This document shows, piece by piece, positions 1 to 64,000 of a DNA stretch of 64,000 nucleotides. The notes under the pieces were generated by a model. It made no database searches, was not told where the DNA came from, and worked only from the letters and a program-made list of their open reading frames with translations. Position 1 is the stretch's first letter, and every line of letters starts with the position of its first letter. The stretch is taken from NCBI GenBank assembly GCA_031284905.1, contig JAITXI010000077.1, positions 6,670 through 70,669 on the forward strand, written 5' to 3'. The stretch comes from Bacteroidales bacterium. Lineage in GTDB: Bacteria; Bacteroidota; Bacteroidia; Bacteroidales; ML635J-15. Position numbers and translations under genes: made by a program.

Positions 1-19
1 GTTATTTCTTAATATTTTT

Positions 20-1183
20 GTGCGAATTATAGGAAAAATAGCCCATCTTAACCATGATTTAAGTCGTGATTTTGATGTTATCGCAGTTTGTAAATTCAAA
101 GGTATGGGAAGTATAATACAAGCAACACCATTATTGCAAACTTTACGTATTCGCTATCCTAATGCCGAAATTATTTTTGTCTCTACAAAAGCAAATGAAG
201 GTATTTTATCAAAAATTGATTTAATTGATACAAGAATTTTATTAAATGATAAGAACTTTTTTACCTTAATTACATGTTTTTTCCCGTTTTTGTTTAGATT
301 GATTTTCAAAAAGATAAAAATTTATATAGATTTAGAAATTTATTCTCATTTTAGCTCTTTTGTAACAACAGCAAGTTTAGCAAAAAACAGAATAGGCTTT
401 TATTTAAGTTCAAGCGATTATAGTTTAGGTCTTTATACCCACATGATGTATTTTAATTCCGATTTTCCTATTTTTCAAGTCTATCTTCAAATGGCTCGAT
501 TATTGAAAATTAATAATATTTATACAAAATTATATGATTTCCAATCAATTACTTATAATAACGATTGTGGATTTATAAATAAAGATGAAAATTATTTTGT
601 AATAAACGTTAATGCTTCCGACTTACGAGTTGAAAGAAGATGGGATATTTTAAATTTTGAAAAATTAATTTTAGAATTAATTAAGTCATTTCCTAGTATT
701 AAAATAATTTTGATAGGCAGTAAATCAGAATACAATTATACACGAGCGTTGAACGAAAAAATTACTCATAAAAATATTATTAATTTAAGTGGCAAGACCA
801 ATATTGAAGAATTAATTTTAATTATAAAAAAAGCAAAATTAGTAATTACAAATGACACAGGACCAATGCACTTATCTTTTGCACTTAAAACAAAAACCGT
901 AGCATTATTTGGACCTTGCTCCCCTATTCAGTATGGAATTTCTGAAAATAATGCAATTATTTATAATAAGATTTATTGCAGTCCTTGTGTCCATGAATTT
1001 CTAAAACCTCCTTGTAAAGGCGACAATCAATGTATGAAACAAATTTCTGTTGAAATTGTATTAAATGCTATTAATGAATTACTTGATAATAATACCTTTA
1101 TAAACAAATCATATTCAGATGTAATTTACTGTAAATCAGAAGATAATACTCCATTAGGTATTATTAAGCGAAAAAATATGTAA
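20..1183 (+). CDS. Glycosyltransferase family 9 (heptosyltransferase-like)
   Basis: 387-aa ORF. The C-terminal motif LVITNDTGPMHLSFALKTKTVALFGP is typical of GT9 enzymes. GTG start with no in-frame stop between nt 2 and 20, so the true 5' end may lie outside the window. Confidence 0.75.
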   Translation: MRIIGKIAHLNHDLSRDFDVIAVCKFKGMGSIIQATPLLQTLRIRYPNAEIIFVSTKANEGILSKIDLIDTRILLNDKNFFTLITCFFPFLFRLIFKKIKIYIDLEIYSHFSSFVTTASLAKNRIGFYLSSSDYSLGLYTHMMYFNSDFPIFQVYLQMARLLKINNIYTKLYDFQSITYNNDCGFINKDENYFVINVNASDLRVERRWDILNFEKLILELIKSFPSIKIILIGSKSEYNYTRALNEKITHKNIINLSGKTNIEELILIIKKAKLVITNDTGPMHLSFALKTKTVALFGPCSPIQYGISENNAIIYNKIYCSPCVHEFLKPPCKGDNQCMKQISVEIVLNAINELLDNNTFINKSYSDVIYCKSEDNTPLGIIKRKNM

Positions 1184-1334
1184 AAAATAAATTAATTGAG
1201 AGTTAAAAATGGTTTTGCGTTTGTAACGCAAAAAATATCATAATTCTAAAAAATATTTTAGGTAGAATTTTTTCACCTGACAAGAAAGCTATATGGGTGA
1301 AACACTCTCTATAGGCAATTGACGTGGCGAGTTT

Positions 1335-1750
1335 TTATCCCCAAAACAAATATGACACAAAAATTGCAGCAATAATACCTGCAAAATCAGCAATTAATCC
1401 AACAGTAACAGCATATCTGGTTTTTCGTATTCCGACAGAGCCAAAATAAACCGCTAAAATATAAAAAGTTGTGTCTGTAGCTCCTTGAACCTGAGTTCTG
1501 GATAAGCGAGTAAAAAGAAAGAATAAAATACGTCTGTCCCAATAGTTGCTTCCATTGCTCCCGATGCTCGAAACATTCCAACTGCTACTAATATCGCTAT
1601 TAAATATGGTATTATTTTTATCGAAATACTAAATCCATCTTTTGCTCCTTCTATAAACGATTCATATACATTCACCCGCTTAAAAAATGCAAGTACTACA
1701 AAAAGAATTATTATTAAAAATAAAACAATAATTTCGGAAAATAATATTAA
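1335..1750 (-). pseudogene. Eroded spmB-like nucleoside-recognition (Gate) domain membrane protein
   Basis: The conserved N-terminal block (VNVYESFIEGAKDGF...IIPYLIAILVAVGMFRASGAM) and C-terminal block (GATDTTFYILAVYFGSVGIRKTRYAVTVGLIADFAGIIAAIFVSYLFWG*) lie in different frames. The roughly 45 residues expected between them are missing. There is no ATG upstream of the N-terminal TM segment. Confidence 0.6.
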
Positions 1751-1838
1751 TATAAATGATTATTCCGAAGGCGTATATTTTGTGAAAATATCAAACAATA
1801 AAGGAGAAAAGACATTTAAAATTGTTTTACAGAAATAA
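1734..1838 (+). pseudogene. Orphan T9SS C-terminal sorting domain remnant
   Basis: Translates to SENNININDYSEGVYFVKISNNKGEKTFKIVLQK*. This is the last half of a Por/T9SS CTD (compare GVYFVKIISENGFVFKKLIKQ* at 31970). No upstream ORF is attached. Confidence 0.5.
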
Positions 1839-2100
1839 ATATTAGGAATCTGACAAGAATATTTATATTTTATGAATAAAACTAATCCTCTTTTTGTTAT
1901 AGAACTATTATTGTTAGAATATAAAAGAGAAAAAGCAATGTGAATATTTTCATAAAAAAAAGCAACTACCATAAACCATTTGTAAATTTATTTAAGATAA
2001 AAAAATGAAGAACGTAACAGTTTATGATAATTGCCAATACAAAATTATAATATTTTTCAAAAATAAAAAAATAAATAATACAAATAAAACAATTTTTTCT

Positions 2101-2108
2101 TAACTTTG
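2101..2108 (+). promoter_or_regulatory. Bacteroidota-type -7 box (TAACTTTG)
   Basis: Exact TAnnTTTG match 77 nt upstream of the kdsD start. Confidence 0.45.
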
Positions 2109-2184
2109 TATTAAGTTAACAATAATAATAATATTACAATGAAAATTATCAGAATGGAAAAGATGAAAACTTTAAAAAAGTAAT

Positions 2185-3159
2185 ATGGAAAAAGAAAAAA
2201 TAATAAAAATTGCAAAAGAAACTATCTTTAAAGAAGCCGAGTCATTAATAAAAATAATTGATTTCATAGATGAAAGTTTCGCAATGATTGTTGAAAAAAT
2301 AATAAATTCTAGCGGACGAGTAATTATTACCGGAATCGGGAAAAGTGCTATTATAGGACAAAAAATTGTTGCGAGTTTAAATTCAACAGGGACTCCGGCA
2401 ATTTTTATGCATGCTGCCGATGCAATTCATGGCGATTTAGGAATTGTTCAGCCGGATGATATTGTTATTTGTATTTCAAAAAGTGGAAATACGCCCGAAA
2501 TAAAAGTTTTGATTCCTTTGATAAAACGAAATAATAATTTGCTGATAGCGATAGTTTCTGAAACAAATTCGTTTTTAGCAAATTCTGCCGATTATATTTT
2601 ACGAGCAACTGTTGATATTGAAGCCTGTCCGAATAATTTAGCTCCAACTTCAAGTACTACTGCTCAATTAGCGATTGGCGATGCCTTGACGGTAGCACTT
2701 TTGGAAGCAAAGGGTTTTACTTCGGAAGATTTTGCTAAATATCATCCGGGCGGTTCTTTGGGTAAAAAACTTTATCTTAAAGTTGATGATATTTATAAAC
2801 AAAATGAAACGCCAAAAGTTTTTTTAAATGATAATATTGTAAAAATTATTCAAGAAATTAGTAGTAAAAGACTTGGAGTTACAGCAGTTGTAGATGAAAA
2901 TGAAAAATTATTAGGTGTAATAACTGATGGAGATTTAAGACGTATGTTGATGAAATTCAAAAATAATTTTAATAATAATATTATTGCTGAAGAAATTATG
3001 TCAAAAAATCCAAAAACTATTCAAAGTGGAGAGCTTGCGGTAAACGCTTTAAAAATAATTACAAAAAATAGTATTACACAAATTATTGTTGTTGATAATA
3101 ATAATAAATATTTAGGATTTGTTCATTTACATGATTTAATGCGAGAAGGAATAGTTTAA
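2185..3159 (+). CDS. kdsD: Arabinose-5-phosphate isomerase (KpsF/GutQ family, SIS plus tandem CBS)
   Basis: SIS motif GIGKSAIIGQKIVASLNSTGTPAIFMHAADAIHGDLG. C-terminal CBS pair. 324 aa. Confidence 0.9.
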   Translation: MEKEKIIKIAKETIFKEAESLIKIIDFIDESFAMIVEKIINSSGRVIITGIGKSAIIGQKIVASLNSTGTPAIFMHAADAIHGDLGIVQPDDIVICISKSGNTPEIKVLIPLIKRNNNLLIAIVSETNSFLANSADYILRATVDIEACPNNLAPTSSTTAQLAIGDALTVALLEAKGFTSEDFAKYHPGGSLGKKLYLKVDDIYKQNETPKVFLNDNIVKIIQEISSKRLGVTAVVDENEKLLGVITDGDLRRMLMKFKNNFNNNIIAEEIMSKNPKTIQSGELAVNALKIITKNSITQIIVVDNNNKYLGFVHLHDLMREGIV

Positions 3160-3160
3160 A

Positions 3161-5164
3161 ATGGATTTTAAATTAATATCAGAATATAAACCAACCGGCG
3201 ACCAACCGGATGCTATTAGACAATTGACAAATGGAATAACTGCTGATGTAAAACACCAAACATTACTTGGCGTTACCGGAAGTGGAAAAACTTTTACAAT
3301 AGCTAATGTTATTGAAAAAGTAAATCGTCCGGTTTTGGTTTTAAGTCATAATAAAACTCTTGCAGCCCAGTTATATCAAGAATTTAAAGAATTTTTTCCA
3401 AATAATGCTGTTGAATATTTTATTTCATATTATGATTATTATCAGCCTGAAGCATATTTGCCAACAACCGATACTTACATAGAAAAGGATTTGGCAATAA
3501 ATGATGAAATTGAAAAATTAAGACTTAGTGCTACAAGTTCTTTATTATCAGGGCGTAGAGATGTAATTGTGGTTTGTTCGATTTCTTGTATTTATGGAAT
3601 TGGAAATCCTGAAAATTTTCATAACAATACAATTTCAATTTCTGTTGGAGATAAAATTATTAGAGATAAATTATTAAGACGATTAGTTGATAGTTTGTAT
3701 TCTCGTTCGGATATTGATTTGAGACGAGGGACTTTTCGTGTAAAAGGAGATACTGTTGATGTTTATATTTCAAATGCTGATATGATTGTCAGAATTTTAT
3801 TTTGGGATGATGAAATAGAAAAAATTCAGTTTATTGACCCTATTACTCAAATGAGATTTGATGAGGTTAATTCGACAAAAATATTTCCGGCAAATATGTT
3901 TGTCGCTTCAAAAGATACTATTCAGGAAGCTATTTATGAAATTCAAGCAGATTTAGTAACACAAGTAGAATTTTTTAAAAGTATTGAAAAATATGACGAA
4001 GCGAAACGACTTGAAGGAAGAGTGAATTTTGATATTGAAATGATTCAAGAGCTTGGTCATTGTAGCGGAATTGAAAATTATTCACTATATTTTGACCGCA
4101 GAAAATCCGGAGAACGTCCTTTTTGTTTGATAGATTGTTTTCCGGAAGATTTTCTGTTGATAGTTGATGAAAGCCATGTTACAATTCCACAAATAAATGC
4201 AATGTTTGGAGGCGACCATTCACGGAAACAAAATCTTGTTGAATATGGTTTTCGATTACCCTCTGCTTTTGATAATCGCCCTTTAAAATTTGATGAATTT
4301 TTTAAACTTATAGACCAAGTTATTTATGTGAGTGCAACACCTGCAGCTTTTGAACTTGCGAAATCATCAGGAGTAGTTGTTGAGCAAGTTATTCGCCCAA
4401 CAGGTCTTTTAGATCCTATAATTGAAATTAGAAGTTCAAAAAATCAAATAGATGACTTGATGAATGAAATAAATATTCGAGCAGAAAAAGAAGAACGTAT
4501 TTTAGTTACAACACTTACAAAAAGAATGGCAGAAGAACTTACAAAATATCTTACAAAATATGGAATTAGATGCAGATATATTCATTCTGATGTTGAAACT
4601 CTGGAAAGGATTGAAATTTTAGCCGATTTGCGTGCCGGAAAATTTGACGTTTTAATTGGAGTTAATTTATTAAGAGAAGGATTAGATTTGCCGGAAGTTT
4701 CATTAGTAGCAATTATAGATGCCGATAAAGAAGGGTTTTTACGTTCTGAACGTTCGCTAACTCAAACATCAGGACGTGCTGCACGACATATCAATGGGAA
4801 AGTTATTATGTATGCTGATAAAATTACAGGTTCTATGCAAAGAACAATTGATGAAAATAATCGTCATCGCGAAAAACAACTGAAATATAACAGCGAAAAT
4901 AATATCATTCCAACACAAATAATAAAATCTAAAAGGGAAGCAATTGTAAATCATCAAAAAACAGTAGAATATTATTATGAGCCAAGTTCGGATATTGATG
5001 TGGCTGCCGATCCTATCGTGAAATATATGACTAAATCTGATTTGCAAAAATTAATTAAAAAAACAAAAAAACAGATGGAAAATGCAGCTGCAAAACAAGA
5101 TTATTTAGAAGCTGCTCGTTTGCGTGATGAACTTTATGCTTATGAAAAACTTTATGATAAATGA
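3161..5164 (+). CDS. uvrB: Excinuclease ABC subunit B
   Basis: Walker A GVTGSGKTFT, helicase motifs, C-terminal UVR domain (AARLRDELYA), 667 aa. Confidence 0.97.
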   Translation: MDFKLISEYKPTGDQPDAIRQLTNGITADVKHQTLLGVTGSGKTFTIANVIEKVNRPVLVLSHNKTLAAQLYQEFKEFFPNNAVEYFISYYDYYQPEAYLPTTDTYIEKDLAINDEIEKLRLSATSSLLSGRRDVIVVCSISCIYGIGNPENFHNNTISISVGDKIIRDKLLRRLVDSLYSRSDIDLRRGTFRVKGDTVDVYISNADMIVRILFWDDEIEKIQFIDPITQMRFDEVNSTKIFPANMFVASKDTIQEAIYEIQADLVTQVEFFKSIEKYDEAKRLEGRVNFDIEMIQELGHCSGIENYSLYFDRRKSGERPFCLIDCFPEDFLLIVDESHVTIPQINAMFGGDHSRKQNLVEYGFRLPSAFDNRPLKFDEFFKLIDQVIYVSATPAAFELAKSSGVVVEQVIRPTGLLDPIIEIRSSKNQIDDLMNEINIRAEKEERILVTTLTKRMAEELTKYLTKYGIRCRYIHSDVETLERIEILADLRAGKFDVLIGVNLLREGLDLPEVSLVAIIDADKEGFLRSERSLTQTSGRAARHINGKVIMYADKITGSMQRTIDENNRHREKQLKYNSENNIIPTQIIKSKREAIVNHQKTVEYYYEPSSDIDVAADPIVKYMTKSDLQKLIKKTKKQMENAAAKQDYLEAARLRDELYAYEKLYDK

Positions 5165-5215
5165 GAATTTATGTAATTGTAGAGCGATTGCCTAAATATT
5201 TATTAATATTAGATT

Positions 5216-6451
5216 ATGATAAAATTTGAAAAATTTACATTAAATAACGGACTAAAAGTGATAGTCTGCCAAGATAAGATGTCAGCTCTTGTAAATATGA
5301 ATATTCTTTACAATGTCGGTGCACGAGATGAAAACGAAAATAAAACAGGATTTGCTCATCTTTTTGAACATTTGATGTTTGGAGGTTCGAAAAATATTCC
5401 TCACTACGATACAGTTTTACAAAATGCAGGTGGAGAAAATAATGCGTTTACAAATTCCGATTTTACAAACTATTATTTAACTATTCCAAAACAAAATTTA
5501 GAAACGGCATTTTATCTTGAATCTGATAGAATGTTGGAATTGAATTTTTCAAAAAAAAGTCTTGATGTGCAAAAAAACGTAGTTTGTGAAGAGTTTCGGC
5601 AACGCTATTTGAATCAGCCATATGGAGATGTTTCTTTATTTCTTCATCCTTTAGCATATAAAGTTCACCCTTATCAATGGACAACAATCGGGAAAAATAT
5701 TAATCATATTGAAAGTGCAACTTTAGGAGATGTAAAAGATTTTTTTTTCAAACATTATGCTCCAAATAATGCTATTTTGGTTGTAGTGGGAGATGTTACG
5801 ACTGAAAAAATATACAAATTATCGGAAAAATGGTTTGGTGAAATAAAAAAACGTAATGTGCCAATTCGTAGTCTTCCAGAAGAACCGGAACAAACAGAAT
5901 ATCAAGAATTAACTTTGGACAGGAATGTCCCAAATGATGCAATTTTTATGGCTTATCATACTTGTAGTAGGTTAAATGATAATTATTTTGTCACAGATTT
6001 AATTTCTGATATACTTTCAAATGGAAAATCTTCGTTTTTTAATGTAAATCTTATTAAAGGTAAACAACTTTTTTCAGGAATTGATGCATATATTTCAGGC
6101 TCTTACCATTCCGGACTTTTTCATATTGCAGGAACTCTTTATCCAAATGTTAACTTTTCTCAAGCAAAAGAAGCTATTAATATAGAAATTCTAAAAATTT
6201 GTAATGGTGATTTTACCGAAGCTATTCTTCAAAAAGTTAAAAATAAATTTATTGCTAATCAACAGTTTAATCAAATCAATAATTCTGATACTGCTATGGA
6301 TTTAGCATATTATGAGTGGCTTGGAGATGCTGAAATGATTAATTCAATTTCAGAAAATTATAGTAATATTACAAAAGAAAATATTATTAAAGTCGCTAAA
6401 CAAATTTTTAGAAATACTAATTTATCTTGCATTCTTTATAAAAAAATATGA
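5216..6451 (+). CDS. M16 (pitrilysin) family zinc peptidase
   Basis: Inverted zinc motif HLFEHLMFGGS (HxxEH). 411 aa. Confidence 0.85.
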   Translation: MIKFEKFTLNNGLKVIVCQDKMSALVNMNILYNVGARDENENKTGFAHLFEHLMFGGSKNIPHYDTVLQNAGGENNAFTNSDFTNYYLTIPKQNLETAFYLESDRMLELNFSKKSLDVQKNVVCEEFRQRYLNQPYGDVSLFLHPLAYKVHPYQWTTIGKNINHIESATLGDVKDFFFKHYAPNNAILVVVGDVTTEKIYKLSEKWFGEIKKRNVPIRSLPEEPEQTEYQELTLDRNVPNDAIFMAYHTCSRLNDNYFVTDLISDILSNGKSSFFNVNLIKGKQLFSGIDAYISGSYHSGLFHIAGTLYPNVNFSQAKEAINIEILKICNGDFTEAILQKVKNKFIANQQFNQINNSDTAMDLAYYEWLGDAEMINSISENYSNITKENIIKVAKQIFRNTNLSCILYKKI

Positions 6452-6464
6452 AAAAGTGTTTGTA

Positions 6465-8048
6465 TTAAATATCTTGCAAATAGATAATTCCCATATCGGC
6501 TTCAAATTTTGCTTGATTAAATTTAGTTGGTTCAAAATCAAAAACAGAATGAGCAGAAACTTTAAGGGAAGAATAATGTCCTATTTTTTGATATTCTAAA
6601 TCCATAGCCGGTAAATTATCAATATCATAATTAATATTAGTCGTGTTTTTATAGTCGTATCTTTTATCAAAACGAACTTTTGTTTTATAAGGTGCTGAAA
6701 ATTCAAAATGATAATTTTTATCATTACTGTAAAGAGTAAAATTTCCATTTTCGTCAGAATAAGTATTCATTCCTACTTTCCAAGATTCGTTCCAACCACG
6801 AATTACAGCACCTTCGATAGGTTTATTCGTTATTGAATCAACAATTTGACCTTTTAAGACAAAATTATTATATCCTACCATATTAAAGTAATTAACCGGT
6901 CTTTCAGAATTTTTTATTTTACTATATTTAGGTAAGTATTCAGCAAATTTTTGGATTTCCAAAACAGCAGGTTTCATAGTTCCTATTATTTTATATTTAC
7001 CATCACTTGTTGTTGTAATATCATCATGATTGAGCAAACTTACATAATTATTTTCATAATGTTGTTCTCCGATTTTATCTTGGAAATCCCACCAGCCGAA
7101 ACCTGCTGCACCACATTCTACACTATATTGAAAAATTTCTTTTGCAAATATAGCTTGGTCGGAATATGGAATAGAATCATTATCTGAAGGAAGACCTATC
7201 TCGCCAATAATCCAAGGTTTGTTTGTGTATTTACTATACCAATAAATTTCGCTTTTTACGCGTAAAGGATGGTAGGTATGAAAAGCCAAAAAATCTATAG
7301 GCAACATTGCAGGGTCCCATTCAAAAACCTCTATTGGCTCTGCTAATCCAATCGTAAGCATTTGATTAGGAGCATGTTCTTCCATCATTTTTTTCCAGTT
7401 AGAAACAACTTCAATAATTTCTTTTTTCCCTCCATTACGAGCTTCATCATAATATAGCGGCTCGTTGAAAAAATCATAAGCAAAAATAGTTGGATTATCT
7501 TTGAAATGCTCTAATAAATTTATTGTAAAATTTTCTTTTGAATTATCAAAAGGAGGTTTAAGTAATATTATTAATTTTAAATTTTCCTCTTCGGCAATTT
7601 TTACCATTTTATCTAAACCGGAAAATATTTTTTCATATTCTGTATCAATAGAAAAACCGGCATAATTATATCGGGGATTCTGTTCATCTCCATCATTTCC
7701 GAGAAAAAACAAAACTATCCGCATAGAATTAAATCCCATTTCTCTAACTAAATGAAAATGCCCTCTTAATTGTTCATAATTTTCAGTTTCTGTATTAGTT
7801 TCAAATTTTTCTATGTTTTCATATTGCATATATGGTGCAATAACACATTTATTGTCAATGTTTCTAAAATGAACAATATAATTTAACATTATTGGGAAAA
7901 AAGATTCATTATTTACTTCAAAATATTTACCATTTAAAGTAATAAATTTAGGGTCAATAATTTTTACTTTAGGTTTATTGCCTTTATTTTCCTTGCAAGA
8001 ATAAGTAAACAATAATAGGAAAGTTAATACAAATACAAATTTTTTCAT
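6465..8048 (-). CDS. Clan GH-A glycoside hydrolase (GH5-like) lipoprotein with C-terminal carboxypeptidase-regulatory-like domain
   Basis: FFNEP acid/base-type motif and IGEIG nucleophile-type motif. Lipobox LLLFTYSC. C-terminal GQIVDSITNKPIEGAVIRG. The ATG at 8048 is preferred over the TTG at 8090. Confidence 0.6.
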   Translation of the reverse strand: MKKFVFVLTFLLLFTYSCKENKGNKPKVKIIDPKFITLNGKYFEVNNESFFPIMLNYIVHFRNIDNKCVIAPYMQYENIEKFETNTETENYEQLRGHFHLVREMGFNSMRIVLFFLGNDGDEQNPRYNYAGFSIDTEYEKIFSGLDKMVKIAEEENLKLIILLKPPFDNSKENFTINLLEHFKDNPTIFAYDFFNEPLYYDEARNGGKKEIIEVVSNWKKMMEEHAPNQMLTIGLAEPIEVFEWDPAMLPIDFLAFHTYHPLRVKSEIYWYSKYTNKPWIIGEIGLPSDNDSIPYSDQAIFAKEIFQYSVECGAAGFGWWDFQDKIGEQHYENNYVSLLNHDDITTTSDGKYKIIGTMKPAVLEIQKFAEYLPKYSKIKNSERPVNYFNMVGYNNFVLKGQIVDSITNKPIEGAVIRGWNESWKVGMNTYSDENGNFTLYSNDKNYHFEFSAPYKTKVRFDKRYDYKNTTNINYDIDNLPAMDLEYQKIGHYSSLKVSAHSVFDFEPTKFNQAKFEADMGIIYLQDI

Positions 8049-8127
8049 AAATTTTTTTACAAAAATAATACTTTTTTTAATTTTAGACAACTTTACGATA
8101 GGGTAAACACATTATTTTTTTTATTTT

Positions 8128-8226
8128 TGCAAGTGCTTGATTATCAGACATATTTGTTTGGTTTTGTCAAATAGATATTTAATGCCGAAAAACAAATTCT
8201 GCAAATAGCTGATTATCAGAAACATA
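8128..8226. repeat. Two imperfect direct repeats (about 25 nt) in a divergent promoter region
   Basis: 8128-8152 reads tgcaagtgcttgattatcagacata. 8200-8226 reads tgcaaatagctgattatcagaaacata. The shared core is gattatcaga, which contains the TGATnATCA dyad. Confidence 0.6.
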
Positions 8227-8310
8227 CAACTTGAGCGTTGACCCTGAACTTTACGAATATTCATATAACAAAAAATGTTAAGAAAATGTGATTTTTAATA
8301 CAAAATAATA

Positions 8311-8318
8311 TAACTTTG
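8311..8318 (+). promoter_or_regulatory. Bacteroidota-type -7 box (TAACTTTG)
   Basis: Exact TAnnTTTG match 28 nt upstream of the ATG at 8346. Confidence 0.5.
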
Positions 8319-8345
8319 TGAATATAAAATTTAAAGATATCGTTT

Positions 8346-8840
8346 ATGAAAAAAAATATTATTTTTACAATACTTGTGTTTCTATTGTTAGCTTCTTCTT
8401 GTCGTCAAGAAGAACGTCAAGAAGAAGACGTTGATGTTACTATTTGTGATAATTTTGCGAAAAAAGAATCGAATTTTCATTATTTTGGTAAATGGAAGAT
8501 AGAAAATTTTGCGTTTACACAAAACGGTAATGAAATTGAAATAATAGAAGGGCTATCAGATATAACCATAGAATTTTTAGTTTCTTTTGATTTTTTAGTG
8601 TACAATAATTTAGATACAATTGAATATAGTTGTATTCAAGCAGGATCGGCTGTATTTTTTAACAGAAATGAAATAGAAATATCAAATTTTTCTGATGTGC
8701 TTAAAAAAATTGACCGGAGCTTGTTAAATTCGCAATGCTATTATATTACTAAAGAAAACGATTCCATTTACATGTATATTCATTTTATAAAATTTGAAAA
8801 CACTAATGTTTTGGTCTTAAAAAAAATTGAAGAATTATGA
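8346..8840 (+). CDS. Hypothetical lipoprotein
   Basis: Signal peptide plus lipobox LLASSC. 164 aa. The stop overlaps the next start (ATGA). Confidence 0.6.
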   Translation: MKKNIIFTILVFLLLASSCRQEERQEEDVDVTICDNFAKKESNFHYFGKWKIENFAFTQNGNEIEIIEGLSDITIEFLVSFDFLVYNNLDTIEYSCIQAGSAVFFNRNEIEISNFSDVLKKIDRSLLNSQCYYITKENDSIYMYIHFIKFENTNVLVLKKIEEL

Positions 8841-9232
8841 AAAACTTTAGTCCTAGCGTAAACAAAAAACTTATTTTTATTAGTATTATTACAACAATAT
8901 TATTTTGTTTGGCATGTAAAAAAATTGAAGAACATCCGGATCAAAAAGATTTGTATGGAAAGTGGATATATGAAAAAGACGATAAAATTAATCTGATTTT
9001 TGACGAAAATTATTTAATTGTAAATTTTAATGGAAAAACAGATACCGGTTTTTATAGAGTAAATGCGGGAGTTGATTTAATTTACATTTGGAAAGGGGAC
9101 GGTTTGCATGGAAATGTATTTACACAAGGGATTAATATAAACAAACGTAAAAACAAATTGAAGTTTACTCCTCTTATAGCTCCGGTAATTCCCGGAACAG
9201 ATGAAACCAATATCTACAATAAGAAAAGATAG
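8837..9232 (+). CDS. Hypothetical lipoprotein
   Basis: Signal peptide with LFCLAC lipobox. 131 aa. Translationally coupled to the upstream ORF. Confidence 0.6.
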   Translation: MKNFSPSVNKKLIFISIITTILFCLACKKIEEHPDQKDLYGKWIYEKDDKINLIFDENYLIVNFNGKTDTGFYRVNAGVDLIYIWKGDGLHGNVFTQGININKRKNKLKFTPLIAPVIPGTDETNIYNKKR

Positions 9233-9254
9233 CTTGTTTTTTTTAATTATTAAA

Positions 9255-12200
9255 TTAAAAAAATGCCCTCAGTTGCACATTCGCAATATGAACAATTTTT
9301 GAATCTTCCGATTTTCGTGCATTGTAGCCTAAATCTAAAACTAATCCGTTGACTAATTGTCGCTGAAAACTTATAGACCATGTAAAATTTTTTCCCACTT
9401 GTAAACCTTCCAGCATTTCATAACCAATTGAGCTGTTACTTTCTCCTGCAAATTTGTAATAAATATAATTGAAAGTAACATTTAAAGCTCCTTTTGTAAC
9501 AGAGCTTAATCTATATTCTGTTCCTATATCATGGCAATTTAATTTTTCTTCTCCAATTTTGTTGTTTTTGTTTTTATAGTTGTATTTTATTGATATTCTG
9601 TTACTTAAATTTGGTTGGTAATTTAATTGAAATTCATTTATTTTGTTGTCAAGTTTGTAATTTTTTCCTTGAAAAAATTCAGAAGAATAAGTTTTATTTC
9701 CGATGGTGAATTTTTCTTGAAGCCCAAATTTGAAATTAATATTATATCTAACTAATATTGTGTTAGATAAATTTGTATTTTCATCAATTCCTTGAAGTAA
9801 TAAAATCTTATTTTTATTCGACAAAAACACATAATCTATTCCAAATTTTGGGTCATTTCTTTTAAAAGCAAAACTGTTTCTTATTGAAGAATTAAGATTT
9901 ACTAACTTGCTTTCATTATTTTCAATATAGAACGGATTTGCATATTCCCAAATTTTATCGGAAGTATTTTTTTGAGAAACAGAAAAAACAAACTGGTCTG
10001 AAAACAAAGCTAAAATTTTCAAAATACCTTTTTTGTCTCTCCAAATTATTTGTGGATTTAGATTAAGCGTTTGATTTAATTGGTTTGAATAGGTTTTTAC
10101 AAATTCAGAAGAAGGTGAAATTACACGTATATAGGTAGCTTGGTCGTTATATTGTGCAATTTCAAATTCGTCAATTTCTTGAACACTATTGGAATTATAG
10201 TCAATCCAAGTATAAACTCCTTGTCCGGGAGCCACTTCAATATATGAAAATTCAACCTTTCTTTCTAAACCGGAACCAATTTGATAAAAAGTAGAAGAAG
10301 AGAACAGCCCTTTAAAAAGTTTAAAATAATATTCAATTTTTCCGACTAAATTATTTTCTGATTTTTCAGAATAAAGTGTTGTATCTTGAACGTTTAATTT
10401 TCTATAAGTTACAGTTGAACTTAATTTATGATTATTATTAGGATTAATTTCTGTAAAAAAAGAAAAATCGTGTGAATTTGTCGAATTTTTTAAAATATTT
10501 TCAAAAGGCAATTTGTCTTGTCGAAATTTATAATTTACAGAAAATTTATATTTTAAAGTATCATTTGTCGAAATATTAGCTTCGTATTGATTAAAAACAT
10601 AACTATTTACAGCAAGTGAATCATTTTTTAATAGTTTCCATTTGTTGTTTTCTCCAAATTCTTTTATCTGAAAAGAAAAATATTTAATATCTTTAGAAAT
10701 GCTGATATTGTGAATAAAAAAATTACTAGTATTTAATTCATCTTTACTGTTTAAAAAAATTCCATTTCCTGAAAATTTCCAATTTTTTGTTTCTCCTGTA
10801 AATTTTAAAGCATTTTGCAAACCGCGATATTCTTTGTTTCTATCTAAAAAATTGATAAAATAATTTGTATTAAAATATTTATTTGCATAAAAAACTTCTC
10901 CATTTATAATATGTTCATTGTTATTTTTTGAATAAATTGATTCCAAATTCCAATCTCGGTTAAATTCGGAAGACCGAAAATTTTCAATTTGTTCAAAATT
11001 CTTTGTCACTAATATATAATTTAGTTTTGAGCCAAAATGATTTTTTTCATTTTTAATAAAATCTTGTTCTATTCCCGATTTTATTGCAAATCCACTATCA
11101 TCGTTTGAATCTTCTTTGGAAAAAGTATTTAAGTCATTTCGCGACCATGCAAATTCAAAATTAACTTTTGTTTTTTCCGTGATTTCGGATTCGCCACCGA
11201 AAGTTAGCATTTGTTTTTTTTTCGGAGTAATAATTTTTTTATATGGAATATATTCTCCTTGATTTATTTCGCCTTGTGGTGCAACCCATTCAAAGACTTT
11301 TCCATTTGCCGTTGTTACAGATTTTTTGTAATCTCCCTTGTTTGCCCCAACAAAAGCAAATCCTACAGTATAAAACGCATTATCCGGATTCGTTGAATAC
11401 ACAAATATTGAATCGTAAACTATACCATTTACAACCGTGTCAATAATTTGATAACGAATCTGATTTTTTTCAAATTGTTCATTATAAGTATATGAAGGCG
11501 CTAATGCCATATCAATGTTATCTCCAATTTCTTTTAACATTTGTCGTTCGCTATCTTTCAAATCTTGTTCAAATGGCTGATTTTTATTGTCACTTTCATT
11601 GTAAAAATTAAACCAAACTTTCGATTTTTTGAAATTTAGCGTGTTTGAAGTTGTTACTAAATATCTTGTATAATTTTTGTCGGAATATTCAAATTCAATA
11701 ATTATTCTTTTATCCTTATTTATTGGTTTTGAAGCAGAAAACGAAACTTCGCCCAAATTATAATCAATAATATAATCGTTATCATAACCTCTTTTTTGCA
11801 AAATTCCGTCAATATAAACCCTTTCTGTTCCTGCAAGAACAATTATATATGTTTCATTATTTTCGCCAATTAATTTATAAGGACCTTGATTTCCTTCAAT
11901 CCCTTTAATTTCTTGACGTTTAAATTTTCCTTTTGCAATTGCACCACTTATCGAAGCTTGATAAGCAATTTCTTTATTTTTTTTATTGTCAAAACGGTCT
12001 TTTATTGAAAATTCTAATCCTTGCACTTTTTTATTATAATTTAAAAAATATCCTGTTGGTTTTTGAAGTTCAAAATCAGCGGCTGTAATTGAAATTTTGT
12101 CATTGTATAAACGAATAAACATTTTATCAAATTCTTGAAGTTGCTGACTGCTTCCATCGGGTTGAATTGGGATATTATTGTCGGTGATTGCTGCTGTTAC

Positions 12201-12713
12201 GTTTAAATTTGGAGCAATTTTCCCCTCTAATTGCAAATTCATTCCCGAATTAACGACTGCGTTTTGATTATTACCAAAATTTATTCCTCTAAAAATGCTT
12301 CCTTTACTTTCCAAATTGGAATTATACATGTTACTATTTGCACTACTATAATAATCTTGGTATCTTTTTGAAATTGCATCTCTATCAGAAATCAAAAAAT
12401 CTTCTTTTTTCATAAAACTTTTTGACTGAAAAAAATTTATAGGGAAAGTTTTATAACTTATAGTGATATTTTCTAAATTTGGTTTTTCCTTAAAAATTAT
12501 TGAAGATTTTTCAAAATCAATGTCGAAATCAATATTCAATGGATTTCCACTATTGTCAAAAAGTTTAACACTTTCGGTGAAAATACTTAAGGAATCAAGA
12601 AAAATTGTGTCGGAAGAAATTGTATAATTGTTTTTTTTTGTAGTAATCAAATTCTGTGAATAAGATAAGATACAAAAAAGTAGGAAAAATATAATGAAAC
12701 AAAATTTCTTCAA
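9255..12713 (-). CDS. Large outer-membrane beta-barrel protein of unknown function
   Basis: 1152 aa. N-terminal signal peptide. Alternating amphipathic beta-strand pattern throughout. Aromatic C-terminus (QLRAFF). I can name no catalytic motif. Confidence 0.7.
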   Translation of the reverse strand: MKKFCFIIFFLLFCILSYSQNLITTKKNNYTISSDTIFLDSLSIFTESVKLFDNSGNPLNIDFDIDFEKSSIIFKEKPNLENITISYKTFPINFFQSKSFMKKEDFLISDRDAISKRYQDYYSSANSNMYNSNLESKGSIFRGINFGNNQNAVVNSGMNLQLEGKIAPNLNVTAAITDNNIPIQPDGSSQQLQEFDKMFIRLYNDKISITAADFELQKPTGYFLNYNKKVQGLEFSIKDRFDNKKNKEIAYQASISGAIAKGKFKRQEIKGIEGNQGPYKLIGENNETYIIVLAGTERVYIDGILQKRGYDNDYIIDYNLGEVSFSASKPINKDKRIIIEFEYSDKNYTRYLVTTSNTLNFKKSKVWFNFYNESDNKNQPFEQDLKDSERQMLKEIGDNIDMALAPSYTYNEQFEKNQIRYQIIDTVVNGIVYDSIFVYSTNPDNAFYTVGFAFVGANKGDYKKSVTTANGKVFEWVAPQGEINQGEYIPYKKIITPKKKQMLTFGGESEITEKTKVNFEFAWSRNDLNTFSKEDSNDDSGFAIKSGIEQDFIKNEKNHFGSKLNYILVTKNFEQIENFRSSEFNRDWNLESIYSKNNNEHIINGEVFYANKYFNTNYFINFLDRNKEYRGLQNALKFTGETKNWKFSGNGIFLNSKDELNTSNFFIHNISISKDIKYFSFQIKEFGENNKWKLLKNDSLAVNSYVFNQYEANISTNDTLKYKFSVNYKFRQDKLPFENILKNSTNSHDFSFFTEINPNNNHKLSSTVTYRKLNVQDTTLYSEKSENNLVGKIEYYFKLFKGLFSSSTFYQIGSGLERKVEFSYIEVAPGQGVYTWIDYNSNSVQEIDEFEIAQYNDQATYIRVISPSSEFVKTYSNQLNQTLNLNPQIIWRDKKGILKILALFSDQFVFSVSQKNTSDKIWEYANPFYIENNESKLVNLNSSIRNSFAFKRNDPKFGIDYVFLSNKNKILLLQGIDENTNLSNTILVRYNINFKFGLQEKFTIGNKTYSSEFFQGKNYKLDNKINEFQLNYQPNLSNRISIKYNYKNKNNKIGEEKLNCHDIGTEYRLSSVTKGALNVTFNYIYYKFAGESNSSIGYEMLEGLQVGKNFTWSISFQRQLVNGLVLDLGYNARKSEDSKIVHIANVQLRAFF

Positions 12714-12795
12714 AATAAAAATTTAACAAAAATACTATAAATTCTGATATTAAGTTATTATAAAAATAACGAAAAAAGTTGTAAATAATTACAAA

Positions 12796-13557
12796 ATGTT
12801 GATAGATACTCATTGCCATTTATATTTAGACGAATTTAAAGTTGATTTTGAGAAAGTTTGTCAAGATGCGTTGGAAAATGGAATTGAAAAAATTGTTTTA
12901 CCTAATATAGATTCCGAATCAATTGAATCAATGTTTTTTGTTTTAAAACAAAAAACATCATTTTTATATCCAACATTGGGACTTCATCCAACTTCTGTAA
13001 ATGAAAATTATCAAGAAGAAATAAAAAAAATTTTTAATTATAATTTTGAGAATATAGTTGCAATTGGAGAAATCGGAATTGATTTATATTGGGATAAAAC
13101 CTTTTTAAAAGAACAAAAAATGGCTTTTGATTATCAAATAAATTTAGCTATTGAAAAAAATTTACCTGTTATAATTCACTCCAGAAATTCGATGAATGAA
13201 ATTTTTGACATCTTAAAAATATATAAAAATAAAAATCTAAAAGGAATATTTCATTGTTTCCCAGGTTCTTACGAACAAGCAAAATTGGTTGTAGATATGG
13301 GATTTTATTTGGGAATAGGAGGCGTTTTAACATTTAAAAATGCAAGCCTTGCAAAAGTTGTGGAAAAAATGCCATTAGAAAATTTGGTTTTAGAAACAGA
13401 TGCTCCTTATCTAACTCCTGTACCATTTAGAGGAAAAAGGAATGAACCTGCATATATAAAAATTATTGCAGAAAAAATAGCGGAAATAAAAAATATTAAT
13501 TTTTCTGAGGTTGAAGAGAAAACATCAGAAAACGCGAATGAAATTTTTAAATTGTGA
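12796..13557 (+). CDS. tatD: TatD family metal-dependent hydrolase
   Basis: N-terminal IDTHCHL motif. 253 aa. ETDAPYL near the C-terminus. Confidence 0.9.
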   Translation: MLIDTHCHLYLDEFKVDFEKVCQDALENGIEKIVLPNIDSESIESMFFVLKQKTSFLYPTLGLHPTSVNENYQEEIKKIFNYNFENIVAIGEIGIDLYWDKTFLKEQKMAFDYQINLAIEKNLPVIIHSRNSMNEIFDILKIYKNKNLKGIFHCFPGSYEQAKLVVDMGFYLGIGGVLTFKNASLAKVVEKMPLENLVLETDAPYLTPVPFRGKRNEPAYIKIIAEKIAEIKNINFSEVEEKTSENANEIFKL

Positions 13558-13690
13558 TAATTTTTTGAAAAACAGTGGATTATAAAATTATTTGTTTAAT
13601 AGCATAAAAAAAAATTTTTTTGATAGTGAAAAATGTTGTAACTTGCAGAGTTTTTTGAGAAGATGAAATCTTATAGAAAAATAATATTTT

Positions 13691-13780
13691 GGAGAGATGT
13701 CCGAGTGGTTGAAGGAGCACGCCTGGAAAGTGTGTATGCGGTGTTAAATTGCATCATGGGTTCGAATCCCATTTTCTCCG
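13691..13780 (+). tRNA. tRNA-Ser (anticodon GGA), class II long variable arm, no encoded CCA
   Basis: Acceptor GGAGAGA/TTTCTCC. T-arm ATGGG-TTCGAAT-CCCAT. Anticodon stem CACGC/GUGUG with loop CUGGAAA. Long extra arm GCGGTG...GCATCA. Confidence 0.95.
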
Positions 13781-13828
13781 CTAATTATAAAATAAAAATT
13801 AATATAAAATAAAAAAAGAAATTTAGTT

Positions 13829-14638
13829 ATGAAAAAATTAATTGCATTATTAGGATTAGCTTGTATGCTATCATTTTGCGTGTCATCTGTAGCTTTTGCT
13901 CAAGGTCAAAATCAAACTTCCGGAAAAGAACAAGTAGCTACGGAAAACGATGTTAATCAAATAGAAGAAACTCCGGCTGACGAAGCACCGGTAGAAGAAG
14001 AAGTAGGTTTGCATCAACAGTTGAAAATTAAATTTATTGAAGGTGGTCCTATGTGGATGGCTCCAATTTTAATTTGTTTTATTATTGGTCTTGCTGTAGC
14101 TTTTGAAAAAATTATTTATTTGAATTTAGCTTCAACAAACACAAAAAAATTATTAATAAAATTAGAAACTACTTTAAATGAAAGTGGAATTGAAGCAGCT
14201 AAAGAAGTTTGTCGTAAAACAAGAGGACCTGTTGCAAGTATCTTTTTTGAAGGTTTAGACCGTTATGATTCGGGTTTAGATATTGTAGAAAAATCTGTAG
14301 TATCTTATGGTAGTGTTCAAACCGGACTTTTGGAAAAAGGTTTATCTTGGATATCTTTATTTATCGCTATTGGTCCTATGTTAGGATTCTTGGGAACAGT
14401 TGTTGGTATGATTCAAGCATTTGATGCTATTCAAATAGCAGGAGATATTAACCCAACATTAGTTGCCGGTGGTATGAAAGTTGCTCTTATCACAACGGTA
14501 GGAGGTCTTATTGTTGCTTTGGTTCTTCAAGTTTTCTATAATTATATTCTAAGTAAGATTGACAGTATTGTTGGTGATATGGAAGATGCTTCTATTTCAT
14601 TAATTGATATGTTAATGGATTACAGTAACAAAAAATAA
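13829..14638 (+). CDS. exbB: MotA/TolQ/ExbB proton-channel family protein
   Basis: Signal peptide and acidic low-complexity N-terminal extension, followed by the conserved GPMLGFLGTVVGMIQAF channel motif. Confidence 0.9.
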   Translation: MKKLIALLGLACMLSFCVSSVAFAQGQNQTSGKEQVATENDVNQIEETPADEAPVEEEVGLHQQLKIKFIEGGPMWMAPILICFIIGLAVAFEKIIYLNLASTNTKKLLIKLETTLNESGIEAAKEVCRKTRGPVASIFFEGLDRYDSGLDIVEKSVVSYGSVQTGLLEKGLSWISLFIAIGPMLGFLGTVVGMIQAFDAIQIAGDINPTLVAGGMKVALITTVGGLIVALVLQVFYNYILSKIDSIVGDMEDASISLIDMLMDYSNKK

Positions 14639-14664
14639 ATGTTCAACATTAAAATTAAAATAAT

Positions 14665-15168
14665 ATGGCATCGAAAATATTAAAAATAGGATATTATTCC
14701 CTAATGGGAATAATAGTTCTCCTAATTATCCAATTTTTTGCGATGGATTTAGGAAAACTAGATAGCCAAATGGCAGCAATATCTGATTTGGCGTCTGACG
14801 CACAAGTATATGCAACAAGTGAAATAGCTACTAATTGGACAGCAATAATAATGACTTTTACTGAAGTATTATTCATTATTACCACTATTGTAACTATTGT
14901 TTGGGCAATTTTTCAAATAGTTGTAAATGCTTTTTCTGATAAGAAACGAGTAAAAACATTATTAATTACCTTTGCCATAGCAGCAGTTGTTGTTGTTGCT
15001 GCTTATTTTGGCGCAAGTGCAACTGTTCCACACGTGTTGGGATTAGATGAATTACCAACTCCGGCGACATGCAAATTGATTGAAGCCGGTTTATTTATTA
15101 CTTATGTTGTGGGGTTGTTCACAATAGTGACATTAGTTTATGGTGAGATTTCAAAAATTTGGAAATAA
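14665..15168 (+). CDS. Four-TM membrane protein of unknown function inside the exbB-exbD cluster
   Basis: 167 aa with four hydrophobic segments. Sits between exbB and exbD. Confidence 0.6.
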   Translation: MASKILKIGYYSLMGIIVLLIIQFFAMDLGKLDSQMAAISDLASDAQVYATSEIATNWTAIIMTFTEVLFIITTIVTIVWAIFQIVVNAFSDKKRVKTLLITFAIAAVVVVAAYFGASATVPHVLGLDELPTPATCKLIEAGLFITYVVGLFTIVTLVYGEISKIWK

Positions 15169-15183
15169 TAAAAATTAAAAATC

Positions 15184-15768
15184 ATGGGAAAACATAAAAC
15201 CCCGGAAATAAATTCAGGTTCAATGGCAGATATTGCTTTTCTACTTTTGATTTTTTTCTTGGTTACTACAACAATGGACACTGATACCGGTATTGCCCGC
15301 CAATTACCACCTATCGCTGAAAATAATAAAGTTAAAACTGAAGTTGAAATCAAAGAGAGAAATCTTTTACCTATTAAAGTAAATCAATATGATAAACTTT
15401 TAGTGGGAGGAAAACCAACTTTGGTTAATAATCTAAAAGAAAAAGCAAAAGAATTTATTAAAAGCAATCCGACCAAAAACGAGCTTCCTGAAATGGAAGA
15501 AAAAAGTATTAAAGGTATAAATAGTCCTGTTTTGGTTTCTAAAGGTATAATTTCTTTACAAAATGATAGAGGTACAACTTATAGTCGTTATATAGAAATT
15601 CAAGATATCCTTGTATCAGCATATAATGAATTAAGAAACGAAGCCGCTTTACAATATTTTGGAAAAACTACATTTGACGAATTAAGTGAAGTACAACAAG
15701 ATGCTATTAAAGAAATTTATCCGCAAAGAATATCAGAAGCAGAACCAAAAAATATAGGAGGAAAATAA
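15184..15768 (+). CDS. exbD: ExbD/TolR biopolymer transport protein
   Basis: N-terminal MADIAFLLLIFFLVTTT anchor motif typical of ExbD. Confidence 0.85.
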   Translation: MGKHKTPEINSGSMADIAFLLLIFFLVTTTMDTDTGIARQLPPIAENNKVKTEVEIKERNLLPIKVNQYDKLLVGGKPTLVNNLKEKAKEFIKSNPTKNELPEMEEKSIKGINSPVLVSKGIISLQNDRGTTYSRYIEIQDILVSAYNELRNEAALQYFGKTTFDELSEVQQDAIKEIYPQRISEAEPKNIGGK

Positions 15769-15769
15769 T

Positions 15770-16243
15770 ATGTCAAAATTTGGAAATAATGATAAAAAAG
15801 AAGTTCCGGCTGTTTCTACGGCATCGTTACCCGACGTTGTTTTTATGATTCTTTTTTTCTTTATGGTTACTACTTCAATGAAAGAAGTAGAATTAAAAGT
15901 TGAAGTTGCTTCGCAATCATTGCCACAAGCAACTGAAATAAAAAAATTAGAAAAAAAATCTTTGGTAAGTTATATATACGTTGGAAAACCTAGAGCTGCT
16001 TTTCAAAAAACTTTAGGAACAGAACCTCGTATCCAATTAAATGATTCTTTCGCAGGTTTAGATGACATAAAAGACTATATTATTGCCGAACGCGAAAAAC
16101 GCGACGAAGCAGAAGTACCTTTTATGACTACTTCCTTAAAAGTTCATAAGGATACAAAAATGGGTATCGTTACCGATATAAAACAAGAACTTAGAAAAGC
16201 AAGTGCTTTAAAAATTAACTATTCATCACGAAAAAAAGTATAA
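15770..16243 (+). CDS. exbD: ExbD/TolR biopolymer transport protein (second copy)
   Basis: LPDVVFMILFFFMVTTS anchor motif. 157 aa. Confidence 0.85.
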   Translation: MSKFGNNDKKEVPAVSTASLPDVVFMILFFFMVTTSMKEVELKVEVASQSLPQATEIKKLEKKSLVSYIYVGKPRAAFQKTLGTEPRIQLNDSFAGLDDIKDYIIAEREKRDEAEVPFMTTSLKVHKDTKMGIVTDIKQELRKASALKINYSSRKKV

Positions 16244-16267
16244 TTTTTTAACAAATTAAAATAAAAG

Positions 16268-16295
16268 AACTCTGAAATCTTTTCGGAGTTTTTTT
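16268..16295. terminator. Bidirectional intrinsic terminator between convergent genes
   Basis: Stem AACTCTG/CGGAGTT (one G-U pair) with a 9-nt loop. It is followed by TTTTT on the + strand and by a U-rich tract on the - strand. Confidence 0.6.
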
Positions 16296-16896
16296 ATTTT
16301 ATCGTTTTTATCAACTCTTTTATTGAAAGATATGATAAAGACATGTAATCATTTAATAATTCTTTATTTATCCACTCCAATTTAGTTATATCTTCTTCAA
16401 TTTGTGGCTTTAATTGGTAATAACCGTTGAAAAACATTTTATACCAATTTGTTTCTTTTAAAATATAGTAATCTTTAAGAAAATATATATGATATGAAAT
16501 ATTTAATTTTTCTATTATTTCCAAATCACTTTCCAAGATTCCACATTCTTCTGAAACTTCTCTTATAGCTGTCTGCTCAATATTTTCACCATATTCTTGT
16601 TTACCTTTCGGAAAATCCCAGACGTTAAATCTATTTATAATTAGTATTTTGTTGTGGTTGTTTAATACAATTCCGCCTGCTGCTTTTATGATTTTAAAAT
16701 AACTTGAAAACATTTTAAAAACTTTTTCTTCTAAGCATCCATAAATATTTATTGTTATTTTTTCTTCTTGAAAAAGAATTTCTTTTAAAAATAGTTCAAA
16801 TTTTTTGTCGAAAATGTTAATTTTTTTATCCAAATTTTCATTTAAAATATTTTCAGATAAAAGAAAAATTGTATCTTTGTAAAAAATTTTAATCAT
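16294..16896 (-). CDS. NUDIX hydrolase with N-terminal extension
   Basis: Nudix box GKQEYGENIEQTAIREVSEECGI. 200 aa. Confidence 0.8.
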   Translation of the reverse strand: MIKIFYKDTIFLLSENILNENLDKKINIFDKKFELFLKEILFQEEKITINIYGCLEEKVFKMFSSYFKIIKAAGGIVLNNHNKILIINRFNVWDFPKGKQEYGENIEQTAIREVSEECGILESDLEIIEKLNISYHIYFLKDYYILKETNWYKMFFNGYYQLKPQIEEDITKLEWINKELLNDYMSLSYLSIKELIKTIK

Positions 16897-16906
16897 ATTA
16901 ATAATT

Positions 16907-17539
16907 ATGAATGTAACATCAAAAATAATCTCTGAAAAATTATTACAAATTAAAGCAATAAAATTGGAACCTGCAAATTTTTTTACATGGGCATCAGGTT
17001 GGCATTCTCCAATTTATTGTGATAATCGTAAAACATTATCTTTTCCGGAAATTCGTACATTTATAAAAGATTCTTTCGTGTCATTAATTCAAGAGAAATT
17101 TTCAAATTACGATATCATTGCAGGAGTTGCTACTGGAGCAATTGCGCAAGGTGCATTAGTTGCCGACAAATTATCGAAACCTTTTGTGTATGTTCGTTCA
17201 AGTTCAAAAGACCACGGTTTGGGAAATCAAATTGAAGGGAGTATTTGTATTGGACAAAAAGTCGTAATAGTGGAAGATTTAATTTCAACCGGAGGAAGTA
17301 GTTTAAATGCAGTAAAAGCTCTCCGAGAGGCAGGTTGTGAAATTGTTGGAATGGTTGCAATCTTTTCTTATCAATTTCAAAAGAGCCAAGATGCTTTTGA
17401 AGTTGAAAAAATCCCATTATATACATTATCTAATTATAATGATTTGATTGATACGGCTTTAAATTTGAATTATATTTCAGAAAAAGAAGTTGATTTGTTA
17501 AAAGAATGGAGATTAGACCCCGAAAATTGGAAAAAATAA
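16907..17539 (+). CDS. pyrE: Orotate phosphoribosyltransferase
   Basis: PRPP-binding motif VVIVEDLISTGGSS. 210 aa. Confidence 0.93.
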   Translation: MNVTSKIISEKLLQIKAIKLEPANFFTWASGWHSPIYCDNRKTLSFPEIRTFIKDSFVSLIQEKFSNYDIIAGVATGAIAQGALVADKLSKPFVYVRSSSKDHGLGNQIEGSICIGQKVVIVEDLISTGGSSLNAVKALREAGCEIVGMVAIFSYQFQKSQDAFEVEKIPLYTLSNYNDLIDTALNLNYISEKEVDLLKEWRLDPENWKK

Positions 17540-17545
17540 TTGTCA

Positions 17546-17944
17546 ATGAAAGATTTAGAAGTTATTAGTAAAACCGTCAAAATAAATAATTCTGATGAAA
17601 TTATTTTTTCCAAAATTTCCGATATGAGAAATATGTCAAAATTTATTCCCCCTGAATTAGAAAATTGGACAGCTACCGAAGATGATTGTTTTTTTTCTGT
17701 TAAAGGCAAATATATTAAATTACAAATCGTTGAAAAACAGCCATTTAAAGTTGTAAAAATTTCTACTGTAGATAGTGGTTCTGAAAATTTTACTGTTTGG
17801 ATACAATTAAAATCACTTACAACTTATGAAACAGCAGCCAGAATTGTTGTGCATTTGCAAGCGAATATGATAGTTAGAAATATGATAAAAGGAAAATTAC
17901 AAGATGGAGTGAATCAGATAGTGGAATTTTTGAAATATTTGTAA
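17546..17944 (+). CDS. Small conserved hypothetical protein (possibly SRPBCC-like)
   Basis: ORF immediately after pyrE. ATG at 17546 is preferred over TTG at 17540. No diagnostic motif seen. Confidence 0.45.
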   Translation: MKDLEVISKTVKINNSDEIIFSKISDMRNMSKFIPPELENWTATEDDCFFSVKGKYIKLQIVEKQPFKVVKISTVDSGSENFTVWIQLKSLTTYETAARIVVHLQANMIVRNMIKGKLQDGVNQIVEFLKYL

Positions 17945-18087
17945 CAAAAAATTTTTGTTACGTATTTTTTAGTCTCATCGAAAAGTTTTTTTTGTTTTTT
18001 TAAGAATTTTTTTTGTTTCGACCGGATTAGATTTAAAAAAAAATTAGTATTTTTTGAAAATAAGTGTTAATTTTGAAAAATTTTTTT

Positions 18088-20583
18088 ATGAAAAAATTTC
18101 TATTTATTTTTGTAATAATTTTAATAATTTTACCTGAAATTATTTTCTCTCAAAACGCAAATACAAAATCTAAAAGTACAATTTCCGGTACAATAACAGA
18201 TAAAAACACAAAGGAGCCATTGTTTGGTGTTAATATTACTGCTGTTTCTCTTGTAAATAAATCTTCCGGTACTTTTGGTTCGGCAACCGATTTTAGTGGA
18301 AATTATACTTTTTCAGTTCCTAATGACAAATATCAAATTACAGTTCAATATGTTGGTTACGAAATAATTATAGATACTGTAGATGTTAAATCTTTTATAG
18401 ATTTAGATTATATTATTACAGAATCTTCAGAAGTTTTGTCAGAAGTTGTTGTCAGTGCCGGTAAATTTGAACAAAAAATTTCTGAAATTACGGTTTCTAT
18501 GGAAGTTCTGAAACCTACTCAGCTAGAAAATAAAAATACTTATGATTTAACTTCTGCTTTAACAAAACTTTCAGGGGTAGATGTGAATGATGGGCAAATT
18601 AGTATTCATTCGAGTAGTGGTTGGAGTTATGGTGCAGGAAGTAGAGTTTTAATTTTGATGGACGAACTTCCTATTATGTCGGCGGATGTCGGAGATGTAA
18701 AATGGGATTTTATTCCCATGGAAAACATATCACAAATTGAAGTAATAAAAGGTGCTTCTTCTGCATTGTTTGGCTCTTCGGCTCTTGGTGGAGTAGTAAA
18801 TATTCGTTCTGCATATCCGGGTCCAAAACCTGAAACAAATGTGTCTTATTATGTAGGAACTTATGGAAACCCACGTGAAGATAGTTGGAAATGGTGGGGA
18901 AATGATTTTTATAATGATGATGCAGGAAGAAATCCTGTAGAAATTATTGGAAGAAAATCAATATATTATTTCTTTAGAGCTCCGATGTATAGTGGTTTAA
19001 GTTTTAATCATAAACAACAATTTGGAAATCTTGACTTAGTTATTGGAGGAAATAATACTTGTGATGAAGGATATCGTATAAACGATTATAAGCAAAATAC
19101 CAGATTCAATGTTAATACTAGATATAGATTTAAAAAAGTAGAAGGTTTAAGTGTCGGTTTTAATTCTAATTTTATGGCAACAATTAAAAGTGATTTTTTT
19201 AATTATGCTTCGGACACGACTCCTTTTTTACCAAATCCTAATGTATCGATGGTTTTTCCTACTCATGGTTTTAGATTTAATTTTGACCCGTTTGTTTATT
19301 ATTATAGCCCTCGCGATGGCGGTCGCTATAGTTTACGTACTCGATATTTTAGAACAAATAATATTAATAGTGACGAAAGTAAAAGTAGTACAAGTGATAC
19401 CTATTATGCAGAATTTCAATATAATAATACTTTTGCAAAAAGATGGATAGTAACAGCAGGGATAGTAGAGTCTTATTCTAAAGTGTATGCAAATTTGTTT
19501 GGAAATCATACTGCAAATAATACTTCGCTATATGCACAATTAGATGCAAAATTTAATCGTTTAAAAATTTCTTTGGGACTTAGAGGAGAATACTTTATGC
19601 TTGATTCTGAACATTCGGAAACTGCAGTTAAAAATTTTCCAATTAGACCGGTTGCCAGAGTAGGATTAAATTACGAATTAACAGAAAAAACTTTTATTCG
19701 TGCTTCTATTGGTCAGGGTTATAGATTCCCTTCTATTTCGGAGAAATATACTTCTACAGACTTAGGTGGTGCTGCAATTCACCCGAATCCTAATGCTCTT
19801 CCTGAAACAGGTTGGAATACTGAAATAGGTTTAAAACAAGGTTTTAATATTTCAAGTAATTGGAAAGGGTTTGCAGACTTTTCTATTTACCACCAACAAA
19901 TGCATAATATGTTGGAATTTTCTTTTGGTATTTTTGACCATAATACAGGAAAAGAAGTCCCATTAATTCTTGATAGTTTAGATGCTATAGATACTCTTGA
20001 AATAGGATTTATCGCAAAAAACATGAATGATGTAATGATTTCAGGTTTCGATATTAGTACCGGAATAGTAGGAAAGATAAACAGAGCTACTCTTTCTGCT
20101 ACACTTTCTTATTCCTATAATTACCCATTGCATAAAGATGGAGCAGACGAAACTGCGTCTACTACTACAAATTTGTTAAAATATCGTTTCAAACATTCTA
20201 TTAAAGCTGATTTTCAAATTGATGCTAAAAGATTAATAGCAGGGCTATCTGTAGAATGGAAAAGTGCTATTAAAAATGTAGATAGAATTTTCTGTGATGA
20301 AAGAGATTTAGCTGATTTAAGTACAGAGCAGGATATAGCATATTATTTTTATGGAGAATTATTAAGTAATCAAGTTCTGATTCCGGGATACTGGAATTAT
20401 AGAAAAGAAAATGCAAAAAAGACATTTTTAAATATAGATGTTAATTTTGGATTTAATTTTAGTCACAATGTTAAAGCTGTCTTCGTTGTAAGAAATTTAT
20501 TGAATCAAACATTCTCCGGGAGACCGGCTGATATTTGTGCTCCTCGAAGATATGAAGTAATGGTAACTTATAAATTTAATTAG
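18088..20583 (+). CDS. TonB-dependent receptor with N-terminal CarboxypepD_reg domain
   Basis: ISGTITDKNTKEPLFGVNI (Cna/CarboxypepD_reg). Plug motif IEVIKGASSALFGSSALGGVVNI. Long beta-barrel. ATG at 18088 preceded by in-frame GTG at 18064. Confidence 0.9.
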   Translation: MKKFLFIFVIILIILPEIIFSQNANTKSKSTISGTITDKNTKEPLFGVNITAVSLVNKSSGTFGSATDFSGNYTFSVPNDKYQITVQYVGYEIIIDTVDVKSFIDLDYIITESSEVLSEVVVSAGKFEQKISEITVSMEVLKPTQLENKNTYDLTSALTKLSGVDVNDGQISIHSSSGWSYGAGSRVLILMDELPIMSADVGDVKWDFIPMENISQIEVIKGASSALFGSSALGGVVNIRSAYPGPKPETNVSYYVGTYGNPREDSWKWWGNDFYNDDAGRNPVEIIGRKSIYYFFRAPMYSGLSFNHKQQFGNLDLVIGGNNTCDEGYRINDYKQNTRFNVNTRYRFKKVEGLSVGFNSNFMATIKSDFFNYASDTTPFLPNPNVSMVFPTHGFRFNFDPFVYYYSPRDGGRYSLRTRYFRTNNINSDESKSSTSDTYYAEFQYNNTFAKRWIVTAGIVESYSKVYANLFGNHTANNTSLYAQLDAKFNRLKISLGLRGEYFMLDSEHSETAVKNFPIRPVARVGLNYELTEKTFIRASIGQGYRFPSISEKYTSTDLGGAAIHPNPNALPETGWNTEIGLKQGFNISSNWKGFADFSIYHQQMHNMLEFSFGIFDHNTGKEVPLILDSLDAIDTLEIGFIAKNMNDVMISGFDISTGIVGKINRATLSATLSYSYNYPLHKDGADETASTTTNLLKYRFKHSIKADFQIDAKRLIAGLSVEWKSAIKNVDRIFCDERDLADLSTEQDIAYYFYGELLSNQVLIPGYWNYRKENAKKTFLNIDVNFGFNFSHNVKAVFVVRNLLNQTFSGRPADICAPRRYEVMVTYKFN

Positions 20584-20597
20584 TAAATATTTTTTAT

Positions 20598-21860
20598 ATG
20601 AAAAAAACTATAGTTTTATTTATTTTTTGTTTTGCGTTTGCAAATATTAATTTGTTTTCACAAGCTATTTGTGAATGTACCTCAGATCCTAATTGTATTG
20701 ACATAGTCGGTGGTACGAATAATGCTAAACCTGGAGAAGTATGTCCGGAAACTTTGCCTGTCGGAACTGTTGGTGTGCATTATAGTGTAACTTTGACAAT
20801 AATACCTCCGACATCAGCTGAAGTTGGAGGTATTACAGTTAACGCTATAGCAGCTATAAAAATTATGTCTGTTCAGGGTTTACCAACTGGTTTTTCGTAT
20901 TGTCAAAGTTCTGAATATTTAGTTTCCGGTCAGAGAAGTTGCGTCGTTCTTTCCGGTACGACTACAGAATCCGGACATTTTCCAATAACCTTAAACCTTA
21001 AAGCATACGGCTCAGCTGCAGGTATTTATTTTGCACTTCCCAATGGAAATGTAACAGATAATACTCTTTTTATAGATATTGAACCAGGCGTTATAGTTGT
21101 CGCTCCGATTGCAAATTTCTATGTAAACAAAACAGATCCTACAATTAACGAACCTATTCAATTTACAGATATGAGTATAAACGAACCAACTTCCTGGTTA
21201 TGGAATTTTGGCGATCAAACAACTTCTATAGAACAAAATCCGGCACATACTTATCAATCTGAAGGCAATTACACTGTTTCACTAACAGTTTCTAATGCTG
21301 AAGGAGCAAATACTAAATCAATGCCTGCTTATATTCATGTACATGCAACTGCAACCGAAGTTGCCCCTGTTGCCCAATTTACTGTAGATAAAACTAATCC
21401 TGCTGTAAATGAATCTATTCAATTCACAGATATGAGTGCAAATGCTCCAACTTCTTGGCAATGGGATTTTGGGGACGGATTAGGAGCAACAACTCAAAGT
21501 CCTGCTCATACTTATCACAATATTGGAGATTTTACCGTTACTTTAATAGCTGAAAATGGTACGGGAAAAGATACGATAACAAAAGAAAATTTTATTCATG
21601 TTAAAACAAATGCAATTGCTTCTAATGAAATTTTCAATAGTGTTTTAGTTTATCCAAATCCTGCAAATAATGAATTAACTGTTGAAGCTGAGAATGTTGA
21701 ATCTATTACAATTCTTGATGTCAGAGGCTTAGTGGTTTATTATGGTCAAACTAAAGATAAAGTAAATAACATAGATATTAGTAATTTGCCTAACGCAAAC
21801 TATATAGTTAAAGTAAAAGTAAAAGACCAAATGGTAACAAAAGCTTTATTAAAACAATAA
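20598..21860 (+). CDS. T9SS cargo protein with Ig-like N-terminal region and two tandem PKD domains
   Basis: Two PKD units sharing IQFTDMS..PTSW.W.FGD....Q.PAHTY. C-terminal VLVYPNPANNELTVEA...YIVKVKV sorting domain. Confidence 0.85.
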   Translation: MKKTIVLFIFCFAFANINLFSQAICECTSDPNCIDIVGGTNNAKPGEVCPETLPVGTVGVHYSVTLTIIPPTSAEVGGITVNAIAAIKIMSVQGLPTGFSYCQSSEYLVSGQRSCVVLSGTTTESGHFPITLNLKAYGSAAGIYFALPNGNVTDNTLFIDIEPGVIVVAPIANFYVNKTDPTINEPIQFTDMSINEPTSWLWNFGDQTTSIEQNPAHTYQSEGNYTVSLTVSNAEGANTKSMPAYIHVHATATEVAPVAQFTVDKTNPAVNESIQFTDMSANAPTSWQWDFGDGLGATTQSPAHTYHNIGDFTVTLIAENGTGKDTITKENFIHVKTNAIASNEIFNSVLVYPNPANNELTVEAENVESITILDVRGLVVYYGQTKDKVNNIDISNLPNANYIVKVKVKDQMVTKALLKQ

Positions 21861-21888
21861 AAACTAAATTGTAAAAATTAACAAATAT

Positions 21889-21941
21889 TCTTTCGGACTT
21901 AGTGATAATAAAAATTAAAATACAGTCCGAAAGATTTTTTT
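21889..21941 (+). terminator. Intrinsic terminator
   Basis: Perfect 10-bp stem TCTTTCGGAC (21889-21898) / GTCCGAAAGA (21925-21934) followed by TTTTTTT. Confidence 0.8.
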
Positions 21942-21973
21942 GTAAAAAAATATAAATATTAAGAAAAAAATAT

Positions 21974-21981
21974 TATTTTTG
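21974..21981 (+). promoter_or_regulatory. Bacteroidota-type -7 box (TATTTTTG)
   Basis: TAnnTTTG match 18 nt upstream of the efp ATG. Confidence 0.4.
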
Positions 21982-21998
21982 CACGAAAAATATAAATT

Positions 21999-22562
21999 AT
22001 GGCAACAACAGCAGATATAAAAAACGGATTAACCATAGAATTTAATGGTAAACTTTATCAAATTGTTTATTTTCAACATGTAAAACCCGGTAAAGGTGGT
22101 GCTTTTGTAAGAACAAAAATGAAAAGTTTAGAAAATGGTAGAGTTATAGAAAATACATTTAATTCAGGAGTAAAAATAGATATCGTTAGAATAGAAAGAC
22201 GTCCTTATCAATTTCTTTACAAAGATGATATGGGTTATAATTTTATGCACTCTGAAACTTTTGAACAAATTTCTATGCAAGAAGCTCTTATCGAAGGTGT
22301 TGAATTTTTAAAAGAAGGTCAAGAAGTTGAAGTTATTGTTCATGCTGAAACAGAAACTCCTCTTTCTTGCGAGTTACCTCCTTTTATTATTGTTGAAATA
22401 ACTTATACAGAACCAGGACTAAAAGGAGATACTTCTACAAATGCTCTAAAACCTGCAACTATAGAAACAGGTACAACAGTTATGGTTCCGCTTTTTATCG
22501 AAATTGGCGAAAAAATAAAAGTTGATACTCGCACAAAAGAATATGTTGAAAGATCAAAATAA
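21999..22562 (+). CDS. efp: Translation elongation factor P
   Basis: [18 protein letters not shown] loop motif. 187 aa. Confidence 0.97.
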
Positions 22563-22615
22563 TATGCTATATTTATATCTCTTTGCTTTTTAACAAATAG
22601 ATATATATTTTAAAA

Positions 22616-23083
22616 ATGAAATATTCTTACGATTACCCACGTCCAACAGTTACTGTTGATGCTATCATTACAAAAATAATCTTAACTGAAATTCTTCTAA
22701 TACAAAGAAAAAACGAACCTTTTAAGAATTTTTGGGCTTTGCCGGGTGGTTTTGTAGAAATGAATGAAAGTTTAGAAGAAGCAGTCGCAAGAGAAGTTTT
22801 AGAAGAAACAAATTTGCAAATCATTGAATTTCAGCAATTTAAAACTTTTGGAGATGTAAATCGAGACCCACGTGGAAGAACTATTACAGTAGTTTTTTAT
22901 TCTCATATAAACGAAACTCTTATTCCAAAAGCCGGAGATGATGCTGAAAACTGTAAATGGTTTGAAATCAGTGATTTGCCAAAATTAGCTTTCGACCATG
23001 AAAAAATTATTAACGAATATATTATGATAATCAAAAATCTTATGAAAGTACTCATCAATAAGAATTTTTCTGTGTGTCCATAA
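22616..23083 (+). CDS. NUDIX hydrolase (ADP-ribose pyrophosphatase-like)
   Basis: Nudix box GGFVEMNESLEEAVAREVLEETNL. 155 aa. Confidence 0.85.
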   Translation: MKYSYDYPRPTVTVDAIITKIILTEILLIQRKNEPFKNFWALPGGFVEMNESLEEAVAREVLEETNLQIIEFQQFKTFGDVNRDPRGRTITVVFYSHINETLIPKAGDDAENCKWFEISDLPKLAFDHEKIINEYIMIIKNLMKVLINKNFSVCP

Positions 23084-23386
23084 CAACCCATTATGATTCT
23101 CAATTTAGTTTTTAAATCCGTAAATTGTCCTTCCAATCCATTTACTTATAATGGTTTCGTCCTCCATTTTGACCATTAAGCCAACAATAACATGTCTAAA
23201 TGCCATATTGTAGATTTTCATAAAGAATATTATTTGCTAATTTGATAACATTTTAGTATAAATAAAGTATCTGAAAAAAGTTTAACAAGTTGTTAGGAAA
23301 GACAATAAATAAAAATTTATGACGAGCATTATCTAAACGGAACAAAAAAACATCAATAAAAACTCCTATAAAATAATTCACTTATT

Positions 23387-23989
23387 CTACTTATAGAAAT
23401 TCATTTTCTGAATATATCTCCAAACATTCTCATGTAGAAAAAAACGCATATCTCTATTTGCTTTTATTCCTTCTCTAATAAAACTTGAAGAAATTTCATA
23501 TTCGGGTGCTTCGATTATTTTAATATTGGCATTTTTTATTTTCATCAAATTGTTAAAGGTTTCTTCAAAATCATAATTTGGGCGTTTGTAAACAAAAAGT
23601 TTGTAATTTTTTAAAATTATTTTATAATTTTTCCATTTATGAAAATTATTCAAATTATCACTGCCTATCAATAAAGCAAATTTTTTTGTTGGATATTTTT
23701 CTTGTAGATATGTGAGAGTATTTATCGTGTAATTAGGTTTTGGGAGGTAAAATTCGATGTCAGAAACTTTAAATTTTGAATAATCACCTATAGCTAATTC
23801 CAACATATATTTTCGTTGTCGGTCGTCTAATAGATTTTGATTTTGTTTTAAAGGATTTTGTGGAGTAACAATAAACCAAAATTCTTTAATATATTGAAAT
23901 TCAGCGAAATAATTGGCAATAGCCAAATGTCCGATATGAATAGGATTAAACGATCCGAAATATAATAATGTTTCTATGTTATTTGGCAT
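23387..23989 (-). CDS. nadD: Nicotinate-nucleotide adenylyltransferase
   Basis: GSFNPIHIGHLAIA (HxGH) motif. 200 aa. Confidence 0.92.
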   Translation of the reverse strand: MPNNIETLLYFGSFNPIHIGHLAIANYFAEFQYIKEFWFIVTPQNPLKQNQNLLDDRQRKYMLELAIGDYSKFKVSDIEFYLPKPNYTINTLTYLQEKYPTKKFALLIGSDNLNNFHKWKNYKIILKNYKLFVYKRPNYDFEETFNNLMKIKNANIKIIEAPEYEISSSFIREGIKANRDMRFFLHENVWRYIQKMNFYK

Positions 23990-25133
23990 TTAGAATTTTT
24001 ATTTCAAAAACTAATGTAGTAAAAGGAGGAATTATTCCTGTTTTTGTATCTCCATAAGCGAGTGAGAAAGGAATTACTAAAATTGCATGATCGCCAACTT
24101 TCATTTCTTGAACTCCCTGCTCTAATCCTTCGATTACTTCTTTTTTACCAACAACAAAGCTAAACGGATCATTTCTTTCAATTGTTGAATCAAAAACTCT
24201 CCCGTCAATAAATGAAGCTGTATAGTCAATTGTAACTTCGTTACCTGATTTTACTTTTTTTCCTGAGCCTTTTTCTATTGAAATAATACTTAAGCCGGAA
24301 TTTAATTTTTTTCGAGGCTTATTTATAGTTTGTATAAATTGTTCAATCAAATTTTGCTCTTGTTCGATATTAAATTTATATATTTCTGCATTATTTTTAA
24401 CAAATTCGTCAATAATTTCAATTTTTTTCATTTTAATGTTAAAAATAAGTTTGTCGTCTTTTTTTATAAAATTGGGTAAATTTACTTTTTTCTGTGAAAA
24501 ATGAAAAAAATTAGCTGCATCGATTTTAAAGATAGCGCTATCGCCTTCTGTGAGCATTCCAAATGCTTCTTCAATACAACCTCCTTTATGTGAGGCAGTT
24601 GTTAGTTTCATTTTAAAAATATCAGAAACGTTTTTTGTATCAAAAATTAAAGAATCTTTTTCGGTTTTATAAGTCATTTCTACCGTAATAACATTTCCAG
24701 GAATAGGATATTTTTTTCCTTTTCCGGAAATTATATAACGATATTCTAATCCTGTTTTAGTTTTTTGAAAAATCTTATCCTGTTGATTAATAACATATTC
24801 AGATTTACCATCTTCTCCAATAATTAATACGGCAACATTGTTTGAAACGGAATCTATTATATAATTAAAATTTTCAAGTTTTGCCGTATCAGCAATATTA
24901 TTTTTAACTTTTTCTGTTTTTTTTTTGTTATTTTTACAAGAAAAAGTTAAAAATAAAAGAAATAAAAATATAAATAAGAATGAATATTTAAAAAGTATAT
25001 TTAAAAGCCATCCAATAAACTGTCGTCTTTGCAGAGCTAATTTTGCAAGCGAACTTCTTTCTCTGAAGCTAAAGCCTAGTATTAAAAAAGTATAATCCTT
25101 GCAGGACATTGTGGAAATTTTATTTTTAGCCAT
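23979..25133 (-). CDS. FKBP-type peptidyl-prolyl cis-trans isomerase lipoprotein
   Basis: C-terminal FKBP core (DYTASFIDGRVFDST...VIPFSLAYG). Lipobox LTFSC preceded by an unusually long basic N-terminal extension. Confidence 0.85.
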   Translation of the reverse strand: MAKNKISTMSCKDYTFLILGFSFRERSSLAKLALQRRQFIGWLLNILFKYSFLFIFLFLLFLTFSCKNNKKKTEKVKNNIADTAKLENFNYIIDSVSNNVAVLIIGEDGKSEYVINQQDKIFQKTKTGLEYRYIISGKGKKYPIPGNVITVEMTYKTEKDSLIFDTKNVSDIFKMKLTTASHKGGCIEEAFGMLTEGDSAIFKIDAANFFHFSQKKVNLPNFIKKDDKLIFNIKMKKIEIIDEFVKNNAEIYKFNIEQEQNLIEQFIQTINKPRKKLNSGLSIISIEKGSGKKVKSGNEVTIDYTASFIDGRVFDSTIERNDPFSFVVGKKEVIEGLEQGVQEMKVGDHAILVIPFSLAYGDTKTGIIPPFTTLVFEIKILNAK

Positions 25134-25161
25134 ATTGATTGCTGTCTATTTTTCTTATACT

Positions 25162-26025
25162 TTATAGAATATCAATTAATTCTATATCAAAAATTAAAGT
25201 TGTATATGGCAGAATTTTACTATTTCCTACACTTCCATAAGCAAGTTTCGATGGAATAAAAAGCATAGCGCTTCCACCTTTTTTCATTTTTAATATTCCT
25301 TCCTCCAAACCTTTAATTACTTGATTTCTACCAATTTTAAATTGAAAAGGTTTTTTATCTAATGTTGTTTCAATCAAAGTTCCGTCTAACAATGTTACTG
25401 TATAATTTAATACTATATTATTATTTGTCGTTGGAAAATTTCCACTTCCTTGTTTTGTTTCAAAAAAGACTAATCCTGTTTCTGTCGGTTTTATTTTAAT
25501 ATTAGCGTTTTTTAAATAAGTTGAAAGAAGTTCGTTTTCTACAATTGTATCTTTATGATACTGATTATCAATTACTCGTGTTCTTTCTTGGCTATCCATT
25601 ACATCAATTAATTTCACTTTAAAAATTAATTTATCATCGAATTTAATATTTTCCGGTAAAACTTCGAGTTTTTCAGTATAATGGTAATAATTTTCAGCAT
25701 TTACGTAGAAAACGATAGAGTCACCTTCTGATAATAAATTTAAACCGTCTTCAAAACTACCTCCAACATGAGAAGCAGGAGATATTTTACGTAAATATTT
25801 TCTATCTGATTTTTTAGAATCAAATAAAATTGTTCCATCTTCTTTTTCACTTGTCAGATTTAGCTCAACAATATCGTCTAAAGCTACTTTTTGAGCATTT
25901 TTGTTTTCTGATTTTATTAATTTATATTGCAAACCGCTTGAATCTGTTTGAAAAGTAGATTTTTTGTTGCAACCAAATGTTATTAAGCAGATTATGACAA
26001 GTAAATAATTTATTTTTATTACCAT
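25162..26025 (-). CDS. FKBP-type peptidyl-prolyl cis-trans isomerase lipoprotein (paralog)
   Basis: FKBP core (NYTVTLLDGTLIETT...FIPSKLAYG). Lipobox ITFGC. Confidence 0.88.
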   Translation of the reverse strand: MVIKINYLLVIICLITFGCNKKSTFQTDSSGLQYKLIKSENKNAQKVALDDIVELNLTSEKEDGTILFDSKKSDRKYLRKISPASHVGGSFEDGLNLLSEGDSIVFYVNAENYYHYTEKLEVLPENIKFDDKLIFKVKLIDVMDSQERTRVIDNQYHKDTIVENELLSTYLKNANIKIKPTETGLVFFETKQGSGNFPTTNNNIVLNYTVTLLDGTLIETTLDKKPFQFKIGRNQVIKGLEEGILKMKKGGSAMLFIPSKLAYGSVGNSKILPYTTLIFDIELIDIL

Positions 26026-26075
26026 AAATAATTTATTTTTATTTATTTAACGTTATTTGTATAAAAAAATTGTAA

Positions 26076-26819
26076 TTATTCATTTAAACAACCTTCTGTA
26101 AAAAGTAATTTTTTATCTTCGTTATTTTCAAAAATAATATTCGGGCATTGTGCCGTAAATAAATACACATAACCGAGTTTGATTTCAATAAATTTTAAGT
26201 ATCCATAACAAGAAATATTACTATATCCAACTGAATTATGCATTAAATCAAGATGATTACATTTAAAATTTTCAGCATGTAAATTCCCTTTACCATAATT
26301 TAGAAATGAAACCCAAGCAGCTACACCTCTAATGTAATAATCTCCTGTAGTATAAATAAATTTACCTGAAAAAAGCGTACAATCCAAGTTTAAATCGCAA
26401 CTAACAATTTTTGCTTTAACTTCAAGGAGAAATTTATCATACTTTAAAATTCCATCTGTACGAATATTACAAGCTTCATCAACTAATACTTCTTCTATAT
26501 TAGGTGCGGTAATTCTTATTTTTGGCATATCTTCTTTTTTCAACCAAGTGCAATTATAATCATTTTTTAAATTTAATGTGTCATTTTTTCTTTCCATACT
26601 TATCATTGGAATTATGTTTTCATAAGTTTCAACAGTTATCGAATAAACAGAACTATCAACTAATGTAATATCAAACATACTGTTTAATTTCAAAGTCTTA
26701 AATTCTGATAAAAATTCTTTTTTTACCATTTTCTTTCCTAAATGTTTCAAACAATTATTATTATTTGAACAAGAAATGAATAAAATAAATATAATAAAAA
26801 TAAAATAATGCTGTTTCAT
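26076..26819 (-). CDS. Lipoprotein, DUF2807-like (putative beta-helical adhesin-head fold)
   Basis: Signal peptide with lipobox FISC. 247 aa. Family assignment is from recalled pattern only. Confidence 0.5.
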   Translation of the reverse strand: MKQHYFIFIIFILFISCSNNNNCLKHLGKKMVKKEFLSEFKTLKLNSMFDITLVDSSVYSITVETYENIIPMISMERKNDTLNLKNDYNCTWLKKEDMPKIRITAPNIEEVLVDEACNIRTDGILKYDKFLLEVKAKIVSCDLNLDCTLFSGKFIYTTGDYYIRGVAAWVSFLNYGKGNLHAENFKCNHLDLMHNSVGYSNISCYGYLKFIEIKLGYVYLFTAQCPNIIFENNEDKKLLFTEGCLNE

Positions 26820-26855
26820 AATAAAAATTACAATAAATTTTCAAAACTAAAATAA

Positions 26856-27896
26856 ATGACAAAACTAAAAAAAATTATCCTATTTTCATTGATATTTTTA
26901 ATATTTTTATTAATTTTTATTTTAATTATTGGAAGGAGGTATTATAATAATATCTATTCTCCAAACGTAAAAAACATAGAGTCAGAATATTACATCTATA
27001 TTAAAACTAATTCTAATTTTGATAGCGTAATAAATATTTTAGAACAATCTGACAAAATTATAGATATTGAATCATTCAAATTTGTTGCAAAATTGAAAAA
27101 ATATCATGATAAAATTTATCCCGGAAAGTATAAAATAACAAAATTAATGTCAAATAACGAATTAATTAATAATTTACGAAGTGGAAAACAGAGTACTGTA
27201 AAACTTTCATTTATTAGTGTAAGAAATTTAGATATTTTAGCCGGAAAATTATCATACTTTTTAGAACCGGATTCTATAGAATTTTCTCAAGCATTTAAAA
27301 ATAACAATATTATTCAAGAATACAATTTTAAAAGGGAAATATTTATGTCGTTTTTCATTCCAAATACTTATGAGTTCTATTGGAACACTTCGGTTGAAGA
27401 TTTTATAAGAAGAATGAATAAAGAATATGAAAATTTTTGGAATGAAAGTCGCAAAGAAAAAGCAGAAGAAATTGGATTGACACAAATTGAAGTTAGTATT
27501 TTAGCGTCAATCGTTGAAGAAGAAACAAATAAAAATGATGAAAAAACAATAATTGCAGGAATATACATAAATCGGCTAAATAAAGAAATGTTGCTACAAG
27601 CAGATCCAACTGTAAAATTTGCTGTTGGAGATATTACTCTTACAAGAATTTTAAATCGACATTTAGAAATTGACTCTCCATATAATACATATAAATATAA
27701 AGGGTTGCCCCCAGGTCCGATTTGTGTTCCATCAATTTCTTCAATAGATGCTGTTTTAAATGCTGAAAAACATAATTATTTATATTTCTGTGCAAAACCG
27801 GATTTTTCAGGTTATCATAATTTTGCAATAAGTTTGTCCCAACATAATATTTATGCAAAACAATATCATGACGCTTTGAGAAAAATAAAACGATAA
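26856..27896 (+). CDS. mltG: Endolytic murein transglycosylase MltG (YceG-like)
   Basis: N-terminal TM. ILASIVEEE and LQADPTV motifs. 346 aa. Confidence 0.9.
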   Translation: MTKLKKIILFSLIFLIFLLIFILIIGRRYYNNIYSPNVKNIESEYYIYIKTNSNFDSVINILEQSDKIIDIESFKFVAKLKKYHDKIYPGKYKITKLMSNNELINNLRSGKQSTVKLSFISVRNLDILAGKLSYFLEPDSIEFSQAFKNNNIIQEYNFKREIFMSFFIPNTYEFYWNTSVEDFIRRMNKEYENFWNESRKEKAEEIGLTQIEVSILASIVEEETNKNDEKTIIAGIYINRLNKEMLLQADPTVKFAVGDITLTRILNRHLEIDSPYNTYKYKGLPPGPICVPSISSIDAVLNAEKHNYLYFCAKPDFSGYHNFAISLSQHNIYAKQYHDALRKIKR

Positions 27897-28262
27897 GGTG
27901 ATAAAATTAATCAAAAAATATTTTATGTAAAAATTATTGTTTAATATATTGAAAAAGCCGGTATTGTCGAAAATAGTTTTTTACGTCAAATTGAAGAAAG
28001 TGCTGTGAGACATTACAAATAAGATTCTTATACAATATTGAAATTACTGATATAAAAAAAATACATTATTTTCATAAAAGCAGATTACGTTCGAGAGGAA
28101 GAATATGGTTCACATAATGTGAAATTTCTCCGAAGTTTTGATATACGTTAGCAAGATTCTACTAACTTTTGTATTTAGTGATTAAAAAAGTCCATTATAA
28201 AACATCTTTTTCTCTTCAAATCATTTCTCTTCAATTTATTTTGAATTTTCATAAATTTTCAT

Positions 28263-28270
28263 TAAATTTG
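28263..28270 (+). promoter_or_regulatory. Bacteroidota-type promoter (-7 TAAATTTG with -33 TTTG)
   Basis: TAnnTTTG lies 23 nt upstream of the ATG. TTTG at 28240-28243 is 19 nt upstream of the -7 box. Confidence 0.55.
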
Positions 28271-28292
28271 TCAATAATAATTTTAGGTAATT

Positions 28293-31200
28293 ATGAAAAA
28301 ATTTTTAATAGCAGTTATTTTTATTTTAGTCGCAATTTTCACTAATGCACAAGGTTTTGACGTAAAATTTTCACAACCAAATTATAATGAATATGGTTTA
28401 TCATTTAAAATAAATGATTGGTCTTTAAAAAATATTGAATTAAATGGAATTAATTATGAAAAAATAATTTTCAGTTCTTCAACTTTTACAGAAAAAAAAG
28501 GTTGGGCTGAATTACCATATTTAAGTGCTGCAATTCAATTACCTGCAAACAAAAATGTAGAAATTAATGTAATAAATTCAAATTACACCGATTATCAGTT
28601 AGATTATCCGTTAATTCCTTCTCGTGGTATAATTTATCGAAATCAAAATCCGGATTTAATCCCTTATGAAATTGACCCCGCTTCTATCATCAATTCTTTT
28701 TATCCAGAATCGTCCGCAATAGTTAATGAACCTTTTATTATTCGAGATATTAGAGGTACTTCCGTGAATGTCTATCCATTTCAATATAATTCTTCAACTA
28801 ATACTTTAAGAGTTTTTCATGAAATTGAAGTCATTTTAACCGAAAACAATGAGCTTGCAACAAATCCATTATTAAAATCGAACAATTCTCACATAAGAGA
28901 AGCAGAGGAAATGTATAAAAGAATTTTTCTAAATTATTCAACTCCCAAAGTAGCTCTTTCTGTTGAGGAATATGGTGAAATCCTTGTAATTACAACTCCA
29001 CGAGATTCTGCTGCTATCAATGATTATATAACTTGGAAAAGAGAAAAAGGTTTTATCGTTTATAAAGAAGTAGTAGCAACAGGAACGATGGTGAAAACTA
29101 ATATTCAGAATTTCTATAATGCACACCCAAATTTATTATATGTTCAATTAGTTGGCGATTGGGCTGATATTAAATCGGAACAAGTAGTCGATAATTCTCC
29201 AACAGACCCTAAAATGGGCTGTGTTTCAGGAACAGATAATTTTCCGGATATTGCTATAGGAAGATTTTCTTGTAGTAATACGCAACAGCTTGCTATTCAG
29301 ATAAATAAAACAATTCAATATGAGAGGAATCCTGATATGGACGATAATTGGCGGGAATCTTTTATTGGAATAGGTTCTTCGGAAGGCAATGGAATTGGCG
29401 ATGACGGCGAAGTAGATTATCTACATATTCAACGAATTTATACACAAAGATTAGCTCCTTTTACTTATAATACACATCTGCAAGATTATGATCCCGGTGC
29501 TAATGCAACTACTTTAAAAAATCATATTAATGCAGGTGTATCTTCAATTGCCTATGCAGGTCATGGAGGTTCAACATCTTTCGTTACAACAGGTTTTAGT
29601 AATACAAATGTTAATCAGCTTACTAACGGCACAAAATTACCTTTTATTGTTTCTGTTGCTTGTGTAAACGGTGCTTTTCATGAAAGTAACGATTGCTTTG
29701 CAGAAGCATGGTTGAAGAAAGAAAACGGAGGTGCCGTTGTTACTTTAATGTCGTCTATTAATCAAGCATGGACCCCTCCAATGAGAATACAAGATTATTT
29801 TTATGATATTTTAACCGGTGGATTTGATTATTCTTCATATTCAGGTCAAAATGGAATTACTACTGATAGTCAAATTCAACATTGGGGTTCTATTGTTGTT
29901 AATGCTTTTAATCTTGGGTTAACTGAAACTAATAGCGGAAATTCCGATGTTGAAACTGTTAAAACATGGACAACTTTCGGAGATGTTTCCCTTCAATTGA
30001 GAACTAAAAAACCTGATGTAATTTTAAGTAGTAATTCTACATTATTAGTTGGAATTCCTTTCACTACAACAATTACATGTTCAGGTAGTCCTATTGCAAA
30101 TGCCCTTGTTTGTATTTCTCAAAATAATGTTTATTATAGCGCCTTTACCAATCAAAATGGAGAAGTAGAAATCAATCATACTTTTGTACCCGGTGAAGTT
30201 CTGTTAGTTGTTACAGCTTTCAATAAAACTACAATTTATGAAAATATAAATTGCATTAGTCCGGAATTACCATATATTGTTAAAGATAGTTATACTCTTG
30301 CCGGAGACGGAATATTAACTTTTGGAGAAACTACATATTTAACATTATTCCTGAAAAATGTCGGAACATCAGATTTGGAAGGAACTACAAATGTTACTAT
30401 TTCTTGTTCAGATACTTTATTAACAATAAATACAGCTACTGCTATTTATCCGACAATAGCTTCAGGAAATACTGTTAGTGTAGCAAATGCTTTCAATATT
30501 TCCGTTTCTACAGAAATAGAAAACGGACATAATTTCCCAATTCATTTTATTGCTGAAAACGATGGTAATACATGGGAAGGCGATTTCTATCTGATTGCAT
30601 ATAAACCTGTATTAGAATTTGATAATGTTATTTGGATCGGCAGTTTTGAAGTTGGAACTACTATTCCACTATTGATTAAATATAAAAACGTTGGCGGTTA
30701 TACTGCTTTTAATTCAGTTGGTACTTTAACTTGTTCTAATCCAAATATTAATATCTTAAATCCTGATTATTATTATGGTAGTATTAATCCAAACGAAGAC
30801 CAATTTGGAATATTTAACATTGAAATCGCTCCAACAGCAACAATAAATGATGTTTTTGAATTTACTGCAAACATTATTGCTGATAACAATATCACAGCCG
30901 AAGGAGAATTTTCTATAGCTAATACTTTCGCTTGTGATGTTATAGTTGAAATGATGGATACTTGGGGAGATGGTTGGAATGCAGCAACATTAGTTTTAAG
31001 TTTTAGCGATGCTACTCCAAATAAAACACTCACTATGCCTGATGGCTATTCACTATCACACTCTTTAGTAATTGCCAAAGGGACTACTGTAACCGTTTCT
31101 TTTACAGCCGGTCAATACAATTCTGAATGTTCTTATATTATTCGTTACGATAATGGAGATGTAATTTATGCTTCTTCGGGTACTCCAACTGTAGGTATTG

Positions 31201-31970
31201 ACACAACTTTTGAGAGTAATTGTGGCGATAATCTCGTTTTATGTGGCGAAATCTTAAATTTTCACACAATTTATCAAAATCCAAATGTTGAATTAACATG
31301 GGATGCTGATGAGATGGCAACTTCTTTTGTTATAAAACGTAACGGACTTCAAATTGCTACGACTTCAAATACTTTTTATACCGATGAAAATGTTTCCGGA
31401 GGTTTTTATACTTATACAATTTCTACAAATTATACTAATGGCGATTGTTTTGTTTTTCCTGTATTTTCTACAATTAATATTCTTTGCGAAACTCCTTTTT
31501 TAACAGCTGAACTTTCAGAAAATAATATAATACTTACTTGGAATAATTTGGAATGTGCTGAATATTATAATGTTTATCTTAATAGTGAATTATTAAATTC
31601 TAATATTATTGATACTACATTTATTCACGAAAATTATCCATTAGGAAACTTGTGTTACCGAATTACCGCTGTAAATGTAACTGGAGAATCCGAACTGTCA
31701 AATGAAGTTTGTATTAATACAGTAGGCTTTAATGAAAATGCTAATTTTGATGTAAAAATGTATCCGAATCCAACTTCAGGAAATGTTGCAGTCAATATGG
31801 ACAATCTGAAAACAATCGAAATATATTCAACTTTAAATCTACTCGTAAATAAATATGAAATTAATTCAAATCATTTCAATTTTAATATCTCAAATTTAGC
31901 AAATGGAGTTTATTTTGTGAAAATTATTTCAGAAAACGGGTTTGTTTTCAAAAAATTAATTAAACAATAA
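28293..31970 (+). CDS. Gingipain-type cysteine peptidase (family C25) with T9SS C-terminal domain
   Basis: Catalytic region AYAGHGG (His codon 29562-29564) and QLTNGTKLPFIVSVACVNGAFHESNDCFAEAW (Cys codon 29661-29663). INQAWTPPMRIQD and TFGDVSLQLRT closely follow the gingipain pattern. C-terminal VKMYPNPTSGNVAV...GVYFVKI. Confidence 0.85.
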   Translation: MKKFLIAVIFILVAIFTNAQGFDVKFSQPNYNEYGLSFKINDWSLKNIELNGINYEKIIFSSSTFTEKKGWAELPYLSAAIQLPANKNVEINVINSNYTDYQLDYPLIPSRGIIYRNQNPDLIPYEIDPASIINSFYPESSAIVNEPFIIRDIRGTSVNVYPFQYNSSTNTLRVFHEIEVILTENNELATNPLLKSNNSHIREAEEMYKRIFLNYSTPKVALSVEEYGEILVITTPRDSAAINDYITWKREKGFIVYKEVVATGTMVKTNIQNFYNAHPNLLYVQLVGDWADIKSEQVVDNSPTDPKMGCVSGTDNFPDIAIGRFSCSNTQQLAIQINKTIQYERNPDMDDNWRESFIGIGSSEGNGIGDDGEVDYLHIQRIYTQRLAPFTYNTHLQDYDPGANATTLKNHINAGVSSIAYAGHGGSTSFVTTGFSNTNVNQLTNGTKLPFIVSVACVNGAFHESNDCFAEAWLKKENGGAVVTLMSSINQAWTPPMRIQDYFYDILTGGFDYSSYSGQNGITTDSQIQHWGSIVVNAFNLGLTETNSGNSDVETVKTWTTFGDVSLQLRTKKPDVILSSNSTLLVGIPFTTTITCSGSPIANALVCISQNNVYYSAFTNQNGEVEINHTFVPGEVLLVVTAFNKTTIYENINCISPELPYIVKDSYTLAGDGILTFGETTYLTLFLKNVGTSDLEGTTNVTISCSDTLLTINTATAIYPTIASGNTVSVANAFNISVSTEIENGHNFPIHFIAENDGNTWEGDFYLIAYKPVLEFDNVIWIGSFEVGTTIPLLIKYKNVGGYTAFNSVGTLTCSNPNINILNPDYYYGSINPNEDQFGIFNIEIAPTATINDVFEFTANIIADNNITAEGEFSIANTFACDVIVEMMDTWGDGWNAATLVLSFSDATPNKTLTMPDGYSLSHSLVIAKGTTVTVSFTAGQYNSECSYIIRYDNGDVIYASSGTPTVGIDTTFESNCGDNLVLCGEILNFHTIYQNPNVELTWDADEMATSFVIKRNGLQIATTSNTFYTDENVSGGFYTYTISTNYTNGDCFVFPVFSTINILCETPFLTAELSENNIILTWNNLECAEYYNVYLNSELLNSNIIDTTFIHENYPLGNLCYRITAVNVTGESELSNEVCINTVGFNENANFDVKMYPNPTSGNVAVNMDNLKTIEIYSTLNLLVNKYEINSNHFNFNISNLANGVYFVKIISENGFVFKKLIKQ

Positions 31971-32158
31971 TTTTAAGAAATTTGTTTGAATATTCTAATA
32001 AAATGACTTTGTATAATAACTTAAAAAAAAAATTTAGAAATCTCATAAACAAAGTCAGCATTAAAAGTAGAGAAGATGCCGATAAAATATTAATTTCTAT
32101 TATTTTAAATCTGCATGCCATAGGTATCATTTAACGACTTTAATTAATAGATTTCATT

Positions 32159-33655
32159 ATGAACATAATAATAATAGTTTTACTTTCAGTTTTAATCATT
32201 TTACTTTTTATCAGTCTTTTTGTTACTAAATCAAAATCAAATCAAAATGCTAATAATAATTCTGAAGAAATTAAACAAAGATTAATGAAATTTGAATCTG
32301 ATTTATTGAGATTAAATTCAGATTTAAAAGATGAATTTCAAAGAAATAGAGATGAAAGTCAAAACGCTTTTAAAGCAAATAGAACTGAAAATCAAAATGC
32401 TTTTAAAATAAATAGAGAAGAATTAATTAATTCTTTTAAAGAAAGTAGAACAGAACAAACTGCTTCTTTAAAATCTTTTGAAGAAGAATTTTCCAAAAAT
32501 GTTAAAGAAAGTAGAATTGAACAGACAAATTCACTGAAATCTTTTGAAGATAAATTTTCTCAAAATGTAAAAGATTTTAATGAACTTCAAAAACAAAAAT
32601 TCGATGATTTAATCAACAAACAATCAGATATTAAAAAAGAAACCGAGAATAAATTGAATGAAATCCGCACAACTGTTGAAAATAAATTGACAACTCTTCA
32701 AGAAGATAATAGTAAAAAACTTGAAGAAATGCGTAAAACGGTTGATGAAAAACTTCAAGAAAGTGTTGAAAAAAGATTTAATGAATCGTTTAAATTAATA
32801 AATGAGCGATTAGAATCTGTTCATCAAGGTTTGGGAGAAATGCAGAAACTTGCAACAGGAGTTGGCGATTTGAAAAAAGTTTTATCCAATGTAAAATCTC
32901 GAGGAACTTTTGGAGAAGTACAATTAGGAGCAATTTTAGAACAAGTCCTTTCTCCTGAACAATATAAAAAAAACGAACATCCAGGAGATGACAGAAAAGT
33001 TGTTGAATATGCAATAAAATTACCAGGTAAAAATATTGATGGAGAGCCGATTTTATTACCAATCGACTCAAAATTTCCAATCGAAGATTATGAACGTTTA
33101 GTTGATGCTTATGATAATAATATTGAAAATATTGATAATTTAAGAAGAATATTTGAAAATTCAGTAAAATCTTGTGCTAAAGATATTTATGACAAATATA
33201 TTATTCCACCACAAACAACTGATTTCGCTATTCTTTTTGTCCCTACCGAAGGACTTTATGCCGAAATTCTCAGACGACCCGGTTTTTTTGCTGAAATTCA
33301 AAATAAATATAAAGTTACAGTTGTTGGTCCAACGAATTTAGTTGCTTTTTTGAGTAGTTTACAAATGGGATTTCGTACTTTAGCTATCGAAAAACGTTCA
33401 AGTGAGGTTTGGGAAATTTTAGGAGCGGTAAAAACAGAATTTGGGAAATTTGGAAATATTCTTGACAAAACTCAAAAAAAATTACAAGAAGCTGCTAACG
33501 TTATCAATGATGCAGGAACACGTTCGAGAGCGATTGAAAGAAAATTAAAAAATGTTCAAGAATTATCATTAGAACAATCAAAAAATATTTTCGGAGAATC
33601 AGATATTGAGGATAATTTGTTGGAAATACCCGATTTAGAAGATTCTAATAAATAA
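32159..33655 (+). CDS. rmuC: DNA recombination protein RmuC
   Basis: N-terminal TM, long coiled coil, conserved C-terminal RmuC nuclease-like region (FAILFVPTEGLYAE...VVGPTNLVAFL). Confidence 0.9.
   Translation: MNIIIIVLLSVLIILLFISLFVTKSKSNQNANNNSEEIKQRLMKFESDLLRLNSDLKDEFQRNRDESQNAFKANRTENQNAFKINREELINSFKESRTEQTASLKSFEEEFSKNVKESRIEQTNSLKSFEDKFSQNVKDFNELQKQKFDDLINKQSDIKKETENKLNEIRTTVENKLTTLQEDNSKKLEEMRKTVDEKLQESVEKRFNESFKLINERLESVHQGLGEMQKLATGVGDLKKVLSNVKSRGTFGEVQLGAILEQVLSPEQYKKNEHPGDDRKVVEYAIKLPGKNIDGEPILLPIDSKFPIEDYERLVDAYDNNIENIDNLRRIFENSVKSCAKDIYDKYIIPPQTTDFAILFVPTEGLYAEILRRPGFFAEIQNKYKVTVVGPTNLVAFLSSLQMGFRTLAIEKRSSEVWEILGAVKTEFGKFGNILDKTQKKLQEAANVINDAGTRSRAIERKLKNVQELSLEQSKNIFGESDIEDNLLEIPDLEDSNK
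32438..32569 (+). repeat. In-frame 66-bp tandem duplication inside rmuC coiled coil
   Basis: 32438-32503 encodes KESRTEQTASLKSFEEEFSKNV. 32504-32569 encodes KESRIEQTNSLKSFEDKFSQNV. Confidence 0.85.
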
Positions 33656-33818
33656 TTATTTTTTTATAAGTTTGCAACTTATGAAAAATTTATACATAGA
33701 ACCTAGTAATGGTATAACTATTAAATTCTTTGCAAAAATCGTCTGCAATACAAAAAAATTTTCTAACTATGCTCATAATCTTTATTTATTTACTTTTTTT
33801 TGACAAATTATCCCGAAC

Positions 33819-34245
33819 TCAGGTCGCTACGATAAGTAGCATTGAGTGCCCCTCATATTTGTTGCTTTTGAGAATGGGATATGACAAAGTATAACTGCCG
33901 GTACTGACCAATAAACCCAAAACTATCTTTGGTTGACTGTGTTTTCCATCTTTTGAAAAGCCTGTTTTTCGCAGTTCGTCAGCAATATCCGTTTCAAAAT
34001 ATTTCTAATATTGGACAACAACGTTTCTGTAACTTGTTTCTCTTCTTTTTACGCGTATGTCCTGCAAAAATATCTCGCTCGCCAAGATAAGCCAAAAGCC
34101 ATTTTTTGCCCTGCTGATACAACTTTTCTATATCAGAGGTATCTGAACCGTTACCGATAGTTTTAACAACATGATATTTATCACTACTTTTATCTATTAT
34201 CTGAACGCTTATAACATCGCTCGGATTCTTTTTTCGTATAAACAT
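33819..34245 (-). mobile_element. Degraded IS1634-family transposase gene (internally deleted, truncated)
   Basis: N-terminal block MFIRKKNPSDVISVQIIDKSSDKYHVVKTIGNGSDTSDIEKL runs from 34245. It is joined out of frame to the central block DIADELRKTGFSKDGKHSQPKIVLGLLVSTGSYTLSYPILKSNKYEGHSML (33989 down to the stop at 33819). The rest of the protein is absent. Confidence 0.7.
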
Positions 34246-34531
34246 ACTGCAAAAATAACCTTTTTTAGGCTGAGACACCCAAAATGGTGTCCTGAAATTT
34301 ATATGTACTGTATATGTGAGTGCTATGAATTTATTGAAATAAAAATGTCGAAGTCAGGAGAATTTAGAATTATAAAGTAAGACTAATGAAAATCCTATTA
34401 TTATCAACATTAAAACTCCATGCTTCCTATATTGTCTGTAATGCAAACATTTTTTTTAATTTTATTATTTATTTTTACTATTTTTTCAGTCTGTAAAGAT
34501 AATATTTTTTTAAATAGAAATAATTTTTTTG

Positions 34532-34539
34532 TAATTTTG
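34532..34539 (+). promoter_or_regulatory. Bacteroidota-type -7 box (TAATTTTG)
   Basis: TAnnTTTG match 15 nt upstream of the coaX ATG, which would give a very short leader. Confidence 0.35.
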
Positions 34540-34553
34540 TATGAATTATTTTT

Positions 34554-35288
34554 ATGGCAAATCTAATTATTGATGCAGGAAATTCATTTATCAAATTGTA
34601 TGTTATTGAAAACAATACTATTATTTGCAAATTTATTTTTGAAATAAATGAGAAATTTGAAATAAAAAAAATAGATTTTCTTAACGAATACACTATTTAT
34701 AAATGCATTATTTCGACTGTAAGGAATCAATTTGATGAAAATTTTTTAAATTTTTTAGAATCTAAATTTGATGTCTTTTTTCTTTCTCATTCAATGAAAT
34801 TTCCTGTAAAAATAAATTATAAAATTCCTGAGACTTTAGGTTTGGACAGAATTGCGGCTGTTGTAGGAGCATCTGTTATTTTGCCTAATACAAATGTACT
34901 TATTATAGATGCAGGAACAGCTATTACTTTTGATATTTTAAATAATAATGGCGAATTTCTTGGTGGAATTATTTCTCCGGGAATTAATACCAGATTTTTG
35001 GCTCTAAATAAATTTACAGAAAAACTTCCTTTAATTTCAAAGTGTAATCAGAAAAATTTATTATTTGGACAAACAACCGAAGAGGCAATTATTTGTGGCG
35101 TTCAAAATGGAATTTTTTATGAAGTTAAAAGTAATATCAATCATTTTCAAGAAAAATTTGATGATTTATATATTATTTTTACAGGAGGTGATGCTTTATT
35201 CTTTGAAAATTTATTTAAAAGTTGTATCTTTGCCGAACAAAATTTAATTGCAATCGGATTAAATAAAATATTAGAGTTGAATGCATAA
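34554..35288 (+). CDS. coaX: Type III pantothenate kinase
   Basis: N-terminal LIIDAGNSFIKL and GLDRIAAVVGA motifs. 244 aa. Confidence 0.9.
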   Translation: MANLIIDAGNSFIKLYVIENNTIICKFIFEINEKFEIKKIDFLNEYTIYKCIISTVRNQFDENFLNFLESKFDVFFLSHSMKFPVKINYKIPETLGLDRIAAVVGASVILPNTNVLIIDAGTAITFDILNNNGEFLGGIISPGINTRFLALNKFTEKLPLISKCNQKNLLFGQTTEEAIICGVQNGIFYEVKSNINHFQEKFDDLYIIFTGGDALFFENLFKSCIFAEQNLIAIGLNKILELNA

Positions 35289-36573
35289 AATAAATTTATT
35301 AATAATTTTTTTCGTTATTTTTATGAGTACTTGTTTTTCGCAAGGACAAGTTGGTTCACCATATACTCGTTATAGCATTGGAGACATTAATTGTCAGCCT
35401 CTAATTAGAAACAATGCTATGGGTGGTTTGAGTTATACTTTAATTTCTAATAATAATATTAACTTTGTTAATCCGGCAGGAATTGCAAATATTGATACAC
35501 TTACTTTTATTTTCGATTTTGGTTTGAATGGTGGGGTTAGAACATATTCAATTTTAAATCCGGAATCTTCAATTTCAAAAAATGATTATCAAATTTCTTA
35601 TGTTAATTTTGGTTTTGCCGCTACAAAATGGTGGAAACTAGCTATTGGTGTTGCTCCATATAGTAACGTCAGTTATAATATTTCAAAAAAAGATTCTTCT
35701 TTGAATAATATTGTACGAACTTATAATTATAATGGCTCCGGCGGAGTTTCAAGAGTTTACTGGACAAATGCTTTTAAACCGTTTAAAAAAATAAATTTAA
35801 AAGTCGGTATAACAACTTCATTTTTATTTGGAGAAATTCTTCATAATAATTCTGCTATATTTAAACCTACAAATGACGTGGATAATTTCTCGAATTTTTG
35901 GGTACAAGATGTTTTCAGAGTTTCATCGCTGAATTTTGAAGCAGGACTTCAATACGATATTAAAATAAATGAAAAGAATACATTACTAATAGGCTTAGTT
36001 TCTAATTTTAACAACAATTTGCGTTCTTTTAAATCAGGAATTGATTATAATAAAAATTCTGTTTCTAATGTCGTTGATACAATTGCTGTATATAACGATA
36101 AAAAAGGTACTATTTCTGTTCCTTACAATATAGGTGCAGGAATTGGATACGTTTTTAATGATAGACTGTATGTTGGCATTGACGCAAAATATCAAGATTG
36201 GAGTAAAGTAAATTTCTTTGGTCAAAATGATACTTTAAAAAATGCTTATTTTTTAAATACCGGTTTAGAATATGTTCCGGGTGGTTATAATGGAAATGTT
36301 TATAAATATTGGCAATATATGAAATTCCGATTGGGAGGATATTTTAGTCAATCTTATTTTAAATTAAATTCCGAACAATATCCAATAAACGACTTTGGCA
36401 TAACTTTTGGACTTGGTTTCCCAATGAAACGTTCTAAAACATCTTTTGATATTTCATTTAAGTTGGGGCAAAGAGGCTCGCTCCAAAATAATCTTATTCG
36501 TGAAAGATATATTATTGCAGGAGTTTCTTTCAACTTATCAGATGTTTGGTTTGTGAAAAGTAAATTTGATTAA
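35281..36573 (+). CDS. Outer-membrane beta-barrel protein (FadL/porin-like), function unknown
   Basis: Signal peptide. SPYTRYSIGD start typical of Bacteroidota barrel proteins. Alternating beta pattern. C-terminal aromatic residue (KSKFD). Confidence 0.65.
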   Translation: MHKINLLIIFFVIFMSTCFSQGQVGSPYTRYSIGDINCQPLIRNNAMGGLSYTLISNNNINFVNPAGIANIDTLTFIFDFGLNGGVRTYSILNPESSISKNDYQISYVNFGFAATKWWKLAIGVAPYSNVSYNISKKDSSLNNIVRTYNYNGSGGVSRVYWTNAFKPFKKINLKVGITTSFLFGEILHNNSAIFKPTNDVDNFSNFWVQDVFRVSSLNFEAGLQYDIKINEKNTLLIGLVSNFNNNLRSFKSGIDYNKNSVSNVVDTIAVYNDKKGTISVPYNIGAGIGYVFNDRLYVGIDAKYQDWSKVNFFGQNDTLKNAYFLNTGLEYVPGGYNGNVYKYWQYMKFRLGGYFSQSYFKLNSEQYPINDFGITFGLGFPMKRSKTSFDISFKLGQRGSLQNNLIRERYIIAGVSFNLSDVWFVKSKFD

Positions 36574-36592
36574 TTAAAAAAAATATAATAAG

Positions 36593-37918
36593 ATGAAAAA
36601 AAGAGAAAATATATTTTTGATATTTTTGTCAATTATTTTGACAAATTGTGGTGCTTACGCACAAAATAATGATGCTAATACTGAAAAATGTAATCAGGAA
36701 TTATCTACTTATTCCGAATATTTTAAACAAAACAATTTCCATGATGCTTATCCCTCTTGGTCATGGTGTTTTAATAATTGTCCTCAATCAACGAAAAATA
36801 TTTATATACAAGGAGCTACAATTATTGAAAATATTATTACCGGTGAAAAAGATTCTATAAAAAAAGAAGCATGGGTGGACACTTTGATGTTGGTTTATGA
36901 TAATAGAATTAAATATTTTGACCAAAAAGCATTAGTTCTTGGTAGAAAAGCCCTTTCAATGTTGAGATATAGAGGTTATGAAATAAAATCTGCTTATGAT
37001 ATATTAGAAGAATCTTTTAAATTAGGTAAAGAAACTTCGGAAAGTTTTGTTTTGGATTTTTATATGACAACGACTATAAATCTTTATAATTCAAATATCT
37101 TGACAAAAGAAGACGTACTAAATAATTATGAAAGTATTTCTGAAACATATAATATAATGATAACTAATGAAGCCAACGATACGAAAAGAGAAAAATTAGA
37201 AGAAAGTGCAAAAAAAGTGGAGGATATGTTTGTTAGTAGTGGAGTTGCTGATTGTGAAGCAGTTATTAACATGTTTACTCCAAAATTTAAAGAAAATCCT
37301 ACTGATGTTGCATTGGCAAAAAAAATAGTTGCTTTATTGAATATGGGAAATTCTGACGAATGTAAATTATCAGATTTGTATATTGAAGTTGCAACTTTGG
37401 TATATTCTGACGAAAAAACAGCTAATGCAGCTCATTCTTTGGCTCAGGCTCATTTGAAAAGAAAAAATTTTTCAGTATCTGAAAAATTTTATCTCGAAGC
37501 CATAAATTTAGAAACAGAGCCTCTTAAAAAGGCAGATATGTATTATGAATTAGCATTAGTTTATTATATGAATAGTAATTATCCATCTGCTAGAAATATA
37601 GCTCGTAGTTGTTTAGCTAATAATCCAAATGCAGGGAAAGCATATATTTTAATAGGAAAAATTTATGGAGCTTCTGCTAAAAATTGTGTAGAATCTGTTT
37701 TTGATAAAAAAGCTACAAATTGTTTAATTGTGGATCAGTTTATTAAAGCAAAAAATATTGACCCAAGTGTTGCCGGTGAAGCTAACGAACTAATTGGAAA
37801 ATATACTGCCGGATTCCCAAAAACTGAAGATGGGTTCTGGTTGTCAATTGAAGCAGGTGCGACTTTTACTGTTGGCTGTTGGATTAACGAAACAACTACT
37901 ATCAGATTTTCAGATTAA
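36593..37918 (+). CDS. TPR-like repeat protein with signal peptide
   Basis: 441 aa. Helical repeat pattern (AHSLAQAHLKRKNFSVSEKFYLEAI, YYELALVYYMNSNYPSARNIA). Confidence 0.65.
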   Translation: MKKRENIFLIFLSIILTNCGAYAQNNDANTEKCNQELSTYSEYFKQNNFHDAYPSWSWCFNNCPQSTKNIYIQGATIIENIITGEKDSIKKEAWVDTLMLVYDNRIKYFDQKALVLGRKALSMLRYRGYEIKSAYDILEESFKLGKETSESFVLDFYMTTTINLYNSNILTKEDVLNNYESISETYNIMITNEANDTKREKLEESAKKVEDMFVSSGVADCEAVINMFTPKFKENPTDVALAKKIVALLNMGNSDECKLSDLYIEVATLVYSDEKTANAAHSLAQAHLKRKNFSVSEKFYLEAINLETEPLKKADMYYELALVYYMNSNYPSARNIARSCLANNPNAGKAYILIGKIYGASAKNCVESVFDKKATNCLIVDQFIKAKNIDPSVAGEANELIGKYTAGFPKTEDGFWLSIEAGATFTVGCWINETTTIRFSD

Positions 37919-38482
37919 ATGAAAAATAAATATTTTTTAAGTATAATAAACATCATTCTTATTTTTATTGGAGTGATGTTTGTTTCTTGTAAAAATGATA
38001 TAGATGTAGTAAACGAAATTACAAAAAAAAATAAATTACCCACTTTTGATGTCGATAATTTTGAAATATATTATAGCGACTCGGGAATAGTAAAAGTGAA
38101 AATTTTTGCTCCAAAATTTGTTCGTTATGAAAAAAAAATAAAAAATTACGATGAATATGAAAAAGGAATAAATGTTAATTTTTATAATCATTCAAAAAAA
38201 CCGGAATCAAAATTGACATGTAATTATGCGCGTTTTTTTTCCGACGATAATCGCTGGGAAGCAAAATTTAATGTGGTTGTTGAAAATAATTTGACCGGAG
38301 AAAAAATAAATACTGAACAATTATTTTGGGACGTGAAAAATGAAAGAATATATACTGAAAAATTTGTAAAAATTACCACAAAAGACGAAATATTATGGGG
38401 AGAAGGTTTTGAATCAAACCAAGACTTTAGTGAATATAAAATTATACATCTTGCAGGAACTATAAATATTAAAGATAAATAA
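37919..38482 (+). CDS. lptC: LPS export protein LptC-like
   Basis: 187 aa with N-terminal anchor and lipobox-like VSC. The size and the position after the coaX-barrel-TPR genes match the arrangement I recall from other Bacteroidota. The motif evidence is weak. Confidence 0.6.
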   Translation: MKNKYFLSIINIILIFIGVMFVSCKNDIDVVNEITKKNKLPTFDVDNFEIYYSDSGIVKVKIFAPKFVRYEKKIKNYDEYEKGINVNFYNHSKKPESKLTCNYARFFSDDNRWEAKFNVVVENNLTGEKINTEQLFWDVKNERIYTEKFVKITTKDEILWGEGFESNQDFSEYKIIHLAGTINIKDK

Positions 38483-38487
38483 AAAAT

Positions 38488-38781
38488 ATGATTGAATTAA
38501 ATAGAAAAACTTTAAATAAAATAATTGAAATATTATGGATTCTTATTGGACTTTTTAGTATAGGAGTGTCGATTTATGTGTTTATTAAATTAGGAAAGAA
38601 TTTCCATGATTTTCGTGTAATAATTTGTTTTTTCCTTGGCATAATTAGTATTTGTATGTCTTTTTTAAGACGAATGCAAAGAAAAAATGAAGAAAACAAA
38701 AAAAATAGAAGAAGTATAAATCTAAAAAGGAATATTCCGGAAGATAAACCAGAAATTGATGATGATTATTTAACTAAATGA
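38488..38781 (+). CDS. Small two-TM membrane protein
   Basis: 97 aa. Two hydrophobic segments and a basic tail. The stop overlaps the next start (ATGA). Confidence 0.5.
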   Translation: MIELNRKTLNKIIEILWILIGLFSIGVSIYVFIKLGKNFHDFRVIICFFLGIISICMSFLRRMQRKNEENKKNRRSINLKRNIPEDKPEIDDDYLTK

Positions 38782-40049
38782 CAACAATTATCATAATTAT
38801 TATTTCAATTATTTTTTCTGCTATTTTTTCAGGAATGGAAATTGCTTTCGTTTCGTCCAACAAACTTAGGATTGAAATGATTGTAAATAATAAAACTTCA
38901 AAAAATAATATTTTTTCCAAAATCACTAAAAATCCGTCTCTTTTTATTTCAACTATGTTGGTAGGAAATAATTTTATGTTGGTGTTGTATGGGATTTATA
39001 TGCAAAATTTGCTAACCCCTGTTTTAAAAACATTTATTGTTGAAGATTTTTGGTTATTATTAATTCAAACAATTATTTCCAGTTTAATAATTTTATTTTT
39101 GGGAGAATTTTTGCCAAAAATATTATTTAGAATTAACAGCTACGGCATTTTGAATAGATTATCTTTTTTAGCTGTGTTTTTTTATATTATTTTTTATCCG
39201 ATTATTACAATTTCTATGTTATTATCAGAATTATTTTTGAAATTATTTATAAGAAACTCAAATATTAATAAGGATATTTCTTATACAAAATTTGATGTTG
39301 AAGAAATTATAGATAGGGCGGCTGATAATGCTGAAAAACAAGTTGCAGAAACGGAATTTAATAATTTAAAAATTATTCAAAATATTATGGATTTCCCTGC
39401 TATTATTGTTAGAGAATGTATGATTCCTCGAAATAGAATAAATGCTATAAATATAGACGCAGGAATGCAAAAAGTATTGCAAAAATTCACAGAATCGGGA
39501 AATTCCAATCTTATAGTCTATGAAGATGTTATAGACAACGTAATTGGATATATTAATGTTAAAGATATTTTTAAAAATCAATTTCAGATACAAGATATCT
39601 TGCGAACAATAATTATTGTGCCGGAAACTATGTATGTGAAAGATTTGCTCAAAAATCTTATAAAAGAAAACAAAAGCATTGCCGTTGTTGTAGATGAATT
39701 TGGAAGTATTAACGGATTGATTAGTTCGGAAGATATTTTGGAGGAGATTTTTGGCGAATTTGAAGACGAACACGATGTTTCTGCAAAAAAAGTGATTGTC
39801 AACAAAGAAGGAAATTTAATAATTTCAGGTTTGCAAGAAGTTGATATTTTCAACAAACTTTACGGCTATTCGCTTTCAAAATCAGATGATTATGAAACTA
39901 TTGCCGGTTATATTCTTTTTCATACAGATAATTTTCCCGAGAAAGGAGATATTATTATTATAAACGATAATGGTAAAAAATATAAATTCAAAATATTAAT
40001 GGTTTCTGATACAAAAATTGAAAAAGTGTTGATGTATGAAAACCGTTAA
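38778..40049 (+). CDS. CNNM/DUF21-CBS-CorC_HlyC family protein (GldE/TlyC-like)
   Basis: N-terminal DUF21 TM domain (FSGMEIAFVS). CBS pair. C-terminal CorC_HlyC-type region. 423 aa. Confidence 0.88.
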   Translation: MTTIIIIIISIIFSAIFSGMEIAFVSSNKLRIEMIVNNKTSKNNIFSKITKNPSLFISTMLVGNNFMLVLYGIYMQNLLTPVLKTFIVEDFWLLLIQTIISSLIILFLGEFLPKILFRINSYGILNRLSFLAVFFYIIFYPIITISMLLSELFLKLFIRNSNINKDISYTKFDVEEIIDRAADNAEKQVAETEFNNLKIIQNIMDFPAIIVRECMIPRNRINAINIDAGMQKVLQKFTESGNSNLIVYEDVIDNVIGYINVKDIFKNQFQIQDILRTIIIVPETMYVKDLLKNLIKENKSIAVVVDEFGSINGLISSEDILEEIFGEFEDEHDVSAKKVIVNKEGNLIISGLQEVDIFNKLYGYSLSKSDDYETIAGYILFHTDNFPEKGDIIIINDNGKKYKFKILMVSDTKIEKVLMYENR

Positions 40050-40426
40050 AAATTAGATTAAGGAGAAAAATAAAAAAGACCAAACAGATTCTGAAAACTT
40101 ATTATGTCTTTTTTATTTTTGAGAGATTTTCAACCCAACTTATACTTTTTTTTACTCGCTTATCCCGAATTCATGTTCGTAGGAGATATGTGACAAAAAT
40201 ATTTTGCTTATTACCAGAAAAGTTCCAAAAAAAAGATAAAAACAGGAGATACAATTCCTATGAAATTTTGTATAGATTTAGATACTAACAGAATACACTC
40301 AATGGAAATTCGTCCACTTTATTATTCTCTGAAATGCATAGAAAAAATAGAATAAATCAAAAACAGATTAGGTGCAAAAAAAAATCGTACTCAATTTTTA
40401 TTCTTTTTTTTTGATTAATAAAGTAG

Positions 40427-40434
40427 TAAATTTG
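40427..40434 (+). promoter_or_regulatory. Bacteroidota-type -7 box (TAAATTTG)
   Basis: TAnnTTTG abuts the first ATG (40436). This argues that the second ATG (40451) is the real start. Confidence 0.4.
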
Positions 40435-40450
40435 TATGCGAAAAAAACTT

Positions 40451-40972
40451 ATGGAAATTTTCTTAGAAATTATAAAAATAACTATTCCCGGTCTTATTGT
40501 GTTTGTTACAGCTTATTTTATTTTAAAAACAACTTTAAAAAAAGAATTAGAAAATAGACGGGTAGAAGTTGTACTTCAAAATCAAAAGCTAATAACTCCT
40601 ATTAGATTACAAGCCTACGAAAGAATTGTACTTTTTTTGGAAAGAATCTCTCCAAATAATGTAATTATGCGATTGACGACTCCTAATATGACAGTTTCAC
40701 AACTTCATAAAGAAATGTTAATTACTATTCGTACAGAATTTGAACATAATTTGTCACAACAAATTTATTTGTCAATAGATGCTTGGGAACAAGTGAAAAT
40801 TGCGAAAGAAAAAACAATTCAGTTGTTGAATTTTTGTGTAAGTGAATTAGACCCAAATGATGATGCTTTTAAATATAGTCAATTAGTTTTTGAAAAATTA
40901 ATTGAAAATCCAAAATCTCCGCTCCAAGAAGCTATTGATTATTTGAAAGAGGAAATTAAGATATTATATTGA
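40451..40972 (+). CDS. Membrane-anchored hypothetical protein
   Basis: N-terminal TM (ITIPGLIVFVTAYFIL) followed by a helical soluble domain. No motif recognised. Confidence 0.6.
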   Translation: MEIFLEIIKITIPGLIVFVTAYFILKTTLKKELENRRVEVVLQNQKLITPIRLQAYERIVLFLERISPNNVIMRLTTPNMTVSQLHKEMLITIRTEFEHNLSQQIYLSIDAWEQVKIAKEKTIQLLNFCVSELDPNDDAFKYSQLVFEKLIENPKSPLQEAIDYLKEEIKILY

Positions 40973-41060
40973 TTTTAAGAGTATCAATTCCATCACTGAT
41001 AAAACGGAGAATGGGTCTATATATATTTTTAAAATTATAGTTCAGAAAATATTCAAAAAT

Positions 41061-41078
41061 TATACAGAATTCTGTATA
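41061..41078. repeat. Perfect 18-bp palindrome TATACAGAATTCTGTATA
   Basis: Read directly. Lies 117 nt upstream of the -7 box at 41195. Confidence 0.9.
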
Positions 41079-41194
41079 AAAATTAATCACATAATAAATT
41101 TATTTTCAAATAATTATATGAAATTATTTTTTTTAATTATTAGCGACTACAGTATATACAATAATTATTCTGTGACATTTTTGTAAAAAAGTGT

Positions 41195-41202
41195 TATCTT
41201 TG
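41195..41202 (+). promoter_or_regulatory. Bacteroidota-type -7 box (TATCTTTG)
   Basis: TAnnTTTG match 15 nt upstream of the ATG at 41217. Confidence 0.4.
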
Positions 41203-41216
41203 TAAAAACTTTGCTT

Positions 41217-43064
41217 ATGAAAAAAGTTATATTTTCTTTGCTTTTTTTAATTCCATTTTCATTTTGTTTTTCACAAGTATATCAATTACCTAATGGAGGA
41301 TTTGAAGATTGGGAAGGTAGTGGAGATAATGCAGAGCCTGTAAAGTGGAGTAGTTTCAAAACTTCTCAATGTGATTTGAGTATTGGTTGTAGCATGGCTC
41401 AAGTAAAAAAATTAGATAAATCATCTGATGTACGTCCGGGTTCAAATGGAGAGTTTTCATGTAGAATTTATGCAACTTCTATAATGGGAGTCATCGCAAA
41501 TGGAAATGTAACTACCGGAAAAATTCGTGTAGGAAGTACAAGTGCGACTAGCGACCAAAATTATAATTTCACACAACGTTCAGATGACAATTTTAGTCAA
41601 AAATTTGATGGACGACCGGATTCTTTAATATTTTGGGCAAAATTTTCTTGTAATTCAAGTTCGCAAGAAGCAAGTTTTGCAACAATAATTCATGACGATT
41701 ACGATTATAGAGACCCGCAATCAAGTGACGGAAATGCAGGAAATCATGTAGTTGGGAAAGCTACTCAATTGTTTAATAAAGGAAATGGAGACTGGAAGAG
41801 ATATTCTGTACCATTTTCTTATGGTTATTCGGCAACTACTCCAAAATACATTTTAATTTCTGCTACAACAAATAAAACAGGAGGCGCAGGAGCGACGTCA
41901 GATGCTTTATTTATAGATGACATCGAATTTATTTATAATTGTAAAATTTCAGACTTGAAAATAAACGGAATAAGAATAACAGGATTTAATCCGCAAATTA
42001 CCGAATATAATATAACTGCTCAATGTGGAGTTAATTATAACATTTCTGCAATTGCACTATCATCATCTGCAACAGTAAATGTTGTTCAAGCAAACGAAAC
42101 AAATAATTTTACCGCAACAATTACAATTTTAAACGGAAACCAATCAAAACAATTTTTTGTTCATTTCATTTATAATACTTATTCATCAACAGAAAATATC
42201 ACAATTTGTGAAGGTTCTTCTTATCAACTTGGAGACGAAATTTTAACAACAGCAGGAATATATACAAAAGTTTTCACGGCAGTAAACGGTTGCGATAGCA
42301 CAATTACAATAAATTTATCCATTGGAGAAAATTACGAACGAACAATTCAAGCAACTATTTGTATAGGAGAATTATACAACGAAAACGGATTTCAAGAAAA
42401 TGCAACAGGTTTATATTCAATAATAATTCCTTCTTCTGAAAGTTGTGATACAATAGTATATTTACAATTAATCGTTAACGAAATAGAAGAATCAACCATA
42501 AACGCAGCTCTTTGTGAAGGAAATGAATTTATTTTTAATGGAGAATCATTTTCAGAACCAGGAACTTATGAAATTTTTGACAATTCAGAAAATAATTGCA
42601 AAAAAGTATTTTTGCACCTTGAAACAACAGCAAATTCAGAAATAACTCTCTACGATACTATTTGGGCAGGTGCTCAATATTTCAAAGATGGATTTTCAAT
42701 TTTTGAAACTGATACTGTTGGAACTCTTGAATACAATATTCGCGACTCGGCAAATTGTTTGGATAAAACATTATTTTTAACTATAAAACGTTTTGTTCGC
42801 GAACCTTTACCAACTTCTTCAGATTTTGTTTTTAAATATTACCCAAATCCTGCAAAACAATATTTTATAATAGAAATTGAAGAATATGAAGCAGACGATT
42901 TAGAATATTATCTCTATAATTCACAAGGTAGTTTGGTGAGTTCAGGAAGAATAATTGGAAATAAATATCAAGTGAATACTTCAAATTTAAGATGTGGAAT
43001 TTATTCATTAAAATTATTTTTATCCGAAGAGCACTATAAAACTGAAAAGTTAATAATTAGATAA
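41217..43064 (+). CDS. T9SS cargo protein: PCMD-like N-domain, cadherin-like beta-sandwich, four Cys-bracketed repeats, CTD
   Basis: QLPNGGFEDWEG start typical of the PCMD domain. ISDLKINGIRITGFNPQITEYNI. Four units of pattern C.G..Y...G......G.Y......C. C-terminal FKYYPNPAKQYFIIE...GIYSLKL. Confidence 0.8.
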   Translation: MKKVIFSLLFLIPFSFCFSQVYQLPNGGFEDWEGSGDNAEPVKWSSFKTSQCDLSIGCSMAQVKKLDKSSDVRPGSNGEFSCRIYATSIMGVIANGNVTTGKIRVGSTSATSDQNYNFTQRSDDNFSQKFDGRPDSLIFWAKFSCNSSSQEASFATIIHDDYDYRDPQSSDGNAGNHVVGKATQLFNKGNGDWKRYSVPFSYGYSATTPKYILISATTNKTGGAGATSDALFIDDIEFIYNCKISDLKINGIRITGFNPQITEYNITAQCGVNYNISAIALSSSATVNVVQANETNNFTATITILNGNQSKQFFVHFIYNTYSSTENITICEGSSYQLGDEILTTAGIYTKVFTAVNGCDSTITINLSIGENYERTIQATICIGELYNENGFQENATGLYSIIIPSSESCDTIVYLQLIVNEIEESTINAALCEGNEFIFNGESFSEPGTYEIFDNSENNCKKVFLHLETTANSEITLYDTIWAGAQYFKDGFSIFETDTVGTLEYNIRDSANCLDKTLFLTIKRFVREPLPTSSDFVFKYYPNPAKQYFIIEIEEYEADDLEYYLYNSQGSLVSSGRIIGNKYQVNTSNLRCGIYSLKLFLSEEHYKTEKLIIR

Positions 43065-43073
43065 AAATTATTA

Positions 43074-45524
43074 ATGTCTCTAACTATCGAAGATATTGAA
43101 AAAATAATTCCTTGTAAAATTTATGGGAGAAAAGAATACAAAATAAATAAAATTGTAACTGATAGTAGAAATCAAGTTGATTCAACGGATTGTTTGTTTA
43201 TCGCAATAAAAGGCAAATACAATGATGGCATAAAATATATTGAAGAAGAATATAAAAAAGGTGTCAGAAGTTTTATAATCAACGAAAATATTGATTATCA
43301 TAAGTTTGCAGATGCTTGTTTTATTAAAGTTGAAAATTCTATTACAGCTTTACAACAATTAGCTGCATATAAACGAAACTTATATAATATTCCAATAATC
43401 GGTATTACGGGAAGCAATGGAAAAACTATTGTAAAAGAATGGTTAAGTTGGATTTTGAATGAAAAATTTAATCTTACAAAAAACCCAAAGAGTTATAATT
43501 CACAAATTGGAGTGCCACTTTCAGTATGGCACTTGAACAATTTCTCAGAATTAGGAATTTTTGAAGCAGGAATTTCTCAACCTGATGAAATGAAAAATTT
43601 AGAGAAAATTATTCGTCCTACAATTGGAATTTTGACAAATATTGGAACTGCTCATCAAGCAAATTTTTCTACAATAGAACAAAAAATTAAAGAAAAATTA
43701 TTATTATTTCAAAATTCTGAAACATTAATTTACAATTGTGATGATGAATTAATAAATTTAGGAGAAAAAAAATTATCAGGAGAAAAAAAAATTATCACTT
43801 GGTCGAAAAAAAATACCGGTATAGTAAATATTACAAAAATTGTAAAGAAAGAAAATAAAACTCAAATATCTTTTATCTACAAAGGAAAAGAAAATAAATA
43901 TGAAATTCCATTTATAGATAATGGTTCTATAGAAAATTCAATAAGTTGTATTTGTGCGATTATTGCTCTAAATTTAGAATTTTCAGCTGATATAATAGAA
44001 CGATTCGGAACGTTGCCGTCAGTAAAAATGCGTCTTGAAGTTTTAGAAGGAATTTATAATAGTATATTAATCAGCGATATATATAATTCTGATTTTAATT
44101 CTATAGAAATAGCATTAGATTATCTAAATCAGAAAAAAGTTAATAGAGAAACAGTTGTAATATTGTCGGATTTTTTGCAGCATAATACTGAAAATACATA
44201 CGAAAACGTAAAATCTTTAATTGAAGCTAAAAAAATTGTTCATTTTATTGGAATTGGAGAAAAATTATTTCTAAATAAAGAAATTTTTGCGAAAAATCAT
44301 TCTTTTTACAGAACTACAGAAGAATTTCTTAAAAATATTGATTACCATAATTTTCACAACAAAATCGTTTTAATAAAAGGAGCCAGAGATTTTAAATTTG
44401 AAGAAATCACAAAAAAACTTCAAGCAAAAAATAATGAATCTACAATTGAAATTGATTTATCAATGCTCAAACAAAATTTAGATTATTTCAAATCACGTTT
44501 AAATCCAAACACAAAAATCATAGCAATGGTAAAAGCCTTTGGATACGGAAATGGACATTTTGAAATTTCTAATTTGTTGCAACACAACAATATAGATTAT
44601 CTGGCAGTGGCAATAGTTGATGAAGGAGTTGAATTACGAGATAAAGGGATTTCGCTTCCAATTATGGTTATGAATCCGGCAATTCATTATTTGCGAACGA
44701 TGATTGAATACAAACTTGAACCGGAAATCTATTCAATTGCATTGTTAACAGAATTAATGAAAGAATTGGAGATTTCAGGAATAAAAAATTTTCAAATTCA
44801 TTTGAAAATAGATACCGGAATGCATCGTTTAGGAATTTCTGAAAAAGATGTTGAAAATTTTTGTAATATTTTAAAATCAACAGATTTAATAAAAATTACC
44901 AGTATTTTTTCTCATTTAGTAGGAAGTGATGACAAAAAATTAGATTATTTTACACAAGAACAAGTTTCAAAATTCAATAAAATTTATTTTCAAATAGTTG
45001 AAAAAATTGGATACAAACCTGACCGTCATGTTTTGAATAGTGCCGGTATTATCAGATTTCCTGAATATGATTATGAAATGGTAAGATTGGGAATAGGACT
45101 TTATGGTTTAATGCCTGAAATTACAGATAAAATTTTCCAGATAAGCACTTTTGTGTCAATAATTTCACAAATTCACGAAATTGAAATAGGAGAAACTGTA
45201 AGTTATAGTCGTTCCGGAAAAATTTTAAGAAATTCAACAATCGCAACAATTCCTGTCGGCTACGCAGATGGTCTTGACCGAAGATTAGGAAATGGAAATT
45301 GGTATTTTGTCGTAAACGGACAAAAAGCTAAAACTATAGGAAACATTTGTATGGATATGACCATGATAGATATTACTGATATTCAAGCTAAAGAAGGTGA
45401 TGAGGTAATTATTTTTGGAAAAGAAAATTCTATTTGTAAAATGGCAGAAACACTTGGCACAATTCCTTATGAAATAATTACGGGAATTTCTTTGAGGATA
45501 AAAAGGGTTTATAGTGAGGAATGA
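43074..45524 (+). CDS. murF: Bifunctional UDP-MurNAc-tripeptide--D-Ala-D-Ala ligase (MurF) / alanine racemase (Alr) fusion
   Basis: N-terminal Mur ligase with the P-loop GITGSNGKT. C-terminal PLP racemase (AMVKAFGYGNG with the PLP lysine, plus YSRSG). A single 816-aa ORF. Confidence 0.92.
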   Translation: MSLTIEDIEKIIPCKIYGRKEYKINKIVTDSRNQVDSTDCLFIAIKGKYNDGIKYIEEEYKKGVRSFIINENIDYHKFADACFIKVENSITALQQLAAYKRNLYNIPIIGITGSNGKTIVKEWLSWILNEKFNLTKNPKSYNSQIGVPLSVWHLNNFSELGIFEAGISQPDEMKNLEKIIRPTIGILTNIGTAHQANFSTIEQKIKEKLLLFQNSETLIYNCDDELINLGEKKLSGEKKIITWSKKNTGIVNITKIVKKENKTQISFIYKGKENKYEIPFIDNGSIENSISCICAIIALNLEFSADIIERFGTLPSVKMRLEVLEGIYNSILISDIYNSDFNSIEIALDYLNQKKVNRETVVILSDFLQHNTENTYENVKSLIEAKKIVHFIGIGEKLFLNKEIFAKNHSFYRTTEEFLKNIDYHNFHNKIVLIKGARDFKFEEITKKLQAKNNESTIEIDLSMLKQNLDYFKSRLNPNTKIIAMVKAFGYGNGHFEISNLLQHNNIDYLAVAIVDEGVELRDKGISLPIMVMNPAIHYLRTMIEYKLEPEIYSIALLTELMKELEISGIKNFQIHLKIDTGMHRLGISEKDVENFCNILKSTDLIKITSIFSHLVGSDDKKLDYFTQEQVSKFNKIYFQIVEKIGYKPDRHVLNSAGIIRFPEYDYEMVRLGIGLYGLMPEITDKIFQISTFVSIISQIHEIEIGETVSYSRSGKILRNSTIATIPVGYADGLDRRLGNGNWYFVVNGQKAKTIGNICMDMTMIDITDIQAKEGDEVIIFGKENSICKMAETLGTIPYEIITGISLRIKRVYSEE

Positions 45525-45740
45525 AAAATTTAGTTAAAAATTGTATTTCTACTATATTTATAATGTTACCTTAACCCAACTTAAACAAGATTGCATAAAA
45601 GAACAAATAAAAAAATCCAATTTTTATAAAATCTAAAAGTATAGATTATTGATTATCAATAGTTACATGTTTGATGTTTTAAAAAATGGCTTTGTAAACC
45701 CGTAGTTCTCAAAATATATCAAAATGAATAACTTTGTGAC

Positions 45741-45860
45741 ATGTTTGTAAAGAAAATTGAAAAATCAAATAAATATGTTGAATATAATGTAGAAAACAAA
45801 CTTAACAACAGACCAAGAAAAAAATTGTGATTTTTAACTCCTAATGAATTTTTTTTATAA
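45741..45860 (+). mobile_element. IS30-family transposase C-terminal remnant
   Basis: Translates to ...VENKLNNRPRKKL*FLTPNEFFL*. This matches the conserved IS30 tail (LNNRPRK.LG..TPNEVF) but has an internal stop. No upstream catalytic domain is present. Confidence 0.6.
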
Positions 45861-45877
45861 TTATTGCAAATAATCGT

Positions 45878-46591
45878 TTATTTTTCACGATCATTTTTAT
45901 GATTAATAATGAATGGTTTATAGATAGTCATACAATTTTCAATCATCTCTTGAACTCCATTTGATGTTAAAGTAGCACCAGAAAGTGCATCAACATCTTT
46001 AAGATTGTCCGGTTTTCTATTTTTGATAATTTTTAAATCAATCATTGAAAAGTCATTATTGAATAATTTTTTTCCAAAAAATTCAGACTGGAATTTTGGA
46101 GTATTTATGTCTCCGCCTAAACCGGGAGTTTCTGATACGTGATTAAATATTATTCCGTAAATAGTTATAAAATTGTCATCTGTGGAAACAAATCCATTAA
46201 TTTCACCCCATAATCCTTTTCCGGATAAAGAAAAAATATATTTTACAGAATAACCATCTAATTTTGCCACAAAAATCGGGAAATTAATATTTTCTTTGTT
46301 TTTTAATAACTCTTCTCGTAAATTAATATTAAATGCGTCTATATTATTTGTTACTTCTCCTTTTATATTTACAGAAAAACTTTTTATTATATACTTATCA
46401 AATAATAATTCAACACTATCCGCATCGCATGTGATATTGATAGATTTTAATATATTTGTTTTTTTCTCAAGTTCAAGATTTCGTTTTTGACGCGGTGCTA
46501 ATAAAGTTGCAACCAAAGTCAAACCAATACCAACAATTAAAATCAAGATTATGGAAAAAATTATTGTATATGAGTTTGATTCTTTATTCAT
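45878..46591 (-). CDS. nqrC: Na+-translocating NADH:quinone oxidoreductase subunit C
   Basis: N-terminal TM. FMN attachment motif DALSGATLTS. 237 aa. Confidence 0.9.
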   Translation of the reverse strand: MNKESNSYTIIFSIILILIVGIGLTLVATLLAPRQKRNLELEKKTNILKSINITCDADSVELLFDKYIIKSFSVNIKGEVTNNIDAFNINLREELLKNKENINFPIFVAKLDGYSVKYIFSLSGKGLWGEINGFVSTDDNFITIYGIIFNHVSETPGLGGDINTPKFQSEFFGKKLFNNDFSMIDLKIIKNRKPDNLKDVDALSGATLTSNGVQEMIENCMTIYKPFIINHKNDREK

Positions 46592-47771
46592 TAGTTTTTA
46601 ATCGTTTTAATCGTTTTTTAATATTAAATTCAACAATCACATAATCAATCAATGGTGCAAAAATATTCATAAGTAAAATGGCGAGCATCATGCCTTCAGG
46701 ATATGCCGGATTTACGACTCTAATAGTAATTGCAAAAACTCCAATTAAAAAACCATAGATATATTTTCCTACATTTGTTTGAGTGGCAGTAACCGGATCT
46801 GTTGCCATAAAAACCATTCCGAAAGCAAAACCGCCTAATATTAAATGTTCGTACCAAGGGATTTGCATTAAAGGAGAAGTCCCTATAAGATTATAAAAAA
46901 TTCCCATGCAACTTCCTCCTACCAAAACAGATAGCATAATTCTCCAACTTGCAATTCCTGTAAAAAGTAAAATTACTGCCCCAATCAAAATCGCTATTGT
47001 AGAAGTTTCGCCGACACAACCGGGAATTGTTCCAATAAAAATATTTTGAAAACTGATTGAATTTCCAAATCCATCAATAAAATTACTGCCGGAGGTAATA
47101 GCTTGTGAAAGTAAAGTTTCTCCGGAAAAACCATCAACAATATTTTCGCTTTTTATTAATCCGCTAATCCAAACTTTATCACCTGTCATATATGAAGGAA
47201 AAGCAAAAAACAGAAATGCACGAGCAAAGAGAGCTGGGTTTAAAATATTAAATCCTGTCCCTCCAAAAATTTCTTTCCCAATAATTACAGCAAAAGCAGT
47301 TGCTATTGCTAACATCCACAAAGGAATATCTATTGGTACTATCAATGGAATAATCATTCCGGTAACTAAATAACCTTCATTTACTTCGTGTTTCCGAATT
47401 TGAGCCACAGTAAATTCAATTCCTAATCCAACTACATACGAAACTATAATTAATGGTAAAATTTTTATAATTCCATATAAACATATTTGAAAAAAAGTTT
47501 GTTCTTCTCCAATTGATATATAATGTTGTAACCCGGTATTATATATGCCAAAAAGCAAACAAGGCAACAAAGCAATTACAACAATAATCATTGAACGTTT
47601 AATATCAATTGCGTCTTTTATATGAGTACCTTTTGTCGTAACTTCATCGGGAACGAAAAAAAAAGTCTCAAATGCGTTAAAAGTAGAATGCAAAAAAGAA
47701 AACTTACCACCTTCCGAAAAATTTGGCTTGATTTCATCAATTATGTGCCGTAATTTATTTTTAAATTGCAT
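46584..47771 (-). CDS. nqrB: Na+-translocating NADH:quinone oxidoreductase subunit B
   Basis: 395 aa polytopic protein. N-terminus and TM pattern match NqrB (GGKFSFLHSTFNAFETFFF, MATDPVT). Overlaps nqrC by 8 nt. Confidence 0.9.
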   Translation of the reverse strand: MQFKNKLRHIIDEIKPNFSEGGKFSFLHSTFNAFETFFFVPDEVTTKGTHIKDAIDIKRSMIIVVIALLPCLLFGIYNTGLQHYISIGEEQTFFQICLYGIIKILPLIIVSYVVGLGIEFTVAQIRKHEVNEGYLVTGMIIPLIVPIDIPLWMLAIATAFAVIIGKEIFGGTGFNILNPALFARAFLFFAFPSYMTGDKVWISGLIKSENIVDGFSGETLLSQAITSGSNFIDGFGNSISFQNIFIGTIPGCVGETSTIAILIGAVILLFTGIASWRIMLSVLVGGSCMGIFYNLIGTSPLMQIPWYEHLILGGFAFGMVFMATDPVTATQTNVGKYIYGFLIGVFAITIRVVNPAYPEGMMLAILLMNIFAPLIDYVIVEFNIKKRLKRLKTNE

Positions 47772-47787
47772 ATCTTTAAATTGAACA

Positions 47788-47795
47788 CAAAGTTA
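47788..47795 (-). promoter_or_regulatory. Bacteroidota-type -7 box (TAACTTTG on minus strand) directly upstream of nqrB
   Basis: The plus strand reads CAAAGTTA. It lies 17 nt upstream of the nqrB ATG. Confidence 0.45.
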
Positions 47796-47981
47796 TAATA
47801 AAAAATAAATATTTTCAAATAATATCGAAAACAATTTCTATTAATTACTTAAAAATATTTATTTTCTCTAAATTTTATCAAAAATTTGAATCCAAATTTA
47901 GTAATTTTAGAGATTTGGCTTCAATAATTCTATTTTTTTGCAAATATAAAATATTATTTCTCTGAAATTTTTCCCAAAGCA

Positions 47982-49454
47982 TCACTCAATTTCCCATTCA
48001 AAACTGTCTTTTTTATCTTTTACGATAATTCCGTTTTTTTGAAGTTCGTTTCGTATGAAATCGGAAGTTGTAAAATCTTTATTTGTTTTTGCTTGTAAAC
48101 GTAAATTCAATACCATATCAATAATATTATTTAACATTTCACTATTGTTATGATTATCAGCAGTTTCGTTTGTTATTCCTAAAATATCAAATAAAAAAAT
48201 ATCAAAAATATTTTTCAATAATTCCAAATTTTTAGCATCAATTTTTTCTTTTCCATCAGAAATAGAATTTATAGATTTTGTCAAATCAAACAAATATGAA
48301 ATTACAATTGGAGTATTCAAATCATCATTCATTGCTTCATAACATTTATTTTGAACTTCAATTATTTCAGTTGTTGATGAGTTTTCAGGTTTTATTTTTA
48401 ATAATGTATCGTAAGCCTTTAATAATCTGTTTAATCCTTTTTCAGCAGCTTGTAAGGCTTCATTTGAGAAGTCTAAAGTACTGCGATAATGTGCTTGAAG
48501 GATAAAAAAACGAATTACCATTGGAGAATATTCTTTTTCAAGAATTTTATTATTTCCGGAAAATAAATCACCCAGAGTAATAAAATTTCCTAAAGATTTT
48601 CCCATTTTTTGTCCATTTATTGTAATCATATTATTATGAACCCAGTAATTAATTGTTTTTTCACCAACCGCAATAGTATTTTGAGCTATTTCACATTCAT
48701 GATGTGGAAAAAGTAAATCCATACCACCACCATGAATATCGAATCTTTCGCCAAGATATTTATGTCCCATTGCAGAACATTCAAGATGCCAACCAGGAAA
48801 TCCAACGCTCCAAGGAGAATTCCATCTCATAATATGTTCGGGGTTTGCTTTTTTCCATAAAGCAAAATCATAACTATTTTTCTTTTCAGATTGTCCGTCA
48901 AGTTCTCTTGTGTTTGAATATAAATCGTCTAAAATTCTTCCGGATAAAAGCCCATAATTATATTTCTTAGAATATTTTTCAACATCAAAATATATTGAAC
49001 CATTACTTTCATAAGCATATCCGGCATCAATAATTTTTTGTATCATTTCCATTTGTTCAATAATATGACCGGAAGCATGTGGTTCGATACTAGGGTCTAA
49101 AACGTTAAGTTTGTGAATATCGTTATGATAGCGATTTATATAATTTTGAGCAACTTCCATCGGTTCAAGTTGTTCGAGTTTTGCTTTTTTTGCAATTTTA
49201 TCTTCTCCGCTATCAGCATCATTTTCAAGATGCCCTACATCTGTAATATTTCTCACATATCGAACTTTATAGCCAAGATGTTTCAAATATCTAAAAAGCA
49301 CATCAAAAGTAATTGCCGGACGAGCATGACCTAAATGTGCATCTCCATAAACAGTTGGTCCGCAAACATACATTCCAACAAACGGGGAATTAATTGGCTT
49401 AAATTCTTCTTTTGTTCTACTTAACGAATTATAGATATTTAATTTCTGTTCCAT
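47982..49454 (-). CDS. cysS: Cysteine--tRNA ligase
   Basis: HLGHARP (HIGH) and KMGKSLGN (KMSKS) motifs. 490 aa. Confidence 0.97.
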
Positions 49455-50176
49455 ATTATTTTTATGGTTTTATATTTTTAATTTTTTACAAAATTAGCAC
49501 AATTTTCATAATTTTCATATTTGTCCTTATATTTTAGCATGTAATTATAGTAGAAACACATAATTGTGCTACGCTTTAGTTCTTTATCTGCATTTGTTTG
49601 TAAGTTGCTTTTCGTAAGTGTCTTTTGTCTTTATGCTTATAACCAACAACACAGCTATCTATAATAAATGTAGCTCAAAAAATTTCAATCTTTCTTATAC
49701 ACTACACCTTGTTAATATATGAGAAATATTTTGCATTTTTGTTGCCAAAAACGCTATTATACAATTAAAATCAAACCAGAAAACAAGCAGGTCATTGCAG
49801 AAGGCAGGTACACACAGCCAAGAGTTGTACAAAAACACGATGCTCTACATTTAACATAAATTGACCAACCGCAAATTATTTGTATAATGAGGTGTACGTT
49901 TTGTAAAAATAAACGATAGGCAACTATGGATTTTGTAGTCATATTTTGTGAATCTTGGCTATAGCTTAATGCATTATAAATTTTTGCTACATATTTATTC
50001 TAATATATTTTAAAAACTTCGGGGCTACAAAGCCATCTTTTAAAACGTTAAACTAACAAATCATTAATAATAAATCATTTACGTTTTAATCCATGTTAAA
50101 ATTTACCTTGTTTATTTGTTTTTTTACAAAATATTTTTTGTACGATTTTTGTTTACAATAATAAAAATTTAACAAA

Positions 50177-50518
50177 ATGAAAAAAGCAATAATATTATTT
50201 TTTTTACTAGCATTTGGATTAACAACAGTAATTTCTGCACAAAAAGTTTATAGTTGCGACTATAAAAGTGATGCAAAAGTAAAAGTTTATGTAACTCATT
50301 ATAAAAGTGATGCCGATTTAGTAGTTTATCGTTGTGATTATAAGAGTGATGCTACTGACAACAAAGGTTTATGGTATTTTTGTCATTATAAAAGCGATGC
50401 CGATAAAACCATTTATTTTTGTGATTACAAAAGCGACTCAGATATAATAATTTATTTCACTGACTATAAAAGTGATGCCGGTTGGCAAAATAAAGAAAAA
50501 CAGTACTTAATGTATTAA
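50177..50518 (+). CDS. Small secreted protein made of six YKSDA-type repeats
   Basis: Signal peptide followed by six units: CDYKSDAKVKVYV, HYKSDADLVVYR, CDYKSDATDNKGLWYF, HYKSDADKTIYF, CDYKSDSDIIIYF and DYKSDAGW. Confidence 0.75.
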   Translation: MKKAIILFFLLAFGLTTVISAQKVYSCDYKSDAKVKVYVTHYKSDADLVVYRCDYKSDATDNKGLWYFCHYKSDADKTIYFCDYKSDSDIIIYFTDYKSDAGWQNKEKQYLMY

Positions 50519-50617
50519 TAATTAAATTTTGGCAAAAATAAAGTTTACAAACTTTAAACCGACAAGCAATTGGAATTAGCTTGCATAATTAAAAAAATCT
50601 TTTTAAATTGAATAATA

Positions 50618-51256
50618 ATGAAATTTGACAAAGAATTTAAAGAAGCAATAAGTCATTTAGACTCAAAAGAAAAAGATAAACTTATTTTAAGATTACAGAA
50701 AAAAGATATTGACTTAGCAAATCGTCTTTATTTTGAACTCGTTTCCGGAGATAGCATACAAAATCGTAGCGAAATAGCAATAAAAAGCATACAAAAATAC
50801 TTTTCTGACCTCAGGATTAGCGGTAGTTATTTTTCTCCCGGAATTTTCTCCATGTATTTCCGCAAATGTATTGGTATGATCACCGAACATGTAAAAATAA
50901 CACAGGATAAATACGGTGAAATAGTACTCAATATTATGGTAATTTCTTATTTTTCAGAAATTTGTAATAAATATATAGAAAAACACAACTTCAATGAATC
51001 GTATAATTTTAATAAATATTTTGTTGCTAAAATTTTTAAATTAATGATTCTGATTAAAAAAATAGATGAAGATTATTTTATTGATTTTGAAGACGGTTTA
51101 GAAAAAATAGGAAATTTAATAGAAAAATCACTGCAATTAAAAAGAGTTGCTATCGAAAATGGACTTGATGTTAATTGGTTAATTTTCAAAAACATACCGG
51201 ACAATATCGTAGAAATTGAAAAAGATTTGCGACAACGAGTATCCTTAAAATCATAA
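50618..51256 (+). CDS. Hypothetical cytoplasmic helical protein
   Basis: 212-aa ORF with no signal peptide and no recognised motif. Confidence 0.55.
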   Translation: MKFDKEFKEAISHLDSKEKDKLILRLQKKDIDLANRLYFELVSGDSIQNRSEIAIKSIQKYFSDLRISGSYFSPGIFSMYFRKCIGMITEHVKITQDKYGEIVLNIMVISYFSEICNKYIEKHNFNESYNFNKYFVAKIFKLMILIKKIDEDYFIDFEDGLEKIGNLIEKSLQLKRVAIENGLDVNWLIFKNIPDNIVEIEKDLRQRVSLKS

Positions 51257-51285
51257 ATTAATATTTTCAAAATTATCTTTATAAA

Positions 51286-53175
51286 ATGTGTGGAATTGTC
51301 GGAATTATTAATAAAAATGCTTTCAATTATGAAAATAAATTGAAACAGGCAATTTCTTTGCTCAAAGAACGAGGTCCTGATTATTCCAATTATTTTATCA
51401 ATAAAGATATAGGTTTCGGGCATACTCGACTTTCGATTATTGATACATCAGAAGCAGGAAATCAACCATTTATTGATGAAACGAAAAATTTTATCCTAAT
51501 TTTTAATGGAGAATTTTACAATCATCAACAATTTCGCAAAGAATTAGAAAATGATGGAATAAAATTTATTTCACATTCAGACACAGAAATTTTATTATAC
51601 TTATTAATAAAATACAAAGAAAAAGCTATTGAAAAAATTAATGGAGATTTTGCTTTTGCTTTTTACGACATCAAAAATAATATTTGCATTATTGCACGCG
51701 ATAGATATGGAATTAAACCATTATATTATTATTATTATGAAAATAATTTTATATTTGCTTCCGAACTAAAAGCAATTTTACAATTTGATATTCCAAAAAT
51801 TCTAAATAATACAGCTTTAAGAACTTATTTTCAATTAAATTATATACCTAACAATCAATGTTTTATAAAAAATATCAAAAAATTAACTCCGGGGAAATAT
51901 CTTAAAATAAAATTTGACGAAAAAAGATTTGGAAATCTAAACGAAATTCCTTATTATGAACTTAATTGTACTAATAATTATCAAAATATTAATTATAAAT
52001 CATCTTATGAAAAACTCAAAATATTATTAGATAATGCAGTTTCACAAAGATTAATTTCAGATGTTCCAATAGGCTGTTTTTTAAGTGGAGGAATTGATTC
52101 CTCAATAATAACAGCATTAGCTTCACAGCACACAGAGCATTTGAATACATTTTCAATAGGATTTAAAGATAATAATTTTTTTGATGAAACAAATTTAGCT
52201 GAAATTGTTGCAAAAAAATTTAATACAAATCATACGACTTTCAAGGTTTCAAATGACGATTTATTGCAAAATATCAACGAAATATTAGATTATTTTTCTG
52301 AACCATTTGCCGATTCATCTTCAATTGCTGTTTATGTTTTGAGCAAACTAACTCGTCAAAAAGCAACTGTTGCATTATCAGGAGACGGAGCTGACGAAAT
52401 TTTTGCCGGATACAACAAACATGCTGCTTTATACAGATATTTTAATTCAGGTTCAAAAGAAAAAATTGTTGCAAATCTAAATTTATTATGGAAAATTCTT
52501 CCAAAATCAAGAAACACAAAAATTACAAACACAATTCGTCAATTATACAAATTTTCAAACGCTGCAAAACTGTCGAATCAAGAAAAATATTGGTTTTTAG
52601 CATCTATTGGCAATGAAAATTATAGTAATTTATTATTAAAACCAGATATTAGTAATGAAGAATTTGAAATTTTTAAAAATAATTATTTACCAACAGATTT
52701 TTCAGATTTCAATAAAATCTTATTTTCAGATATGAATTTAGTTTTAGCTGGCGATATGCTTGTCAAAACCGATTTAATGTCGATGTCAAATTCATTAGAA
52801 GTCAGAGTTCCATTTCTCGACCATAATGTTGTAGATTTTGCATTTTCATTACCTTCGGAATATAAAATCACTCAAAATTGCAGAAAAAAAATTTTAAGAG
52901 AGAGTTTTGCAGATATTTTACCAGCAGAAATTCTCAATCATCCAAAACACGGTTTTGAAGTACCGCTCACGAATTGGTTACGTAATGAGTTAAACTATTT
53001 AATAATAACAAATTTAAACGAAACTTTCATAAAAGACCAAAATATTTTTAATTATCAAATAATAAAAAAACTAATTGAAAAACTAAATAGCAAAAATTCA
53101 GAAGATTCCGCTTCAAAAATTTGGGCTTTAATTTGCTTTCAAAATTGGTGGAAGAAATACGAAATAAATAATTAG
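51286..53175 (+). CDS. asnB: Asparagine synthase (glutamine-hydrolysing)
   Basis: N-terminal MCGIVGI nucleophile. PP-loop SGGIDSS. 629 aa. Confidence 0.93.
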   Translation: MCGIVGIINKNAFNYENKLKQAISLLKERGPDYSNYFINKDIGFGHTRLSIIDTSEAGNQPFIDETKNFILIFNGEFYNHQQFRKELENDGIKFISHSDTEILLYLLIKYKEKAIEKINGDFAFAFYDIKNNICIIARDRYGIKPLYYYYYENNFIFASELKAILQFDIPKILNNTALRTYFQLNYIPNNQCFIKNIKKLTPGKYLKIKFDEKRFGNLNEIPYYELNCTNNYQNINYKSSYEKLKILLDNAVSQRLISDVPIGCFLSGGIDSSIITALASQHTEHLNTFSIGFKDNNFFDETNLAEIVAKKFNTNHTTFKVSNDDLLQNINEILDYFSEPFADSSSIAVYVLSKLTRQKATVALSGDGADEIFAGYNKHAALYRYFNSGSKEKIVANLNLLWKILPKSRNTKITNTIRQLYKFSNAAKLSNQEKYWFLASIGNENYSNLLLKPDISNEEFEIFKNNYLPTDFSDFNKILFSDMNLVLAGDMLVKTDLMSMSNSLEVRVPFLDHNVVDFAFSLPSEYKITQNCRKKILRESFADILPAEILNHPKHGFEVPLTNWLRNELNYLIITNLNETFIKDQNIFNYQIIKKLIEKLNSKNSEDSASKIWALICFQNWWKKYEINN

Positions 53176-53179
53176 AACC

Positions 53180-54376
53180 ATGACAAAAGTATTACGAATA
53201 CTTAATCGCTTTAATTTAGGCGGACCTACTTACAACGTTGCATACCTCACAAAATATATGTCACCGGAATTTGAAACATTATTAATAGGTGGCAAAAATG
53301 AAAAATCAGAAAAGAATTCAGAATATATTGTTGAAAATTTAGACATTCATCCGACAATAATTCCTGAAATGCAAAGAGAAATCAGCCTTATTAATGACTA
53401 TAAAGCATATCTAAAAATAAAAAAAATCATAAAAGAATACAAACCGGATATTGTTCATACGCACGCCTCTAAAGCAGGAATGCTAGGTCGTTATGCTGCC
53501 TATCGCTGTAAAGTTCCAATAATTATTCATACATTTCACGGACATGTTTTTTATCAATATTTTAATAAATATCAAACATTATTTTTCAAAAAAACAGAAC
53601 GATTTTTAGCCAAGAAAACTGATGCTATTATAGCCATAAGCGAAATTCAAAAATATGAATTAACAAAAATTCACAAAATTGCTCCCGAAGAAAAATTCAG
53701 AGTAATCCCACTAGGATTCGATTTAGATAGATTTCAAGAAAATTATGAAGAAAAAAGAAAAAATTTCCGAAATCTTTATAATATTTCAAATGAAACAATA
53801 GTAATTACAACGATTGGCAGACTTGTTCCTATAAAAAATCATAAACTTTTTATAGGTGCCATTGCTAAAATTAAACAACAAACTGATAAAAAAATAATAG
53901 CATTAATTGTAGGAGACGGAGAACTCAAAGAAACACTTATTACTTTTGCAAAAAATCAAAATTTGAATTGTCAGATTCAAAAAGAAAAAATTGAAAGTCC
54001 GGATATTATTTTTACATCTTGGATAAAAGAAGCTGATATAGTATTAGCAGCAAGCGATATTGCCGTATTAACATCCTTTAATGAAGGCACACCCGTATCT
54101 TTAATAGAAGCACAAGCAGCAAATACGCCTGTCGTTTCTACAAATACAGGAGGAATTGAAGATATAATTTTAAAAAACAAGACAGGATTATTATCCGAAA
54201 ATAATAATATTGAAAATTTCTCCGAAAAATTATTACAATTAATTGAAAATGATGAATTAAGGAACACAATGTCTGATTTTGGTTGGGATTTTGTAAAAAA
54301 CAAATTTCATTATACAAGATTAGTTAATGATATGAAAAATTTGTATAATGATTTATTAAACGAAAAAAATATTTAA
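53180..54376 (+). CDS. Glycosyltransferase family 4 (GT-B)
   Basis: EGTPVSLIEAQAANTPVVSTNTGG (E-x7-E region). 398 aa. Confidence 0.88.
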   Translation: MTKVLRILNRFNLGGPTYNVAYLTKYMSPEFETLLIGGKNEKSEKNSEYIVENLDIHPTIIPEMQREISLINDYKAYLKIKKIIKEYKPDIVHTHASKAGMLGRYAAYRCKVPIIIHTFHGHVFYQYFNKYQTLFFKKTERFLAKKTDAIIAISEIQKYELTKIHKIAPEEKFRVIPLGFDLDRFQENYEEKRKNFRNLYNISNETIVITTIGRLVPIKNHKLFIGAIAKIKQQTDKKIIALIVGDGELKETLITFAKNQNLNCQIQKEKIESPDIIFTSWIKEADIVLAASDIAVLTSFNEGTPVSLIEAQAANTPVVSTNTGGIEDIILKNKTGLLSENNNIENFSEKLLQLIENDELRNTMSDFGWDFVKNKFHYTRLVNDMKNLYNDLLNEKNI

Positions 54377-54415
54377 AAACACAAAAAAAGTTTTTTATTT
54401 TATTAAAAAAATTGT

Positions 54416-54423
54416 TAACTTTG
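54416..54423 (+). promoter_or_regulatory. Bacteroidota-type -7 box (TAACTTTG)
   Basis: TAnnTTTG match 40 nt upstream of the ATG at 54463. Confidence 0.45.
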
Positions 54424-54462
54424 AAATTAAAATAATTATAGTATAAATTAAACAAAAATATT

Positions 54463-57400
54463 ATGAGAAAATTGACTAAAACCGTTGTCTTTGTTTGCAT
54501 GTTGGCTATGTTGATAGTGTTACCTTTAATAAAAGGAAATGCACAAACCAATGACAAAAAATTTTCAGAAGGCACTTTATACATAAAAATTAAAAGCAAT
54601 ATTGCATTGAGTGTTTCAAATAATAAAGGAAAAACTGACCCCAATGACATTTATTTTTTGCAAAAATTTGTAAATAACTATCAAATAACAGCAGTAGAAT
54701 TTCCATTTATTTCAACAAAAAGTGATATTTTACAAAGGACAATGAAAATTGAATTTAAAGATGTTGAAAACACTATTTCTTTAATCAACAATCTTAAAAA
54801 TATTAAAGAAATTGAATATGTTGAGCAAGCTCCAATTTACAGAACTGCTTCGTACAGTGAGCCAGATGATCCATATTTTAACAAAGAAGTTACCGGAAGT
54901 TATTTGAGTAATAGTTTAGGAACGACTAACACATCTTGGTTCTTAAATTTGATTCACGCACCAGAAGCATGGGTGCTCACTGATGGAGGACAAGATGTTA
55001 CAGTTGCAGTATTAGATAATGCATTTTTTACAACTCATCCTGATTTGACAAATAAAATTATAAGTACATATAATTTATCTGATTTGCAAATTATTTCTAA
55101 TGATGTTGAACCCATATTACCAACTTATGCTTGGAGCCATGGAACTCAAATGGCAGGAATTATTGCAGCAGAAACAAATAATGGAACAGGCATAGCATCT
55201 GTTGGAAACGAACATGTAAAATTAATGGCAATAAAATTAGGAAATGATATTGGACAAGCTGATGAAATATTAAATTTGCCTGAAGGAATTATCTATGCAG
55301 TAGATAACGGAGCAAAAGTAATAAATATATCAATGGCTACAACGGTATGGTCAGAAACTTTACTTCAAGCCGTAAACTATGCAACTAACAAAGGCTGTGT
55401 AATTATTGCAGCAGCAGGAAATAATGAAAGTTCCGAAAAATGCTATCCGGCAGCATTCCCTAACGTAATTGCTGTTGGTTCTTGCAATTCCAATGACACA
55501 AGAAGTTCTTTCTCTAACTTCGGAGATTGGATTGACATATATGCACCGGGTGGATATTCAACTACTGGATACCAAAACTCATTAGGAAGATTTTCTATTT
55601 TAACGACAAGTGCTAACACCGCCGGAACTATTAATGATATTCTGAATGGAGATAGTGGCGGAGCAGGCTCTTATTCAATAGCAGGAACTGGTTTAACAGG
55701 GAACTATGATATCATTTGGGGAACATCTGCTGCGACAGCTGTTGTTTCCGGAGTTTGCGGTTTAATATTATCTGTTAATCCAGATTTAACAACAAATCAA
55801 GTAAAACAAATATTAATTCAATCAGCAGATGGAACAAATGCAGGAATTAGAGTAAATGCTCTCAATGCTGTTCAAATGTCATCAACGAGTGCTTTAACAG
55901 ATAGTTTAACAGCCAATTTCGAAGCAGATATAACTTCAATAAATTTAGGCGAAACCGTAACCTTCACTAACACATCAATTGGGCATTATACAAATGTAGA
56001 ATGGACTTTTGAAGGCGGTAATCCTTCAACTAGTACAGACGCAAGTCCTTCCGTAACCTATAATATTCGTGGACAATTTGATGTTACTTTAAAATTAATA
56101 AATATTGATCCTACACCAATAATTAAAGATACATCTAAAATTATGAAAGATTCGACATTAACAGTAATAACCACTCCTATATTAGATGAAAATAATACTC
56201 AAATCGGAGAGACAATTGACTCTATTTGGAATGTTACAGCAGATACATTAACGAGAACTGATACCATATATAACATTTTAAACGAAACGACAGAAATTAA
56301 ATCGAAATTAATTTTAGTTGGAACACAAGTTGAAAATATGAATGAATTAGCAATTTCAGCTCTTCGCGAACAACTATTAAATTTAAACAATGGTTATTCT
56401 GTATTAAAAATTGAACCGATTAATCGAGATACAGTTTTGGCATTATCATACAACGATATAGAATATTCATTATCAACGACATTTAATGCGGGAACAACTT
56501 GGATATCATCTCTTATAACAATCCCAGATATTGATACGATTTTCGATTTCACAGCCACAAGTAATGAAGACATTATGATTTTAGCTTCCACTGACACGGG
56601 AAACCAAATTGGACTATATCTTTCAAATGATGCCGGAGTAACTTGGACATACAATATCTCTGCATTCCCAGGTTTTATAGGGGACTTCAAAAAGATTCAA
56701 ATGCTTTCAGACAGTATAGGCATCTGCATAGGACAAGAGGAAACGACAAATTATACTAAAATATATCGAACAACTAATGCCGGAATAAATTGGGTATTAA
56801 TCAATGTTACCGATACAGTTACAAATAATCCGTATTTAGACGGAATTACTTCTAACATTTTTACAAATAATTCTATTACAGCTTTCGGAACCGTTGCCGG
56901 TAGAATATTCACTTCAACTGATTTAGGAGAAACTTGGGATCATTCTATAATTTTTGATACAACAGAAAATTATTATGTTAAATCTGTATCCTTTGCAAAT
57001 GCAAAAAAAATAGCAGGTAATGTTTTGCAAGGTTTGGTGCTATTAAGAACAGAAAATAAAACTAAATTATTGAAAACAATCAATGGAACAACTTGGACAA
57101 ATGTAAATATTAACACTTTTAACGGAAACATTGAAGATATTTGTATCAATCCGACAAATGAAACAATAAAACCAAATAATAACAATAATGCAAACGAATA
57201 TGTTGCAATAGTAACAGATACTATAACATATAAGATTAAAACTATGTACTCTCGTAATGGTGGTACTGCTTGGCAAATAGTTGATTCTGCAATACTTTAC
57301 ACCAACATTGCACTTTATGATTTTCATAGAGGGTGGTTTGGTGGTAAAACATCAGATTTTTCAGGAGGAATTTACAAATGGTTTGATGTTCCTGAAATAA

Positions 57401-58326
57401 TTTCTCACAAAGTAGAAATATACGAAAGAGACACTCTCGGATTTGTTAATAATGATTTTCTAAAACTTCCAAAGGAACATTTCTACATAAAAACAATTGA
57501 ACCTGATAATAGAAATACCGTTATTTTGCAAAAGAATTTCGGCTCAATGTTTAGGTTCTATTATACTACTGAAGGACAACAAAATTCTGCAGAAATTAGA
57601 GGAATATCTATACCTATAAATAATTTACAGAGAGCGATATATACTCAAACAATTGAAGCTCATAATGGGGTTCGTTATAATTCACAATTAGATTCTATAA
57701 TTGTGAAAACTAGACGACATCCATTCATATTTATTCACGAAAATGGAAATCCTGTCATTTCTAATACTATAGATACTACAATTAATACTCACCAAGTTTT
57801 CCAATACACTGTGCGAATTTATGATACAGACTATGATGCATATCACGCTCCAATGGGAATAACAGGTGAAAATATCCAATTTAATTGTATTTTACCCCCA
57901 TCCGGTGGTTCTCCAAACTATAGTTGGTTATCTTTTACTGATAATTATGATACTACTGCAAATTATAAAACCGCAACATTGTTTGGAACTGCAGCAAACC
58001 CAAGAGAAGAAACAATTTATGTGAAATGTACTGATGGACTGTTTACAGATACTCTTAAAATAGTAATTCATGTATTAATTGGCTTAGAAACAAACGAATT
58101 AGATAATATCAATATTTATCCTAATCCAACTACAGACAATATTTACATAACTAATGCCGAAGGAATGAAATATGACATTATTGATATTACAGGTAAAATA
58201 GTTCTTTCAAATTCTATAATAAATTCAGAAGAAACTATTAATATTGAAAATCTACGAACAGGTAGCTATTTTATTAAATTCTATGGAAATAATAAAATTT
58301 CTACTAAAAAAATAATGAAATTATAA
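54463..58326 (+). CDS. Multidomain S8 subtilase: propeptide, catalytic domain, PKD, Asp-box beta-propeller-like region, T9SS CTD
   Basis: Catalytic triad contexts VAVLDNAF, SHGTQMAG and GTSAATAVVSG. PKD (VTFTNTS...VEWTFEGG). Asp-box motifs SNDAGVTW, STDLGETW, TTNAGINW and SRNGGTAW. C-terminal INIYPNPTTDNIYIT...GSYFIKF. Confidence 0.9.
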   Translation: MRKLTKTVVFVCMLAMLIVLPLIKGNAQTNDKKFSEGTLYIKIKSNIALSVSNNKGKTDPNDIYFLQKFVNNYQITAVEFPFISTKSDILQRTMKIEFKDVENTISLINNLKNIKEIEYVEQAPIYRTASYSEPDDPYFNKEVTGSYLSNSLGTTNTSWFLNLIHAPEAWVLTDGGQDVTVAVLDNAFFTTHPDLTNKIISTYNLSDLQIISNDVEPILPTYAWSHGTQMAGIIAAETNNGTGIASVGNEHVKLMAIKLGNDIGQADEILNLPEGIIYAVDNGAKVINISMATTVWSETLLQAVNYATNKGCVIIAAAGNNESSEKCYPAAFPNVIAVGSCNSNDTRSSFSNFGDWIDIYAPGGYSTTGYQNSLGRFSILTTSANTAGTINDILNGDSGGAGSYSIAGTGLTGNYDIIWGTSAATAVVSGVCGLILSVNPDLTTNQVKQILIQSADGTNAGIRVNALNAVQMSSTSALTDSLTANFEADITSINLGETVTFTNTSIGHYTNVEWTFEGGNPSTSTDASPSVTYNIRGQFDVTLKLINIDPTPIIKDTSKIMKDSTLTVITTPILDENNTQIGETIDSIWNVTADTLTRTDTIYNILNETTEIKSKLILVGTQVENMNELAISALREQLLNLNNGYSVLKIEPINRDTVLALSYNDIEYSLSTTFNAGTTWISSLITIPDIDTIFDFTATSNEDIMILASTDTGNQIGLYLSNDAGVTWTYNISAFPGFIGDFKKIQMLSDSIGICIGQEETTNYTKIYRTTNAGINWVLINVTDTVTNNPYLDGITSNIFTNNSITAFGTVAGRIFTSTDLGETWDHSIIFDTTENYYVKSVSFANAKKIAGNVLQGLVLLRTENKTKLLKTINGTTWTNVNINTFNGNIEDICINPTNETIKPNNNNNANEYVAIVTDTITYKIKTMYSRNGGTAWQIVDSAILYTNIALYDFHRGWFGGKTSDFSGGIYKWFDVPEIISHKVEIYERDTLGFVNNDFLKLPKEHFYIKTIEPDNRNTVILQKNFGSMFRFYYTTEGQQNSAEIRGISIPINNLQRAIYTQTIEAHNGVRYNSQLDSIIVKTRRHPFIFIHENGNPVISNTIDTTINTHQVFQYTVRIYDTDYDAYHAPMGITGENIQFNCILPPSGGSPNYSWLSFTDNYDTTANYKTATLFGTAANPREETIYVKCTDGLFTDTLKIVIHVLIGLETNELDNINIYPNPTTDNIYITNAEGMKYDIIDITGKIVLSNSIINSEETINIENLRTGSYFIKFYGNNKISTKKIMKL

Positions 58327-58342
58327 TAAAAATATAAAAAAG

Positions 58343-58381
58343 AAGTAAGAGGCTGTCAATGTTGGCAGTCTCTTACTTTTT
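58343..58381 (+). terminator. Strong intrinsic terminator
   Basis: A 15-bp stem. AAGTAAGAG (58343-58351) pairs with CTCTTACTT (58370-58378). The inner part is GCTGTC/GGCAGT with G-U pairs around loop AATGTT. It is followed by TTT. Confidence 0.85.
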
Positions 58382-58400
58382 AAAATAAAAATTAAAAATC

Positions 58401-60116
58401 ATGAAAAGTAAAATTATTTTAATAATTATTAGTATATTAATTGTACAGTTTGCCCTTGGACAAGAACAAATAGGCAAATGGAGTGAAGGAAAAATTTTTG
58501 TTAAATTTAACAAAAATGTAAATTTAACTTTTGACGAAAATGGAGAATTCAATGTAAAGGAATTTCCTTTCATTAATGAACTTTCTTCAAAATACGAATT
58601 TACTAAAATAAAATTTTCTTTTGCAGAAACCAAAAGTGAAAAATTAAAAAGAACAATAAAAATTGAATTTTTAAAAACAGAAGGTATTGATTTATTGATT
58701 AAAGAACTTTTGCAACAACCGGAAATAGAATATGCAGAAAAAATTCCTAATTTTACAAAATTTGCCGTTCCAAATGACCCATTATATAATCAAATAATAA
58801 CAGATGCTCATTATAACATAATGGGTTTTTTAACAGGCGATTTACCGGAAGCAAATACAAGTTGGCATTTGAATAAAATAAATGCAGAACAAGCATGGGA
58901 ATTACAATCAGGAGACCCAAATATTGTCGTAGCAGTATTAGATAACGGAATTTGGACAGACCATCCTGATTTACAAAATGTTGTAGTTCATAAATATGAT
59001 ATTGCTGATAATGATACAAATACTACTCCTCCGACTAATACTTATGAATGGTCTCATGGAACACATACAGCAGGTTTAATAGGAGCAGAAACAAATAACG
59101 GAATTGGAGTAGCCTCCATTGGTAATGGAATTAGTGTTATGGCAATCAAAATACAGGAAAATTCTACGGAAGACATGAGTTCAGGAATTGAAGCAATGGC
59201 TTATGCAGCCGACAACGGTGCAAAAATTATTAGTATGTCATGGGGTGGAGAAGAAACTACTACCACAGAAGCAAATGCAGCAAATTATGCTTACGAACTA
59301 GGTTGCGTATTATTGGCTTCTGCCGGAAATAATGGAGACGGTTCTATGAATATGATTGGAATGACCACAAATGGAATAATGTATCCTGCCGCTTACAATT
59401 GTGTTGTCGCTGTCGGCGCTTCAGATTATAATGATGCAAAATCGACTTTTTCACAATATGGCACTTGGGTTGATATTTTATCTCCAGGTGGTTATGGAAA
59501 TAATGGGTTTAGTTTGTCAATTCCTATACCTGGCATGGAAGGGATTGCTTTAGGTCAATTCTCAGTATTAAGTACAACTTATAGTACAGCCGGACCGATA
59601 GATTTATTGGGAGCAAGCGGTGGTGCTAGTGATTACAATATTTCAGGAAATTATGATATTATGCCCGGAACTTCAATGTCGTGTCCTATTGCAGCCGGTT
59701 TATGCGGTTTAATTTGGTCGGCAAATCAGAATTTAACAAACGAACAAGTAATTAATATTTTAAAAACAACTTGTACAAACGTTGATGCTCAAAATTCAGA
59801 ATTTATTGGTCAAATCGGTGCCGGTCGAATTGACGCTTATGCGGCTATTTGTGCAGCTCAGGGAATCATAAATACCCCTCAATTTGAAAATAAATTCATT
59901 TCTGTTTATCCAAATCCGACAAATAATTTTGTAAATATTACAAATTGCAAAAATACAACTTATGAAATTTTAGATATACTTGGTAAAGTTATAAAGAAAG
60001 GTACAATTTTAGAAGATTTTACTACAATAAATATAACAGATTTACAGACAGGTAATTACGTTTTAAAAATAAAAAAACAAGAAAATTCTACAAATATTAA
60101 ATTAATAAAAATCTAA
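58401..60116 (+). CDS. S8 subtilase with T9SS CTD (shorter paralog)
   Basis: VAVLDNGI, SHGTHTAG and GTSMSCPIAAG. The propeptide is similar to the upstream paralog. C-terminal ISVYPNPTNNFVNIT...GNYVLKI. Confidence 0.92.
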   Translation: MKSKIILIIISILIVQFALGQEQIGKWSEGKIFVKFNKNVNLTFDENGEFNVKEFPFINELSSKYEFTKIKFSFAETKSEKLKRTIKIEFLKTEGIDLLIKELLQQPEIEYAEKIPNFTKFAVPNDPLYNQIITDAHYNIMGFLTGDLPEANTSWHLNKINAEQAWELQSGDPNIVVAVLDNGIWTDHPDLQNVVVHKYDIADNDTNTTPPTNTYEWSHGTHTAGLIGAETNNGIGVASIGNGISVMAIKIQENSTEDMSSGIEAMAYAADNGAKIISMSWGGEETTTTEANAANYAYELGCVLLASAGNNGDGSMNMIGMTTNGIMYPAAYNCVVAVGASDYNDAKSTFSQYGTWVDILSPGGYGNNGFSLSIPIPGMEGIALGQFSVLSTTYSTAGPIDLLGASGGASDYNISGNYDIMPGTSMSCPIAAGLCGLIWSANQNLTNEQVINILKTTCTNVDAQNSEFIGQIGAGRIDAYAAICAAQGIINTPQFENKFISVYPNPTNNFVNITNCKNTTYEILDILGKVIKKGTILEDFTTINITDLQTGNYVLKIKKQENSTNIKLIKI

Positions 60117-60130
60117 TATTTTAATAAAAA

Positions 60131-60158
60131 AACGAGTAATTAAATTTGCTCGTTTTTT
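60131..60158 (+). terminator. Intrinsic terminator
   Basis: Stem ACGAG/CTCGT extended by A-U pairs, with a 11-nt loop, followed by TTTTTTT. Confidence 0.65.
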
Positions 60159-60205
60159 TATTTATTTTTAAGAATAAAAAATTTTGAAAATAGCTAAAAC
60201 TATTA

Positions 60206-60213
60206 TAATTTTG
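60206..60213 (+). promoter_or_regulatory. Bacteroidota-type promoter (-7 TAATTTTG with -33 TTTG) upstream of gatE
   Basis: TAnnTTTG lies 24 nt upstream of the ATG. TTTG at 60183-60186 is 19 nt upstream of the -7 box. Confidence 0.55.
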
Positions 60214-60236
60214 AATAAAAATAATTCTCAAAAAAA

Positions 60237-62222
60237 ATGAAAAAAACACAATTTGATCCTGAAAAAAATTATATAGAAACTAGGGAAAAAATTGGCTACG
60301 TGCCACGAACAGAAGCTACTCAAGAAACTTACGATAAAATAGGATTTATGTCAGGTTTAGAAGTTCATCAACAACTTTTGACTGAAAAAAAATTATTTTG
60401 TCATTGTAAAGCAGGAGTTTTTCATAAAAATGAAGAATTTGATGCAGAAATAGTTCGTCACATGAGACCAACTTTAAGCGAACTTGGAGAATATGACGGC
60501 ACAGCTTTAATGGAATTTAAAACAAAAAAAGAAATTGTTTACAGAATCAATAATGAAAACGCTTGTACTTACGAAGTTGATGATACTCCTCCATTTATAA
60601 TAAATAAAGAAGCATTAAATAAAGCATTGCAAATAACAATGTTAAGTAAATTTAATTTAGTTGGAGAAGTTCATATTACAAGAAAACAATATCTTGACGG
60701 AAGTATTCCAACCGGCTTTCAACGTACAGCAATTTTAGGAGTTGAAGGTGAAATTCAATTAAGAAATAAAAAAGTAAGATTAATTCAACTAAGTATTGAA
60801 GAAGATTCTTGCCGTGAAATTAGTGATATTGGTCATCGTAGAATTTACAAAACAGACCGTTTAGGAATGCCTTTAATAGAAACAGTAACTTATCCTGATA
60901 TGGTCAATCCAGACGAAGTTAAAGAAGCCTGCGACTATATCCGATTTTTAAATCGTTCTTCAAATAATGTCCGAATAGGAATGGGAGCTACTCGTCAAGA
61001 TGTAAACGTTAGTTGTAAAGGCGGTACACGAATTGAAATAAAAGGAGTTGCTCATACAAAATGGATTCCGGAATTAACTCATAATGAGTGTTTTAGACAA
61101 TGGGCATTATTAGCAATTCAAAAAGAACTCAAAAATCGTTTTGCTTCAGAAAATGAAATGCAAAATTGGAAAACCAACTACGCAGAATTGAATTTTGACG
61201 AATTTAAAATAACAACCGAAGCTATTAAACAAGCAAAAGAAAATAATCATAAATTAATCGCAGTAAATATTCCAAAATTTAAAGGAATTTTATCTCATTT
61301 TACCCAACCGGGAAAATGTTTTGCAGATGAAATTTCTGACAGATTAAAAGTTATTGCTTGTATTGAAAAGCCAAATATGATTCATAACGAACTTCCTAAC
61401 CAACCGATAACACCTGTTGATATGGAAATTATTCAATTAATCATGCAAACCGATGAAGAAAATGACAGTTTGATAATTTTTTGGGCACCGGAAGCTGATG
61501 TAAAAACAGCATTAGAAACCATTGAAGAAAGATGTAAAATGGCATTTTTTGAAGGCGTGCCAAAAGAAACAAGAAAATCATTTGAAAATGGAACTACAAT
61601 TTTTGAAAGAGTTTTACCGGGAGCTGACAGGATGTATCCGGATACAGATTCAACTCCTATTCCACTTGATAATAACGAATTGGAAGAATTAAGAAAAAAT
61701 ATTCCCGAAGATGTTTGCGAAAGAATAAATCAATTTCAAAAATGGCAATTCCCTGAAGATACTTTTACTTATCTTTTAAGCAAAAATTTATTTTCAATTA
61801 TTAAACAAACCATTGATTTAGATTTTAACCCAAAATTTATCGCAAAATTATTTGGACATTTTCTTAAAAACTACGAAGGAAAAAATCAAAATATTAAAAT
61901 TGACTACAACAAAATTATAGAATTATTAAAATTCATTAAAAATAATCATTTGGAATGTGAAATAGCATTTAAAATGTTACCTAAAATATTTACTAATATA
62001 GACAATAATTTTGAAAATATCCTTTCTGAAATAAAATTCAAGAAATATTCACAAGAAGAAATTCTTTCAAAAATTGACTCTTTAAGCTACGACTTTGATA
62101 AAGTTGCGAAAGAAAGAAACACAAAAAATAAGATTGCTTGGATAATGGAAGAACTCCGTGATACAGCAATTGGAAATATCAATTTAACAGAATTAAAAAA
62201 TAACATTGCTAATAGAATATAA
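60237..62222 (+). CDS. gatE: Glutamyl-tRNA(Gln) amidotransferase subunit E (archaeal type)
   Basis: Matches the GatE pattern and not GatB: GLEVHQQLLTEKKLFCHC, RHMRPTLSELGEYD, YLDGSIPTGFQRTAILG, KTDRLGMPLIETVTYPDM, GMGATRQDVNVS and IEIKGV. 661 aa with a long C-terminal helical tail. Confidence 0.9.
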   Translation: MKKTQFDPEKNYIETREKIGYVPRTEATQETYDKIGFMSGLEVHQQLLTEKKLFCHCKAGVFHKNEEFDAEIVRHMRPTLSELGEYDGTALMEFKTKKEIVYRINNENACTYEVDDTPPFIINKEALNKALQITMLSKFNLVGEVHITRKQYLDGSIPTGFQRTAILGVEGEIQLRNKKVRLIQLSIEEDSCREISDIGHRRIYKTDRLGMPLIETVTYPDMVNPDEVKEACDYIRFLNRSSNNVRIGMGATRQDVNVSCKGGTRIEIKGVAHTKWIPELTHNECFRQWALLAIQKELKNRFASENEMQNWKTNYAELNFDEFKITTEAIKQAKENNHKLIAVNIPKFKGILSHFTQPGKCFADEISDRLKVIACIEKPNMIHNELPNQPITPVDMEIIQLIMQTDEENDSLIIFWAPEADVKTALETIEERCKMAFFEGVPKETRKSFENGTTIFERVLPGADRMYPDTDSTPIPLDNNELEELRKNIPEDVCERINQFQKWQFPEDTFTYLLSKNLFSIIKQTIDLDFNPKFIAKLFGHFLKNYEGKNQNIKIDYNKIIELLKFIKNNHLECEIAFKMLPKIFTNIDNNFENILSEIKFKKYSQEEILSKIDSLSYDFDKVAKERNTKNKIAWIMEELRDTAIGNINLTELKNNIANRI

Positions 62223-62231
62223 TTTACGAAA

Positions 62232-63617
62232 ATGGAAGGAAAAGATTTACAAGGCTATAAAGGAAAAGCAAGAGAAATTTTACAAAAATATAATGTTAGA
62301 GTTTGGGGTGAAGTAGTTATACAATCTACAAGAGGAGAGTTTAAAGGAAGAGTATTACCGCGTGCTGAAAATACAGACGACATTCATATTGTTTTAAAAG
62401 TAAATACAGGATATAATATCGGAATTGACATAAATACAATTACAGATATTAAAGAAATAGGTTATAATGTAGCAAATTATGCCATTCCTGAGAAACAGTT
62501 TCCCTGCACAGAAGGATTACCACACGTAAAACTTTTAGGAACCGGAGGAACAATTGCTTCACGATTGGATTATCGTACAGGGGCAGTAATACCGGCATTT
62601 TCTCCGGGAGAATTGTATGGAGCAGTTCCGGAACTTGCCGATATTTGTAATTTAGATACCGAGAAAATCTTCGCAGTTTTTAGCGAAAATATGGGTCCCG
62701 AACAATACATTAAATTAGCAGAAGCTATTGGTAATGAAATAGAAAAAGGAATTGACGGAATCGTAATTGGGCATGGAACAGACACATTACACCATACAGG
62801 AGCTGCCTTAACATTTATGTGTCAAAATTTACCGGTTCCTGTTGTCCTTGTTGGCTCGCAACGTTCTTCTGACAGACCAAGTTCCGATGCAGCTCTAAAT
62901 TTAATGCACGCAATGACAGCAGCCGGACGAGGAAATATTGCAGAAGTAATGATTTGTATGTTCGGACCAACTTCCGATGAATATGGGCTACTTCATAAAG
63001 GAACAAGAGTAAGAAAAATGCATTCTTCATATCGTTCTACTTTCCGAACAATTGGAGATACCCCACTTGCAATGGTTACCCGTAAAGGAGTTGAACCTAT
63101 CAAAAAAATATTTAACACAAGGCGTAACGATAAAAATGTAATTATAAAACCATATTTTTCCGATAAAGTAACAATGGTTTATTATTATACAGGAATGAAA
63201 CCTGACGTAATTGACGGATTAGTTGCTGCCGGCTATAAAGGAATAATTTTTGTCGGTACAGGATTAGGACACGTAAACAAACTTATTTATCCGGCAATTC
63301 GCAGAGCACAAGAAGCTGGTGTTCACATGTATATGACTCTTCAAACAATTTGGGGCTATGTGCAAATGTACGTTTACGACACAGGTAGAGATATGATGGC
63401 TATGGGAATAATTCCGGCAGGAAATATGTTACCGGAAGTTGCATACATAAAATTAGGTTGGGCATTAGGTCAAACTGACGACCATGAAGAAGTAAAACGA
63501 TTGATGCTCACTCCGATAAATGATGAAATTACAGAAAGAGAACCATATAATGGATATTTAGTTTATCAAGGAGGAGTACCGGAAGTAGAAGAATTTATTA
63601 AAAAAGTACATAAGTAA
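62232..63617 (+). CDS. gatD: Glutamyl-tRNA(Gln) amidotransferase subunit D (asparaginase-like, archaeal type)
   Basis: GatD-specific N-terminal beta domain (GEVVIQSTRGEFKGRVLP...VLKVNTGYNIGI). Asparaginase catalytic motifs GTGGTIASRLDYRTGAV and GHGTDTLHHT. 461 aa. Confidence 0.9.
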   Translation: MEGKDLQGYKGKAREILQKYNVRVWGEVVIQSTRGEFKGRVLPRAENTDDIHIVLKVNTGYNIGIDINTITDIKEIGYNVANYAIPEKQFPCTEGLPHVKLLGTGGTIASRLDYRTGAVIPAFSPGELYGAVPELADICNLDTEKIFAVFSENMGPEQYIKLAEAIGNEIEKGIDGIVIGHGTDTLHHTGAALTFMCQNLPVPVVLVGSQRSSDRPSSDAALNLMHAMTAAGRGNIAEVMICMFGPTSDEYGLLHKGTRVRKMHSSYRSTFRTIGDTPLAMVTRKGVEPIKKIFNTRRNDKNVIIKPYFSDKVTMVYYYTGMKPDVIDGLVAAGYKGIIFVGTGLGHVNKLIYPAIRRAQEAGVHMYMTLQTIWGYVQMYVYDTGRDMMAMGIIPAGNMLPEVAYIKLGWALGQTDDHEEVKRLMLTPINDEITEREPYNGYLVYQGGVPEVEEFIKKVHK

Positions 63618-63620
63618 AAA

Positions 63621-63780
63621 ATACGGGTGAACAAACCGGAAACGGACAGATGATGTTTGTTAGCATGAGGGCTATCGCCACTCTACAAGTTGAACAATAA
63701 AATCTAAAATCGTAAACGGCTTTAGCCCTCTTGTGGCGTGAAGCGTAACAACGGCAAAGTTCTAATGTAGCAAAGCGGAA
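63621..63780 (+). ncRNA. Candidate structured RNA (unassigned family): either a 5' leader of the downstream gene or an independent sRNA
   Basis: My hand count gives 70 G+C in 160 nt, far above neighbouring intergenic DNA. Hairpin AACAAA/TTTGTT plus CCG-GAAA-CGG (63630-63661). Long-range helix GAGGGCTA (63667-63674)/TAGCCCTC (63723-63730). Competing or pseudoknot pairing CGCCAC (63676-63681)/GTGGCG (63733-63738). Strand not established. Confidence 0.4.
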
Positions 63781-63789
63781 TAATCAAAA

Positions 63790-64000
63790 ATGATTGACAT
63801 AGATAATAAAATAGTTCATTTTGATGTTTTTCAGGAAAAATTTTGTTGTAATTTACAGAAATGTAAAGGAAAATGTTGTATAGAAGGTGATTTAGGAGCA
63901 CCTTTAACAAAAAAAGAAATTACGGAAATAAAAAAAATCTTACCTAAAATTCAAGAATTTTTAACACCCGAAGCAAAAAAAGCAATCAAAGAAAATAATT
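63790..64000 (+). CDS. DUF3109-family Cys-rich protein, 3' end outside the window
   Basis: ATG at 63790. Translation is MIDIDNKIVHFDVFQEKFCCNLQKCKGKCCIEGDLGAPLTKKE, carrying the C.L.KCKG.CC.EGD.GAPL signature. The ORF is still open at the window end. Confidence 0.7.
   Translation, partial: MIDIDNKIVHFDVFQEKFCCNLQKCKGKCCIEGDLGAPLTKKEITEIKKILPKIQEFLTPEAKKAIKENN

Follow-up and report, generated by a model that had tools for sequence, protein, structure and literature searches.

A gatE-gatD gene pair of the GatDE amidotransferase type in a low-GC Bacteroidales genome and its place in a bacterial clade

The window analysed here, a stretch of 64,000 nucleotides from a Bacteroidales bacterium (GCA_031284905.1, JAITXI010000077.1:6670-70669), carries a gene pair that is a GatDE-type two-gene amidotransferase in a Bacteroidales genome. 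The pair probably encodes a functional heterodimeric GatDE and belongs to a monophyletic bacterial clade that is not of recent making and probably goes back to one old, Asgard-like origin; this reading as a whole is given a probability of about three in four. Both genes lie on the same strand with an intergenic gap of 9 nt, so that the two subunits are encoded together, and two candidate signals precede them:

60123..60172, + strand: terminator-like hairpin (ACGAG...CTCGT core) with a T-run, a pattern match only, from a consensus scan
60183..60213, + strand: Bacteroidota-type promoter-like motif, a sequence pattern with TTTG at 60183, a 19-nt spacer and TAATTTTG at 60206-60213
60237..62222, + strand: gatE, 661 aa, identified by HMM, PDB alignment and motifs
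62232..63617, + strand: gatD, 461 aa, identified by HMM, PDB alignment and motifs

Identity of the two subunits

The product of the first gene is recognised by both NCBI equivalog HMMs for GatE, which have curated cut-offs: NF003107 scores 484.5 bits (cut-off 456) and TIGR00134 402.9 bits (cut-off 319.55). GatB models, the cut-offs of which are all 315 or more, reach 121.7 bits at best, under a cut-off of 338. Full-length alignment with the solved archaeal structures gives 281 bits for 1zq1_C and 272 bits for 2d6f_C, compared with 65 bits for the best GatB chain in the PDB. A GatB identity of this reading frame is ruled out by both sets of scores. For the second gene, TIGR02153 gives 491.3 bits (cut-off 324) and NF003217 487 bits (cut-off 310), and the Pfam domains GatD_N (PF18195; 44.7 bits, cut-off 25.7), Asparaginase and Asparaginase_C are all found on its product. 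The type I asparaginase subfamily model passes as well (368, cut-off 260.5) but scores lower than the GatD models, and the full-length alignments to the solved GatDE structures reach 376 and 372 bits against 141 for the best asparaginase. A plain asparaginase is thereby ruled out, as the GatD-specific models and PDB chains score higher.

A preliminary description had named these two adjacent plus-strand reading frames GatE and GatD on the strength of short motifs. Both frames are present as described, with GLEVHQQL, KTDRLGMPLIE and GMGATRQDVNVS all in the first translation and GTGGTIAS and HGTDT in the second. The comparison of profile HMMs that it proposed agrees with these names, since the GatE and GatD cut-offs are passed and the GatB cut-offs are not. 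Its wider annotation, archaeal-type GatE and GatD with ameliorated composition in a bacterial host, is upheld by the HMMs, the PDB alignments and the codon usage.

GatE is built from a cradle domain, a GatE-specific insertion domain and a helical/YqeY-like tail and is predicted to be the tRNA-binding kinase/transamidase subunit. The catalytic and metal-binding motifs of the cradle (the His of GLExHxQL, EED, DRxGxPLxE, RxDxNxS, ExKGV and RxYPxTD) are all present, as they are across the bacterial clade when aligned with archaeal GatE. The 273 profile positions of the Pfam GatB_N match are spread over residues 39-481, pointing to an insertion of some 170 residues; in the alignments to 1zq1_C and 2d6f_C, residues ~300-440 fall on their insertion region. 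Pfam GAD (PF02938) is below threshold in the window GatE and is recorded for several of its relatives in the bacterial clade. The GatE HMM aligns end to end, tail included (residues 30-660 to model positions 4-627 of 630); Pfam GatB_Yqey is undetected in the window GatE. GatD would be the glutaminase subunit. Its catalytic residues are intact (Thr in GTGGTIAS, Thr-Asp in HGTDT and Lys in RVRKMH), and these asparaginase-type residues are conserved with respect to 2d6f_A and 1zq1_A and in all relatives aligned.

The pair resembles the archaeal GatDE of Methanothermobacter thermautotrophicus (2D6F) and Pyrococcus abyssi (1ZQ1) in having both subunits, in domain architecture (GatD_N plus an asparaginase fold in GatD; cradle, insertion and tail in GatE), in the catalytic motifs and in the short GatE-type length of the loop that faces the first tRNA base pair. 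It differs from them in its bacterial host and in sequence, with GatD about 44-45% identical and GatE about one third identical (30-38% to typical archaeal cluster representatives). Three local features of GatE differ as well. The N-terminus has about 25 additional residues compared with archaeal GatE, as is usual in the Bacteroidota clade. The Gly motif that the tail of GatE has in archaea and other bacteria, RG[KR]xDGK, is here replaced by AIGNINL, within the Bacteroidota form AIGN[MI]NL. The first-pair loop reads NNVRIGMG, equal in length to the archaeal GKVKRGLG but less basic.

The GatB subunit of bacterial GatCAB has homologous cradle and tail domains and performs the same kinase and transamidase chemistry with a glutaminase partner. 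However, it is devoid of the GatE insertion domain, has a Lys-rich tail motif KXGKXK, and is partnered by the amidase-family GatA and by GatC, whereas GatE is partnered by the asparaginase-like GatD. At the first-base-pair site bacterial GatB has a 3-10 turn and GatE instead a short basic loop (PMC2811023); the window GatE has the short loop and not the turn. This loop is slightly less basic in the window copy than in its Bacteroidota relatives.

Host genome and flanking signals

The host is a low-GC Bacteroidales bacterium. The Bacteroidota-style context that had been reported for the window is confirmed by T9SS Por_Secre_tail proteins, BamG, UvrB and a MurF/Alr fusion, to which NqrB and CysRS can be added; a BamJ-like match is sub-threshold. 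Signs of the genome erosion in which, according to the preliminary description, the pair may have replaced glnS or gatCAB are not seen in the window, which is densely coding and encodes T9SS substrates, a TonB receptor and cell-wall genes. The composition of the pair is that of the host, as the preliminary description had held for codon and AT bias: GC3 is 0.168 in gatE and 0.216 in gatD, within the 0.124-0.217 of the other window genes, and the KL distance of codon usage is 0.053 and 0.064, within their 0.020-0.119.

It might be argued that the pair is an artefact, either of a chimeric or contaminated contig or of a GatB and an ordinary asparaginase miscalled as GatDE. The slightly raised GC (0.344) of the window's last 2 kb would fit a chimera, but the higher GC of gatD sits in codon positions 1 and 2, i.e. 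in amino-acid composition, and not in position 3. An independent Logan assembly (SRR14710888) reproduces both junctions with the genes in the same order (S8 peptidases, gatE, gatD and downstream genes), which together with the host-like codons settles the question of contig integrity: the contig is not chimeric. The GatDE genes of relatives are located on bacterial contigs of 1.7-4.1 Mb, and the GatB models lie far under their cut-offs while the GatD-specific models lie above the asparaginase models. An artefact is therefore given next to no probability.

The hairpin at 60123-60172 would end the upstream S8 peptidase gene and separate it from gatE, so that gatE-gatD would form its own transcription unit. 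The promoter-like motif ends 24 nt before the gatE ATG, a suitable position. Of the host-type promoter claimed beforehand, the TTTG and TAATTTTG elements are indeed in place, but the motif is not enriched in the AT-rich window (8 observed against 6.2 +/- 2.5 expected, with 24 of 100 shuffles reaching 8). With its count at chance level, the motif alone is weak evidence for a promoter. A sigma-70 scan likewise gave chance level only. Downstream of gatD, a GC-rich spacer of 173 nt was considered as a structured RNA and rejected, having no Rfam match at E<=1, a fold z-score of -1.25 and no conservation in related loci.

Distribution and origin of bacterial gatDE

The gatDE of the window does not stand out within the large bacterial clade to which it belongs. 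A public entry with exactly its GatE sequence already exists under the name "GatE [Bacteroidales bacterium]". The best 120 GatE homologs, among them cultured Ancylomarina species and Mb-scale contigs, have Bacteroidota names wherever they are named; their identity to the window GatE is 62-100%, and 62-75% for 119 of them. Within the Bacteroidales, carriers belong to the Marinifilaceae, the Salinivirgaceae and others. In all 15 Bacteroidales loci whose sequence continues far enough past gatE, gatD comes directly after it; the identities, 74-82% for GatD and 58-70% for GatE (58-75% over all Bacteroidota relatives), indicate purifying selection. The same order is found in five of five further bacterial loci, four of them outside the Bacteroidota and one in a Bacteroidota genome. 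Members from other bacterial phyla are 41-51% identical in GatE and 59-67% in GatD, and those that are named include Calditrichia, KSB1, Latescibacteria, Krumholzibacteria, Aminicenantes, Desulfobacterota, Desulfaltia and Deltaproteobacteria. Compared with the clade at large (Ancylomarina spp., MAGs of Marinifilaceae and Salinivirgaceae, and MAGs of other phyla), the window copy has the same operon order and no substantial difference.

The novelty that the preliminary description attached to the pair is lost with these results, as gatDE turns out to be widespread in related Bacteroidota, cultured Ancylomarina among them, and is also present in many other bacterial phyla. Thousands of bacterial genomes, from many phyla, already have the gatE-gatD operon in their annotation; a full-text search of the literature found no paper describing such a bacterial enzyme. 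The two histories offered earlier, an old acquisition from an archaeon or a poorly described bacterial clade that retains the genes, each hold in part: the genes have long been resident, and a large bacterial clade does carry them.

A GatE tree was built by neighbour joining (NJ), a simple distance method, with 60 bootstraps and a single GatB outgroup. The bacterial GatE clade is monophyletic in 59 of 60 bootstraps and its Bacteroidota subclade in all 60. When rooted with GatB, the tree places the bacterial clade inside archaeal diversity, beside Heimdall/Hod, and not as sister to all archaeal GatE; the Heimdall sister position is recovered in 40 of 60 bootstraps, a moderate value. Both by score and in the tree, the closest archaeal clusters are those labelled Heimdallarchaeota and Hodarchaeales, yet the top-scoring archaeal GatE has just 37% identity to that of the window, and GatD barely separates Asgard (47%) from other archaea (44-45%). 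The QYLDGS(I/V)P and YPDT states of the bacterial proteins recur in the Asgard GatE sequences (Heimdallarchaeota TET29438.1 cluster; Hodarchaeales MHA2245723.1). On the Hodarchaeales contig, gatE and gatD overlap in a layout like that of the bacterial clade, whereas on the Heimdall contig the two genes are divergently transcribed.

Most likely, gatE-gatD would have entered bacteria once, in ancient times, from an Asgard-related (Heimdall/Hodarchaeales-like) archaeon, and would then have spread or been inherited as an operon. The operon is neither a recent nor a lineage-specific import. A recent horizontal acquisition from an archaeon into this MAG alone could appeal to nothing beyond the archaeal reputation of the family and is scarcely credible, given that the best-matching archaeal GatE shows 37% identity against 58-75% with conserved synteny for Bacteroidota, and that codon usage is indistinguishable from that of the host.

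Vertical descent from the last universal common ancestor, with loss in most bacteria and without any archaeal transfer, would be another way to account for a bacterial clade that is monophyletic, deep and distributed over several phyla. Sheppard and Soll reportedly proposed such a descent for GatDE in general, and the QYLDGSIP state, which has its Pro in common with GatB, may be ancestral. Against this, the GatB-rooted NJ tree nests the bacteria within the archaea, near Heimdall/Hod, and the bacterial distribution is patchy, with labelled members from a limited set of phyla. By convention, several phyla that carry gatDE are placed together with Bacteroidota in the FCB superphylum. Classical Bacteroidota genera use glnS and/or gatCAB according to a survey that did not look for gatDE (PMC4206432). 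Vertical descent is accordingly considered very improbable, and a single old entry from an Asgard-like source is the preferred reading.

Predicted function and significance

The most likely function of the pair, as predicted from its sequence, is the transamidation of Glu-tRNA(Gln) to Gln-tRNA(Gln). In such a scheme a non-discriminating GluRS, which the pathway would need, makes Glu-tRNA(Gln), and GatD would hydrolyse glutamine (or asparagine) to release ammonia. GatE would bind Glu-tRNA(Gln), phosphorylate its gamma-carboxyl group with ATP and use the channelled ammonia to form Gln-tRNA(Gln), with tRNA(Gln) as the presumed substrate in vivo. The Gln-tRNA routes of Bacteroidota are a patchwork of glnS only, gatCAB only, or both (PMC4206432 Table S1), which makes a third interchangeable route plausible. 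No gene for GlnRS or a non-discriminating GluRS is present in the ~64 kb of host genome examined, and no tRNA(Gln) gene in the window. The related loci L001-L024 contain no tRNA genes (L025 and L026 were outside the scan), and neighbouring genes vary between loci, without conserved neighbours such as a GluRS paralog or tRNA-Gln that would hint at function.

Bacterial genes of this clade always form a gatE-gatD operon, and their predicted substrate is bacterial tRNA(Gln), both of which set them apart from archaeal GatDE. Bacterial tRNA(Gln) usually has a U1:A72 pair. In archaea, GatDE recognises its tRNA(Gln) by the A1:U72 pair and the D-loop (PMC9499178), so substrate recognition in the bacterial enzymes must differ or have adapted. 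The remodelled tail motif of the Bacteroidota clade, which is implicated in tRNA discrimination, and the reduced positive charge of the first-pair loop could reflect such an adaptation or a change of substrate.

A retained GatDE could also have a different or auxiliary job, for instance as a back-up or conditional route beside GlnRS, in the amidation of some other mischarged tRNA (Asp-tRNA(Asn), for example), or in non-translational amidation. In the survey of PMC4206432 (Table S1), every one of the gut and oral Bacteroidales has glnS and asnS but no gatCAB, which makes a glnS-positive background plausible for the order. On the other hand, none of the catalytic residues for the glutaminase, kinase and transamidase steps is lost, and GatD identity across families is 74-82%, which fits an essential core function. 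There is also no obvious need for an Asp-AdT, since the window encodes a glutamine-hydrolysing asparagine synthase and every Bacteroidota genus read in PMC4206432 Table S1 has asnS. A different or auxiliary role is considered unlikely, and transamidation of Glu-tRNA(Gln) remains the preferred function. A bolder proposal would make GatDE the sole route to Gln-tRNA(Gln) in these Bacteroidales and the wider clade: a Heimdall-like Asgard archaeon would have donated the genes long ago, and their products would have taken over from both GlnRS and GatCAB. On this view GatE would have acquired its remodelled tail motif, its N-terminal extension and its less basic loop as adaptations to bacterial tRNA(Gln) with its U1:A72 pair and bacterial D-loop. 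This proposal is possible, but the balance of judgement is against it.

Reviews up to 2022 call GatDE archaea-only (PMC2811023, PMC8007984, PMC9499178), and arguments have been rested on this restriction, e.g. that co-evolution with archaeal tRNA(Gln) blocked the transfer of GlnRS into Archaea. The gene pair of the window itself adds little, being a recognisable GatDE with public sequence and name that is typical of its bacterial relatives. The wider picture, a large, monophyletic and operon-conserving bacterial clade that includes cultured Ancylomarina, is of some value for the understanding of aminoacyl-tRNA synthesis. It makes testable how GatDE recognises bacterial tRNA(Gln) and whether it substitutes for GlnRS or GatCAB in Bacteroidota. 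If GatDE were the sole route following an Asgard transfer, it would be the first documented case of a tRNA-dependent amidotransferase replaced across domains, and the rule in the literature that GatDE is archaea-only would be overturned.

Identity of the two genes

The last 3.8 kb of the window is occupied by two co-directional genes separated by 9 nt, gatE and gatD, which encode the subunits of the tRNA-dependent amidotransferase regarded as the archaeal route to Gln-tRNA(Gln). The genes and the features around them, all on the + strand, are:

51286-53175, +: glutamine-hydrolysing asparagine synthase of the AsnB type, about 7 kb upstream of gatE
54463-58326 and 58401-60116, +: two tandem subtilisin-like S8 peptidases (1287 and 571 aa), directly upstream of gatE
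60123-60172, +: hairpin and T-run (consensus pattern), between the upstream peptidase gene and gatE
TTTG at 60183, 19-nt spacer, TAATTTTG at 60206-60213, +: promoter-like motif ending 24 nt before the gatE ATG
60237-62222, +: gatE (ORF1), 661 aa, matched by GatE equivalog HMMs
60237-60326 and ~62154-62201, +: GatE residues 1-30 and 640-655, carrying features of the Bacteroidota clade (alignment)
62232-63617, +: gatD (ORF2), 461 aa, matched by GatD equivalog HMMs

All five motifs quoted in the preliminary description are found in the translations of the two ORFs, and its annotation is correct. In NCBIfam, ORF1 passes the cut-offs of the GatE equivalogs NF003107 (484.5 bits, cut-off 456) and TIGR00134 (402.9 bits, cut-off 319.55), while the top-scoring GatB model reaches only 121.7 bits against a cut-off of 338. 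ORF2 passes those of the GatD equivalogs TIGR02153 (491.3 bits, cut-off 324) and NF003217 (487 bits, cut-off 310), with the type I asparaginase subfamily model below both at 368 bits. The Pfam GatB_N match is stretched over residues 39-481 of ORF1, pointing to an insert of about 170 residues inside the domain; ORF2 has the domains GatD_N, Asparaginase and Asparaginase_C. Each protein can be aligned from end to end with the solved archaeal GatDE complexes of Pyrococcus abyssi (1zq1) and Methanothermobacter thermautotrophicus (2d6f). GatE scores 281 bits against 1zq1_C and 272 against 2d6f_C, with any GatB at 65 bits or less, and GatD scores 376 and 372 bits, with the top asparaginase at 141. 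The HMM and structure alignment scores thus rule out a GatB or a plain asparaginase. The active sites are intact in the alignments: GatD keeps the catalytic Thr, Thr-Asp and Lys, and GatE keeps the cradle motifs (His, EED, DRLGxPLxE, RQDxNxS, EIKGV and RMYPDTD).

Genomic setting and expression signals

The preliminary description had placed the pair in a Bacteroidota-style genome, and this is borne out by the other window genes, whose bacterial, Bacteroidota-type products include several with T9SS sorting tails, BamG, UvrB, KdsD, NqrB and CysRS, as well as a sub-threshold BamJ-like protein, AsnB, a TonB-dependent receptor and a MurF-Alr fusion. The last of these (43074-45524, +) is an intact bifunctional D-Ala-D-Ala adding enzyme-alanine racemase of a known fusion type, scoring 1051.7 bits against NF008897. 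The tandem S8 peptidases are probably secreted proteases unrelated to gatDE; the 571-aa protein has a T9SS sorting tail in NCBIfam, and Por_Secre_tail is listed for both in precomputed Pfam results.

GC content is 24-34% throughout the window. The codon bias of gatE (GC3 0.168, codon-usage KL distance 0.053) and gatD (0.216 and 0.064) is like that of the neighbours, as had been proposed, both measures lying within the ranges of the other 30 window genes (GC3 0.124-0.217, KL 0.020-0.119). The raised GC of gatD sits in codon positions 1 and 2 and therefore reflects amino-acid composition. An independent Logan assembly of SRR14710888 has the identical gene order of AsnB, glycosyltransferase, two S8 peptidases, gatE, gatD and downstream genes. 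Taken with the host-like composition and codon usage, this shows that the contig is not chimeric at this point. The preliminary description suggested that gatDE may have taken the place of glnS or gatCAB in an eroding genome; no sign of erosion was found within the 64-kb window.

The host-type promoter motif described upstream of gatE has the sequence and position claimed for it. As the window holds 8 occurrences of the pattern against 6.2 expected, it is only a plausible promoter. From its sequence, the hairpin at 60123-60172 looks like a terminator of the upstream peptidase gene, in which case gatE-gatD would be a separate transcription unit. The 173-nt spacer after gatD (63618-63790) has 41% GC against about 28% for the window, but is probably nothing: Rfam gave no match at E<=1, the fold z-score is -1.25, and the spacer is not conserved in related loci.

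Distribution and ancestry of bacterial gatED

The window GatE is 100% identical to a protein that NCBI and JGI already list under the name GatE, on a 78,203-bp contig. The remaining 119 of its best 120 homologs share 62-75% identity, nearly all with full-length coverage; all those that carry a name belong to Bacteroidales, Bacteroidia or Bacteroidota, and several homologs sit on contigs as long as 1.7-4.1 Mb. A scan of GTDB species genomes with six query-specific peptide patterns, which gives a lower bound, found at least 17 Bacteroidales loci with gatE, among them cultured Ancylomarina salipaludis and A. euxinus, two more Ancylomarina strains, and Marinifilaceae and Salinivirgaceae MAGs. In every Bacteroidales locus with sufficient downstream sequence gatD directly follows gatE, and identity to the window proteins is 74-82% for GatD and 58-70% for GatE. 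The operon is kept under purifying selection. In one Marinifilaceae MAG (locus L011), the intact gatD is followed some 2.3 kb downstream by a second copy of just the last 31 GatD residues (15667-15759), with 84% identity, apparently a short gene fragment that arose by duplication. The preliminary description had regarded the pair as novel, unless gatDE turned out to be common among close Bacteroidota relatives. It is common there, and the protein was already deposited, so the claim of novelty fails.

An exhaustive HMMER search with GatE over 1.84 billion cluster representatives gave 577 clusters at E<1e-30 in three tiers: a single Bacteroidales cluster with 59% identity, some 35 full-length clusters with 41-51%, and the bulk with 30-38%, as for typical archaeal GatE clusters. 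The genomic contexts of four non-Bacteroidota middle-tier members and one Bacteroidota genome are all bacterial (sigma-54 activators, HPr kinase/PTS, RND efflux with an OEP component, Mur ligases, MraZ/RsmH, Lnt, T9SS), and gatE precedes gatD in all five. The genes reside stably in bacterial genomes. A profile search with the non-Bacteroidota members returned named matches from Calditrichia, candidate division KSB1, Latescibacteria, Krumholzibacteria, Aminicenantes, "Candidatus Desulfaltia", a Deltaproteobacteria MAG and a Clostridiales MAG. Source databases already call these non-Bacteroidota proteins GatE.

In a neighbour-joining tree of 126 GatE sequences and one GatB outgroup (609 alignment columns, 60 bootstraps), the Bacteroidota subclade is recovered in 60/60 replicates and all bacterial GatE as a single clade in 59/60. 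One old bacterial gatED clade is therefore well supported. Support falls to 40/60 for the sister cluster containing the Heimdallarchaeota protein TET29438.1 and to 16/60 for the next group outward, with a Hodarchaeales protein. The Heimdallarchaeota contig is truly archaeal (ribosomal genes S13-S4-S11, a TFIIB-type zinc ribbon) and has gatD and gatE adjacent but divergent (L025, 5939-9488); on the Hodarchaeales contig gatE and then gatD are co-directional and overlapping, a layout as in the bacterial loci (L026, 10001-13254). All bacterial and Asgard-labelled GatE share QYLDGS(I/V)P and YPDT, whereas the other 73 archaeal representatives have xV(I/V)DGSNT and YPET. Since the Pro of the first motif occurs in GatB as well, this state may be ancestral. 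GatD identities fall in parallel tiers (79-81%, 59-67%, 47% and 44-45%), with Asgard hardly set apart from other archaea. The best guess at present for the source is an Asgard-related one, though with only moderate support. Of the alternatives first offered, ancient acquisition from an archaeon or a poorly described bacterial clade, the old residence and the broad clade stand, but neither sets this lineage apart.

Function, tRNA recognition and pathway

By homology with the characterised archaeal enzyme, GatD would free ammonia from an amide donor and GatE would take Glu-tRNA(Gln), activate its gamma-carboxyl with ATP and amidate it to Gln-tRNA(Gln) (PMC9499178, PMC2811023). The same homology suggests the activity, substrate and pathway partners of the bacterial pair, which would require a GluRS able to mischarge tRNA(Gln). 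Bacterial tRNA(Gln) normally has a U1:A72 pair. Archaeal GatDE is reported to recognise archaeal tRNA(Gln) by its A1:U72 pair and D-loop (PMC9499178). In the Bacteroidota clade, the loop at the first-pair site has the short GatE-type length and fewer basic residues (NNVRIGMG in the window, GKVKRGLG in archaeal GatE), the tail motif is AIGN(M/I)NL instead of the RG(K/R)xDGK of archaeal and other bacterial GatE, and the GatE proteins all start with some 25 additional residues. These changes could be an adaptation to bacterial tRNA or the sign of a shifted substrate. The AsnB-type synthase in the window implies a capacity to produce free Asn, which leaves no evident requirement for amidating Asp-tRNA(Asn).

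Bacteroidota use a patchwork of Gln-tRNA routes according to a 2014 survey covering 547 genera: glnS and asnS without gatCAB in gut and oral Bacteroidales, gatCAB without glnS in Cytophagales, and both glnS and gatCAB in a few genera (PMC4206432 Table S1). As this patchwork exists and the survey left out gatDE, it is plausible that marine and sediment Bacteroidales have a further, third route interchangeable with these. A scan of related loci L001-L024 found no tRNA genes.

Reviews of 2009, 2021 and 2022 call GatDE exclusive to archaea (PMC2811023, PMC8007984, PMC9499178), and a full-text literature search found no paper describing bacterial GatDE. As far as that search reached, the bacterial gatED clade is known to annotation pipelines and undiscussed in the literature. 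Within a known enzyme family, the window gatDE is an ordinary member that had already been deposited. The remaining interest lies in this gap between literature and databases, and in tRNA recognition and pathway replacement, which are approachable in cultured Ancylomarina.

Follow-up and report, generated by a model that had tools for sequence, protein, structure and literature searches.

A G+C-rich spacer and its palindromic hairpin between gatD and a DUF3109 gene in an A+T-rich Bacteroidales genome

The intrinsic terminators of Bacteroidales are G+C-rich stems that lie 3' of a gene on the coding strand, with a loop of 3–8 nt and a T-run. Hairpins of the REP/BIME type, such as the stabilisers of Escherichia coli malE–malF, are imperfect palindromes between co-directional genes; they lack terminator activity, are expected to protect the upstream mRNA from 3' exonucleases, and form multicopy families of conserved sequence. 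Riboswitches and other leader RNAs stand directly upstream of a start codon, are G+C-rich relative to their genome and contain competing pairings. Short G+C-rich imperfect palindromes in A+T-rich intergenic DNA are also known as miniature insertions, including MITEs, the palindromic elements of Rickettsia and the G+C clusters found in the A+T-rich spacers of yeast mitochondrial DNA. In A+T-rich genomes, a G+C-rich island outside coding sequence is often an RNA gene, and G+C-content screens for non-coding RNA genes make use of this.

Here, we analyzed a spacer between gatD and a gene of the DUF3109 family that shares traits with each of these systems. The spacer lies in a 64,000-nucleotide stretch of a Bacteroidales contig (JAITXI010000077.1), hereafter the window. 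It holds a 64-nt imperfect palindrome, hairpin B, whose stem resembles both the window's own terminators (58340–58381 and 60130–60160) in being G+C-rich, 3' of a gene and on the coding strand, and the terminator that follows an S8 peptidase gene in a related organism (L084–L087). With the latter it is near-identical, differing by one compensated pair and occupying the same position relative to DUF3109. However, the true terminators of the window are perfect stems of 8–19 bp followed by T5–7, whereas hairpin B has a 48-nt interior and the tail TTGTGGCG, and it was not called by a terminator scan. Like a REP, it is an imperfect palindrome between co-directional genes without terminator activity; unlike the REPs, it was single-copy in everything searched, and a REP-like role would be putative. 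The spacer shares with riboswitches its place before a start codon, its G+C content and its competing pairings, but has no family match, no conservation upstream of DUF3109, no fold better than shuffled sequence and no expression platform such as a terminator. Hairpin B is also, like the miniature palindromic insertions, lineage-specific and nested in what appears to be an older hairpin; here, however, no target-site duplication or other copies were found, and the G+C richness extends beyond the palindrome.

The spacer and its base composition

The spacer extends for 172 nt on the plus strand (63618–63789), from the gatD stop codon (63615–63617) to the ATG at 63790 of the DUF3109 (PF11307) gene, and is G+C-rich and non-coding. 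The window contains the 5' part of the DUF3109 gene (63790–64000, plus strand); the full gene, completed from an identical 19.9-kb Logan contig (L001, 11559–12140), encodes 193 aa. Upstream lie gatD (62232–63617, plus strand), a probable source of read-through transcription, and gatE (60237–62222, plus strand). In the gene list of the window, the neighbouring genes are all on the plus strand. A preliminary description, made from the sequence by eye, had named gatD and DUF3109 as the flanking genes, and the gene calls agreed. The S8 peptidases of the window carry T9SS tails, which together with the database names of homologues point to Bacteroidales as the source.

The gatE–gatD pair (60237–63617) encodes an amidotransferase of the archaeal GatDE type, here in a Bacteroidales genome of 28% G+C. 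Its GatD has counterparts of 73–92% identity in at least 80 species-level MAGs, spread over Bacteroidales, Marinilabiliales, Lentimicrobiaceae and even Cloacimonadales (loci L002–L081, L092–L096 and L149–L150). In a full-text literature search, GatDE and Bacteroidetes were named together by only two papers, and by neither in its title or abstract.

The G+C content over 63621–63780 was computed as 43.8%, in keeping with the value of about 44% first counted by hand, and as 41.3% over the whole 172-nt spacer; the window has 28.3%, and its other intergenic stretches have 8–32%. Only 0.25% of all 160-nt segments of the window reach 43.75%. These form five clusters, and the gatD–DUF3109 spacer is the only non-coding one among them. 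Its 100-nt maximum (0.45) is tRNA-like, the tRNA of the window having 0.46. The flanks of hairpin B (63618–63666 and 63731–63780), which lie outside the palindrome, have 41% G+C. The G+C island is therefore real and exceptional. All features of the preliminary description are present in the sequence, but the island and hairpin B are the only two that exceed chance.

Other G+C-rich stretches of the window were noted separately. A gap of 338 nt contains a second non-coding island (33812–33911; 100-nt G+C of 0.45), which may be a gene remnant; this island adjoins a minus-strand open reading frame of 94 aa (33994–34278) that looks by eye like a truncated transposase N-terminus and has no Pfam match. 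A 722-nt gap upstream of a minus-strand cysS-like gene (49455–50176) holds an island of 0.42 G+C peaking at 49776–49875, with no open reading frame of convincing size and no Rfam match at the gathering threshold. Finally, a 1-kb stretch without a long open reading frame (1184–2184) contains an island of 0.44 G+C peaking at 1471–1570 and may be a decayed gene; a 73-aa minus-strand frame within it has the look of a membrane protein and no Pfam match.

Hairpin B and its counterpart in a related organism

Hairpin B (63667–63730, not assigned to a strand) is the only statistically supported structure in the spacer. Its outer stem, S1, is formed by GAGGGCTA (63667–63674, plus strand) and TAGCCCTC (63723–63730, plus strand), which pair as a perfect 8-bp helix with five G–C pairs; the 3' arm is followed by TTGTGGCG, with no T-run. 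The enclosed 48 nt (63675–63722, likewise not assigned to a strand) consist of an inner imperfect inverted repeat, GCCACTCTACAA and TCGTAAACGGC, around an apex of 20 nt with 20% G+C. Taken together, the terminal inverted repeats have arms of 22 nt with 16 Watson–Crick matches, or 19 when G·T is counted. An ECF-sigma-like TGAAC-N15-CGTA was also noted in the apex.

Folded alone, hairpin B had a minimum free energy (MFE) of −17.7 kcal/mol on the plus strand and −24.5 kcal/mol on the minus strand; cut at its own borders, it gave z scores of −4.4 and −4.9, respectively. In a best-local-window test against shuffles, in which the shuffles were sampled more coarsely than the native sequence, the minus strand reached −24.5 kcal/mol (P<0.005, 0 of 200 shuffles) and the plus strand −18.4 kcal/mol (P=0.135). 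The minus-strand fold was the third most stable among 21,314 64-nt segments of the 64 kb, a rank that applies to the minus strand only, and the hairpin appeared in the centroid structure of both strands. It folds better on the minus strand because three non-Watson–Crick positions of the inner helix, read from the sequence, are G·U there and A·C on the plus strand. The preliminary description had singled out S1 as a long-range helix enclosing about 48 nt. The helix is indeed present at 63667–63674/63723–63730 and the hairpin that it closes stands out, but a perfect helix of at least 8 bp by itself arises in 8.6% of dinucleotide shuffles.

Elsewhere in the window, the second most stable local fold is a near-perfect hairpin, ATAATACCTCCGAC...GTTGGAGGTATTA, of −25 to −32 kcal/mol (20785–20848, plus strand), which lies inside the open reading frame 20598–21860.

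We compared the locus with relatives, none of which is closer than about genus level. Downstream of gatD, the element was absent from 80 GTDB loci and from the 10 loci with the closest GatD proteins. Most of the 15 closest GTDB loci, inspected by eye, have a hairpin with a T-run terminator after gatD and then varied genes. Where the GatD proteins are closest (90–92%), gatD does not adjoin gatE and the spacers have 10–24% G+C; the neighbour of gatD is atpA in L002, L149 and L150, and other genes in L092, L093 and L096. Upstream of DUF3109 homologues (58–68% identity), the element was absent from seven lineages, further spacers being checked by nhmmer; these spacers measure 3 nt, 58 nt or 291 nt (21% G+C), or are occupied by a tRNA. 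Hairpin B is missing from two other sister lineages, L143, which has an S8 peptidase gene, the 291-nt A+T-rich spacer and DUF3109, and L082. Gene order in the clade is very fluid. The 172-nt element as a whole is accordingly not conserved at these gatD loci (about 90) or in the seven DUF3109 lineages, an outcome that the preliminary description had named as counting against its proposal; only the S1 stem recurs, in one lineage.

Several features of the DUF3109 neighbourhood were observed in passing. The upstream neighbour of the gene differs widely across lineages. In L148 (1–299), a tRNA-like gene with a GTC (Asp) anticodon, judged by eye, and a terminator stand directly upstream of DUF3109 (61% identity). 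In L088–L091, DUF3109 adjoins genes for rubrerythrin, ferritin, a flavin reductase and a Nitro_FeMo-Co (PF02579) domain protein, neighbours which hint that the role of this Cys-rich family has to do with redox or iron.

The lineage with the recurring stem is represented by L084–L087, four contigs of one related organism that are identical in this region. Their gene order is S8 peptidase, a 58-nt spacer, DUF3109 and two DUF1573 genes, and their proteins match those of the window at 59% (second S8 peptidase), 64% (DUF3109), and 76% and 66% identity (DUF1573a and b). Compared with L084, the window has the gatE–gatD block between the orthologous S8 and DUF3109 genes. The L084 spacer contains AAAGAGGACT-ATCTA-AGTCCTCTTT followed by CGCTTTTC. 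The scan identified this hairpin as a terminator of 10 pairs whose loop measures 5 nt and whose tail is CGCTTTTC; the number of such sites expected in shuffles is 0. The window arm GAGGGCTATC aligns with GAGGACTATC of L084 on the 5' side, and AGCCCTCTT with AGTCCTCTT on the 3' side. Within this 7-bp stem there is one difference per arm, and the two differences compensate each other (A–T to G–C). In both hairpins the loop opens with ATC, and TT follows the stem.

Across the window and 830 kb of related loci, the pattern GAGGNCT...AGN'CCTC occurred at only two places, namely the element and the L084–L087 spacer. A looser search, allowing at most one substitution per arm, returned about 22 sites, among which only those of L064 and L084–L087 were compensated. 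By our rough post hoc estimate, a match of this kind would arise by chance within the few hundred bases before a DUF3109 orthologue with a probability of about 1e-3. As judged from the aligned arms, with L084–L087 as the sole independent comparator and the match limited to the 7-bp stem, the two stems are likely homologous. The preliminary description had proposed a structured cis-acting RNA before DUF3109: a cis hairpin is probably real, its stem recurring in L084–L087, but the riboswitch-like RNA of many helices is unsupported.

Transcription signals in the spacer were also searched. A terminator scan found no terminator-like site between gatD and DUF3109 on either strand, and the Bacteroidetes −7 box TAnnTTTG was absent from both strands of 63371–64383. 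The box stands upstream of 12 of the 22 other genes that have an upstream spacer of at least 70 nt, and gatE has a −33/−7 pair. Since the remaining 10 of the 22 also lack the strict motif, its absence from the spacer is weak evidence. With neither a terminator nor a recognisable promoter in the spacer, the most likely source of DUF3109 transcripts is read-through that starts at the gatE promoter. A stand-alone sRNA, the other form suggested at first for the element, is not favoured by these motif scans, which gave no −7 box on either strand within about 250 nt and no terminator.

We tentatively favour a reading in which hairpin B is a lineage-specific intercistronic hairpin, read through by gatED transcription, and the enlarged, T-run-less descendant of a terminator. 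The ancestral state would have been an ordinary intrinsic terminator between the S8 peptidase gene and the DUF3109 gene. The gatE–gatD block would have come to separate the S8 gene from the old terminator hairpin, the 5-nt loop would have been replaced by the 48-nt palindromic interior (a growth of about 45 nt), and the T-run after the stem would have been lost. We infer the direction of change to be expansion in the lineage of the window, not deletion in L084. Transcription from the gatE promoter would then run on through the spacer into DUF3109 and probably into the DUF1573 genes as well, and hairpin B would form on the plus-strand polycistronic RNA as an intercistronic stem-loop. There it could serve as a barrier to 3' exonucleases that stabilises the gatED message, as a processing point or as a weak pause, but not as a ligand-sensing switch; stabilisation and processing are known roles of intercistronic hairpins. 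Against a role on the plus strand stand the stability tests, in which only the minus strand reached significance and the plus-strand fold (−17.7 kcal/mol) did not surpass what shuffled sequences attain in their best local window. Descent from a terminator also leaves the G+C richness of the flanks unaccounted for. Hairpin B is a real but ordinary feature.

Alternative readings of the palindrome, its flanks and its strand

A different origin of the interior, unlikely but not negligible in our judgement, is that a MITE-like or otherwise selfish palindrome, or a product of template switching during replication, landed in the loop of the old terminator. The expanded palindrome would then be functionless, and its G+C content would reflect its recent origin. 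Enclosed by the conserved stem, the additional 45 nt are themselves an imperfect inverted repeat, and the three inner-helix mismatches are all transitions, as would be the case for a perfect palindrome in decay; by our estimate, one strand of such a palindrome would fold better by chance in about 25% of cases. The element is moreover unique to this lineage and stands at a rearrangement junction, in a clade in which genes are readily reordered. However, reading of the sequence revealed no target-site duplication at the borders of the hairpin or of the island, and the S8–gatE and gatD–DUF3109 spacers share no k-mers that would mark an insertion-border duplication.

Searches for further copies, run on the window and on related sequences, likewise turned up none. 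Within the window, blastn at word size 7 found nothing longer than 14 nt, and the extra 4.7 kb of L001 beyond it contained no second copy of the spacer, so that none is present in 69 kb. A covariance model of hairpin B, run against the window and 99 related loci (808 kb), retrieved only itself at E<0.1, and in 96 related loci the element, queried by nhmmer --max, blastn and tblastx, likewise matched nothing but itself. Weak recurring nhmmer and tblastx matches inside gatD homologues (E 4–70) were rejected as one non-independent chance match. Searches of plasmid and phage collections by blastn gave nothing relevant. Exact seeds led to nothing related in either metagenomic or viral data: in the JGI metagenomes, a collection without the source contig, the 18-mer GAGGGCTATCGCCACTCT had 8 chance matches in contigs of 50–66% G+C, and three 16-mer scans of IMG/VR gave 38 chance matches, none of which extended. 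An inserted palindrome would also leave the G+C-rich flanks outside it unexplained. Among named mobile or recombination elements, an integron attC site and a REP/RAYT element were considered by eye and set aside as their defining motifs or partner genes are absent.

Another reading, which we regard as rather unlikely, is a lineage-specific functional RNA larger than the hairpin: either a DUF3109 5' leader that switches between S1 and a second pairing, CGCCAC/GTGGCG, or a processed sRNA derived from the gatD 3'-UTR. The whole 160 nt have a tRNA-like G+C content (100-nt maximum of 0.45 against 0.46) and no coding signature, in line with the link that A+T-rich genomes show between RNA genes and G+C-rich islands; 10 nt separate the end of the element from the ATG, and the two pairings compete for the same bases. 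Against this, no known family was recovered. Rfam 15 at gathering thresholds matched the window only at a tRNA (13691–13780), and with permissive filters on 63400–64000 nothing at E≤10 overlapped 63618–63789, which upholds the initial remark that the spacer fits no recognised RNA family. ARAGORN found no tRNA or tmRNA in the spacer. A hammerhead core, a tetraloop receptor, a group II intron domain 5 and a 6S-like rod were rejected, by eye, since defining motifs or partner genes are absent.

The predicted fold of the whole element speaks against a larger RNA as well, its MFE z scores of −1.25 (plus strand) and −1.24 (minus strand) being no better than those of shuffles. The compact, multi-helix or pseudoknotted, riboswitch-like RNA initially envisaged thus finds no support, with a whole-element z of about −1.3 and additional helices at chance level. 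One of these helices, a hairpin with a GAAA tetraloop, is present as sequence (AACAAA-CCG-GAAA-CGG-(10 nt)-TTTGTT, 63630–63661), but the 32-nt region has a z of only −1.15 (P=0.13) and ViennaRNA prefers a different pairing. In the part termed hairpin A (63641–63661, plus strand), the MFE alternative pairs AACGGACA with UGUUUGUU, and this is not supported as a feature either.

The second pairing, S2, consists of CGCCAC (63676–63681, plus strand), which overlaps the inner helix of hairpin B, and GTGGCG (63733–63738, plus strand); the halves begin 1 nt past the 5' arm and 2 nt past the 3' arm of S1, respectively. Both halves are where the preliminary description placed them, but about 1.4 six-bp matches between the interior of hairpin B and its flanks are expected by chance, according to our arithmetic. 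In a stacked H-type pseudoknot, a linker of 2 nt would in our judgement be too short to bridge the 8 bp of S1, so the S1 and CGCCAC/GTGGCG helices would be alternatives at best. The AACGG-like motifs reported to recur through the element do so, with AACGG at 63641, 63715 and 63750 and AGCGG at 63774; their recurrence is nonetheless at chance level, since some 5-mer recurs at least three times in 73% of shuffles. The 5' arm of S1 and CGCCAC are also spanned by a 16-codon open reading frame (63650–63700, plus strand) encoding MMFVSMRAIATLQVEQ and ending in a stop codon. Attenuation through such a leader peptide was rejected, as the frame has no run of any regulatory codon. Finally, the flanks and the second pairing occur in no relative, the DUF3109 spacers being 3–58 nt long or A+T-rich.

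It is quite improbable, in our view, that the spacer is merely non-functional filler or a relic, whether of a destroyed gene or of a captured foreign fragment, at the junction created by relocation of gatE–gatD. The element does lie exactly at the synteny breakpoint, it has no homologue anywhere searched, and other G+C-rich non-coding islands in the window may be gene remnants. A protein-coding remnant, which the preliminary description had allowed as an explanation of the G+C content, was not found. Stop codons close five of the six reading frames of the spacer. No codon periodicity was detected, the spread of G+C among codon phases being 0.12, equal to that of shuffles, whereas every 172-nt segment of gatD gives at least 0.16 (mean 0.28). 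For the only open frame (minus strand, 61 aa), an exhaustive HMMER search of 1.84 billion representative proteins gave no true homologue; its sole match was rejected as the product of a nine-fold repeat in a 1350-aa surface protein. For a native coding fragment, moreover, one would expect about 29% G+C, and 44% is reached in only 0.25% of the segments. Nor did Rfam at permissive E-values or ARAGORN detect an rRNA or tRNA fragment in the spacer.

We give still less credence to a minus-strand role for hairpin B, whether within an antisense RNA or as single-stranded DNA whose recognition is specific to one strand. Its asymmetry is consistent with such a role: −24.5 against −17.7 kcal/mol, P<0.005 against 0.135, the third rank in the window, and all three wobble positions as G·U on the minus strand. 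Yet on the minus strand the nearest upstream TAnnTTTG stands past the end of DUF3109, at a distance of about 600 nt, the scan found no minus-strand terminator, and the neighbouring genes all lie on the plus strand. The probably homologous hairpin of L084 is a plus-strand terminator, and three wobbles falling on one strand would be expected by chance in about 25% of cases by our estimate. That the old terminator was rebuilt into a signal-responsive regulatory RNA of about 160 nt, controlling read-through into DUF3109 or its translation by means of the flanks, the expanded hairpin and the competing CGCCAC/GTGGCG, we consider very improbable; if true, this would be a newly born riboswitch-like element, its relatives as yet unsampled.

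Meaning of the favoured reading

For scans of A+T-rich genomes, the spacer offers a caution: a G+C-rich island together with hand-drawn helices can mimic a riboswitch, while only one hairpin beats chance. What residual interest it holds lies in the G+C-rich flanks and in the strand asymmetry of hairpin B. If hairpin B is indeed the enlarged descendant of a terminator, the finding would matter little beyond this locus. It would be a small example of a terminator hairpin carried along, enlarged and disarmed at a remodelled operon junction, by which the downstream gene would join a new transcription unit.
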